IMG/VR virus record: IMGVR_UViG_3300044580_000031
Location: 1 to 43,302 of that record
Length of the DNA stretch: 43,302 nucleotides
Strand: one strand, 5' to 3'
Source: a virus
Taxonomy: Duplodnaviria > Caudoviricetes
The notes under the pieces were generated by a model. It saw only the letters and a list, made by a program, of their open reading frames with translations, was not told where the DNA came from and did not search any database. This document shows positions 1 through 43,302 of this stretch, in pieces. The number at the start of each line of letters is the position of its first letter. Within the stretch, counting starts at the first letter, position 1. The position numbers and the translations under genes were made by a program.

Positions 1-221
1 TTGTCGTTGCTGATCTGATATTTGACGCTTATCAGTCTCCCCGTATAGCCCCTCAGATAGTCGGACAACTGATACGGCCACGGGTCCGCTTCGCCGGTCA
101 GCATGGGATTCACTGCGAAGGAATTGTCTTCCACGACCACGCTCTTGCCGCTCACCCTGCTGTCCCAGGGCTTAAAAGTCCTGCCGCCATACAGGTTCGG
201 GTATTTTAAGCCATCATCCAT
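1..221 (-). CDS. Host hypothetical protein downstream of cotJC, runs off the window edge; possibly sporulation/coat related
   Basis: ATG at 221 preceded by AGGTGA RBS; frame open to the window edge (MDDGLKYPNLYGG...LSDYLRGYTGRLISVKY); co-oriented with cotJC. Confidence 0.55.
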   Translation of the reverse strand, partial: MDDGLKYPNLYGGRTFKPWDSRVSGKSVVVEDNSFAVNPMLTGEADPWPYQLSDYLRGYTGRLISVKYQISND

Positions 222-241
222 TCGATCACCTGCATCCGCCG

Positions 242-784
242 CTATGGCTGCGCGTTGCTGTCCTTTACCACGACATCCCTTACGGCGTTGATATTGGGGA
301 GCTTATATATCCTTTTGTTTTCCAGGTACTCCTGGACATAGCGCAGGGCCTCGCCGAACCGCTGGAAGTGCACGACCTCCCTCTCCCGCAAAAACTTAAG
401 CGGTTCGATCACATCCGGGTCGTCGGCCATGCGGATCAGATATTCGTAGGTCGACCGCGCTTTCTGCTCGGCCGCCATATTCTCGTACAGATCCGTTATG
501 GGATCGCCTTTTGACTGTATATAGGCGGCCGTGAAGGGAACGCCGGCCGCGCTGACGGGATAGACCGCGCCGTCATGGTCCACGTAATAGGGAGCCATGG
601 AGCTGGCTTCGATCTCCTCCCGGCTGGCCCCCTGGGACAGCTGCCTGACCATGGTCCCCACCATTTCAAGGTGGGCAAGCTCTTCCGTTCCGATATCGTT
701 CAGGGTTGCTTTGGCCTCCGGGGTAACCATGGAAAAGCGCTGGCTTAAATATCGCAAAGATGCCGCCAGCTCCCCGTCGGGTCC
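242..784 (-). pseudogene. cotJC: 3' portion of manganese-catalase-family spore coat protein CotJC, interrupted by the prophage
   Basis: Frame reads GPDGELAASLRYLSQR...DIGTEELAHLEMV...ENMAAEQKARSTYE...FLREREVVHFQRFGEAL, which are CotJC/Mn-catalase motifs. The N-terminus is missing and an in-frame TAA lies just upstream of GGPDGE. Confidence 0.92.
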
Positions 785-808
785 ACCTTACTGTAATAGA
801 CTACGATT
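762..808. other. Host-prophage junction (attL/attR hybrid); crossover core GGTCC at 780-784
   Basis: cotJC coding sequence lies to the left. From 780 rightward the sequence is identical to the right arm of the att site at 43248-43302. Confidence 0.85.
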
Positions 809-834
809 ATATTCCCTTATCTTTTGTTTTCTGG
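780..834 (+). repeat. 55-bp perfect direct repeat, copy 1 (copy 2 at 43248-43302)
   Basis: GGTCCACCTTACTGTAATAGACTACGATTATATTCCCTTATCTTTTGTTTTCTGG is present at both positions. Confidence 0.97.
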
Positions 835-897
835 CATTGACATCTTTCTTGCATAACTATATCCTAAATACGATGATAATAGAAATGGGATGATATT

Positions 898-1197
898 ATG
901 AAAAAGCTCATCATCGGCATAATAGTCCTCTCTATCTTCGACGCCATCGCCACGGCTGCCGGCGTTTCATCCGGAGAAGTCATCGAGGCGAACACCCTCC
1001 TTGCAGGTGCCGTCATGTCAAGTCCCTGGATTGCTTGCGGCTTTGTGTGTCTGGGCGTCTGTAGCCTGATGGTATTAGTCCTGCGCCTATACAATAAACA
1101 TAATAAGCCTAAATGGGTCCCATATGCTTTGTCACTGGTATTTGCGGAGCGCGTTATAATTGCGGCCGTCCATTTTGCCGGTATCGCGGCTCTATAA
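898..1197 (+). CDS. Small membrane protein, DUF5658-like
   Basis: Three hydrophobic segments and a D-x-x-x-T...G...EAN motif (FDAIATAAGVSSGEVIEANTLL). Confidence 0.65.
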   Translation: MKKLIIGIIVLSIFDAIATAAGVSSGEVIEANTLLAGAVMSSPWIACGFVCLGVCSLMVLVLRLYNKHNKPKWVPYALSLVFAERVIIAAVHFAGIAAL

Positions 1198-1223
1198 AAT
1201 TTTACCATATCGTCCCTCCGCTA

Positions 1224-1252
1224 TTGACATTTCCCAGTAAACATAATATATT
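1224..1252 (+). promoter_or_regulatory. SigmaA-type promoter for the pilin gene
   Basis: TTGACA-N17-TATATT, followed by the RBS AAAGGAGAGG. Confidence 0.7.
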
Positions 1253-1283
1253 TGGTTATCATATCGAATAAAGGAGAGGACCT

Positions 1284-1703
1284 ATGAAAAATCTCAAATT
1301 TCGCCACAACAACAAGGGTTTCTCATTGGTAGAGTTAATAATCGTAATCGCGATCATGGCAGCACTCATTGCCATCATCGCTCCGCAGTATCTGAAGTAT
1401 GTTGAGAAATCGCGCGTGCAGGCTGACGAAACGACAGCAGCCGAAATTCTCAGCGCAACTAAGGTTGCCGCCTCTGACCCTGCAGTAAATCTTTTGGCGG
1501 GAGATTACAAAGTCGCTTGGAACGGCGGGAGCTCTGTTACCGTTACTGCTCCTTCCGGCGACGATGGTACATTTAGCACCGCTGTCACCGGGGCGATCGG
1601 AGCAACACCTGCAATAAAATCAACGACGCATAAAAGTCAAACCTACACCGTCACTGTGACTGTAGCCGGCACCGGTGTGACCGTCAACGCTGCATGGGCA
1701 TAG
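1284..1703 (+). CDS. Type IV (major-type) pilin with prepilin peptidase cleavage/N-methylation site
   Basis: Basic leader, then KG|FSLVELIIVIAIMAALIAIIAPQY with G-1, F+1, E+5 and P22; 139 aa. Confidence 0.93.
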   Translation: MKNLKFRHNNKGFSLVELIIVIAIMAALIAIIAPQYLKYVEKSRVQADETTAAEILSATKVAASDPAVNLLAGDYKVAWNGGSSVTVTAPSGDDGTFSTAVTGAIGATPAIKSTTHKSQTYTVTVTVAGTGVTVNAAWA

Positions 1704-1802
1704 CGCCTTCCCCTTAAAGGCGTCAGACATATATGCACAAGGCCGAGTAGGCTCTGACAACCTCTCATCCTCCCCGGCCTTTTGTGCCTGAGCGCTAGGA
1801 TC

Positions 1803-1850
1803 ACATAGAAAAACAGAACCGGGATTTCTCTCGGTTCTGTTTTTCTATGT
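1803..1850. terminator. Bidirectional intrinsic terminator between the cargo block and the late operon
   Basis: 19-bp perfect inverted repeat ACATAGAAAAACAGAACCG...CGGTTCTGTTTTTCTATGT with A/T tracts, lying between convergent genes. Confidence 0.85.
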
Positions 1851-1855
1851 TCTCT

Positions 1856-4800
1856 TTAGTCAAGCCCTGTCAGTCTCAGCCCGTCGTTGTCCCCCTGCAG
1901 CATTGCCCGTACCCTGGCTCCCACGCTTGCGTTGTACGGATTCTTCGCCGAGCTCCAGCTTTTGTTCATGAGCTGCCAGAGGGCCGCGCGCTGCGCGGTT
2001 GTCAGGCCGGGGATCGCGTCTATCGCCTCTTTGGCCTCCGCCTGGGTGAGGCTTCCGTTTTCGTCGATGATCGCCGCGTTTTCTTTCGCTTTGATGTATG
2101 CCGCCGGCGGCACATCGTAGCCGTATCCCGTTTCGATTCTCTTGTATTCGCTTTCTCTCAGGACTACGGACAGCGCCGCCAGTTGGTCCCGCTCGTTGGT
2201 TATCGCATCCACGACTGTGCGGGCCTTCTCCATATCACTCATAGTCTCCCCTTCCGGCAGCGCTGCCGAAGCGTCCCGCAGCAGGCCGTCCAGCTTCAGG
2301 GCCGCGTCCTCGCTGATTCCCGCGGACGTGAACTTCTCGTACCGCTCCGCCTCCTGGGGAATCTGGCTGAAATACTTGAACGCCTCTGTCACAGCGGCCT
2401 TTTGTTTCTCTGAATATCCTTTTTTGTCTGCCCAGTTAGAAAACATAGTCGCGCGTACACCGGCGTTATCGTACTTCTCTTCGATTGTCGTATACTGGTT
2501 CTGCGCCTCAAGGAAATCGTTGAAGCTGAGGCCCGTCTTCATCACGGACGCAATATCGTCATCCCGTTTATCGGAAATCCGATCCCGATAGATGGCGATT
2601 TTGTCTTTCTCGCTGAGATCCGCGTCTATGAGGGCTGTCCGGTTCGCGATGTTCACCGCGCTTCCTTTCAGCGTCCCGTTTTCCTTGAACTCCAGCAGCA
2701 GCCTGGCCGCCTCCGCGCTGTCGCTCACCTCATCCAGCAAGACTCTCTCGTCATCGGAAGCAAATCTTTCGTAGTAGATCATTGCCTTTTCGGCCGGACT
2801 CAGCTCCGAGCTTCTGAGCGCTTCCCGTTTTGCCTTTGAGCCCTCTTCTCCCCTAAGCACATTCGCTTCCTTTATCACTGACAAGACCTTCGCGACCTCC
2901 CCGGCATCGGCCCCCTCTTCCTCCATCGCGTCCATAAGCTCTCTTTCCTCTTCGCTCGCCATCATCCCGTAGTAGATGACGGCCTTTCCTTCTTTTGAGA
3001 TCTTGGATTCTTTCAGCAGCTGCAGCTTCAGATACGCTTTGCCGTACTCGTCCTCCTTGTCCGGATCTTCGACCTTGCTCAGATCCTCCAGGATCCCATA
3101 AGCCTCCCGCGCGGAAACGCCCACGTCCAGCAGCCCCTGATACATGGCCGTCTGCACGGCGCTCATGGATTTGAATTCCCGCTCGACCCACTCCCGCGCC
3201 TCCGGGAGAGCGCTCTTCCCGAAGATCACGCTCTGTATGAAGTTCATGGCCGTCTTCACGGGGCTGTCGTTGAATACCGGGTACTGCAGGATATCCCTTC
3301 CCTCGGAATCCACGGCATAGCTTCCCTGCCGCAGTACCGTCTGGATACCCTGATAGGCTTTTTTCACCTGGCCGCCGCCGAATGGCAGCGCAAGGTATGC
3401 CATAGGATCTATTATTTCCGTTTTGAGAGTGTTCCAGTTTTTCCGCTCGTTTCCCTGGTTAAATATGAGTTTTCCGGCTGCCCCAAATAGTTTTACGAAG
3501 TTCGGCACCGCGTTATATATCGGCAATCTTCCACCGCCCAGCAGTCCGCCGACAAACGGCAGTTCCTCTGCAAAGCCCTTGAAGAGCGCCCCGGTAGCTT
3601 CGGTGTATCCCAGCCGCTCCGTCTGGAAGCTTGGCAAGTCTCCCTTGACCGCGCCGATCCCCAGCTCCACCATGTTCGGCAGCTCATACCCAGTGAAGTC
3701 CCCGATCGAATCATTCAGGATGCCGAGAGGGTCCAGCGCCGGCCGCCGCCCGATGAGATACTCATACAGCTCATCATACAGCCAGGCCCCCAGCAGGAAC
3801 TTCATCAGCGCCAGTGACAGGCGCAGGACTCCTTTTTTTCTTTCCTCCGGTATCAGGTCCTTAAACAGGAAGGAGAGCTGATTGTTTACCTCAAGCTGGA
3901 ACTGCGTCACCAGCTTTATCAGCGGATTCTGTGAGGCGAATAACGTCGGGCTGGATCCTTTCGACCTGTCCGCCATGATGCCCGCGACCCACCCGTCGGC
4001 TTCCTCCATGGCCGCCGCATCACTCAGTCCCTCGCGGAGATTTTTGGTATACCTCGCACGGATGAGGCTTCCGGCCGTGAAGCCGTCGATGATCCGCATC
4101 GGCGTTGAAAGTAAACTGGATACCGCCTGCGACTTGGTTCGCACAAGTGGATCCGACCCTCTCCGGTTTGTCAGAAAATCCGAGGTTTCAATCATGCCGT
4201 CCTCTTCAACAAAGGAATTCAGCGTGTCCCACATGCCCCTTAGCAAATCTACAGACCCGACCTGACTCCATCCCTGGGTTAAGGGGATGAGGTTTGTGAG
4301 CCAGCTCGCCGGATTGATCGCCACCATGTTCGCGGCCACCCGGCTCTCCAGCGATTTCGCAAGATTGTAGAAGCCCCTCCCAACTAACTGCTCCATCTTG
4401 CGATCCAGCGCGCTCTTCTTGTTCGCCAAGAGGTTCGTGTACTCCTCCAGATCCACAACGAAGTTTGAAAGCGCGTATTCTCCCTCCCGAAAGATGGAGT
4501 CGATTCTCTCCTTTTTCTCCTCGTCCGTGAGCGCCGCGTTCTTCCGGACCCGGTCCACCTGCTCCCGGATCCCCTCGTCACCTGTGCGGTACCGGATCTG
4601 CTCAGCCAATGCTCTCAGCGCCTGGATATCATCCGTGTGGTAGATTACGTCCGTCACGCCCTCTATGTATCGGTCGAAGCCCTCCACCGCGTCATAATTG
4701 GTGTTGACGCCCTTTCTCTCCTGGGCCCCGCCGAACCACCGGATACCCGGCCGGAAAGAATGCGTCATGCCGTTAATCGTTGTGGGTAATGCCGTCACCT

Positions 4801-7800
4801 CGGTTTCGATCCCCAGCGCGTGGCCCATCTTTTTGATAATGCTGTCCGACTGATCCTTCTGGAAGTGCGGAAAGTATCCTCTGCGGTAGTTCACCGGCTC
4901 ATAGCCGTTCCGGATCCTCGCCTCGTTCATCTGCTCGAAAAGCTCGTTGTAGATTGCCCGGAATTCCTCCACGGCCTTTTTGATCTTCCCCTTGTTAAGG
5001 TTTGGACTCTTCACCCACAGGTCATCTACGATGCCCTTCCAGTCCGCGAGACTCTTTCCGTCCCTGTCCTTCACACGACCCTTGGAGGATTCTAAGTATT
5101 CTATGGCGTCCGTTGCCTCTCCGAGAAGCTGCACGGCGGCGGCCTCGGAGATTTGATTGCCCTTCTCTACGCGCCGGCTCAGGTTCAGTGCCTTCACGCG
5201 CGCACGATATGCGTCCCGTGCTCTCGTCCGCTTTGCCTCGTTCTTATGGACAGGCGTGAAATACGTCGCAATGATCCTTTCCGCCAGCTTCCTGTTGGGT
5301 ACGATGTCGCGGATGTTCCGCTCCATCGTTTCCCTCATGTATAGGATACCGGCTTTTTTGTCCTTCCAGATGTTCGCCGTTTCCAGCAATCCGTCCGCTT
5401 TCTTCCGGAGTGCCGCCTTCCGCCCGGCGTTGTGCTTCCGCAGGATCTCTCCCAGCCGCTCATACTCGAGCTTAGCCTCGTATACGGCCTTGATCCCCTT
5501 ATAATTCGCCCTGTCTGTCGGGATATCCTCCAGTCCGATCTCCCCCTTCAGCAGGCGGTCGACCTGGGCGTTGTCGTACTCGGTCAGGAGATTCTTCCTT
5601 ACGGCCTTCTCGGACATCCTCCGCGCGTCCTTGTACAGGAGCCACAGCTCCCGCACGTCCTTGGTTGACAGATCCTTCTCCTCCGTCTCCCGCCTGGCCT
5701 CCTCCGCGTAGCGCTTGACGGACCTAACCTCTATCATCACGTCCCCGATGATGTTTTTAAAGTCCTCCCTGGCGTATCTCCGTATTTCGTCCGAATGATC
5801 CCCGTAATAGTCGTCCAGAGATTTCTCCACCTTGTATATGCTCTTGGCAACGTCGCTGATCTGCCTTAGCATATCCGCGGGGTGCGTGACGTCCCCGGGA
5901 AAGAGCTCCGGGTACTCCTCGGCCAGTTCCATGTACACCGTATCCACCGGCGTCCCGTCGTTGACGATCTTCAGCGTCCCGAAGTTTGAGCGCAGGAAAT
6001 CCGACCAGTCCGCGAAGTCCTTCTTGTCCCGCTCCGAAAGAGTAATGCGTCTCTCCCGCAGCTGTTCTTTCAGACTGCGGTACTGACTGTAATACTCATC
6101 GTCCACAGCTACCGCCTCGTCGTAGGCCACCTCGAACATGCTTTCTATGGTCTCATCCGATACCTGTCCGGTTAACAGGTATTCGCCCGATATCATTCTG
6201 GCGATGTCCTGCAGGAATTCCCGCTGCGCCCACCTCGGCACGCCCAGCAGACCCCCGACCCTGGATACCAAGCCCTTCTCCGCGCGTTTTAAGAAGGCCT
6301 GCGCCTTCTGCGGCATGTTGCTTATATACTCCTCCGCCTTGCCGGCGTCGTAGTCCGGTTTCTTCTCGGTCCTCTGATAGCCGTATACGCTGTCCCAGAA
6401 GGCGTCATACTCCTCCTGGAACCGTTCCTTCTCCACGATCTCAGGCTCCGTCTCCAGCAAGGCCGCGAGTTCTTTCTCTTCCGGCTGGTACTTTCCTGGC
6501 ACGGGCTCCAGCTGCGTCACCGGCAAAGCCACCGTCGCCCGCTTCCCCTCCTGCTTGTTCCAGAAGGAAACCTTCAGGTATTTCACGCCCTGCGCGTTCG
6601 TGATGGAGAGACCCGTCACAAGCCCGATGTTTCCCCGCTCCATGGCTTTTACCCAGGTCTTGAAGGGGAATATTTGAACATTATCGATCACGGGATATCC
6701 CGCCTGCTTGGCCTGCTCCTCCGTCTCCAGCCACGGCGCCAGTGTCCCCCGCTCCTCTTCCTCCACCGAATACCGCGTGTTGACAATTCCCAGCTGCTGC
6801 TGTATATTGGATATAGAAAAACGGTTGCCAGAGAAAGCGGCTGCGTCGGCGTTGCCGGTCGAGAGCGCTCTGGGGCCGTTTTTCTGCATCCATGCGTCAA
6901 TATTGCTTTCTTTTCCGAAGAATGCCGTCCTTAAAATAACCCGGCCGGAAGGCATAAACTCCAATAGAACGCCGGCGAATCCTTCCGGCGTTTCGACTTT
7001 CGTCACCACCGGCGTACCGTCGTATGTACCTTTTCTGTCACTAATCCGAGCAGCCAGAACATTGTCAAGCCCTTCGACTATCTCTTTGACCTGATCGGCA
7101 GACATTCCGTGCTTATTCACTAAATGCTCTACGCCATTGAAGAACACATCGATTTCAGCCGGCGTCTCGAAACTGAAATAACTTTTGTTTTTCTCTTGGG
7201 GATTGCTTCTGTTTTCCAGAACATGATCGTAATAATCCTGAAAGTCTTCATATCCGCTTTTGTACATGGCAGAATAACGCGCGGGCGGGCCCCTGGTCCG
7301 GTTCGCCTCCCGCTCCGACACCGTCTTCGTTTTCTCATCGGTGACGCTCCTCACCTCTTCCGTATACTTTGTGGCGCCGGCGCCGAATGCGTTGATTCCG
7401 GCATAGGCGTCGGCGTAGATCTCCTCCAGGACAGCCAAACCGTCGTACAGGCCGTGGTACGCATCCTGGTACCGCCTGACGATCTTGGCAAATTCTGCTT
7501 CCGTGTACTTCTCCTGAAGAGCCTCCCGTATGGAGGAGACGAGCCCCGGATTTCCCTCGGCCAGCGCGTGGAAAAGCTCGTGGTCCGCCAGCTGCGATAT
7601 GCCGATCTGCATATTGTTTGCCTGAATAAAAATACGCCCGTTTGAATAGACGCCTCTGACTGCCCGGGTCTTTCCGCTTGCGTCCCGTACCTGCAGCTGG
7701 CCATGGAAATACGTCACTTCTATTCCGTATTTCCGCAGCGATTCGGCAACGGCCGTCTCCTCCTCGTCCCAGGCGCTCTCCGGCACGGCAGTCACTGAAG

Positions 7801-10240
7801 CTTTGTCCGTGCCGCCGGGTATTCCCATCTCTTTGGGGCTTACTTCTTGGAGCTGAAGACCTTTGACACGATTTGTTCTGTCAATTGCTCGTTTGGTTTG
7901 TACGTTCCGTCCCGTATCTCCTGCTGCCCCTTCAGCCAGGATTCCAGCTTGTCCGCCGGCACTCTTACCAGCATCCCGTTGGCCGCCTCCATCAGGTACA
8001 CGTCCGGCTTTTGATTGCTCTGTGCCATTTACAGTTCCTCCTTCAATATTCGAGGCGCTTTCCATGCCCGGCAAATTTACCCTCGCATCCGGCGCCGCGC
8101 TCTGCGGCGCCTTCTTTTGCGCCTCGGCTTGCGCGGGGATTTCCATATCCATGGGCGCGGCAGTCCAGTAAGGCTCCTGCGCGAATCCAGGCGCCTCCAG
8201 CACGGGTATTCCCTTGTTTGCTGTATCATCAAGCGGCGTCAATATCCCCGCTGTTTCAGCCTCCTTTTGTAAGGAGGTTGCAGTCACCGGAGGATTTCCG
8301 TCCAAAGCCGCCTGCATGGCCGCTTTGAGATCCGGCACCTCCTCCGTAGGACTCAGCGCTTCCTGCATGGCCGTTTTCAGTTCCATCGCGTATTCGCGCA
8401 CGCTCTCCGGCGTGGCCTTTTCTAAATTCAGCGGCTTCGGCCTCACGTTCTCCGGCAGCTGCTTCGCTATAGCGTTCAGGGCCTTCGCTGCCTTCTTGAC
8501 TTCCTGCTTTATTTTAAGCGAAGCCTGCGCCTCCCCGGAGAACAGCATCTCCCCTCCTCCCAGGATCCCGCCGACGAAAGCGCCGCCCCCGAATTCCGCG
8601 GCCGCCGTCAGAGGATTTAGTATAGCCTCCGGATCCTCCAGGGAGAAGAGCGCGTTCCCCTTCCCGTATACGGTGTTCTGCAGGAGCCTTTCAATGATCC
8701 CCTGCACGATCTCTTCCTTCCCCTCATCCAGCATGGTGTCCACCCACTGCCGGATGGCGGATCTGTTGCCGGTCTTTAATGCGTCGGGCAGCTCCTGTAT
8801 GCCCCCTCCGCCGACCTCCACATAGGCGTTCAGCAGAGCGTTGAGAATGGCATAGGTGGAGGCCTCCATTCCGGTAGCCCCGTCTTTCTTCGCCTGTTCA
8901 AAACTGTCGCCGGCCACCTGCAGGGCCGGCAGCCAGAACTGCGGGCTCTGCACCATGGCCTTTGTTGCCGCGCCGACCGTGATGGCAAGTGAGCTTGCCC
9001 CCGTGCTTGCTAAACCCGCGGCGGCCGTCGCCTCCAGATTGGGGACTAAACTGGCCCCCGAAGACATCAAGGCCAATACCGCCTGCGGCAGCGCCGCGAC
9101 GATCATGCCCCCGAGCTTCGCCGCCTTGTCCTGTAAGGGTGTAAGGGATTGCGCGAAAGCCTCCGTCGCGGCTCTCTCTTTATCTGACTGCGCTTTCAAT
9201 AAGGAGACAGGATTGTTCTCCCACCCCAGGGCCTGCAGGGGATTCCCGATCAGCCAGTTTGCCGTGTTGATAAGTCCCCCGCCCGTCTGGTCCGCGCCGC
9301 GGTTTATGGCGGTTCGGAGCGTGTCCCCGAAACCCCGCATCCCCTCCCGGAAGCCTATCCCCTCCCCCGCCTCTCGCATGGTCACGAGGATTGGATTTTC
9401 CTTATACAGGCGCTTTTTCTCCTCATTCAGCGCCGCGAGTGAATCTACGGAGGCCTTCAGCTGTTTCCGCAGCTTGTCTGTTTCTTCTGTACTGTAGAGC
9501 CCCGGTGCCATCGCGGCCCCGGTCAGCTCATTTTGCAGGCTTTTCATCGTCTCTTCCTGTTCCGCTATCCGCGCCCGCAGGGTGTTCATCTGGTCTACCG
9601 CCAGATAAGAGGAGTACACCCCGAACCGCTGCTTTAACACGGGGCTCGCGTTAAACTCGCTCTCGGAAACAGGACCGGTCCGCCCGGCCCCTCCGCCTCC
9701 GGAGCCCCCCATCCCGCTCCCCACACCGGGGCTATATGTCCTGCCGCTTCTGGCCGCATACGTATTTCTCACTCCCGCGTCGCGCGCGTCGCGGTAGTCC
9801 GGCAGTCTGTCATAGATCTCCCCGAACTCCGCCGCGTCCCGCTCGTAGGCTGAAAGCATGGTCTCATAGACGCTCAGGCTTGCGTTGTAGTCCTCCAGGT
9901 ACTTCCGGTTCCCTGTAGTCTCATAAGCGGAACGCAGGGCGTTTATGGCGCTCCCTGCGTTGTTAAGCTCTTCCCTTTTTCTCTGCAAACCCTCGGCCCT
10001 TCGGGTTGCCTCACGCGCCGTGTCCTCCACGGTCCGTTTGGCGTAGGAGGACCGGATCCCCGCGTCCCTCGCTCCTCTTTCGGTGCTCATATCGTCGTAT
10101 GGGGCTTTTATCGGTTCTATGGTACGGGGGTCGTATTCCGCCGCGATTCGTTTCTGCTCCTCCGTCAGCGTAAGTCTCTTTTGCGGGGCGAATTGCTGCG
10201 CGATTCTCTTTTGTTCCTCGGTCAGTGTGTAGCGTCCCAT
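1856..10240 (-). CDS. Giant (2794 aa) virion/ejection-type polyvalent protein with an HExxH metallopeptidase-like and a BECR/PBECR nuclease-like domain
   Basis: Last gene of the structural operon; hydrophobic Gly/Ala-rich segments; ADHELFHAL zincin motif; EHLVNKHG...VILRTAF domain bracketed by RYS linkers. Confidence 0.7.
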   Translation of the reverse strand: MGRYTLTEEQKRIAQQFAPQKRLTLTEEQKRIAAEYDPRTIEPIKAPYDDMSTERGARDAGIRSSYAKRTVEDTAREATRRAEGLQRKREELNNAGSAINALRSAYETTGNRKYLEDYNASLSVYETMLSAYERDAAEFGEIYDRLPDYRDARDAGVRNTYAARSGRTYSPGVGSGMGGSGGGGAGRTGPVSESEFNASPVLKQRFGVYSSYLAVDQMNTLRARIAEQEETMKSLQNELTGAAMAPGLYSTEETDKLRKQLKASVDSLAALNEEKKRLYKENPILVTMREAGEGIGFREGMRGFGDTLRTAINRGADQTGGGLINTANWLIGNPLQALGWENNPVSLLKAQSDKERAATEAFAQSLTPLQDKAAKLGGMIVAALPQAVLALMSSGASLVPNLEATAAAGLASTGASSLAITVGAATKAMVQSPQFWLPALQVAGDSFEQAKKDGATGMEASTYAILNALLNAYVEVGGGGIQELPDALKTGNRSAIRQWVDTMLDEGKEEIVQGIIERLLQNTVYGKGNALFSLEDPEAILNPLTAAAEFGGGAFVGGILGGGEMLFSGEAQASLKIKQEVKKAAKALNAIAKQLPENVRPKPLNLEKATPESVREYAMELKTAMQEALSPTEEVPDLKAAMQAALDGNPPVTATSLQKEAETAGILTPLDDTANKGIPVLEAPGFAQEPYWTAAPMDMEIPAQAEAQKKAPQSAAPDARVNLPGMESASNIEGGTVNGTEQSKAGRVPDGGGQRDAGKSAGGQAGILAEGAAGDTGRNVQTKRAIDRTNRVKGLQLQEVSPKEMGIPGGTDKASVTAVPESAWDEEETAVAESLRKYGIEVTYFHGQLQVRDASGKTRAVRGVYSNGRIFIQANNMQIGISQLADHELFHALAEGNPGLVSSIREALQEKYTEAEFAKIVRRYQDAYHGLYDGLAVLEEIYADAYAGINAFGAGATKYTEEVRSVTDEKTKTVSEREANRTRGPPARYSAMYKSGYEDFQDYYDHVLENRSNPQEKNKSYFSFETPAEIDVFFNGVEHLVNKHGMSADQVKEIVEGLDNVLAARISDRKGTYDGTPVVTKVETPEGFAGVLLEFMPSGRVILRTAFFGKESNIDAWMQKNGPRALSTGNADAAAFSGNRFSISNIQQQLGIVNTRYSVEEEERGTLAPWLETEEQAKQAGYPVIDNVQIFPFKTWVKAMERGNIGLVTGLSITNAQGVKYLKVSFWNKQEGKRATVALPVTQLEPVPGKYQPEEKELAALLETEPEIVEKERFQEEYDAFWDSVYGYQRTEKKPDYDAGKAEEYISNMPQKAQAFLKRAEKGLVSRVGGLLGVPRWAQREFLQDIARMISGEYLLTGQVSDETIESMFEVAYDEAVAVDDEYYSQYRSLKEQLRERRITLSERDKKDFADWSDFLRSNFGTLKIVNDGTPVDTVYMELAEEYPELFPGDVTHPADMLRQISDVAKSIYKVEKSLDDYYGDHSDEIRRYAREDFKNIIGDVMIEVRSVKRYAEEARRETEEKDLSTKDVRELWLLYKDARRMSEKAVRKNLLTEYDNAQVDRLLKGEIGLEDIPTDRANYKGIKAVYEAKLEYERLGEILRKHNAGRKAALRKKADGLLETANIWKDKKAGILYMRETMERNIRDIVPNRKLAERIIATYFTPVHKNEAKRTRARDAYRARVKALNLSRRVEKGNQISEAAAVQLLGEATDAIEYLESSKGRVKDRDGKSLADWKGIVDDLWVKSPNLNKGKIKKAVEEFRAIYNELFEQMNEARIRNGYEPVNYRRGYFPHFQKDQSDSIIKKMGHALGIETEVTALPTTINGMTHSFRPGIRWFGGAQERKGVNTNYDAVEGFDRYIEGVTDVIYHTDDIQALRALAEQIRYRTGDEGIREQVDRVRKNAALTDEEKKERIDSIFREGEYALSNFVVDLEEYTNLLANKKSALDRKMEQLVGRGFYNLAKSLESRVAANMVAINPASWLTNLIPLTQGWSQVGSVDLLRGMWDTLNSFVEEDGMIETSDFLTNRRGSDPLVRTKSQAVSSLLSTPMRIIDGFTAGSLIRARYTKNLREGLSDAAAMEEADGWVAGIMADRSKGSSPTLFASQNPLIKLVTQFQLEVNNQLSFLFKDLIPEERKKGVLRLSLALMKFLLGAWLYDELYEYLIGRRPALDPLGILNDSIGDFTGYELPNMVELGIGAVKGDLPSFQTERLGYTEATGALFKGFAEELPFVGGLLGGGRLPIYNAVPNFVKLFGAAGKLIFNQGNERKNWNTLKTEIIDPMAYLALPFGGGQVKKAYQGIQTVLRQGSYAVDSEGRDILQYPVFNDSPVKTAMNFIQSVIFGKSALPEAREWVEREFKSMSAVQTAMYQGLLDVGVSAREAYGILEDLSKVEDPDKEDEYGKAYLKLQLLKESKISKEGKAVIYYGMMASEEERELMDAMEEEGADAGEVAKVLSVIKEANVLRGEEGSKAKREALRSSELSPAEKAMIYYERFASDDERVLLDEVSDSAEAARLLLEFKENGTLKGSAVNIANRTALIDADLSEKDKIAIYRDRISDKRDDDIASVMKTGLSFNDFLEAQNQYTTIEEKYDNAGVRATMFSNWADKKGYSEKQKAAVTEAFKYFSQIPQEAERYEKFTSAGISEDAALKLDGLLRDASAALPEGETMSDMEKARTVVDAITNERDQLAALSVVLRESEYKRIETGYGYDVPPAAYIKAKENAAIIDENGSLTQAEAKEAIDAIPGLTTAQRAALWQLMNKSWSSAKNPYNASVGARVRAMLQGDNDGLRLTGLD

Positions 10241-10251
10241 AGCTTCCTCCC

Positions 10252-11202
10252 TCAGTATCCGCGCTCGTAGCCGGCCCCGTAGTATTCCAGATAGCTCTTG
10301 AATGTCTGCGCCGCCGCGCCCGAGTACCCGTTGGCCTTGAGCCAGTTGTCCAGCGTCCTGGAGTCTATCTTCACATTCGGATGCGCTTTGTAATATGCGG
10401 CGGCCGCCTGCGCGATGACCTTTTCTCCCGACGGCTTTTCCTCCACATCATACTGGGGACTCCCTGGTGTTCCCGGACTCTCAGGAGTGCCTATATTGGC
10501 GGTCGGTATCACCTCCTGCGCTTCCGCCTGTGCCGCTAGAGCCGCCTGCGCTTGCTGTCTCTGCTGAAACTCATTCTCGTCCAGGAAGCGCCCGTAATTG
10601 ATCTCGTCCTGCCCCTGCAAGGCGGAGAGTTGTGACCCCAGCATGTTGAACTCGCCCAGATACCGTCCGTAAGCGCTCTCGTAGAGCTCCGGCAGCTTGT
10701 CCGAGAGCTTGGAGGCGTAGTAGTCCCCCGCCTGCGTGGCCGCCGTCTGCGCGTAGGAGGAGGGTATTCCCCCCGTCAGCATCGCCCCCTGCGCCAGGGC
10801 GTTCTGCGTAGCCCGCTCCCCCTCCCGCAGGTACTCTTTTTTATACGCGGAATAATTCGGATCCTGATTTTTGTCGTAGGAGAAGGAAGGGTAGCTCCCC
10901 ATCCTGTCCAGAAGCCCGCTGATCCGGCTGTCGCCCTGAAAATCATTGGGAGACTGCAGAAGAGAGTAGTACCCCGTCCCATCATCGCGGGAGGTGTAGT
11001 TCCCGTAGTTCCCCCGCAGCTTCTCCGCCTCCGTGTGGATCAGCGCCTTTGCCTGGTCCGTACCCGCCTTCGCGTAGTCCTGCTTCAGCGTCAAGAGCGA
11101 CATCCCAAACTCCGGGTTGGCTTTCGCCGTCGCGAGATCCGCCGGGGAAAACTGGTTTATCATGTTCCCCGCCGCCTTCACGAAATCTTCATAAGTGTAC
11201 AT
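10252..11202 (-). CDS. Virion/ejection protein (316 aa, probable start MYTYEDF)
   Basis: Strong RBS GAAAGGAGAG before the ATG at 11202; YDKNQDPNYSAYKKEYLREGERA...LTGG..SSYA motif seen in clostridial phage virion proteins; position next to the giant protein. Confidence 0.6.
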   Translation of the reverse strand: MYTYEDFVKAAGNMINQFSPADLATAKANPEFGMSLLTLKQDYAKAGTDQAKALIHTEAEKLRGNYGNYTSRDDGTGYYSLLQSPNDFQGDSRISGLLDRMGSYPSFSYDKNQDPNYSAYKKEYLREGERATQNALAQGAMLTGGIPSSYAQTAATQAGDYYASKLSDKLPELYESAYGRYLGEFNMLGSQLSALQGQDEINYGRFLDENEFQQRQQAQAALAAQAEAQEVIPTANIGTPESPGTPGSPQYDVEEKPSGEKVIAQAAAAYYKAHPNVKIDSRTLDNWLKANGYSGAAAQTFKSYLEYYGAGYERGY

Positions 11203-11223
11203 GGATACTCTCCTTTCTCCTAT

Positions 11224-11320
11224 AAAGGCTTCTCCTTGAGGAGAAGCTGTCCGCGCAGCGGACGGATGAGGTGTTAATGCCCTCCCTCGTGGGAAGACGG
11301 CGCGCAACGCCGGATGAGTG
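11224..11320 (-). repeat. REP-like double-hairpin element, two tandem copies (second degenerate)
   Basis: + strand AAGGCTTCTCCTTGAGGAGAAGCTG-TCCGCGCAGCGGA-CGGATGAGG; near-identical to 39204-39253. Confidence 0.75.
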
Positions 11321-12886
11321 TCATAGTTCGCTTCCGACCGTGATCTCTTTCGCCAGCGAATAGATCTTGCAGCCGCCCGTCCCGGACAGCTTCAGCCGAT
11401 AGTGGTCGCTTCGCCTCGGTTTGATCGGCAGATATACGCTCCGCTTATTGGCGGCCGTGATGGTGGACACCGTCTCCCATGTGGTGCCGGAGTCGTATTT
11501 GATATACACCGTCACGCTCGCGCCCGTGTCGAGCTCCAGCCGCAGCTGCAGCTTGTTCACGGATTTTTTGTTGGGGCTCTTTCCCGTGAAGTCCCCGAAC
11601 TCCGCGTACCAGTTGAAATCTTCTTCCTCTTCCGATTCCGGCGGGCTCAGAATGTTCCCCGTGATCCAGATTTTCCCGTCGGCCGCCAGATAGTACAGAT
11701 CATCGGTAAAGGCGAAGTCCAGCACCTGCGTCGAATCCTCCCTGTGCCATAGCCCGTTCCCGGTGTCGTAAACAAAGAGGTGCCACGCGTTCGCGTTGTC
11801 CTTCATGGAGAGGTAGTATCTTAATCCGTCGCTCCCGCCTACTCCATCCTTAAACGGCTGTCCGAACACCTCCCCGATCTCGGAGGGGATCCCGCCGCTG
11901 TAGGCCACCGGCCCGCTCCGGGAGAGATAGAAAAGAATCTCCCCCGCAACAGCCAGGCTCCGGCCGCTCCCCTCCGCCACGCCCAGTCTTGCGGAGGGGA
12001 TGGGCTCGAAATTTCGGGGGAAGCTGCCGTAGATCTTATGGATGTGCTCCGGCTTGAAGCCTATCGGGTATCCCAAATAGCCATAGGCCCCGGAGAAGTC
12101 CCCCGCCGAGCCCGTGTCCACGGCGTAAGAGTCCGTATCTAACCCGTCGAACACATTCCAGTTGAAGGGATCCCCCAGTTTGCTGGCGTAGATCATGTCG
12201 CCCTTGAAGCCCCAAAGCCGGTTATTGTTCTCACAAATATGGTCCATGTCCGGCACGCTTCGTTTGATCGTTACGGAGGCCTCGCTTCCGTTCTCGAACA
12301 CGTTCTCATAAAAGCGAAGGTACGACCCGTCGATCTCCCGGATGATGGGCGTCTTGTTGTTTGCCGTGTAGACCGCGCAGCCGCTGATCGTCACGGCGTC
12401 CCCCACCCGGAAGTAGCTGCTCCAGGTCACGCCTGTCGCAAAGATGGTGTTGGCCTCGGCGGCCTCGCCGTAGATCGTCCCGTCCTGGAAGGTCACGCCG
12501 CCGCTCCACGTGGATTCCAGATCCCCGAAGGTGTCCGTCACGGTGTTGTAGTATTTTTTATCCGGAAAAATGATGATGAAAGCGCCGATGGCCGCGAAGG
12601 TCTTCCGGCTGTTCGCCACCGTACCCTTGGATTCGCCGTCGTAATAGAACGCTGTCCCGTCCACCCAGCAGAGCTTGTCCTTGCCGAAGAGGCCGTTGGG
12701 GTTTGTTAATGTGGTGAGGAGCCGCCGCTTCGGCCGCGTGGAGAGCAGGGGGTACTCCAGACCGCAGAGGTTCCCCATGTCGTAGATATCTCCGTCCCCC
12801 GCGGCGTATGTATGGTTGTAGCCCTTGAACGCGATCTGCTGCGTCTTCTTGATCTCGTCCGCGTATGGCATCTCCGGCAGTCTCAT
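11321..12886 (-). CDS. Tail nozzle / head-stabilisation protein (P22 gp10 / T7 gp12-like, beta-propeller type)
   Basis: 521 aa, beta-rich; NNRLWGF...IYASKLGDPFNW and LFVYD...WHRED motifs; position in the tail module. Confidence 0.6.
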   Translation of the reverse strand: MRLPEMPYADEIKKTQQIAFKGYNHTYAAGDGDIYDMGNLCGLEYPLLSTRPKRRLLTTLTNPNGLFGKDKLCWVDGTAFYYDGESKGTVANSRKTFAAIGAFIIIFPDKKYYNTVTDTFGDLESTWSGGVTFQDGTIYGEAAEANTIFATGVTWSSYFRVGDAVTISGCAVYTANNKTPIIREIDGSYLRFYENVFENGSEASVTIKRSVPDMDHICENNNRLWGFKGDMIYASKLGDPFNWNVFDGLDTDSYAVDTGSAGDFSGAYGYLGYPIGFKPEHIHKIYGSFPRNFEPIPSARLGVAEGSGRSLAVAGEILFYLSRSGPVAYSGGIPSEIGEVFGQPFKDGVGGSDGLRYYLSMKDNANAWHLFVYDTGNGLWHREDSTQVLDFAFTDDLYYLAADGKIWITGNILSPPESEEEEDFNWYAEFGDFTGKSPNKKSVNKLQLRLELDTGASVTVYIKYDSGTTWETVSTITAANKRSVYLPIKPRRSDHYRLKLSGTGGCKIYSLAKEITVGSEL

Positions 12887-13981
12887 TTAATACCCCTCCA
12901 TGTAATTGGCCCTTGCTGATAGATAAGTAGCTGTCCGATATGCCGATAAGCTAGCAGTGGGTACCATGATTTTTGCGACAGTAGTCACGGCCGGTACCGC
13001 GCTTGTTCCCGAAAACGTCGGGGGTGAAGCAGACCGAAACCAGAATTTTTTGCACGAGTCAAGCCCAGTAAAGTCTTGTCCGGTAACGCTTGTAATTGTG
13101 CTTGGAAGAACGAATGTGGTAAGCTTGTGTGCAAAATATAAGAAAGATGTCGGTAAACTAGTCGGCCCCTCTGCAATGGAGGCAACATCCAAACTAAAAG
13201 CATTTGTCAAAATATTGCCGCTTCCAAAACTTGTGCACGTGGAAGGAGAAATGAAACAAACGAGTGATGCACATCCGTTGAGAGAATATGCTCCGAGGTT
13301 TGTTATTCCGCTGGGGAGGGATATGCAAATCAACGACGTACAGTTGCTAAATGCGTATCCGCCTAATATTACAACATCGGCCCCAATGAATGCCTTGATC
13401 AATGTTTGCCTGTATGCGTTAGACGTTCCTCCGATCACTGTATTTCCGGTTGCATACCCAAGCGTGTACGTTCCGCTTCCGCTGGAAATCCACAACTTGA
13501 TTATGTAATCCCCCGCCGACGCATATGTATGAGATTCGCTCGTATTGTTAGCATATGTATTTGTACTGGTGTTCCCGTCGCCCCAATCTATCGTTAGAGT
13601 GAAGGAAGTTGATTTGTTAACATAGATCGTTGGCGCTAACCCGCTCGCTGCCGTGAGCGTAATATACAGGTGCGTCTTGCCATCTGCGGTTATGTACGTC
13701 GCGCCAATATCGAGCGCCGACGCCGTTGCATTAACTTGGGCAAGCGAATAATTCCATTCTTGCCAAGTTAATCCATCGGCTGAACGGTCAGGGCCGGTTG
13801 GGAGTGCCGCTAAAGCATTCGCTTCGGCAATGGTGTACCCTGCGACTAAAGCACCGTCGAAGTCGTAAAAGTTGACGTCTTTTTTTACAGGAGCACCGCC
13901 AGCTATCCCGGCAATGGTTAACCCGGTTATTTGGCTCCAATCATTAATTGCTGGATTCCGGTACCATAGCGTATTAGCCAT
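12887..13981 (-). CDS. Putative receptor-binding/tail protein with a PKD-like domain and BspA-type leucine-rich repeats
   Basis: TIDWGDG...HTYASAGDY (PKD-like), then AFSNCTSLICISLPSGITNLGAYSLNGCASL repeats; more AT-rich than its neighbours. Confidence 0.7.
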   Translation of the reverse strand: MANTLWYRNPAINDWSQITGLTIAGIAGGAPVKKDVNFYDFDGALVAGYTIAEANALAALPTGPDRSADGLTWQEWNYSLAQVNATASALDIGATYITADGKTHLYITLTAASGLAPTIYVNKSTSFTLTIDWGDGNTSTNTYANNTSESHTYASAGDYIIKLWISSGSGTYTLGYATGNTVIGGTSNAYRQTLIKAFIGADVVILGGYAFSNCTSLICISLPSGITNLGAYSLNGCASLVCFISPSTCTSFGSGNILTNAFSLDVASIAEGPTSLPTSFLYFAHKLTTFVLPSTITSVTGQDFTGLDSCKKFWFRSASPPTFSGTSAVPAVTTVAKIMVPTASLSAYRTATYLSARANYMEGY

Positions 13982-13990
13982 ATTCAGCCC

Positions 13991-14824
13991 TCACGACGTT
14001 TTGACAAACATGTCGTAGTCCTGGTACCCGCTCGCCGGGAAGTCTGCTCCGAATCCGATATTTCTGGCACCGAATCCCGTCCCCGTGTTCCCCACGCCCG
14101 TTATCCTTCCGGACGCGAATTCCAGCGTTACGGCGTTCCCGCTATCATCCGTGTATTTGATCACCGCCTTGTCGGCGGGCTTCGTAATAACCAGCCTGTC
14201 GTTGTCCCCCACGCCCGTCCCGGCCCCCAGCACGAAGCGGGGCACATACACCCCGTCTACCAGATCAAACGAAAGGGAAGCCTTGCAGAGCTCCGTGTAC
14301 TGATAAACCGTAACGGGGAAAGCCGTCGCTGTTGTGCTCATGCCCAGCATTTCCGCTGTGTACCAATACAGCAGATTCCCGTTCCGGTCCGAGTGCTGCG
14401 TGGTCTGCGGCGTCGCCCCATCCAGCACGACCGTCCCAGTCATGAGCTTGATACTCTGTCCCTGGATCCAGACGAAGTTAATGTCCGCCGTGTCACTGTC
14501 CTTGTATCTGGATACCTTGTTGGCCGTCAGCAGCCTGTCGCAGGTGAGCTCCGCGATATCTCCGAACTCCGCGTACAGGTTCTGCGTGATAACGGTGTTG
14601 GTGATCACCGTATTCGCCACAACGACACCCGCCCGGATCATCTCGACAAAGTCGTCCATCGCCCTTTTGTTCCAGTTCGACGTGTCCAGGTTCGACAGCG
14701 TATACCGCAGTGTCTCCAGCAGCATGTAGAGGTAATTCTGGACCGCCGCCAGTTTCTGCTCGGTCGATTCTCTCCCCGTGAAACGCGGGAAGCCTATATC
14801 CAGCGCCGCCAATCCGCCCGGCAT
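13991..14824 (-). CDS. Tail-associated protein (fibre/adaptor)
   Basis: 277 aa; N-terminal helical segment QNYLYMLLETLRYTLSNLD; lies in the tail module with an RBS. Confidence 0.55.
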   Translation of the reverse strand: MPGGLAALDIGFPRFTGRESTEQKLAAVQNYLYMLLETLRYTLSNLDTSNWNKRAMDDFVEMIRAGVVVANTVITNTVITQNLYAEFGDIAELTCDRLLTANKVSRYKDSDTADINFVWIQGQSIKLMTGTVVLDGATPQTTQHSDRNGNLLYWYTAEMLGMSTTATAFPVTVYQYTELCKASLSFDLVDGVYVPRFVLGAGTGVGDNDRLVITKPADKAVIKYTDDSGNAVTLEFASGRITGVGNTGTGFGARNIGFGADFPASGYQDYDMFVKTS

Positions 14825-14886
14825 ATGAACCCCTCCTATTCCTATGCGGGCGGCATCTGCCGCCCGCTCTCTTCATCTGTCTGCAA

Positions 14887-15198
14887 CTATTCGGGCAAGG
14901 TGTCTTTTGCCGCTTCGACAAACCACGCCTGCCGCTCATTCAGGTACTTCACTATGTCGTCGATCGCCTGACTCATCCAAGCCGTTACCTTAATGCCCAT
15001 GGCTTCAAGCTGTGCCAGTACCATGGCCTTTTTCTCCCCGCCGAGGCCGGAGCCCCGCACGGTCTGCTCCGCCTTCTGAATCAGATCCGCCAGGACGGCC
15101 AGGATTTGCTGTTTCTTTGTCCGGAGCAGGTATGCCCCAATGGCGCACACGCCTGCCAGGATCAGCGCGAGGGCTAAGTCTTTTATGTAGTCGAACAT
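14887..15198 (-). CDS. Holin-like membrane protein (LL-H-like)
   Basis: N-terminal transmembrane helix, then the AEQ...G.G.EKK motif; next to the endolysin. Confidence 0.65.
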   Translation of the reverse strand: MFDYIKDLALALILAGVCAIGAYLLRTKKQQILAVLADLIQKAEQTVRGSGLGGEKKAMVLAQLEAMGIKVTAWMSQAIDDIVKYLNERQAWFVEAAKDTLPE

Positions 15199-15473
15199 CA
15201 GATTGTTCTCCCTTCCGTATTGCAGTCTTTCATGGCCGCTTCATATACGATCCCACCCGCGGTGTTCTCCGCCTTGCTCTTGTTGTAGTACATCGCCTGG
15301 CTCACCCCGTAGGCGCCCCACGCGCCCGTGAGCGTGACACTGAGCCAAGGCAATGTCCCCGTATACCCCTTCAAAACACAAAGGAAGGCCAGGCCGATGA
15401 AGGAGAGCGTCAGCACCCATATGAGTATGCTCTCCTGCACGAGCAGCTTCTTCGAGAAGGTCTTACTTCCCAT
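15198..15473 (-). CDS. Two-TM membrane protein of the lysis cassette (holin/antiholin-like)
   Basis: FSKKLL...two hydrophobic helices...YYNKSKAENTAGGI; translationally coupled to the endolysin. Confidence 0.6.
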   Translation of the reverse strand: MGSKTFSKKLLVQESILIWVLTLSFIGLAFLCVLKGYTGTLPWLSVTLTGAWGAYGVSQAMYYNKSKAENTAGGIVYEAAMKDCNTEGRTI

Positions 15474-16272
15474 CCTGCACCTGCCGGTACTCCGTCACGG
15501 CGTATTCCTCGCGCGTCAGGAAGGACCTGTACCGCTTGTTCCCGTGCTCGTCCCCGCGGATGATCCCCTGCCTCTCGGCCCAGTCCCGCGCCTCCTGGCT
15601 CCACGCGCCCGGCTCCAGCGCGGCCCGCTCTTCCTCGTACCGGGCCATGTACTCCTTGAACTTCTCGTATGAAAACATTTCCCCGTCCTCCTCCAAATAG
15701 TTCCACATGCCGCCCAGGGTCTTCGCCTCGTTGAAATCAACGCTGATCCCGGCTGCCTTCTTTCCCCAGGCGTACTGGTACACGTCCAGGTGCTCGCTCA
15801 CCTGTCCGCCGGACCATCCGACGCACTGCCAGTACCGGTCGCATACGCCGCGCCTATGCATCTCCTCAATAACGTAGTAGCTCCCGTAGACGCCTAAAGG
15901 ATGCGCCCCGATCTGCTCTCCGGCCGCTCTCAGGTACGCCTCGATGTTGTCCATGTCCCAATTGGCGGCCCCGAAGTCCACGGCGAAATAGATGCAGCCG
16001 CTCTCCGGCATAAATATCTCCCGTGCGCAGCTGAAGGCCTTCGCGCCGTCTGCCGCTCCGTTCTTCGCGCCGCCCTTCGCCCGGTCCGCCGTGGTCTCAA
16101 AGACGCACATCACAAGGAGCCCGGCGTCCGTCAGGTACTGCACCTCCGCGCCGGTGAGCCGTTTCGCATATCCGGCCGGCACCAGGTACCGCGCGGCGAA
16201 TGCGTATCCCTCTTCCGCCAGCTGTTTTGCCGCGGCTTTGTTGATGGGCGTCGCGCAGTCTATACCCTTCAT
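15463..16272 (-). CDS. Endolysin, GH25-like/DUF1906 glycoside hydrolase with a C-terminal SLH-like module
   Basis: KGIDC...GYAFAARYL...IYFAVDF...GVYG; C-terminal W..EA..WA...GIIRGD...LTREE. Confidence 0.85.
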   Translation of the reverse strand: MKGIDCATPINKAAAKQLAEEGYAFAARYLVPAGYAKRLTGAEVQYLTDAGLLVMCVFETTADRAKGGAKNGAADGAKAFSCAREIFMPESGCIYFAVDFGAANWDMDNIEAYLRAAGEQIGAHPLGVYGSYYVIEEMHRRGVCDRYWQCVGWSGGQVSEHLDVYQYAWGKKAAGISVDFNEAKTLGGMWNYLEEDGEMFSYEKFKEYMARYEEERAALEPGAWSQEARDWAERQGIIRGDEHGNKRYRSFLTREEYAVTEYRQVQDGK

Positions 16273-16589
16273 GACGCAGCCCCCTTCGTGTATGACCGCG
16301 GCCTGTGCGCCTGCCGGTTTATATATTCCTCCAGCTCTTCGATGCTCTCCGTAACCGGCCCGTTACATCCCTTCTCCGCCAGCCCCTTCAGACAGGCCAG
16401 CACTCCGCACAAAAGAAGTTTCCTTTCCTCCATACTGTCGTCGGTATCCTGTTGAATAAAGCGCCGCCATTTCTCCAGATCCGCGACGCGCTTATTCAGC
16501 TTCACGACCGCCACGACGTAGGTGATTGCGCCGCCAACCAATGCCGACACAATAACCGTCAGTCCTGTTTTCCAAATAGTCTCCCACAT
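16269..16589 (-). CDS. Membrane protein of the lysis cassette (holin-associated)
   Basis: N-terminal TM helix plus coiled coil and the LACLKGL...CNGPVT motif; stop overlaps the endolysin start. Confidence 0.6.
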   Translation of the reverse strand: MWETIWKTGLTVIVSALVGGAITYVVAVVKLNKRVADLEKWRRFIQQDTDDSMEERKLLLCGVLACLKGLAEKGCNGPVTESIEELEEYINRQAHRPRSYTKGAAS

Positions 16590-16605
16590 GTTACCCGCCG
16601 TCCTC

Positions 16606-16740
16606 CTATTCCGCCGGGCGCTGAAGCTGGATTGCCTGCGCTATCGCCTCCGCGTTTCCGAGCAGCATCAGCAGGGCCGCGTTGTTGGCGGTGTTCCGCA
16701 GGGTCTGCGCCAACAGGAGCATCCGCAGATTCTCGTTCAT
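16606..16740 (-). CDS. Small hypothetical protein (44 aa, MNENLRMLLLAQ...)
   Basis: Fills the operon gap; start overlaps the upstream stop (TGATG). Confidence 0.45.
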   Translation of the reverse strand: MNENLRMLLLAQTLRNTANNAALLMLLGNAEAIAQAIQLQRPAE

Positions 16741-16979
16741 CACAGATCCCCCCATGCCGGCGTGGACGCATTGGAGAGGAACTGCGTCTTGCCGCCCCCT
16801 CCCACGATGGCAATGCTCCCCGGCGCCGGCACCGCCGTCTTCCCGCCGCTCGGCAAGGTAAACTGGTCTGTCGGCAGGTCCGTGATGTCGGTGGTCGCGT
16901 CGCAGAGAAAAATGCAGCGCCGCGTCCCGACCAATTGTTCCTCTACATGGTCAATGTATCCGCAAAACGTGATTCCCAT
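16740..16979 (-). CDS. Small structural-module protein (79 aa)
   Basis: RBS GGGAGGGA; in operon order. Confidence 0.55.
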   Translation of the reverse strand: MGITFCGYIDHVEEQLVGTRRCIFLCDATTDITDLPTDQFTLPSGGKTAVPAPGSIAIVGGGGKTQFLSNASTPAWGDL

Positions 16980-16981
16980 TT

Positions 16982-17644
16982 TTATCCCTCCCAGAAATAA
17001 TGCGCGCAGAATGTCGCGCTGCCCTGTGTGGGCTCGTCCCCCTCCGAAGCCAGCGAAGCGTGGATCTCCTTCGCGCCCGTCAGGAACACCGCCCGCTTCG
17101 TCAATCCCGCCGTCTGCCCGTCGATACTCAGGAGCAGATCGTCGTCGGTGTCCGTCCCGAGCTTTAGGGTGTCGCTCGTCCCGGAATCAAAGGCCTCCGT
17201 TACCTCGCAGGATACGAAGTACAGATACGCGCCCTCCGGCAGCGTTTTGAGATGCACGCTCGTCCCGTCGTATGCGATGCTGCCGAGCTCCCCGCGGAAA
17301 CAGCGCTTCGTCGGCTCGTACCGGTTCGCCAGCCAGCGGCAGAAATCGCTCCGGTCGCTGTTGAACCGCTCCATGGTGTTCGCGTACTTCTTGTATTCGC
17401 CGTTCGCGTAGTCGATCTCGGCGCACAGATAGGATTCGTAGAGCTTATCAAAGGGAGGCGGTACCAGCATCTTCAGGTTCTTGTCCGCGGCGTAGTTGTA
17501 GGTAATGGCCGTCTCGATGGGCATCAGGTAGCAGTCCGTCTGCAGCCGGCCCTCCAAACGGGAGATCCACGCCGTCTTCGCGTCTTCGGAGAACGCGTTT
17601 GGTTTAAGCTCGTCCACCAGGGTAATGAGTTCGTCGATTGTCAT
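16982..17644 (-). CDS. Head-tail adaptor / tail tubular protein A-like
   Basis: MTIDELI...KPN...K..WIS.LEG and LY..YL.AEIDYANGE...Y.N....FN motifs; follows the capsid genes. Confidence 0.6.
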   Translation of the reverse strand: MTIDELITLVDELKPNAFSEDAKTAWISRLEGRLQTDCYLMPIETAITYNYAADKNLKMLVPPPFDKLYESYLCAEIDYANGEYKKYANTMERFNSDRSDFCRWLANRYEPTKRCFRGELGSIAYDGTSVHLKTLPEGAYLYFVSCEVTEAFDSGTSDTLKLGTDTDDDLLLSIDGQTAGLTKRAVFLTGAKEIHASLASEGDEPTQGSATFCAHYFWEG

Positions 17645-17672
17645 GGTCCCGCCTCCCGTCGTGATTCACACA

Positions 17673-17696
17673 GGGAAGGAGGTTTCCCCCCTTCCC
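17673..17696 (-). terminator. Hairpin after the head genes (weak terminator or mRNA stabiliser)
   Basis: GGGAAGGGGG-GAAA-CCTCCTTCCC on the - strand, with a poor U tract. Confidence 0.45.
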
Positions 17697-17702
17697 GTTT
17701 AC

Positions 17703-18083
17703 TTAGTTGAGCGCGATTACCGTGCTCGCGTCCGCCGTGGCGCTCCCCACGACGAGGATTGCCTTGGTCGTGGCGAGCGACGTGCCGGTGTCGTCGGCGA
17801 CGTTCTTGACCGTGAAGGTCTCCGTCCCGTGGTTATAGACGACGGCCATCTGCCCGGCCGCGAGGCCGAGCGTGAACACCTTCCCCGACCCCGTGTTCTT
17901 CAGGGAAATGAAAGGGGCCGCTCTCTCCGTCGCGGACAGCGCGTAGCTGTCCGCCTTCTCGACCGTGCTCTTGCCGACGAGCGTTCCGGATACGTTGCCC
18001 ATCAGGTCCCCCACGAACCCGCCGGTCGCCTTGATGTTGGTCGCCTCCAGGTTTGTGAATACCGTATAGCCTTTGGTTCCCAT
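17703..18083 (-). CDS. Capsid-associated (decoration/fibre-like) protein, 126 aa
   Basis: Directly after the major capsid gene; Gly/Thr-rich; start MGTKGYT. Confidence 0.55.
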   Translation of the reverse strand: MGTKGYTVFTNLEATNIKATGGFVGDLMGNVSGTLVGKSTVEKADSYALSATERAAPFISLKNTGSGKVFTLGLAAGQMAVVYNHGTETFTVKNVADDTGTSLATTKAILVVGSATADASTVIALN

Positions 18084-18097
18084 AACGACACCGCCTC

Positions 18098-19102
18098 TTA
18101 GAGCGACGTCGCGTCCGCGATGCCGCCGCAGGCGAAGGCCCGCCAATCGTGGAAGCCGGCCGTGAAGCGCGCGTAGCCGTCCCAGATGTTGGCCTTGGTC
18201 TTGCGGTCCACATAGGACTCGATCTCCAGGGGCTCGCGGTCCTGCCAGATGGCGCCCTTACACAGCTCGTTGTACACGGGGTCCATCAGGATCCAGGGGT
18301 TGTCCCCCGAATCCACATAGGCGTTCAGGTACGGCCAGACGAGGATGTTCCAGCGCCCGAACTGGTAGTTGAAGGCGTTGTTCGCCGTGATGGGGTCCTT
18401 GCCGGAGCCTACGGCCTCGAAGGCCGCCTTCTTCATGTCCGCCGTGTTGGGAATGATGATGGTCGTCGGGGCCACGGAGAGAATCTTGCCGTTGTCGTCC
18501 GTGAAGTTCTGCATCTTCGTCTCGAGTTCGCCCAGGGTCTCCGGGGTCAGCGCGTCGGCGAACTGGTTGCACTGGCTCGACCCGCCGGTCTTGCTGGTGT
18601 GCGCGGAATCAAACAGGGGCTGCCCGTCCGCCGCGGTGCAGTCGAACACCCACCCGCGGAATGTGAAGGTGGTGGAGGTCCCGTCCAGGGGCGTCGCCAG
18701 AAGGCCCGCCGCAAACTCCTCCAGCGTGCGGTAATAGCTCGCCACGAACGCCTCCGGCTTGGATTTCATGTTCACGATCATGGAGTCCTTGATCATCTCG
18801 CGCGAGATCGCGAAGCTGTCCTGCCAGCGCACGTTCTTCAGGAGCTTGTCATAGGTCTGCTGGAAGCCGTCGATGGGCGGCTCACTGTTTTCCCCGCCGG
18901 GCCTGAAGCCCTCCATGCTGGTCATGCCGGTGTAGCTTTCGCCGAAGTGCGTGCTCTTCACCTGCGTGTAGATCTTTTTGAAGAGGCTCAGCTGCTCGAA
19001 GGCCTCGGCCCTCTTCATGATGACGGCCTGCAGCGGTGCCTGCCAGTTGCCGTACAGGGCGTTGTTCAGGCCGGAGCCCTCGGAAAATATGATGTTGGAC
19101 AT
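18098..19102 (-). CDS. Major capsid protein (HK97 fold, Mu gpT-like)
   Basis: 334 aa; ADGQPLFDSAH, PTTIIIP and RFTAGFHDWR motifs; strong codon bias; follows the scaffold gene. Confidence 0.85.
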   Translation of the reverse strand: MSNIIFSEGSGLNNALYGNWQAPLQAVIMKRAEAFEQLSLFKKIYTQVKSTHFGESYTGMTSMEGFRPGGENSEPPIDGFQQTYDKLLKNVRWQDSFAISREMIKDSMIVNMKSKPEAFVASYYRTLEEFAAGLLATPLDGTSTTFTFRGWVFDCTAADGQPLFDSAHTSKTGGSSQCNQFADALTPETLGELETKMQNFTDDNGKILSVAPTTIIIPNTADMKKAAFEAVGSGKDPITANNAFNYQFGRWNILVWPYLNAYVDSGDNPWILMDPVYNELCKGAIWQDREPLEIESYVDRKTKANIWDGYARFTAGFHDWRAFACGGIADATSL

Positions 19103-19119
19103 GTTCCTTCACTCCTTCC

Positions 19120-19566
19120 TTACGATACGCCCAGGTCGTCCACGGTATCTATGAAGATGCCGCGGCACTTGGCGTTGGCGTCCGTGCTGTCCCAGTCGAT
19201 GGGCTGGAAGACGCCCTTGGTGGTGGTGCCCGTGATGCACTTGCCGTCCGTGTGCAGGGTGTAGCGCTTGTTGTTCGCGATGTCCGTGTCCTGCGCCTGC
19301 AGGTAGGTCTCGAAGACGAGGCCCGGCGTCGCCGCCAGCAGGAAGGGGCGCACGGCGCCGTCGTCCGCCGAGGCGATGGTCTCGGCAAACATCGCGATGT
19401 AGTGGGCGCCCTCGTCGGTGTCCTGCCCGGAACCCGAAGAGACGGGCTCGCACTTGCCGCTTACGATGACGGCAGCCTGGCCGACGGTCCAGGTCGCGTC
19501 GCCCGCGGGCAGCCATACCCACGGCACGGGGCCGTCCGTCGGGTTTTTATACGGAATAAATCCCAT
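19120..19566 (-). CDS. Capsid cement/decoration protein
   Basis: 148 aa, between the scaffold and capsid genes. Confidence 0.55.
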   Translation of the reverse strand: MGFIPYKNPTDGPVPWVWLPAGDATWTVGQAAVIVSGKCEPVSSGSGQDTDEGAHYIAMFAETIASADDGAVRPFLLAATPGLVFETYLQAQDTDIANNKRYTLHTDGKCITGTTTKGVFQPIDWDSTDANAKCRGIFIDTVDDLGVS

Positions 19567-19580
19567 GATAGTTCATCCTT

Positions 19581-20609
19581 TCATTCGGTCTTTTTGGTGT
19601 TCTTCGCGTGCCTTTTCACGTACTCCGTGATCTCCTTCGTGGACATGTCGGGGAACATCGCGCGGAAGCGCTCAATGTCCTCCCTCGTCACGGTCACATC
19701 CCCGTCGCCCGCGCTGTCCGAGCGCTGCAGGTGGTTCTTGGAGGCGGCATTAAAGGCGGCTTGTCTCTCCGCGCCCGCCTCTCTCCCCTGCGTCAGCTTC
19801 TCAAAGCGCAGCAGACGGAAGGCCTGGATGTATGTCAGTTTGTTGTTCACAACAAGGTTCCGGAACTCCTCATAGTCCGGCATCTTCTTGAAGTCCTCGA
19901 TGCTTTGGATCGCGGGATCTATCTTGGAGATCTCCTTGACCTCCGCCTCCGCGGCCAGCCTCGCCTTTTCAAGCTCCGCCTTTTCCGTGGCCGCCTTGAA
20001 GCTCTCGGCCGCCTCCCGCGCCTCCTTGACCTCCGGCAGTTCCTTCACGATGTCCTTCAGCAGCTCCGTGGACAGCCCGCTCTTTTTGAGCGCCTGCTCC
20101 GCCTTCTCGGCGTTCTTCTTGGTCACCGCCTCGTCGTACTCGGCCTTGGTCTTGATGAGTTCCCCCGTAAAGGGGTTTTTGAGGCCCATCGCGGCGACCA
20201 TCCGGTCAAGCTCGGCCTTCGCGTCCTCCTTGGCCTTCGCGACGGCGGCGTCCCGCTCCCGCTCGAACTGTCTGCGGGCCTCCGCGAACTTCTTGTCCGT
20301 CCGCCGGCTCTGCTTCCTCTTGTCCGGGTCTTTGTCTCCGTCTCCGTCCTTGTCCGGGTCCTTGTCCCCGTCCTTATCCTCTCCGGGATCCTCGTCGGGA
20401 TCTTCGTCCTGATCGGCCTTGTCATTGTCCGCTCCGTCCGGATCCCCGGCCGGGTCCCCGGCCTGTCCGCTCTTTTTCCCAGGGCCGGCGTCTCCCTGAT
20501 CTCCGGTCCCTTCGGACCCACCTTTATCCGCAGGGTCGGCGTCCTCCTGCTTTTCTGCCGGCTTCGGGGCCGGCACGCCTAGTGCTTCAAAGTAATATGC
20601 TTCGTCCAT
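19581..20609 (-). CDS. Scaffolding protein
   Basis: Acidic low-complexity N-terminus (DKDPDKDGD repeats) followed by coiled coil; between portal and capsid. Confidence 0.75.
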   Translation of the reverse strand: MDEAYYFEALGVPAPKPAEKQEDADPADKGGSEGTGDQGDAGPGKKSGQAGDPAGDPDGADNDKADQDEDPDEDPGEDKDGDKDPDKDGDGDKDPDKRKQSRRTDKKFAEARRQFERERDAAVAKAKEDAKAELDRMVAAMGLKNPFTGELIKTKAEYDEAVTKKNAEKAEQALKKSGLSTELLKDIVKELPEVKEAREAAESFKAATEKAELEKARLAAEAEVKEISKIDPAIQSIEDFKKMPDYEEFRNLVVNNKLTYIQAFRLLRFEKLTQGREAGAERQAAFNAASKNHLQRSDSAGDGDVTVTREDIERFRAMFPDMSTKEITEYVKRHAKNTKKTE

Positions 20610-20673
20610 ATCGTCCTTTCTGTCCGTCTATCGGACACGCCCGGTCGGGCGCAAAATCAATGATTGTAGCTTC

Positions 20674-20752
20674 GAATGCGGGCAGGGCGGCGTATCCTGC
20701 ATCTCAGGTTCCCTCTCGGGAGCGACGGGAGCCGTTTCCGTCCTCCGCACTC
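20674..20752 (-). ncRNA. Putative 79-nt cloverleaf/four-way-junction RNA (tRNA-like, non-canonical)
   Basis: Closing stem GAGUGCGG/CCGCAUUC encloses GACGG/CCGUC, UCCC-GAGA-GGGA and GCAGG/CCUGC arms; intergenic. Confidence 0.4.
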
Positions 20753-20754
20753 AT

Positions 20755-20790
20755 TTGCCGGTAACTTGCCGGCAACTTGCCGGTAACTTG
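20755..20790. repeat. Tandem 11-bp repeat TTGCCGGYAAC x3
   Basis: ttgccggtaac ttgccggcaac ttgccggtaac ttg. Confidence 0.9.
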
Positions 20791-20814
20791 ATGGGACAGA
20801 AGTGCCGGCGTCTG

Positions 20815-20940
20815 CTATTTCCCCGCCCGCAGGTCCTTGCCCGTCACCACCTGGGCGCCCTTCTGCGTCCCCTGCGGTACCGGCTGCGGCGCCTTGATCT
20901 CCGCCGCGCCCGTGTGCGGCACCTTGTAGTTGTCACCCAT
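20815..20940 (-). CDS. Small protein (41 aa) between portal and scaffold
   Basis: RBS GGAGGTGACGGAGG; MGDNYKVPHTGAAEIKAP...VVTGKDLRAGK. Confidence 0.55.
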   Translation of the reverse strand: MGDNYKVPHTGAAEIKAPQPVPQGTQKGAQVVTGKDLRAGK

Positions 20941-20946
20941 CCTCCG

Positions 20947-22962
20947 TCACCTCCTCTCGGATGGATTTATGGTCGGTTTGTTCTGACTGTTTATGGTCTG
21001 CGCGGTCCGCTCCGCGTCCTGCCGCGCCTGCCTCTGTACCTCATAGGCCTGTTTTTCACGCTCGGCCTCCTCCTGCTGCTTCATGGCCTCCCGCTGCATC
21101 TGCGCGGCCGCCACGGCCGCGGCCTGCTCCTGCTTCTGCTTCTCCTGCAGGTACTTCTTGGTGTCGGAGGCCCCCGGGTAGTGCAGGAAGTCCATCTTCT
21201 CCCAGAAGAGGATCTGCGTTGCCGTCTGCGTGGGGTCTCCGAAAGCCCCCGCCTGATAAAACGCCGTGACCTCCTGCCACATCGCGCTCCGGTTCGACGC
21301 TAAAGGCGCAGACTCATCCACCGCGAACAAGAGCCTATCGTCCCAGTACCAGGCCCCGTTCTTGTCCCGCTTCAGAAAATCGTACCGGCTGAACACGTCG
21401 TACTCCGGCTCCCCCGTGATCCCCTGCCGCACCACGGGCCGCGCCTCGTCCGTGTAGGCTAAGAGGAACTTGAACATCACCTCGAACATCATGGACCAGC
21501 CGGCGGCCTTCGCCACCCGCTTGGAGAGCAGCCGCCCCTCCGCCTGCTGCGCGGAGAACTGCTTCGCGATCCCGCTCTGCGCCGTGGAATCCTTCCGCCC
21601 CTGGAAGCTGTCCGTGATCCCCAACTGCTGCCGCGCCTCTTCGTACACCTCCTGCCGGAAGGCCACCAGCTGGCTGATGTCCGCCGTCATGCTGAGCACC
21701 TGGAACTTCTGCATGTCCGCTATATCGCCCACGCGCCAGGGCTTCATGTCGCCCGCGTCGAGCTTTATGCCCGGATCGTCCGGTATCGCCATATAGCTCC
21801 CGCTCTTGAGGAGAATGTCCAGGATCTTCGCGTTCAGGCGGTTTATGGTGTTCTGCTGGTCGGCTATTCTATCGACGTCCGATTCCCCCAGCAGCTTCCC
21901 ATATACGGAGACGTTCCGCAGGAGGATGACCGGGAACACGTCCGGCTTGTAGAAGGGAATGCGGTTCGGCACCAGCTCCTCCACCCACACGCCGGGCTCC
22001 GATTCCGTGAGCTTCAGCTCCGCCCCCGGCAGCTCCGTCCCGTTCCTCAGCCGCACTGGCAGCCAGATCTCCTCGGCCTCCTCCTCCGTCTCCTCGAAGG
22101 CCTTGCTCCCGCAGTAGGGGCACACGCCCTTCTCCGCTTTCCTGGCGCCTCCGGCGGGGGGAGATCCGTCCAGCGTCGGTTCCGGTAAAACCTCAAAGCC
22201 GTCCGTCCAGAGCTGCCCGCACTTCCTGCACCGCGGCAGTCTCCGCGCCTGGTAGTCCTCCAGGTCGCACAGCTCCTTGTCGTTCACCCAGGAGTAGAGA
22301 CCGATCCCGCCCTTCTTGTTGCGGTGGAACATGATGTTCTGCGTCACCAGGTCCGACACCGTGGTGCTCTCCGCCCCGCGCACCTCCGGCGCCTCCTCCG
22401 GCTCGTCGTACACGTCCACGTGGTATTTCTGCCAGATCTTCTCCTTCGTCTGCGGCAGTTTCACGCAGATGTGCTCCATGTCCTGTATGCCCGTGTACAC
22501 GCCCGCCTGCGGCACAATCTGCTTCGGGTGCAGGGGCGTGAGGCACAGCTCCCCCACGTGCCCCGGCCCGCCGGCCGCGTTGTCCCACTCCACGAGATAA
22601 AAGCCGCCGCCCTGGATGCGCACGATGCGCTCCATGAGGTCGTTATGCGCCTCCACCGTCATCCGGTCGAGCTCGTTGCGGAGCTTGTCCTCCACGATCT
22701 TCGCGAGCTCCTCCTGCGCCTCCGTCTCCGCGGAGACCTTCGGCTGCGGCACGCTGGGATCCACCTGCGCCTCGATGAGCTCGCACACGATGTTCCGGCA
22801 GTAGGGCGTCGTGGTCTTCGGGTCGTCCTCCACGATGGGCTTCAATGAGTGCGCCCCGAAATACAGCGCCTCCCGTCCGTCGAACTGCGATGCCACCGCG
22901 CTCCACGCCGATTCGTCCCGTGTGAGTATCTCCTGCCACCTGGCGAGCTTTTCGTTTGTCAT
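20947..22962 (-). CDS. Portal protein (P22/podovirus-like) with an internal CxxC...CxxC segment
   Basis: Follows TerL with an ATGA overlap; NIVCELIEAQVD, DQQNTIN and LGITDSFQG motifs; Q-rich C-terminal helix. Confidence 0.85.
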   Translation of the reverse strand: MTNEKLARWQEILTRDESAWSAVASQFDGREALYFGAHSLKPIVEDDPKTTTPYCRNIVCELIEAQVDPSVPQPKVSAETEAQEELAKIVEDKLRNELDRMTVEAHNDLMERIVRIQGGGFYLVEWDNAAGGPGHVGELCLTPLHPKQIVPQAGVYTGIQDMEHICVKLPQTKEKIWQKYHVDVYDEPEEAPEVRGAESTTVSDLVTQNIMFHRNKKGGIGLYSWVNDKELCDLEDYQARRLPRCRKCGQLWTDGFEVLPEPTLDGSPPAGGARKAEKGVCPYCGSKAFEETEEEAEEIWLPVRLRNGTELPGAELKLTESEPGVWVEELVPNRIPFYKPDVFPVILLRNVSVYGKLLGESDVDRIADQQNTINRLNAKILDILLKSGSYMAIPDDPGIKLDAGDMKPWRVGDIADMQKFQVLSMTADISQLVAFRQEVYEEARQQLGITDSFQGRKDSTAQSGIAKQFSAQQAEGRLLSKRVAKAAGWSMMFEVMFKFLLAYTDEARPVVRQGITGEPEYDVFSRYDFLKRDKNGAWYWDDRLLFAVDESAPLASNRSAMWQEVTAFYQAGAFGDPTQTATQILFWEKMDFLHYPGASDTKKYLQEKQKQEQAAAVAAAQMQREAMKQQEEAEREKQAYEVQRQARQDAERTAQTINSQNKPTINPSERR

Positions 22963-24482
22963 CTCTCGGGCCTCCCCCACAGCTTGATCATCGTCTCCCG
23001 CTCCCCGGGAGAAGCGTTCTCATAGTCCTCCCACATGGTCTTGCTCCATTTCCGCCGGGCGCTTTCTTCCTCCCGACGGACCGTCACGCTCGTCTTCTGC
23101 TGCGGCCGTATGTAGTGCGCAATCGCGAGCGCCAGGATTGTGTCGTCGTGCGCGCCCGGCTCCGCCTCCGGCCGGAGCTTCTCGTTCCGCACAAAGGTAA
23201 GCATCTCTAAAAGCGTCGTCTCGTCGTTGATGCCTCCGATCCGGTCCCGCACCGCCTGGATGAGGCCGCCGATGATAACCGGCCTTGTCACGCTGTCCGT
23301 CCGGAAGCCGAAGGCGTGCCGGATCTTCCCGGTGTAGTCGTCCTCCACCTCGCGGACAAAGAGCTTTTTATACCCCAAGCGGTGCAGCTCCTTGTTCGGG
23401 TATGTGGAGAAGTTCGATTCAATGCCCAGCAGGGCCTCGTTGTAGTGCAGCCCCAGGCAGTATATCTGCCGGGCGTATACGTCCTCCTCCATCTGGTGCC
23501 TTAATACGGCGACCTGCTCGCCCGTGATGTTATCCAGCACCTGCCCTACAAACCAGTCGCTGCCCTCGCCGGCCGTGTCCCCGCCGATCACATAGGGCCT
23601 GCCTTGCCCCGGCGCCCCGTAGATCTTCACCGGCCCGTTCTTATCCTCGACCCAGCGGATGTTCGTGATCTTCTGCCCGTCGTAATCGTACTCGAAGAGC
23701 CCCTGACTTATAGGCGGCTTGATGGCCTGCAGCCGCTCCGAGACCGCCTTGGCGTTAAACACCGTCTTGCCCGTCACGCCCCACTGGTTCAGGGCGTAGA
23801 CCATGTAGTAATACTCGTCCGTGTCCTTGAAGGACTCCAGCGTATCTATGGCCTCCTGTGTCAGAAAGCGGTTGTCCTTGTAGGTGCTCTCGTGCGTCCG
23901 CGCCCGCGGATCCTTCCGGTCCCAGAAGCGCTTCTTCAGCCAGTGCGTGATGGAGATGGGGTTGAAGGACAATATCATCTGGAGGTAGTAGGGGGAGCTC
24001 GTCCGAAGCCGGATGTCCAGCTGGTTGAAGTCCGCCTCCTCCAGCTCGCTCGCCTCTTCGATCCAGATCCCCGTGATGTCATAGATGGACTTGAGCTTTT
24101 CTACGTTGTCCAGGCCCGAGAACAGCACCTCGCTGCCGTTGCGCAGCTTTAAGTACATGTCCGAGGACTTGCCCTGCGGGATCTTCTCTATCTCATCCGG
24201 ATAGTAGGTGTAGGCCTGGGATTTCAGCTGCTCGAAGCACGATTCCCGCAGCGTCTTGTCCACCTTCCGGCAGACCAGCCAGCGGTGCCCCGGCTCGCTC
24301 GTCACCCGCTCCAGGACCTTCCGGCCGGCGAAAATGCTCTTCCCCGAGCTGCCGCCGCCCCGCAGCACCAGGAAGCGGTGCTCGTCGAAAAACAGGGGCA
24401 TGAAGGTCTCGTTGTTTGTTGCCTTGAGCTCCCGGTACCACAGCGCCGCCGCGAGCTTCCGCTGATCGACTTCCGTCCTCAT
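22959..24482 (-). CDS. terL: Terminase large subunit (PBSX/SPP1-like)
   Basis: GGGSSGKS Walker A, IWIEEASE Walker B, SFNP coupling motif, GGDTAGEG and HDD nuclease motifs. Confidence 0.95.
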   Translation of the reverse strand: MRTEVDQRKLAAALWYRELKATNNETFMPLFFDEHRFLVLRGGGSSGKSIFAGRKVLERVTSEPGHRWLVCRKVDKTLRESCFEQLKSQAYTYYPDEIEKIPQGKSSDMYLKLRNGSEVLFSGLDNVEKLKSIYDITGIWIEEASELEEADFNQLDIRLRTSSPYYLQMILSFNPISITHWLKKRFWDRKDPRARTHESTYKDNRFLTQEAIDTLESFKDTDEYYYMVYALNQWGVTGKTVFNAKAVSERLQAIKPPISQGLFEYDYDGQKITNIRWVEDKNGPVKIYGAPGQGRPYVIGGDTAGEGSDWFVGQVLDNITGEQVAVLRHQMEEDVYARQIYCLGLHYNEALLGIESNFSTYPNKELHRLGYKKLFVREVEDDYTGKIRHAFGFRTDSVTRPVIIGGLIQAVRDRIGGINDETTLLEMLTFVRNEKLRPEAEPGAHDDTILALAIAHYIRPQQKTSVTVRREEESARRKWSKTMWEDYENASPGERETMIKLWGRPER

Positions 24483-25084
24483 CCCTCTCCCAGCGCCCCC
24501 TTGGGGGAGCTGCCGCCTTTTGGCGGCTGAGGGGGTAACGGCTCTTTCTCAGCGGCTTCCTCCTCGTCCCAGTCCCGCGCGATCTCCCTCAGCAGCTCCT
24601 GCTTCTCCGCCATCGTCATCCCCGACGCCATAACAACCTTCGCCGTGTTCGGCCCATAGTCAACCTGATGCTTCTCCGAATACCCGAAATTGTTCTGCAG
24701 GTTGAAGATGATTCCCTTCACGTCCTTGCGCGTCAGCAGCGCCGTTTCCAGATAGGACTGAATTCGCCCCCTCGCCCAGGTTGTCGCGTCGATAAATTCC
24801 GGGTGCTTCTCCTGATCGCAGTAGTCGCTCCAGGTCTGGCGCGATATGCCCAGGTGCCCGCAGAGGCCGCCGATAGTCGGCGGTATCACAAACTCGGTGT
24901 AGCTGATCGGTATCCCCTGATCGTTTAGTATGATCTGCTCGCGGAATATCTTGTGGCCGTCGGAATCCTTCTCGCCCGTGTCGTAGCGTTCCATGGCGAA
25001 TACGGTCCGGCTGTAGGACGCGAAATAGTCCTCTATCCGCTCCCGCAGGCTTTTTGCCGTGTATTTTTTCTTCCGCCCCGCCAC
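24479..25084 (-). CDS. terS: Terminase small subunit (DNA-packaging gp3-like)
   Basis: GRKKKY...IEDYF...PPTIGGLCGHLGISRQTW...GIIFNLQNNFG; directly upstream of terL. Confidence 0.85.
   Translation of the reverse strand: MAGRKKKYTAKSLRERIEDYFASYSRTVFAMERYDTGEKDSDGHKIFREQIILNDQGIPISYTEFVIPPTIGGLCGHLGISRQTWSDYCDQEKHPEFIDATTWARGRIQSYLETALLTRKDVKGIIFNLQNNFGYSEKHQVDYGPNTAKVVMASGMTMAEKQELLREIARDWDEEEAAEKEPLPPQPPKGGSSPKGALGEG
24492..24536 (-). repeat. REP-like double-hairpin element inside the 3' end of terS
   Basis: + strand GCGCCCCCTTGGGGGAGCTG-CCGCCTTTTGGCGG-CTGAGGG; same layout as the other copies. Confidence 0.65.
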
Positions 25085-25152
25085 GCTCTACACCTCCCGA
25101 CAATATCACTCTAACACGTTGACCCCCTTCGTGAACGCCAACTTTTCGCACG

Positions 25153-25177
25153 AAAAAAGGACGCCTTCCAGCGTCCC
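25153..25177 (-). terminator. Intrinsic terminator ending the early/middle operon
   Basis: GGACGC-TGGAAG-GCGTCC-TTTTTT on the - strand. Confidence 0.75.
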
Positions 25178-25224
25178 GCGCACGCGCTCCCCCGCACGCG
25201 CGTTGTCGTGTCAAGAAATTCGTT

Positions 25225-25491
25225 TCACCACGATTCGTAAAACCGCCGCCTCACCCTCTCCAGCGTTTTGGGAGAGAGCGCGTAATCCGTGCAGACGCGC
25301 TGCCAGGGCATCCCGTCTACCATCAGCGCCCGCAGCGCCGGCGCGTATTCCTCTCCGATTCTGCTAATGAGCGCGTCGATCCGCCGCCTCTCCGCTGCCG
25401 GCAGGCGCGCGTAATTGGCGCAGGAGAAAAAGATTCGCCCCTGCTCTAGGTACGATCTTTTCACGCTCCTCAGATATCGGAATTTTCTCAT
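25225..25491 (-). CDS. Putative late-gene transcriptional activator (HTH, 88 aa)
   Basis: C-terminal HTH-like WQRVCTDYALSPKTLERVRRRFY; position just before the terminase operon. Confidence 0.55.
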   Translation of the reverse strand: MRKFRYLRSVKRSYLEQGRIFFSCANYARLPAAERRRIDALISRIGEEYAPALRALMVDGMPWQRVCTDYALSPKTLERVRRRFYESW

Positions 25492-25538
25492 TCCTGTCCG
25501 CTTCGCCTCCTTCCCAAGCCCTCCCGCAGAGGAATGGT

Positions 25539-26309
25539 TCACCCGCCTCGCCTTCGCTTCTCCTTCTCCCGCTTTCGGAATTCCGCGTGTATGTACCACC
25601 CCTTGTTGCACTCGTTTCTGACGGCCTCCGTTTTTATGCACTCCCAGCCCGGATACAGATCCTCCAGATCCTCAAATGCCATGCCGGCATCCGCCGCCTC
25701 CCCCATCTCGTCCAGGTCCTCGACGGGGATCTTCCCGTTCTTTTCGCCCGGAGACGGCTTTATCAGATTCCGGGAGGCGTTCCACCGCTTAAAGCACAGG
25801 TGGTCCTTCGCCATGTAGTGTGTCAGCCCCGCGATCCCGTCCGGCCCGAACTGCAGCCGGCGCGAGTTGCAGGTACCCATCCCCCAGAGCTTCTCCAGGT
25901 AGTCACGGTCCAGGCCTCCGGATACAATCAGGTGATGGTGGTACCGCCCGGACTTCTTTCCCCTCTCCGTGGAGGACATGTATTTCAGCGGCGGGAGCCC
26001 CGCTTTCTTTCTGGCTCTCTTGATCCGCTTGATAAAGTTTGACAGATGCCGAAGCGCCTCCTCGGGATTGCCCGGCTGCCGCCCGTAGGAGAGATGCAGA
26101 GCAATATCCTCCTCCGTGAAATTCGCGTGCGCCTGTCGCGTCACCTTCCGCTCCGCGTTCTTCTGGTTCAGCTTCTTCTGGACCTCGGAGCTCGGCTTGC
26201 ACCTCGTCCGCCGCATCCCCGGCTTCTGAAAGACCGGAAATATGTCTGCGTCCATAAAGTTCCCGCAGACATACGCCAGCTGCCGGATGAATAATCTGCC
26301 CTTGTACAT
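25539..26309 (-). CDS. HUH-superfamily rolling-circle replication initiator (Rep)
   Basis: Motif I-like ALHLSY, motif II GRYHHHLIV, motif III HYMAK; RBS GGGAGGG. Confidence 0.8.
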   Translation of the reverse strand: MYKGRLFIRQLAYVCGNFMDADIFPVFQKPGMRRTRCKPSSEVQKKLNQKNAERKVTRQAHANFTEEDIALHLSYGRQPGNPEEALRHLSNFIKRIKRARKKAGLPPLKYMSSTERGKKSGRYHHHLIVSGGLDRDYLEKLWGMGTCNSRRLQFGPDGIAGLTHYMAKDHLCFKRWNASRNLIKPSPGEKNGKIPVEDLDEMGEAADAGMAFEDLEDLYPGWECIKTEAVRNECNKGWYIHAEFRKREKEKRRRGG

Positions 26310-26329
26310 CGAATACCCTCCCGCGTCCA

Positions 26330-26385
26330 TTAAGTTAAGATACCCTACAAGCCCGAAATCGCGCGCGCGCGCGATGTTTTATAAT
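26330..26385. other. Candidate replication origin: CTTG-containing nick-like motif next to an AT(CG)7AT palindrome
   Basis: Directly upstream of rep; - strand reads ...CGCGATTTCGGGCTTGTAGGGTATCTTAACTTA. Confidence 0.45.
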
Positions 26386-26449
26386 GTATCGGTTGCTCAG
26401 AAACGGACCGAATCCGCTTCGGTCCGCTCCTCGGCAGCCGTGCCTAGTC

Positions 26450-26728
26450 TTACTCCACCAGTTCGTAGGTCTTTTCGAAGATGTCCGGCTTGCAGGGGTA
26501 GAACTCGCCGCTCACGCCTTTGATTATGTAGTCGCCGGGTGAGGCTGTCATAACACCCTCAAGAGTTGTTATCTTCACAGAGAATACGGGAGGAGCAATG
26601 CCAGCGTTCCACGCCGCATCGCTTTCAAGACTGTAAAACGCGCCGGGATAAAACGCCGTCAGTTCAGCCTCATTGTGTCCTGTCCACTGCACGGCTTCGA
26701 TAACGACGGGCTTTTTGCGATATTTCAC
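26450..26728 (-). CDS. Conserved phage protein (KYRKKPVVIEAVQW...PGDYII...FYPCKPDIFEKTY family)
   Basis: Recognisable motif set; GTG start overlaps the upstream stop. Confidence 0.75.
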   Translation of the reverse strand: MKYRKKPVVIEAVQWTGHNEAELTAFYPGAFYSLESDAAWNAGIAPPVFSVKITTLEGVMTASPGDYIIKGVSGEFYPCKPDIFEKTYELVE

Positions 26729-27228
26729 AGTCGCACCTCCACCCAGTCCTCGGCCAGCACATCGCCGATGCTCGGAACCCACATGCTGTGCGATCCGTCA
26801 ACCTGCTTGATCTGAAGATAGGGATTGCAGATGAAGAGATCTCCCTCGTTCATGCCCCACGCCTCTGCGGTCTGCTTGTTGCACGGAATTCCCTGGGGAT
26901 ATCCCTTCTGATACACAACAAACATCCCTCTGCCGTTCCATCCCCGCCGTGCCACCTTCTGCCCGGCCTTCATCCGCCGGATAGCCTCTCCGAAGCGGAA
27001 AGTCTGGATATCCAATTTCCAGGGTACATCATCAGGAACTTCCCAGTCCTCGGCCGCCATCTGCTCCATGGTGTAGACGGTGTCCTGTGTCTCTCGCAGG
27101 TCCATGTTCGTTCCGTCCTTGAGATACATGATGAGGGCGCCCCCTTCCAGCATCCAGTACCCGGCCCAGTGCGGCCGCTTGACCGCGGCGCCGCACTTCA
27201 GCGCCTCCAGTGCTTCTGCAAATTTCAT
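26725..27228 (-). CDS. Tandem two-domain DUF2829 protein (Tad2-like anti-defence sponge family)
   Basis: Two repeats of F.EA...K.G..V.R..W...(L/M)AEDW: MKFAEALEALKCGAAVKRPHW...MAAEDWEV and FRFGEAIRRMKAGQKVARRGWNG...WVPSIGDVLAEDW. Confidence 0.85.
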   Translation of the reverse strand: MKFAEALEALKCGAAVKRPHWAGYWMLEGGALIMYLKDGTNMDLRETQDTVYTMEQMAAEDWEVPDDVPWKLDIQTFRFGEAIRRMKAGQKVARRGWNGRGMFVVYQKGYPQGIPCNKQTAEAWGMNEGDLFICNPYLQIKQVDGSHSMWVPSIGDVLAEDWVEVRL

Positions 27229-27299
27229 TTGTTTTTCCCCTTTCATTTATTGTTGATTTAATCGCTGATGAAGTTATAAAATAGCGCGGGGGTGATACT

Positions 27300-27506
27300 A
27301 TGATGCGAATCGAATCCCTGGACGCCTGGAACCGCCTGCTCCCTCGGCTTGTCGCGTATGGCTATGACCGCTACTGCACGCAGCACGATGTTGATGACCC
27401 CGAGGGCTATCATGCCTGGTTCTGGTCCTCCGGCCGGCCGGATCTGGAGATAGTCACCCATAACAAGGATGTCAAGGCGGCGATCATGGCGTTTGAATGC
27501 CGATAG
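27300..27506 (+). CDS. Small counter-oriented hypothetical protein (68 aa, moron-like)
   Basis: RBS GGGGGTGA and upstream TTGATT-N18-TAAAAT; fills a gap in the - strand operon. Confidence 0.6.
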   Translation: MMRIESLDAWNRLLPRLVAYGYDRYCTQHDVDDPEGYHAWFWSSGRPDLEIVTHNKDVKAAIMAFECR

Positions 27507-27702
27507 GCTCCTTCACCGCCGCCCATCGCCTGGTCTTTCCCGTCATGGCCTTGTGAACCCGGATGTACACGGCAGCCCTGGTGATCCCCAACTTGTCAGC
27601 GATCTCCCGCGCCGTTCCGAAAGCCAGCACCTCGTCCGTCCGATTGTCATAGATGGTGTAGTATTCGATCTCCCTGCCCGGCGGAGGCCCTCTTTTGCCC
27701 AT
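27484..27702 (-). CDS. Small HTH DNA-binding protein
   Basis: YTIYD...GTAREIADKLGITRAAVY. Confidence 0.7.
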   Translation of the reverse strand: MGKRGPPPGREIEYYTIYDNRTDEVLAFGTAREIADKLGITRAAVYIRVHKAMTGKTRRWAAVKEPIGIQTP

Positions 27703-27703
27703 T

Positions 27704-27982
27704 TCACGCCTCCGGCTGCGGACACTCCGCACAGTCCTCCGGGCAGCCGCATGGCTTGTCCGCCTTCGGATGACGCGCCTCCTTCATCCACCGGTCAAAC
27801 GCTGTTGCGCATTCGGGGCATAAATCATAGTCACGAGTAACGTAGGCGTATGGATCTGGGTTGAATATTTTCGTCATAACCACTCTGAAAGTCTTCTTTT
27901 TAAAACGAATTTGCGGGAATTTATATTGGTCGTATTCTTTCCTGCATCTGTCACATACAGCGGTTTCTTTACGCATTGTCAC
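27704..27982 (-). CDS. Small Cys-rich (zinc-binding) phage protein
   Basis: VCDRC...YDLCPEC. Confidence 0.65.
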   Translation of the reverse strand: MTMRKETAVCDRCRKEYDQYKFPQIRFKKKTFRVVMTKIFNPDPYAYVTRDYDLCPECATAFDRWMKEARHPKADKPCGCPEDCAECPQPEA

Positions 27983-28541
27983 GCGCCTCCGTTCTCTCGA
28001 ACTCGATCACCCATACCCAAGGATTCTGAGCCCAGCCTTCCCCGCGTTTGGCGTTTAGCTTGTCCCACAGACGGGCAAACGCCGGCAGATGCCTTTTCTC
28101 GCTGGCAAAATCGTTGCCGTAAATAGGCTCTACGCCTTCGCGTTCCGCATCCTCCTCCGAGATATCCTGCAGCCTCTCCGCCCGTATACCTGTCACGCGC
28201 AGGAAGATCCTGGCGGCTTCACGGGGCATAAAGATGGATGGGCTCCATGCCGTTAAGTGCCATCCCTCTGGCGTTTCATCGTCTGCCCTATAGACATATT
28301 CGCCGTCTATTAACGTCCACGTTTCCCGCACCCACAGGATGTCACCCGGCTGACAAGGCGCTTCATCGGTTAATTCCGTGTAGATCGTTTCAAATGTTCC
28401 TAGGTGTTTTCTCCACCATTCACCTCGTTCATAGCTGAGTTCAGAAATATCCGGCTGAGGCTTTATCACCCGCCTTGTCATAGACTTCCGCCCGGCCAGG
28501 ATGGCCTGCACCATCGGTGTGCTGAACAGTATCGGTTTCAT
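27969..28541 (-). CDS. ASCH/PUA-like conserved phage protein
   Basis: MKPILFSTPMVQAILAGRKSMTRR...GDILWVRETW...WSPSIFMPREAARI...NPWVWVIEF. Confidence 0.8.
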   Translation of the reverse strand: MKPILFSTPMVQAILAGRKSMTRRVIKPQPDISELSYERGEWWRKHLGTFETIYTELTDEAPCQPGDILWVRETWTLIDGEYVYRADDETPEGWHLTAWSPSIFMPREAARIFLRVTGIRAERLQDISEEDAEREGVEPIYGNDFASEKRHLPAFARLWDKLNAKRGEGWAQNPWVWVIEFERTEARDNA

Positions 28542-28849
28542 GGATTTCCCTCCTGTACCACCCGCAACGGGATAAGCATGTCCAGTTTCCCCAGCGCAAT
28601 GGCCCGCTCCAGTTCCCGTCGCGCGCCCGGCGAGTCCTTCCAGTCCGGCAGCAGCGCGATTGCGTCCGCTACCTCGATCATGGCAAAACAAATTTTCATG
28701 TAGTCCTCATAATCGAGCCCTCTCGGCAGGCGGATGGGATTCAGCGGTATATGCCCCAGGTCCCGGATATAATTGCTGGCCCGCATGAAATCGATGACAC
28801 GCTCCCCGGCCGTTTTGCCCGTCATTTTTCCGCTTATGTAGACTTTCAT
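28538..28849 (-). CDS. DUF4406 protein (nucleoside 2-deoxyribosyltransferase-like fold)
   Basis: MKVYISGKMTG...LNP...YMKIC...ADAIALLPDWKDSPGARRE. Confidence 0.85.
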   Translation of the reverse strand: MKVYISGKMTGKTAGERVIDFMRASNYIRDLGHIPLNPIRLPRGLDYEDYMKICFAMIEVADAIALLPDWKDSPGARRELERAIALGKLDMLIPLRVVQEGNP

Positions 28850-29031
28850 CTCCGCGCCGCCTTCCTTTCCGCCATTGCGTCCAGCAGCATCTGCTCCGGA
28901 GACCATTGCTCACAAGTCAGGATCTTGACCTCGCCCAGGTCCTCCAGCCGCATGGCAGCCAGCTCCTTAATGCCCCGGATGTCGTCGCTGTCCTCACATT
29001 TCACTGTAAGCTGCAGTGTTGCCAGTATCAT
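28846..29031 (-). CDS. Hypothetical phage protein (61 aa)
   Basis: ATGA overlaps with both neighbours. Confidence 0.6.
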   Translation of the reverse strand: MILATLQLTVKCEDSDDIRGIKELAAMRLEDLGEVKILTCEQWSPEQMLLDAMAERKAARR

Positions 29032-29234
29032 TCCGCCTCGGCCTCCTCCGCCCGCCTGCTTTCCCTCGCCTGCAGGATCCCCTGCCGGAACATCCGGAGC
29101 CGGACGGCCAATGATTTCCCGACATATGTATCAGTGCTCCGGACCCAGGCTGTTTTGTTGATCGTCCCCAGCGCTCCCACTGTCCGCCCGTGCGACCGGT
29201 GGGAGCGTTTTCTATGGTTCGCCTTGCTGCTCAT
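29028..29234 (-). CDS. Basic hypothetical phage protein (68 aa)
   Basis: MSSKANHRKRSHRS; ATGA coupling. Confidence 0.6.
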   Translation of the reverse strand: MSSKANHRKRSHRSHGRTVGALGTINKTAWVRSTDTYVGKSLAVRLRMFRQGILQARESRRAEEAEAE

Positions 29235-29767
29235 TTCTTCCTCCGTTCCTGCCTAACCGTTTCATAGGCGTTATCTTTTTTGTTGTATTCGACCGTTACC
29301 GGGGTTTTGCAGTTCAAGCAAGGGATATCAAACATCAAGTCCGTCATGTTGGTTAGGTACCAGAAAGTACTCCCGCACTCACATTTCATATCAACATAGA
29401 CCAGGTTATCGGGGAGGTCACTTTCGGCCCCGCATTCCTTACAGCGATACCGGCTGATTGCGCTCCTTGCGTTGAATCCTCTGACGCTGCCGCATTCCGG
29501 ACACTTGATGTACAGAAAACCATGATAAGAGTAAGTACCAGGCGCTTTTTTCTGTTTGTCCGAAGCCGGCAGCAGTTTCTCTTCAGTGTGCAGAGTCCCC
29601 TGGCTTTCTGCTTCAGGTTCTATCTCAGGCGAACAGGCACTAGCCTCCGCAGGCTTCCTGCATTTCAAAAGTAATTGAACAACGAGATCCCTGAAAGCCT
29701 CCCCGCACGCCTCCTCAGGAAGCTCGACGACGAAGCGCCGGCCAGTAGTGGAAACCGTAAGCTTCAT
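29231..29767 (-). CDS. Multi-zinc-ribbon phage protein
   Basis: YHGFLYIKCPECG...CKECG...CECG...CLNC. Confidence 0.75.
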   Translation of the reverse strand: MKLTVSTTGRRFVVELPEEACGEAFRDLVVQLLLKCRKPAEASACSPEIEPEAESQGTLHTEEKLLPASDKQKKAPGTYSYHGFLYIKCPECGSVRGFNARSAISRYRCKECGAESDLPDNLVYVDMKCECGSTFWYLTNMTDLMFDIPCLNCKTPVTVEYNKKDNAYETVRQERRKK

Positions 29768-29977
29768 TTATTCTCTCACTCCCTCCCGCTGCACCGCCTC
29801 GACGGTCATGGCGGGCGCCAGCTTCGCCGCGCATGTCCCGCAGAGCTGCATCCCATCAACCGCATAGAATGGCCCATCCTTATCTCCGCAGTATTCGCAG
29901 GATCTCCGCGCGCGGAAAGGATAAGACTTCGTATCCTCCCGCCGCGGTAGGTGTTTCCCGCCTCTACACTTTTTCAC
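29768..29977 (-). CDS. Small Cys-containing hypothetical protein
   Basis: GTG start overlapping the upstream stop; CEYC...LCGTC. Confidence 0.55.
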   Translation of the reverse strand: MKKCRGGKHLPRREDTKSYPFRARRSCEYCGDKDGPFYAVDGMQLCGTCAAKLAPAMTVEAVQREGVRE

Positions 29978-30447
29978 GTCTCCGCCTCCTTTGGTTTTAT
30001 TTCGATTCTCAGGATCCCGCGCTTCGCGCACACCAGGGCGCGGGCCAGATCGTCTATGAGCTGATGGACATAACGATCTGGCATCCAAGAAGCGCTCTCA
30101 AAGCGACTGTCATCCAGAAGGCTGAATTTCAAATGCAGGAGTTCGTGGACAAGGGTCTCCTCAAAATCAAAATGAAGAATGTATTTGTCCCCATAGTCCT
30201 CCTCAGCCAGAATGTCAATTCTGGCCGTCCGGATTGATTCCGTCCAGTCCACACACCCGTCAACCCCTTGTATTTCCATATCCTCTTTTTTGACCGCGGC
30301 CCGCAAAAAAATTCTCCAGTCCTGCAGCCCCAGCCGCTCCTGCCACTCCCGCAGCAGTTCCTCCGGCGTTTTCTCTCTAGGCTCCTTTTTAGAGGAGCTG
30401 TCGCGAAACGACTGAGGATTACCGCTCTCGTATCCGATCCCGCTCAT
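29974..30447 (-). CDS. Zincin-like (HExxH) metallopeptidase-domain protein
   Basis: EWQERLGLQDW...EETLVHELLHL. Confidence 0.7.
   Translation of the reverse strand: MSGIGYESGNPQSFRDSSSKKEPREKTPEELLREWQERLGLQDWRIFLRAAVKKEDMEIQGVDGCVDWTESIRTARIDILAEEDYGDKYILHFDFEETLVHELLHLKFSLLDDSRFESASWMPDRYVHQLIDDLARALVCAKRGILRIEIKPKEAET
30379..30420 (-). repeat. REP-like double-hairpin element inside the 5' end of the HExxH gene
   Basis: + strand AGGCTCCTTTTTAGAGGAGCTG-TCGCGAAACGA-CTGAGG. Confidence 0.7.
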
Positions 30448-31241
30448 TTCAGCCCCTCCGGAAATTCCCGCCGCATATGGTACCCCATAATGGGTTCCAG
30501 GGACTCTTTCATGTACACCGGCACCCCGGCCGCGTCGCAGTTCCTCACGATGTCCTCAACCCATGCCCGCTCCGGAATCACTTTCCCCTTCCGGTTTCCA
30601 GTCTCCGCTCCGAGGATTACCCAGCTCCAGTATTCAATGGCGTTGAGCGTCCCTTCATCCAATGGAGCAAGAATCGGCTCTATCGAAAGAAATGCGTTAC
30701 CGTGATCGGCAGATCCACATTCCAGCTTCCGATTTGTTCCCGTACGTGTCGTCCCGTACCAGAAATTTTTATTGTCTGGCAATAGGCCAAGCTGCTCATA
30801 CCTCACGCCGTTTTTAGTCAGAAACAGATATGTATGCCATGGCGCCGCTTCGCAGGCCCGGAACACTTCCTCGATCCATTTATCCGGCACCCAGCCCCCA
30901 AAGAGATCCCCCATGGATACAACAAATATCCGCTGCGGTTCCTTACACTGCCGCGGCTCTTTGAGGCGGTACCGGTGGAGTGTCGGCTCGAATCCGAAAG
31001 GATACGGCGCCTCACGATACCATCCGTCCTTAGTCGGCGCCAGCTGCGGTTCGCTCAGATCATACGGTGGCTTAAATGCATCATCTTTATATTTTGCGAT
31101 GAACATATCCATTTCCTTGCCGTACCCGCCGCCGGCGAACCGCCGCGCGATCCCCCGCGCGTAGCAGTATGGGCACCCGTGCAGACAGCCCGTGACCGGG
31201 TTCCACGTGTAATCAGCCCACTCGATCTTTGTCTTGTTCAT
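30444..31241 (-). CDS. DUF5131 / phage Gp37Gp68 family radical-SAM-like protein
   Basis: TKIEWADYTWNPVTGCLHGCPYCYAR (CxxxCxxC), IFVVSMGDLF, FLTK, FLSIEP, WVILGAETG. Confidence 0.9.
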   Translation of the reverse strand: MNKTKIEWADYTWNPVTGCLHGCPYCYARGIARRFAGGGYGKEMDMFIAKYKDDAFKPPYDLSEPQLAPTKDGWYREAPYPFGFEPTLHRYRLKEPRQCKEPQRIFVVSMGDLFGGWVPDKWIEEVFRACEAAPWHTYLFLTKNGVRYEQLGLLPDNKNFWYGTTRTGTNRKLECGSADHGNAFLSIEPILAPLDEGTLNAIEYWSWVILGAETGNRKGKVIPERAWVEDIVRNCDAAGVPVYMKESLEPIMGYHMRREFPEGLK

Positions 31242-31786
31242 TAAAGTCCCTCTTCCTCCAGATCCCGCACGCACGCGGAACAGAGATCCTCCTCGACCCA
31301 GTAAGAGCCATCCGGCTGGCAGGCATTGTCCTCCGTACACCCGCAAACGCGGCAAACTCCCTCATTGGCGACCCGCTCCCTTATGTACCGCTGCCAGCAG
31401 CCCCACATCGGTCCGTCGCCGCAGGCCTCCGTCTCTCCGTTGCATTCGTCCCACCCGGTATGGTATATAACCGCCGGGCATTGCCCGGCACTATCGTCCA
31501 GAATCCGGCATGCCAGGGCAAAGGCCTTCTGATAATCATCCCGCTCTTCCTTGACCCGCTCCATCTCCTCACGGAGCTTTGACATCGGATGCTCCGGGCA
31601 GTGGGCGATGTGTTCCTTCAACACGTCGGCCATGCTGGCCGGCACCTTGTCGGCCGGACCATACCGATGCCCGCAGTAAACGCAGTTGACATACATGCCG
31701 GACTGCAGGTCGTTTACCCATTGCATCAGCCGCTCGTTCTCTGCGCGCAGCGCTTCAAGTTCCTTTGATTTTCCCGTTTTATTCAT
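31241..31786 (-). CDS. Cys-rich coiled-coil hypothetical protein
   Basis: CVYCG...HIAHCPEHP; C-terminal CRVCGCTEDNAC...W...DLCSAC. Confidence 0.7.
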   Translation of the reverse strand: MNKTGKSKELEALRAENERLMQWVNDLQSGMYVNCVYCGHRYGPADKVPASMADVLKEHIAHCPEHPMSKLREEMERVKEERDDYQKAFALACRILDDSAGQCPAVIYHTGWDECNGETEACGDGPMWGCWQRYIRERVANEGVCRVCGCTEDNACQPDGSYWVEEDLCSACVRDLEEEGL

Positions 31787-34747
31787 TTACAGCCCCTCCA
31801 CAAAATCAAATAACGTCGGCATGTCCTGATCTTCGTCCGCCGCTTTGCAGTATCCAACCCCGTCCCGGAAGTAGTCCGCGTTTAGCTCGATTCCCCGCCC
31901 GCGTCGCCCGAGCTTCATTGCCCGGACCGGTACCGTGAATAGCCCCGCAAAAGGATCCAGAATCTCATCGCCCACGTTGGTAAAGCGGTTGATAAACCGG
32001 TCCACGATATCGATCTGCAGGGGACATACGTGCATCTGCAGGCGGCGCTGGCTCTGCGAAGTGTTCAGCGTCTTCATGCGGTTGATATCGTCCCATACAG
32101 TATCCGACCAGCTCCCCGGCGCCACCACCATGAAGGAGGCCGGGAGCTTGTTCTTCTCGTCCAGGGTCTTTGCGAGTTCGACGTGCTCCTCATAGCTGTA
32201 CACGATTTCGCGGGAGTATTTCCGGTATGCCGCCTGCAGCTTTGGTACCGGCACGGACAATAATTCCTCCTTGGACACAGGCCGGTCCCCGGAGCTTCGC
32301 CAGAAGGCGTGCGCGTCGATCTGCCACTGCGCTCTGGTATATTCGTGCTTTGACTTCACGACCGGCACGTCGGCGTATCCGTTGCTGGTATCGCTCGGCA
32401 GCTTGCGGAACAATAGCAGATACTCCGGGCAGCCGACCCCCATTTTGGATCCGTCCTTGCATTGCTCCGACCAGCCCAGGCGGTAGGTTTGGTTATTCTC
32501 CCGGACCACGTCCGTCAGAATCGGGATCCTCCCGATATACCGGAAGCCGTGCTTCATGAAGTGCGCTACCGTCATATCGGAAAATGGCTCGACAGTCGGA
32601 AACCCGTCACCCGTCACGTTGCCGAACAGGACCCGGTCCTTCACATGGATCCCGGCAATCCTCCCCGGCATCAGTACCCGGAGGAGCTGCGGCGTGAGGA
32701 AATCCAGCTGATCGAAAAACACCTGGTCGTTCTCGTTGTACCCGAAATCGTTGTATGAAGCCGAGTATTCGTAGTGGTTTCCGAATGGAATGGAGGTCAT
32801 GATCGCTCCAATTGAATCTCTCTCCATCTTCTCCAGATCTAAAACGCAGTCGTTATTGACGGCTATGAAGTTCTTTCCCCTGACTTCCACCCGGTCAACC
32901 CCCATGGTCCTGGCGAGCTTCTCCATGATGGACGTGCTCGACAGGCCGTATTTTTGTATGATCTCTGTCATCTTAGCCGTGAGCTCGTCGTACTGCTTCC
33001 ACTTCTCCAGCAGCACCCGCAGAATAGGTTCCTCGCTGTCCGTGTAGATGATGTCGATTTTGACCCGCTCGGTTTGCAGGAACCGGTATATGCGATGGAT
33101 GGCCTGAATGAAATCGTTAAACTCATAGTCAATCCCGACGAATATCGCCCTGTGGCAGTACCGCTGAAAGTTACATCCGGATCCGGACAGCTCTTTCTTC
33201 GTGGCGAAGAGCCTTGTCCGGCCCTCGGAGAAGTCGATCACCCGCTTTTCTCTTAGGTCCAGGTCCTGGCTGCCGTAGATGCTTTGCAGCCCGTTTCTCG
33301 GAGCAATGAACCATGGCTCCATCTGCTTCTCAAATATCAGGATCCCGCCCTTTGTTATGCCGCATTGCTTCCATCCTGCCTTTTTGAAGCAACAGCCCGG
33401 ATTCACGCTCCTGATCTTTTCCGGATTCACATAGGTGTACATCCGTTCTCCCGGCCATCGTGTATAGGCGACCCGCTCAGCCTCGATAATAAGCTCTGAA
33501 GAAAGGATGTCGCCCTCATTCCGAAATACAGCGCAGTTCAGCCCCTCTTGGCCGCTGTCGTCCTTGAATTTCCTCCATACAAAAAGCGCGTCCTGGTTGG
33601 CCGTCATGAGGACCATCTTTTCACCGGGGCCGCAGAACAGCTTTCGTTCACGACCGTCCGCGTACTTGTAACAGGAATAATGCCTCTCATACATCTCCAG
33701 CGCCTTCTGGTTCCCGTCCTTGTATTCATGCCAGTGAATGAAGTCCTTTGAGGGGAATGTCCGCTCGATCTCTCGCCGCTCGTCCTCCAGATCGTGCCAC
33801 AGGATGAAATGCTCCTCCGGCGCCGCGGCGACGATCTCCGCTGCCTTCGCCACCCGCTCCCGGATGCTCTCTTTCTTGATGGCCATGGCATCCGCGAGCG
33901 ATACGGTAGGATCCCGCATAATGGCCATCTGCCCATCCCGCTCGATGATTGGTGCGGCCGGCGCGATGTGCAGCTTGTGGTATCGCACCTCCAGAGGCGG
34001 CAGCGCGTAGCCCTCATCCGAGTACCCGAGATCGGAAGGCTTTGTGACGAACAGCGCCCAGCTGGAGAGCCAGATGTAGAATTCCTTCTCTTTGTGCGGA
34101 TAAATGGTAAGGTTCCCGGCTTTGCTGCTGTCGCGCTGGAAGAACCGTGTGAGCGCCTGCCCGGTATCCATTATCTCCAGGAACCCGGCGTAGTGGATCA
34201 TTTCCTTGTACCGGTTCGGCGCCGGCGTCGCCGTGTTCACGAACTTGAACTGAACGCCCTTGTATTTGTCCAGAAACACCTGATAGGTCTTGGATCCGTA
34301 GGACCGCAGCACAGAAGCCTCATCCAGCGAGCAGACGGTGAAGTATTTCGGATCGATATCCCCGTCCCGCACCCGCTCATAGTTGGTGAGCAGAATGTCC
34401 CCGTCAGCTGCTCCGACCTCCGCCATGTTCCGCACATATTGCGGCGCCGGCATCCCCAGCAGTTCCACGGCGTCCCGCGTGAATTCCTGCTTGACGCCCA
34501 GGGGCAGGGTGATGAGGGCCTTCCCACCCGCGTGCTTGATAATCAGGCGGCAGGCCTCCAGCTGCTCCAGCGTCTTCCCGAGCCCGAATGCGGAGAAGTT
34601 TGCCCGCCTCCCGCCTCTTACCATCCATAGGACCGTGTCCCGCTCATGGGGTTTCAGGATGGGATTGACCTCATCCGCCGAGATGTCCAGTATCCCAGTG
34701 TCCGGCGCGATCTCCATTTTCTGCTTTAGAAACTCTATGTAGGTCAC
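31787..34747 (-). CDS. SNF2-like SF2 helicase fused to an N4/N6-type DNA methyltransferase, with an inserted Mom-like GNAT domain
   Basis: FGLGKT, LDEAS, TATPAPN and QAIHRIYRF helicase motifs; TSIPF and ILDPFAGLFT methylase motifs; about 150 extra aa (33290-33752) with CAVFRNE...YTYVNP..IRS.NPG.CFKKAGW. Confidence 0.85.
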   Translation of the reverse strand: MTYIEFLKQKMEIAPDTGILDISADEVNPILKPHERDTVLWMVRGGRRANFSAFGLGKTLEQLEACRLIIKHAGGKALITLPLGVKQEFTRDAVELLGMPAPQYVRNMAEVGAADGDILLTNYERVRDGDIDPKYFTVCSLDEASVLRSYGSKTYQVFLDKYKGVQFKFVNTATPAPNRYKEMIHYAGFLEIMDTGQALTRFFQRDSSKAGNLTIYPHKEKEFYIWLSSWALFVTKPSDLGYSDEGYALPPLEVRYHKLHIAPAAPIIERDGQMAIMRDPTVSLADAMAIKKESIRERVAKAAEIVAAAPEEHFILWHDLEDERREIERTFPSKDFIHWHEYKDGNQKALEMYERHYSCYKYADGRERKLFCGPGEKMVLMTANQDALFVWRKFKDDSGQEGLNCAVFRNEGDILSSELIIEAERVAYTRWPGERMYTYVNPEKIRSVNPGCCFKKAGWKQCGITKGGILIFEKQMEPWFIAPRNGLQSIYGSQDLDLREKRVIDFSEGRTRLFATKKELSGSGCNFQRYCHRAIFVGIDYEFNDFIQAIHRIYRFLQTERVKIDIIYTDSEEPILRVLLEKWKQYDELTAKMTEIIQKYGLSSTSIMEKLARTMGVDRVEVRGKNFIAVNNDCVLDLEKMERDSIGAIMTSIPFGNHYEYSASYNDFGYNENDQVFFDQLDFLTPQLLRVLMPGRIAGIHVKDRVLFGNVTGDGFPTVEPFSDMTVAHFMKHGFRYIGRIPILTDVVRENNQTYRLGWSEQCKDGSKMGVGCPEYLLLFRKLPSDTSNGYADVPVVKSKHEYTRAQWQIDAHAFWRSSGDRPVSKEELLSVPVPKLQAAYRKYSREIVYSYEEHVELAKTLDEKNKLPASFMVVAPGSWSDTVWDDINRMKTLNTSQSQRRLQMHVCPLQIDIVDRFINRFTNVGDEILDPFAGLFTVPVRAMKLGRRGRGIELNADYFRDGVGYCKAADEDQDMPTLFDFVEGL

Positions 34748-34787
34748 ACCCGCACCGCCTTCGGTACCCTAACCCGCTCCGTCTGCA

Positions 34788-34833
34788 TCATCCCGCTCAC
34801 CCTTTTTCCGTCTTGTGTGCGTCTATGATGGCG
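34788..34833 (+). repeat. 46-bp perfect direct repeat, copy 1 (copy 2 at 36275-36320)
   Basis: TCATCCCGCTCACCCTTTTTCCGTCTTGTGTGCGTCTATGATGGCG occurs twice. Confidence 0.95.
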
Positions 34834-35351
34834 GTCAGGGCATCGGCGGCATCAACGGTTATATCCTGACAGCATTCATATTTGCAGCTATTGCACCTCA
34901 AGCTATCAACTGTTGTGATGGCCAACCACTCCAAATCCTCTATCGCCTTATCCGCTCTGGCATTGGCGGCATCGAGGGCGGCGAGAAGGGATTCAACATC
35001 CTCCCATGACTTTTCCAGAGCGATTGCGTCAGGATGGTCTATGTATTCCTCATGTCCGATACGGTAAGCCAAGCCGCCTATTGGTTTTGCTAGTTTGTCA
35101 GAGCGCGTCATTCCTTTTCCGTGTCTCTCGGTGACTTTCCCTTCATAGGTTTCGTACTCTTGAAACACAGGGCAAGCATCCTGCATACCCCAGCGCTCAA
35201 ACTGCATGACGTAATATTGCCCGCTGTGATCCGTCACCAATTGGCACTGGTGTGTCTTGGTTCGCATAATCCATCGATAAGGCCCCGGTGTTGCCTTGCT
35301 GTGCCTCTCCCGTATCGCCTGTAGCTGCTCGGCGGTCAGTATGTCAGTCAT
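34797..35351 (-). CDS. Ead/Ea22-like phage protein
   Basis: LQAIRERHSKATPGPY.W...HPDA......EDVESLLAALD. Confidence 0.65.
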   Translation of the reverse strand: MTDILTAEQLQAIRERHSKATPGPYRWIMRTKTHQCQLVTDHSGQYYVMQFERWGMQDACPVFQEYETYEGKVTERHGKGMTRSDKLAKPIGGLAYRIGHEEYIDHPDAIALEKSWEDVESLLAALDAANARADKAIEDLEWLAITTVDSLRCNSCKYECCQDITVDAADALTAIIDAHKTEKG

Positions 35352-35571
35352 GTGCGGCCTCCTGAGTATCCTTGCAGTAACCCTTTTCCACGAACCGGAA
35401 TTGTCCGCGCAAAAGAATGTGTTCCACAGAGCCGCATCCCATTTCGTCGCAATTATGTTCTTGGTCGTCACCGTCTTCCGGGTTTCCGGTGATAATTATC
35501 TCATCATTGCGTATCAGCACCTTTTCAACGCCCAAAAGCATTTTGTATTCTTCTTCACGGTATTTCACCAT
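35344..35571 (-). CDS. Hypothetical phage protein
   Basis: Start MVKY after an RBS; HNCDEMGCGSVEH motif. Confidence 0.55.
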   Translation of the reverse strand: MVKYREEEYKMLLGVEKVLIRNDEIIITGNPEDGDDQEHNCDEMGCGSVEHILLRGQFRFVEKGYCKDTQEAAHD

Positions 35572-35572
35572 G

Positions 35573-35848
35573 TCATTCTCCCTTCTTCCATCTGCATCCG
35601 TCACACGCGCCGATATGTGCCGCTTTGTACTGCCCACATCGGAGGCACAGCTCATTGCGGAGGTCGGCTATGTCGGACGGCGTGAGGTTGGTGTCCTCGT
35701 AGGCGGCAAGGCGGTCAACGGCTTTCCCTCTGACGGCATATCCCATCGCAGGCGGGAGGGCAGTAACGTAAATGTCACCATCTGCGTCATTAAACCTATC
35801 GACTATTAGTGTGCTCTTACCGCTGTATCGCTCAATAAGTTTTTCCAT
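35573..35848 (-). CDS. Conserved clostridial phage protein
   Basis: DRLAAYEDTNLTP..I...RNELCLRCG.YK.AH.GACDGCRW. Confidence 0.7.
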   Translation of the reverse strand: MEKLIERYSGKSTLIVDRFNDADGDIYVTALPPAMGYAVRGKAVDRLAAYEDTNLTPSDIADLRNELCLRCGQYKAAHIGACDGCRWKKGE

Positions 35849-35851
35849 CCC

Positions 35852-36094
35852 TCACACCTCCGGCGCGGCTATCGTCATATTCGTCCAGCATCTGTCGCAA
35901 TAACGGTTGTGTACAAGCCTGTTGTTCTGCAATCCGCACGATGGGCATACCGGCTCATATTTTGCTCGCAGCGCGGCGAGTTCGGCTTTCTGCTTGCGAT
36001 ACGCTTTCCGCAGTCGGTTGATGGTTTCTATGGCCTCGTCCGGTGTCAGCAAGTCTTCGGTGGTGCGGAGTTTGATGTTGACTTTATCGTCCAT
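35852..36094 (-). CDS. Small zinc-ribbon hypothetical protein
   Basis: CPSCG...YCDRC; in operon order. Confidence 0.6.
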   Translation of the reverse strand: MDDKVNIKLRTTEDLLTPDEAIETINRLRKAYRKQKAELAALRAKYEPVCPSCGLQNNRLVHNRYCDRCWTNMTIAAPEV

Positions 36095-36287
36095 TCGTTG
36101 CTTGCCTCATTTCTCTGATGATTCGCATTTGCTCCATGAATAGGCCGGAGCGCTCGCCCGACAAGCCGGCGCGTTTACCGGCAACCGATAAGTCTTGACA
36201 GGGACTGCCTCCGGTGATTACATCCACAGGCTCGATGTCCGCACCGTTGATTTTGCATATGTCACCTAAGTGTGTCATCCCGCTCAC
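36084..36287 (-). pseudogene. Fragment of a C5-cytosine DNA methyltransferase (catalytic PC region only)
   Basis: HLGDI...DVITGGSPCQDLSVAGKRAGL.GERSGLF; no FxGxG motif I, ENV motif or TRD; 67 aa. Confidence 0.8.
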
Positions 36288-36320
36288 CCTTTTTCCGTCT
36301 TGTGTGCGTCTATGATGGCG
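36275..36320 (+). repeat. 46-bp perfect direct repeat, copy 2
   Basis: Identical to 34788-34833. Confidence 0.95.
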
Positions 36321-36448
36321 TCGCTGCGAAACATTCCGACCAGTTCCTCACCCGCATACACAAACAAGTAGTCCCCGTGTACGGTCATGTAATCGCCGTT
36401 GATGATGCTGGTGCTGTCTGTTGTCTTGATGAAAAATCTGCTGCTCAC
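36284..36448 (-). CDS. Small hypothetical protein (54 aa) ending AIIDAHKTEKG
   Basis: GTG start after RBS GGAGGGGA; not in the supplied ORF track. Confidence 0.55.
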   Translation of the reverse strand: MSSRFFIKTTDSTSIINGDYMTVHGDYLFVYAGEELVGMFRSDAIIDAHKTEKG

Positions 36449-36462
36449 GCTATCCCCTCCGC

Positions 36463-37707
36463 CTAAATCAAAAACTCATCGTATTGCAGGGCTTCCAGCA
36501 GCTCCGAGCGCGGCGTCAGCCGGTCAAACGCGCAGGGCCGCATATCTATCAGATAATCGCTGTCCAAAGTGTTGAGTTTCACGTCGTTGCTGATGGCGCA
36601 GGCGTAAGTTTTCATTTCACGAGCCATCCCGTACCGCATGAGTGCTTCCCATTTCTGCGGGTAATGCTTCCGCAGGATCTCGATGTTATTGCCCGCGAAG
36701 GCGAGCCCCGTCCCGCAGACATAACAGCCGTTGCGCTCGAAAAGCTTGTATCCGACATCATCGGTGAGATCATACAAAGCGGAGTACGGGCAGCTCCGCG
36801 ACCGGATATAGGCCCATATATCATCATCCGTAAATATGGAAAGAGGATTTGAATAGAGGTACCCGCTGGCCTCGTACAGAAAGCCATAGTCCAAGAATGT
36901 GAAGGTCCGCCGCCTTGATTCACTGGCGAGCAGCCCGCGGAAGAGCGTGTCGCATCCGAGTTCGCACTGAAGGCGTTCAGACGGAGCCTCTTTGATCCAG
37001 TAGCAACAGGAATGGGAGATTCGCAGATCCGGGTATTGCTCCAGCATGGCGTAATACTCCTTGTTGCCCTCGGACTTCTCGCTGCTGTATTTCAGAAATA
37101 CGTTGATATTAATCCGTGGCGCATCCAACTTCGTGGCATCTTTCCCGAGTATCGGGAAGCCGTATTGTTCGGCGATAAACCAGAAGCTGACCGGAGTCCC
37201 GACCTCCCAAACGAGCTTACGTCTCCGGAAGTCCTCCCACATTTCAGGCGTGACCGCCTCATTTAGCTTGTCCGTGTAGAGGAGGCGCCCCTTCTTGTTG
37301 AGATACCGCTTTACCTCGCCCTGTTCCTCAATCAGCGCCCATACCTCTTTCTGTGCCTCATATTTCAGGCGAGGTACCTTCAGCCTGTCCAGTTTCGTCT
37401 CAAAGAAGTTTTCGCCGCCCCATTCCTTGCCGATCCTTCGCGCGAACTCCAGGGATTCTCTGTATTCCACCCCTGTATTGCCGAATATGACGATCATGCT
37501 TTTGGCGTCTTCCGGGCACGTCTCGCGGATCAGATGCCATAGGGCCGTGCTGTCTTTTCCGCCGGAGAACGCGAGCGCGACTTTCTTTCCGCTGCGGAAT
37601 GTCTTGCGTATGATGGATTTTGCGACGCGGATTTTTCTTTCCAGTGGTAAGGACTGCATCCGTTGCAGCTGGGCATATGTATAGACGCTTTGCTTTTTCC
37701 GGCTCAT
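36463..37707 (-). CDS. PAPS-reductase-family (PP-loop) protein
   Basis: AFSGGKDS, GNTGVEY, SCCYWIKE, GLLASESRRR, NPLSIFTDDDIW and RNGCYVCG motifs; start MSRKK. Confidence 0.9.
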   Translation of the reverse strand: MSRKKQSVYTYAQLQRMQSLPLERKIRVAKSIIRKTFRSGKKVALAFSGGKDSTALWHLIRETCPEDAKSMIVIFGNTGVEYRESLEFARRIGKEWGGENFFETKLDRLKVPRLKYEAQKEVWALIEEQGEVKRYLNKKGRLLYTDKLNEAVTPEMWEDFRRRKLVWEVGTPVSFWFIAEQYGFPILGKDATKLDAPRININVFLKYSSEKSEGNKEYYAMLEQYPDLRISHSCCYWIKEAPSERLQCELGCDTLFRGLLASESRRRTFTFLDYGFLYEASGYLYSNPLSIFTDDDIWAYIRSRSCPYSALYDLTDDVGYKLFERNGCYVCGTGLAFAGNNIEILRKHYPQKWEALMRYGMAREMKTYACAISNDVKLNTLDSDYLIDMRPCAFDRLTPRSELLEALQYDEFLI

Positions 37708-38165
37708 CCCAGGCCGCCCTGCTCCACCCGCTCGAAGTTCATCAGATTCTCCATACTCAGCGGATCCGGCCCCCACTCCCCGTCCACATACCACATCGGC
37801 GCCTCCCGTCCGGCAAGCAGCTCTTCCATCGTCTTCGTCTCGCTCAGGAACCCGCATGGCTCGATGTACAGGGCCCTCGGTTCGCCCCAATCCGGCAGCG
37901 TCTTCTCCCACGTCAGAAAACAGATATCTTTCCGCCCCCGGATGCCCGGCGTCTCGACCCGCAGCCCCTCCTCGTTAATCTCCAGGATGCGGGGCAGGAT
38001 CAATGTGAAGAACCTCGTTCCTTGATACCTGATGTACCGCAGCTGCTGCCCTACCTTCAGCCGGTACCCGTATTCTCCGGTTTTAATCTCCGGCAGGATC
38101 CAGAATTTTGTACCCCGCGCATGACCCAGTAACACGCGGGGATAGGTGAGCAGTATTTCATTCAT
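37704..38165 (-). CDS. Hypothetical phage protein (153 aa)
   Basis: Coupled with its neighbours. Confidence 0.6.
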   Translation of the reverse strand: MNEILLTYPRVLLGHARGTKFWILPEIKTGEYGYRLKVGQQLRYIRYQGTRFFTLILPRILEINEEGLRVETPGIRGRKDICFLTWEKTLPDWGEPRALYIEPCGFLSETKTMEELLAGREAPMWYVDGEWGPDPLSMENLMNFERVEQGGLG

Positions 38166-38799
38166 TTCCGTTCACCCCCATGGCCGCGCTTGCGCCTTCC
38201 AGGAATGATATCTGCCGGCAGACTTCGAAGGACTTGAACCCCTCAAAATCTTCCGCCAGCAGATCCGCGACGACATGGTCCCTATCCGCCCAGGCCTGCC
38301 CGAACGTCGCCACAAGGTTTGACCAGTCCTCCAGGTCATGATGCAGAATTTCTCCGTCCTCGCCGATATGCCGCATTTCGTGGTAGATAAGCGCCACGGC
38401 CTGCTCCCGTGACATCCGCACGAAAAACCAGTCCCGGACCTCAATAATAAAGCTGTAGCCCCAGGCGGATTTCAGCATCGGCGGAGCCTTCTTGCACCTG
38501 GCCACCCATTGCCATGCGTGGCCGCTCTTCGGCGGCTCCCAGGACACATTTTGCAGCCAGAGGATCGACCCCGGCGCGATGTGACTGAGCTCCTCGAACT
38601 TCTCCGCTAACCTGGCCGCTATGGGCCTATAGAAGTCGTTCCGGATCTCATGCTCGTCCCCGAAGCCCGCGCGGTCGATGCTCCCGAGCTTCCGGATAAA
38701 CCCGTTTTCGTCGGCATACTGCACGCAGGCGCTCCCGTCCAGATCCTTCTCGATCTCGATCAGCCCGCTCTCGTCGTTAACGATCTGCAGTTTTTTCAT
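38158..38799 (-). CDS. Putative phage metallopeptidase (HExxH)
   Basis: FIIEV.......MSREQAVALIYHEMRHIG...HDLEDW. Confidence 0.75.
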   Translation of the reverse strand: MKKLQIVNDESGLIEIEKDLDGSACVQYADENGFIRKLGSIDRAGFGDEHEIRNDFYRPIAARLAEKFEELSHIAPGSILWLQNVSWEPPKSGHAWQWVARCKKAPPMLKSAWGYSFIIEVRDWFFVRMSREQAVALIYHEMRHIGEDGEILHHDLEDWSNLVATFGQAWADRDHVVADLLAEDFEGFKSFEVCRQISFLEGASAAMGVNGNE

Positions 38800-38808
38800 A
38801 CTGCCCTC

Positions 38809-39075
38809 CTAAAATCCGTCGAACGGTGCCACCGGGCACCACCAGATATCATTTTTCTTCCGCATTCTCGCAGGATCAACGACATTCCCGCTATCGGTTT
38901 GCCACCAGAGTTTCGGGCTGCTGCTGCGCGGATCCGGCCGCAGGTACCCAATCTCATGCCTCTCGGCAGGGCCAAATACATAGCCGATTTTCGGAACGAT
39001 CCGTATGGCCGTCAATTCGTCAGGCCTCGGCTTCAGGTCTATCCTGGTCAAATCAAGGCGCTTCCATTTGCTCAT
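38809..39075 (-). CDS. Hypothetical phage protein (88 aa)
   Basis: RBS GGAGGGA; in operon order. Confidence 0.6.
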   Translation of the reverse strand: MSKWKRLDLTRIDLKPRPDELTAIRIVPKIGYVFGPAERHEIGYLRPDPRSSSPKLWWQTDSGNVVDPARMRKKNDIWWCPVAPFDGF

Positions 39076-39085
39076 GCTTTCCCTC

Positions 39086-39265
39086 CTAAAATCCCAGCAG
39101 CGCGCACATCGCGCCGCATATCACCATGGGGGCGAATATCCCGACGATCACCGCGACCGTCAGCCGGCCGTCATTCTCCATAATCCACCGGCCGATCCCC
39201 CGCAAGGCTTCCCCTTGAGGAGAAGCTGTCGCCTCTGGCGACTGATGAGGTGTCCCCTTGTTCAC
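39086..39265 (-). CDS. Small membrane protein (59 aa) carrying an in-frame REP-like element
   Basis: GTG overlapping the upstream TGA, strong RBS; VNKGTPHQSPEATASPQGEAL...LTVAVIVGIFAPMVICGAMCALLGF. Confidence 0.55.
   Translation of the reverse strand: MNKGTPHQSPEATASPQGEALRGIGRWIMENDGRLTVAVIVGIFAPMVICGAMCALLGF
39204..39253 (-). repeat. REP-like double-hairpin element
   Basis: + strand AAGGCTTCCCCTTGAGGAGAAGCTG-TCGCCTCTGGCGA-CTGATGAGGTGT. Confidence 0.75.
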
Positions 39266-39504
39266 GCGCTCTCCCTCCCCTCAAACGGTACGCCCCGGAT
39301 GCGCTCCCATTCCGATATCCCCTCCAGGCGGAGCTTGTCCGCCGCCTCCGCGCCGAAGAGAGCGAGGACGGTGCAGGATGTGTGCGAGGCCCGGCGCTGC
39401 GCGTCAATGTGCGCCTCGGTACCATCCACGGCCAGCGCCATGTCGCGAATCGCTATCATGTAATAGCCGTAGAGCGTGTCCAGGATCTCATCATTAAGGT
39501 TCAC
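39262..39504 (-). CDS. Hypothetical phage protein (80 aa)
   Basis: GTG start overlapping the upstream stop; RBS AGGAGGGA. Confidence 0.55.
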   Translation of the reverse strand: MNLNDEILDTLYGYYMIAIRDMALAVDGTEAHIDAQRRASHTSCTVLALFGAEAADKLRLEGISEWERIRGVPFEGRESA

Positions 39505-39722
39505 GCGCTTTCCCTCCTTACCATGTCGCAGCCGTACACGGCCGCGAACTCCGTCTTCTCCAGATGCCGGCACTTCTTTTTCTGGCAGCAGTACAGGCAG
39601 ATCGCCTCCCCTGTGACAGGGCATGTCCGCACCGCGCCCGGATGCCAGGTACGTTCGCAGACGTCGCACTTCTTCGGCGTCAGCCGCGGCGGTACCCACG
39701 GAATTTCTTTGCCGATTGCCAT
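39501..39722 (-). CDS. Small Cys-rich protein
   Basis: CDVC...CP.....ICLYCC...C; RBS AGGAGG. Confidence 0.65.
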   Translation of the reverse strand: MAIGKEIPWVPPRLTPKKCDVCERTWHPGAVRTCPVTGEAICLYCCQKKKCRHLEKTEFAAVYGCDMVRRESA

Positions 39723-39731
39723 AATGTCCTC

Positions 39732-39953
39732 CTATCGGTAGTATTCTGGAAACACTTTTTCAGGCTGCGGCAGATCTATCTCCGGTGTGAAGACAGCATG
39801 CCCGCGGAATATGCCGTTCAGGTATGTTTCCCGCAGTTTGACACCCGCGTAGTTCTTCTGTTCTTCGTTCAGGATGTCAGACGGGACGAGATGCCCATTG
39901 ATCTGGAAATATGATCTGGTATGTATTTTTTCTGTACGTCTCACATCCATCAC
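39732..39953 (-). CDS. Small protein (72-73 aa); candidate recombination directionality factor
   Basis: Own RBS GGGGGTGA and own sporulation-type promoter; function inferred from context only. Confidence 0.55.
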   Translation of the reverse strand: MMDVRRTEKIHTRSYFQINGHLVPSDILNEEQKNYAGVKLRETYLNGIFRGHAVFTPEIDLPQPEKVFPEYYR

Positions 39954-39960
39954 CCCCGCC

Positions 39961-39990
39961 TATCCTATGCAACGCCCGTTTGTCCATATT
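39961..39990 (-). promoter_or_regulatory. Putative mother-cell sigmaE/sigmaK-type promoter
   Basis: - strand ATA-N17-CATAGGAT matches the ATA-N16/18-CATAnnnT pattern and lies just upstream of an RBS. Confidence 0.55.
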
Positions 39991-40029
39991 TCCGTTTCCC
40001 AGATCCCTCAGTAATCCGCCTCCGCGCCC

Positions 40030-40068
40030 AGGCTCCTTTGGAAGGGAGATGTCGCGATGCGACTGAGG
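40030..40068 (-). repeat. REP-like double-hairpin element (intergenic)
   Basis: + strand AGGCTCCTTTGGAAGGGAGATG-TCGCGATGCGA-CTGAGG. Confidence 0.65.
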
Positions 40069-40077
40069 CTTGTCCTC

Positions 40078-40341
40078 TCAGAGGTAATTCCGCCCAAATT
40101 CCCGGATAAACCGCGCCGTGTCCCATCCGTACTCCGCCATGATCCTCTCCTGGTGCTGCGACTTCAGCTTCCGGGACTGCTCCGCGTCCCTATGTACGGC
40201 CTTCTTGCCCTCGCGGTGACAGTCCACGCACAGCCTTGCCTTGGCGCGGTAGCACTCCGACTTCTTCCGCAGCGCTCCACCCCAGACGTGATGAGTCTCA
40301 AGCACGCGCGGCTTCTCGCACAATTCGCAGATTCCGAACAT
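40078..40341 (-). CDS. Small HNH-like zinc-binding protein
   Basis: CELC...ETHHVWGG..RKKS......LCVDCH...VH. Confidence 0.75.
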   Translation of the reverse strand: MFGICELCEKPRVLETHHVWGGALRKKSECYRAKARLCVDCHREGKKAVHRDAEQSRKLKSQHQERIMAEYGWDTARFIREFGRNYL

Positions 40342-40356
40342 ACCGGTTAACTCCCT

Positions 40357-40563
40357 TTACGCACTCTGCTCGTTTTTAACAGGCTGCATCGGTTCAATTC
40401 CAAAAAAAGCACAAAGGCGTACATATTCATCCGCTCGAAACTCTCGCCTACCTCGTAGACTCGGTTGCAGCTTTGAATAAGGTACGCCTGTTCGGTCGCT
40501 AATAGTTTTAATGGTCATGCCACTTTCCTTCACCTTATTAGCAATAATATTCTCGCACGTCAT
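40357..40563 (-). CDS. Cro-like XRE HTH regulator
   Basis: 68-aa HTH, first gene of the lytic operon, divergent from the repressor. Confidence 0.85.
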   Translation of the reverse strand: MTCENIIANKVKESGMTIKTISDRTGVPYSKLQPSLRGRREFRADEYVRLCAFFGIEPMQPVKNEQSA

Positions 40564-40576
40564 AGCCCCGCCCCTT

Positions 40577-40689
40577 TCTTAGTTTCTAAGATATTAGAGC
40601 CACAATATCATTAGTTTTTAAGAATGTCAATATCATTTTATCACTTTGTAAGAATTTTTATTGACATTTATTATTTTCGCGGATAATAT
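40577..40689. promoter_or_regulatory. Lysis/lysogeny switch: divergent sigmaA promoters and three 15-bp operator-like sites
   Basis: - strand TTGACA-N17-TATTGT with an extended TG (40630-40602); + strand TTGACA-N17-TAATAT (40661-40689); TCTTAGTTTCTAAGA (40577), CATTAGTTTTTAAGA (40609), TATCACTTTGTAAGA (40639). Confidence 0.75.
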
Positions 40690-40707
40690 AGCCCCTGAGG
40701 TGATAAT

Positions 40708-41100
40708 ATGCAGAACAGGGACTTCACATCGTTAAACAAAGACGATATTGCTCGTTTATTGAAAGAGCAGCGCGCGCAAAGTAAAAAATCAACTTCTGAT
40801 GTTACTAGTCTCCTTAAAGACAGAGGTATTTTCATCTCTGAGACAACGCTCTATGGATATGAAAATGGTGTGTCTACTCCGAAAGTTAAAATATTCTTGG
40901 CTTTGTGCGATATATACGGCATTACAGATATAATGAGCGCCCTTGGTCTTTCAATAGAAAAACCCGCCGGCAATATTGCCGACGGGCTGAGTAAAAATGA
41001 GTCTATAATGTTGAACCTTTTTCGTATGGTTCCAGAGGAGGATCATGATATGGTAGTTCAGATGGTCGAGGCTGCACTAAGGTCAAGAGGATTACTCTGA
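40708..41100 (+). CDS. CI-like XRE-family repressor with no S24 autopeptidase domain
   Basis: HTH ...ISETTLYGYENGVSTP...LCDIYGI; short helical C-terminus. Confidence 0.85.
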   Translation: MQNRDFTSLNKDDIARLLKEQRAQSKKSTSDVTSLLKDRGIFISETTLYGYENGVSTPKVKIFLALCDIYGITDIMSALGLSIEKPAGNIADGLSKNESIMLNLFRMVPEEDHDMVVQMVEAALRSRGLL

Positions 41101-41185
41101 TTGCGGTCTCAATCGCAATAGTTGGATCGCTTGATCCTTCTATTAGCTTACATATCGGCTCTTCTGTCCTCTCCATAATTATCAT
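41003..41185 (-). CDS. Small protein downstream of the riboswitch, overlapping the 3' end of cI on the opposite strand
   Basis: Purine-rich RBS-like AGAAAGAGA; first ORF after the riboswitch terminator; 98-bp convergent overlap with cI. Confidence 0.5.
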   Translation of the reverse strand: MIIMERTEEPICKLIEGSSDPTIAIETAIRVILLTLVQPRPSELPYHDPPLEPYEKGSTL

Positions 41186-41210
41186 CTCTTTCTATAAATA
41201 TTTTAAAAAC

Positions 41211-41236
41211 AAAAAAAGCGATGGTCTAGTCATCGA
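41211..41236 (-). terminator. Terminator in the riboswitch expression platform
   Basis: CGAUG-ACUAGAC-CAUCG-C-UUUUUUU on the - strand. Confidence 0.6.
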
Positions 41237-41261
41237 ATACAGGGCGCATGAGCTGCGCCCA

Positions 41262-41345
41262 GGCTGCAACTGGCTGCCATAGACAAAGTCTTTAGGCCCT
41301 TTAGCTTTGCGTCCTCGTCTTTCGGCGAGTGTGCTAAATATCATT
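41262..41345 (-). ncRNA. GEMM-I (c-di-GMP-I class) riboswitch aptamer, A20 variant
   Basis: AGCACAC-UCGCC-GAAA-GACGAG-GACGCAAAGCU...GGGCCUAA-AGACUUUGUCU-AUGG-CAGCCAGUUGC: GAAA tetraloop, GACGCAAAGC junction, CCUAA/AUGG receptor and CCAGUUGC 3' end. Confidence 0.9.
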
Positions 41346-41521
41346 TTTCTATATTATTCCAATAAATATGTCGAAGGCAAGAAGTATTTGTCGCTAAAGT
41401 TTCTTTATTAATTTCGTTCAATATCACAAAACACGATATCACCCTGCAAACACATTGCAAATATACAAGTCGCAGTGTGCCGATATATGATTGCAGCAAG
41501 CAATTATTTGGAGGCACAGAT

Positions 41522-41680
41522 ATGGCAGAGGATAGAACACCAACATACGTAAGGATTCCAACTGATCTTTTAGAAAAGCTTGATAAAATAGCGATTGACC
41601 AAGAAAGATCTCGTAACTGGGTTATTAATAAGATGTTGGAAAAAGAAGTAGCTTTATATGAAAAGCGCGGTAAATTGTAA
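41522..41680 (+). CDS. Ribbon-helix-helix (Arc/CopG-like) DNA-binding protein
   Basis: TYVRIPTDLLEKLDKIAIDQERSRNWVINKML; RBS GGAGG. Confidence 0.8.
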   Translation: MAEDRTPTYVRIPTDLLEKLDKIAIDQERSRNWVINKMLEKEVALYEKRGKL

Positions 41681-41727
41681 GTGTTAGTGAATGGCCAAGT
41701 CTTGTCTGCCTTAACGAGGTGACGCCC

Positions 41728-43218
41728 ATGAGCACATCAAGAGATAATAAGCTGCCGCCGAAGGTCACCACCGACCTGCGGACAGCGGCCGGATATATCC
41801 GCGAATCGACGGACGATCAGCTTGAGTATTCACCGGATGCCCAGCGAAAAGAACTGCATCGTTATGCGCAGCAGAACGGTTATATTCTGGACGACAGACA
41901 CATTTATGTGGACGAAGGCATATCCGGACGGAAGGCTGACAAGCGCCCTCAGTTCCAGCGGATGATTGCCCTGGCGAAGTCGGAGGCACATCCCTTCGAC
42001 GCGATCCTTGTATGGAAATTCTCCCGTTTCGCACGAAACCAGGAGGAGAGCATAGTCTATAAAAATATGCTAAAGCGCGACGGTGTGGATGTTATAAGCA
42101 CTTCAGAGCCCGTGATCGAAGGTCCTTTCGGCAGTTTGATTGAACGCATCATTGAGTGGATGGACGAATACTATTCCATCCGTCTGTCGGAGATGGTAAA
42201 GATGGGCATGACGGAGAAGGCCCGCCGAGGGGAGATGCAAAGCACCCCGTCCTTCGGATACCGCGCTGAGAACGGCATGTTTGTCCCTGTGCCGGAGGAA
42301 GCCACTGTGGTCCGTGAGATATTCAATCGATTCGTCGCCGGCGAGGGCGCATACCCGATTGCGAAGTGGCTGAACGAGTCCGGCGTCCGGACGCACCGCG
42401 GCAACCGTTACGAGAATCGGACAGTGGAATACATACTCCGTAACCCCGTTTATATTGGTAAGCTCCGTTGGAACCCTACCGGCCGCTCCCGCCGCAATTT
42501 CGATGACCCAAATATAATATTAGCCAACGCCGGCCATGAACCCCTTATTGATATGAGTACCTGGGAGGCAGCGCAGCGCAGGATGGCTGAGATCAAAGCT
42601 CAGTGGGGTTATAAGGCCCGGCCGACGCATGAACTCAAGGACTGGCCAAGCGGCTTTATCCGCTGCTCTGATTGCGGCGCGACTCTTGTATATGCACTTC
42701 CGCATTACTATAAGTGCAACAATTATATAAGAGGCCGCTGCCGTTCTTCGCAGCATGTCCGCGCTGATCTCTTGAAGGAAGCAATCATTGAGCGCCTGAC
42801 CGAGGACGCGGCTACCATATACCCATTGAAAGCGTCTATCATGTTTTCAAAAGAGCGCGGTGGTAGTGAATTAGCCCTGCTGGAATCCCACGTTGCACAA
42901 TTGGAAAAGAAAAAGGACCGCCTCCGAGAAGCGTACCTGAACGGGATCGACACCGTTGAGGAATATCGCAACTGGAAGCAGTCCGCCGACGAGGAGCTTG
43001 AATCTGTAAAGCGCCGAATCGCAGAGATAAAAGAACAAACATCGGACTTGAACTACCTGCCTTTGCTAAGAAGATCCATCGAAGAGGCATTAAAAACCCT
43101 CTCAGCGCCCGATGCTTCAAATGAAGATAAAAACTCCGCCGCACGCTCGGTAATAGACACTTGCATCTTCGATAAAGCTTCAAATACTCTCTCCATCACC
43201 TACCGAGTCCTTTTTTAA
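41728..43218 (+). CDS. Large serine recombinase (phage integrase, SpoIVCA/CisA-like)
   Basis: Catalytic AAGYIRESTDDQ, ILVWKFSRFARN, PSFGY recombinase domain, CSDCG...YYKC zinc ribbon, coiled coil; ends about 30 bp from the att site. Confidence 0.96.
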   Translation: MSTSRDNKLPPKVTTDLRTAAGYIRESTDDQLEYSPDAQRKELHRYAQQNGYILDDRHIYVDEGISGRKADKRPQFQRMIALAKSEAHPFDAILVWKFSRFARNQEESIVYKNMLKRDGVDVISTSEPVIEGPFGSLIERIIEWMDEYYSIRLSEMVKMGMTEKARRGEMQSTPSFGYRAENGMFVPVPEEATVVREIFNRFVAGEGAYPIAKWLNESGVRTHRGNRYENRTVEYILRNPVYIGKLRWNPTGRSRRNFDDPNIILANAGHEPLIDMSTWEAAQRRMAEIKAQWGYKARPTHELKDWPSGFIRCSDCGATLVYALPHYYKCNNYIRGRCRSSQHVRADLLKEAIIERLTEDAATIYPLKASIMFSKERGGSELALLESHVAQLEKKKDRLREAYLNGIDTVEEYRNWKQSADEELESVKRRIAEIKEQTSDLNYLPLLRRSIEEALKTLSAPDASNEDKNSAARSVIDTCIFDKASNTLSITYRVLF

Positions 43219-43227
43219 TACAATCAA

Positions 43228-43277
43228 AATGTTGTCTATTGGTGTATGGTCCACCTTACTGTAATAGACTACGATTA
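43228..43277. other. attP-type site, an imperfect inverted repeat around a central CC (43251-43252)
   Basis: GTCTATTGGTGTATGGT-CC-ACCTTACTGTAATAGAC; the arms match at 13 of 17 positions as an inverted repeat. Confidence 0.85.
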
Positions 43278-43302
43278 TATTCCCTTATCTTTTGTTTTCT
43301 GG
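43248..43302 (+). repeat. 55-bp perfect direct repeat, copy 2 (window end)
   Basis: Identical to 780-834. Confidence 0.97.

Follow-up and report, generated by a model that had tools for sequence, protein, structure and literature searches.

A riboswitch of the GEMM-I class lies between the integrase gene and cI, in the immunity region of the phage genome analyzed here, and probably gates a 57-residue antirepressor of a CI repressor that lacks a cleavage domain, so that a host cyclic dinucleotide, probably c-di-GMP, would set dormancy. The window, that is, the whole stretch of DNA analyzed, is one virus record of 43,302 bases, and the components of the proposed circuit, namely a promoter, an aptamer, terminators and a small ORF, are read on its minus strand toward the 3' end of the convergent cI gene.

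The riboswitch leader has a predicted sigma-A-type promoter (41351–41380, minus strand) that is evident both from the sequence, where TTGCCT (41380–41375) and TAATAT (41356–41351) are separated by 18 nt, exactly as originally read, and from a consensus scan, which returned the same −35 element but with a 16-nt spacer and a TG; transcription would start near 41345 (minus strand). The aptamer (41262–41345, minus strand), which had been recognized by eye, was confirmed with cmscan as a member of Rfam family RF01051 (41345–41262; 62.8 bits compared to the gathering score of 35; E value of 4.5e-10), with the match spanning the full model, positions 1–87. In the Rfam alignment, the GAAA tetraloop, the tetraloop receptor and C92 (41266) are intact. 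The caveat that the P1 stem is not obvious by eye was justified: the canonical register, as read from the sequence, contains no P1, and the stem is weak. Two further departures, both missed in the original prediction, are an A at the equivalent of Vc2 G20 (41335) and a C at 41331, in what is usually an AAA loop; when compared with 34 other viral loci, the aptamer in the window is the sole match with this C.

Downstream of the aptamer, the GC hairpin and the U7 terminator are both present, as had been claimed. The former is HP1 (41242–41260, minus strand), a 7-bp, GC-rich hairpin of the expression platform with a free energy of −14.6 kcal/mol and a poor U-tract; the latter is the intrinsic terminator T2 (41205–41235, minus strand), with a 5-bp stem (41235–41219; −4.0 kcal/mol) followed by U7-G-U5, which is likely to be the switch point. 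The statement that no other terminator is found on the way does not hold, given that T3 (40951–40988, minus strand), a 12-bp hairpin (40988–40961) followed by a U-tract (−21.2 kcal/mol), is located 140 nt inside cI, on the same strand as the leader and antisense to the codons of the CI linker. Therefore, instead of feeding cro and the lytic operon, as originally envisaged, read-through would stop about 400 nt short of cro: termination at T2 would yield a leader of ~135 nt, and read-through, an mRNA of ~390 nt. Two additional candidate features were rejected: a 50-aa ORF over the aptamer (41344–41192) matches no family and has lost its start codon in the close relative from run X1 described below, and a second promoter detected by the scan (41228–41200) has an altered −35 element in the same relative.

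The read-through mRNA would include a small ORF of 57 codons (41003–41176, minus strand) that overlaps the 3' end of cI by 98 nt, encodes a predicted two-helix hairpin and is the likely antirepressor. The original prediction mentioned it as a micro-ORF that is crossed by read-through; the ORF is indeed there, but its status as a conserved protein-coding gene was missed. Single-sequence searches with the small ORF identified no relatives. When the ORF and the CI tail were searched against each of 401 genomes of the host-like family, 4 and 5 genomes gave hits, of which those in G160 and G203 were real; this led to two real loci, L497 and L500, each with a homologous ORF in the same slot. A profile built from three rows then recovered 22 homologs among 23 candidates, many of them close to two of the seed sequences, and in the resulting 25 rows, E5, I12, D17 and A25 are invariant. 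All four residues are encoded outside the overlap with cI, and therefore, the conservation of the ORF is not a shadow of that of cI; the small ORF is selected as a protein. Same-slot orthologs are present in L497, L500, L509, L282 and L584, and profile searches of two sets of 151 relatives each returned the same single ortholog, which is not accompanied by a riboswitch. The AlphaFold2 model of the small protein consists of two helices (residues 6–13 and 18–34; mean pLDDT of 70), for which Foldseek detected no match in the PDB. The ribosome-binding site is moderate (−6.0 kcal/mol) and ties for the weakest among the 14 modules compiled as described below.

The presumed target, the cI-like repressor (40708–41100, plus strand), is a protein of 130 aa with an HTH domain, a disordered linker and a two-helix C-terminal domain (AlphaFold2 model with mean pLDDT of 81.5); both cI and cro (40357–40563, minus strand), the latter heading the early lytic operon, are XRE-type HTH genes. 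In Pfam searches, CI matched HTH_31 only, and an S24 peptidase or self-cleavage domain was not detected within its 130 aa; Foldseek yielded weak HTH matches only, with 1b0n as a weak fold match (E value of 0.26), and cI alone, used as a query against viral contigs, had no match. The divergent cI and cro promoters and candidate operator repeats occupy the intergenic region (40577–40689), with promoter matches at 40661–40689 (plus strand) and 40630–40602 (minus strand) and repeats at 40579–40591 and 40611–40623. No ImmA-type peptidase was identified in the phage, and none of the 32 early-region ORFs matched an antirepressor family. A LexA-like box was not detected between 40500 and 41760 either, where the best matrix score was 5.7 compared to 15.3–22.0 for ten boxes in relatives.

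The host is assigned to the class Clostridia because a manganese catalase fragment at the left end of the window is 87–88% identical to proteins from Oscillospiraceae/Bacillota assemblies and the serine integrase is 58–63% identical to Oscillospiraceae/Clostridiales integrases. The fragment derives from a host gene (Pfam PF05067) that we take to be of the cotJC type and is broken at the codons G-G-P-D. This gene is interrupted by the prophage at an 8-bp core (window 242–834 and 43248–43302), and 55 bases at 780–834 recur at the right end of the window, behind a different upstream sequence. The record carries both the host junction, on the left, and an attP-like junction, on the right, which suggests either that integrated and excised forms coexisted in one sample or that the assembly contains an artefact. 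In L240/L400 and L399, the same gene is apparently broken at the same codons, in L240 beside a related integrase. The large serine integrase of the window (41719–43218, plus strand; phrog_95) consists of Resolvase, Recombinase and zinc-ribbon domains. Next to it, and divergent from the riboswitch promoter, is a ribbon-helix-helix (RHH; Arc/CopG-like) gene (41522–41680, plus strand; Pfam RHH_1, E value of 1.2e-6), which is back to back with the riboswitch promoter and has a 19-nt inverted repeat upstream (gene and repeat at 41476–41680, plus strand); the RHH protein could regulate either this promoter or the integrase. At the left end of the phage (898–1703, plus strand), a DUF5658 gene is paired with a gene for a type IV pilin with a class III signal peptide, and a DUF5658-pilin pair is found directly upstream of the riboswitch in L020 (L020 2878–3568); such pairs possibly function in receptor blocking in phages that use c-di-GMP-controlled pili. 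A Skipping-rope RNA (RF02924, 74.4 bits) was identified between two head-region genes (20674–20752, minus strand).

To assess how often this layout recurs, IMG/VR was scanned with three sets of patterns, the second scan covering 34 of the 64 parts, which yielded at least 69 distinct viral GEMM-I aptamers including that of the window, 61 of them with at least 900 nt downstream; exact patterns miss variants. Five of the 69 aptamers, those of the window, L513, L019, L020 and L114, are oriented directly toward the 3' end of a short cI that runs convergently and is followed by cro, but the aptamer is absent from all 160 loci of integrase relatives and all 78 loci of CI relatives. In the window and L513, the riboswitch is the only input; in L019, L020 and L114, it is combined with a LexA-box promoter located between the terminator and the ORF. 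In particular, L513 contains a promoter, an aptamer with G20, a terminator, a strong ribosome-binding site, a 60-aa ORF overlapping cI and a terminator in the linker, without a LexA box. All four other phage aptamers pass Rfam, and all four modules have G20. The five CIs are only 13–35% identical and the five small proteins 17–30%, and the integrases differ, with a serine enzyme in the window and a tyrosine motif in L019 and L114; for these reasons, the layout points to several separate acquisitions, with L020 and L114 being related. A search of 185,579 genomes with the combined riboswitch-plus-LexA pattern produced 14 loci, none with an aptamer. In five phages of the Bacilli type (L004, L006, L017, L023 and L030), GEMM-I faces the 3' end of a convergent HTH gene of 70–80 aa, often beside an integrase; there is no clear ORF between aptamer and HTH gene in any of the five, and three of the aptamers are located between the integrase and cI, where a LexA box follows at a greater distance. 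These loci, one of which (L004) scores best as the c-di-GMP-I-GGC variant, may represent a separate antisense module.

A closer relative was found in run X1, where a contig of 389 nt and depth 3, such that single differences could be errors, aligns to 41160–41375 with 35 changed letters and 7 gaps (about 80% identity). Position 20 is G in this relative, and the loop is the usual AAA, with A at 41331. HP1 is largely retained, and in T2, none of the stem bases and five loop bases are changed, with one of the latter changes adding a G-C pair. The 30 unaligned letters of the contig, examined by hand in the ORF frame, add nine codons without a stop, in which four residues are identical, two are changed conservatively and, with the junction codon counted, three third positions differ silently. 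Thus, the leader and the ORF, the start of which is open and conservatively changed, are inherited together. Two further X1 contigs are identical to the integrase part of the window (42517–43292), in contrast to the only about 80% identity of the riboswitch contig, a difference that could reflect either the presence of related phages or an exchange of modules.

Prophages related to that of the window carry, in this slot, small ORFs preceded by LexA boxes, and some of these ORFs resemble the dimerization helices of the cognate CI. Among 14 modules compiled specifically because they display a short CI with a convergent small ORF, the latter is preceded by a LexA-type box in 10 (7 exact and 3 with one mismatch to an assumed LexA consensus), often within a sigma-A promoter. 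A LexA box in this position would indicate an antirepressor under SOS control. Of the CI relatives with available DNA, the closest (L315/L325; 47% identity) has such a LexA-type promoter, and the L325 small protein resembles the tail of its own CI (12/26 identities, E value of 2e-5). Across the 14 modules, the small ORFs score higher against the C-terminal domain of the cognate CI than against those of non-cognate CIs (means of 26.9 vs 20.5; permutation p of 0.0006), related pairs not all being independent. This mimicry of CI helices is clear in L325, L273 and L283 and undetectable in the window's own pair, where the ORF is no closer to the CI tail than shuffled sequences (p of 0.36; 0.19 in L513). 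Prediction of a complex between CI and residues 1–40 of the small protein gave a score of 0.01 and a mark of 0.32, with controls not folded, and weighs on neither side of the question of binding. The linker terminator is present in 14 of 15 modules, L513 included, with free energies of −14 to −30 kcal/mol and a U-tract, 123–174 nt inside cI and antisense to it. The K-P...D-G/E-L linker motif common to short clostridial repressors coincides with the arms of this antisense terminator in the window (40951–40988) and in L114, L020, L493, L500, L509 and L283; because of this coincidence, the protein motif may be a by-product of the RNA structure. In an unbiased set of integrase relatives, an exact downstream LexA box was found near 1 of 32 short CIs and 0 of 19 S24-type repressors; hence, the link to SOS rests on selected cases, and the LexA-box module is a minority arrangement. 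In L321, the small ORF beneath the end of cI follows a co-oriented HTH gene rather than a LexA box or a riboswitch, and this gene may represent a third type of input.

The assignment of c-di-GMP as the ligand stands with respect to the GEMM-I class (RF01051), but the identity of the ligand is less certain than originally claimed, given the A20 at 41335: the G20 of the c-di-GMP-selective form is absent in the window, without affecting class membership. A20 is the signature of GEMM-Ib, which recognizes 3',3'-cGAMP (PMC6140456). The signal read by the prophage might then come from a CD-NTase (CBASS-type) or a Hypr-GGDEF enzyme, either in place of c-di-GMP or in addition to it, and a SMODS-family gene is indeed present in one of the five host-like genomes. 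Nevertheless, a preference for cGAMP appears very improbable. The same source describes a clostridial A20 switch, Cbe 1-2, that binds c-di-GMP better than cGAMP (30 nM vs 463 nM; PMC6140456); the window copy is likened to it in having A at position 20 of a clostridial GEMM-I aptamer and differs in the additional change at 41331 and the phage context. A20 is found in 6 of 19 chromosomal copies from the five host-like genomes and in 6 of the 69 viral aptamers, whereas the X1 relative, like the four other phage modules, has G20; together with the Cbe 1-2 affinities, the chromosomal A20 copies and the G20 of the X1 relative rule out A20 as proof of cGAMP sensing. Each of the host-like genomes encodes 1–7 GEMM-I switches and 5–9 GGDEF domains. 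Of the 38 GGDEF matches, 20 were retrieved, and the site could be read in 17; each of these has Asp rather than the Ser/Thr that characterizes Hypr GGDEF domains at that site (PMC6456294). Taken together, c-di-GMP is the likeliest ligand to be predicted from these comparisons. Still, because A20 and the rare substitution here stand against G20 in the close relative, the aptamer of the window may be weakened in binding or bispecific.

How ligand binding would control termination was addressed by folding. In equilibrium folding, HP1 and T2 are formed whether or not the aptamer is constrained (T2 at 0.90 in the free and 0.96 in the bound state), and a three-stem antiterminator, rejected as the main switch, is weak (−7.9 vs −18.6 kcal/mol); therefore, switching would have to be kinetic. 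Such equilibrium behavior is expected of kinetically controlled switches such as Cd1 (PMC9262584). In length-wise folding without ligand, at the stage where the 5' strand of the terminator has only just been transcribed, this strand is paired with an aptamer strand in L020, L114 and L513 (duplexes of −9.7 to −12.0 kcal/mol); in the window, the 5' strand of T2 is paired with the tetraloop region at one transcript length. Because the ligand-free fold pairs the terminator 5' strand with aptamer strands, OFF is the more probable polarity in these models, with high c-di-GMP favoring termination and lysogeny, and a fall, induction. Cdi1_4 and Cdi1_5 of Clostridioides difficile are likewise reported to be OFF at high c-di-GMP (PMC7699646). 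It is also conceivable, albeit unlikely, that the antirepressor unit is real but carries a riboswitch copy that has been weakened or no longer senses its ligand, and that this copy serves as a fixed, leaky attenuator keeping spontaneous induction at a low rate. The combination of A20 and the rare C at 41331, compared to G20 and A in the X1 relative, the G-C pair gained by the T2 stem of that relative, the weak P1 and the formation of the terminators regardless of the aptamer are all compatible with an attenuator, and there are precedents: Bc1, in which a two-terminator platform can mask the response, is a GEMM-I switch that does not respond in vivo (PMC11218506), and Cdi1_4/5 were reported as insensitive in one study and responsive in another (PMC7699646). 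By contrast, 62.8 bits is within the range of the 19 chromosomal GEMM-I copies of the five host-like genomes (55.7–88.4 bits) and exceeds the scores of three of the four other phage copies (52.7–65.7 bits), the tetraloop, its receptor and C92 are preserved, and A20 occurs in nearly a third of the chromosomal copies, all of which speaks against a weakened copy.

In the mechanism that we favor, the ligand state would determine termination at T2 versus read-through; the read-through mRNA would be translated into the 57-aa two-helix protein; this protein would bind the two-helix C-terminal domain of CI and break the repressor oligomer, as AimX does to AimC; and the loss of CI would derepress cro and the lytic operon from their own promoter. 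The idea that a second messenger gates repressor antagonism without SOS is thus upheld with regard to placement, which recurs in four other phages with unrelated repressors and which, in the window, is free of a LexA-like box between 40500 and 41760, but not with regard to the route, because T3 ends read-through. Nor does the effector appear to be a long antisense RNA through cI, as first proposed; the small protein, conserved outside the overlap, is the likely effector. A shorter-range version of the RNA model, in which the ~390-nt read-through transcript reduces CI by pairing with the final ~145 nt of the cI coding sequence or by a collision there, with the ORF incidental, is improbable. Its attractions are that the overlap is real (40951–41100) and recurs in every module, that the five Bacilli-type aptamers face a short HTH gene without an intervening ORF and that riboswitch-led antisense RNAs (RCd11/12) are described in C. 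difficile prophages (PMC7699646). This model is countered by the protein-level conservation, by ribosome-binding sites in 14 of 14 modules and by the arbitrium module, in which the overlap could be recoded without consequence and induction was lost when a stop codon was introduced (10.1101/2025.11.23.689978). We consider it far-fetched, too, that the small protein is under riboswitch control and targets something other than CI, such as the RHH protein, the integrase or a host factor, or that read-through leaks past T3 into cro. The lack of sequence likeness between the ORF and its own CI tail and the unexplained divergent RHH gene would be accommodated in this way, but the fixed position at cI ends across unrelated phages, the LexA control in relatives and the strength and conservation of T3 are not.

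Non-cleavable repressors are common in prophages of anaerobic Firmicutes, and the signal that wakes them is a standing question. Tentatively, we consider it quite possible that a CI-mimicking antirepressor of clostridial prophages is preceded by a plug-in slot, which accepts a LexA box, a c-di-GMP riboswitch or both, and that, in the phage of the window and in L513, the riboswitch replaced SOS outright, so that a drop in host c-di-GMP, as on leaving a biofilm or becoming motile, would alone be the induction signal and the choice between lysis and lysogeny would fall to an RNA that senses a host second messenger. Through a small, fully specified circuit of about 430 bp plus cI, the principal lifestyle messenger of bacteria would then be coupled to induction that requires no DNA damage, and, if the reading is correct, phages would sense host signals with a riboswitch in addition to protein receptors. 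The circuit also points to tiny genes, overlooked as a class, that lie antisense beneath the ends of cI, with a terminator written into the codons of the repressor linker.

Both halves of the proposed circuit, the GEMM-I switch and the small antirepressor, are of known kinds; their coupling may be new, and a literature search, mostly without subscription journals, found no paper on a riboswitch-controlled phage antirepressor. Small antirepressors of CI that are turned on by a host signal or by LexA are exemplified by VqmA-Qtip of vibriophage VP882 and by the LexA-controlled antirepressors of Gifsy phages, but these systems employ protein sensors in Proteobacteria and include no riboswitch. Among GEMM-I switches, Cdi1_4 and Cdi1_5 come from C. 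difficile prophages, lie in the lysis-module region (PMC3649979) and produce terminated (~140 nt) and read-through (~400 nt) RNAs, the latter antisense to a convergent gene (PMC3649979, PMC7699646); however, they lead antitoxin RNAs of type I toxin-antitoxin pairs rather than an immunity-region antirepressor (PMC7699646). The mimicry of repressor oligomerization helices by a small helical protein resembles SinI/SinR of Bacillus subtilis, which is a chromosomal biofilm switch with non-overlapping genes (10.1101/2025.11.23.689978). The closest parallel is the extended arbitrium module aimR-aimP-aimX-aimC-aimL of Bacillus phages (Kabel et al., bioRxiv 10.1101/2025.11.23.689978), in which read-through past a terminator (in some phages, with a LexA site) makes AimX from a small ORF overlapping aimC; AimX binds AimC and is modeled on the C-terminal oligomerization domain of AimC, and the protein, not an antisense RNA, is the antirepressor. 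The layouts agree in the terminator, the occasional LexA site, the helical ORF of 29–80 aa overlapping the 3' end of a short non-cleavable repressor and cro beyond (10.1101/2025.11.23.689978), and the window has the features of an AimX-type module, with a short helical ORF over the 3' end of a short repressor without a peptidase domain and a divergent cro; by likeness to AimX, the window protein would bind CI. The inputs differ, with a phage peptide read by AimR in arbitrium and an RNA aptamer for a host second messenger here, and in the Clostridia phage of the window, the riboswitch, the RHH gene and the integrase stand in place of an upstream aimR and aimP. By this comparison, the window module appears to be AimX-like in its working, but not an arbitrium system.
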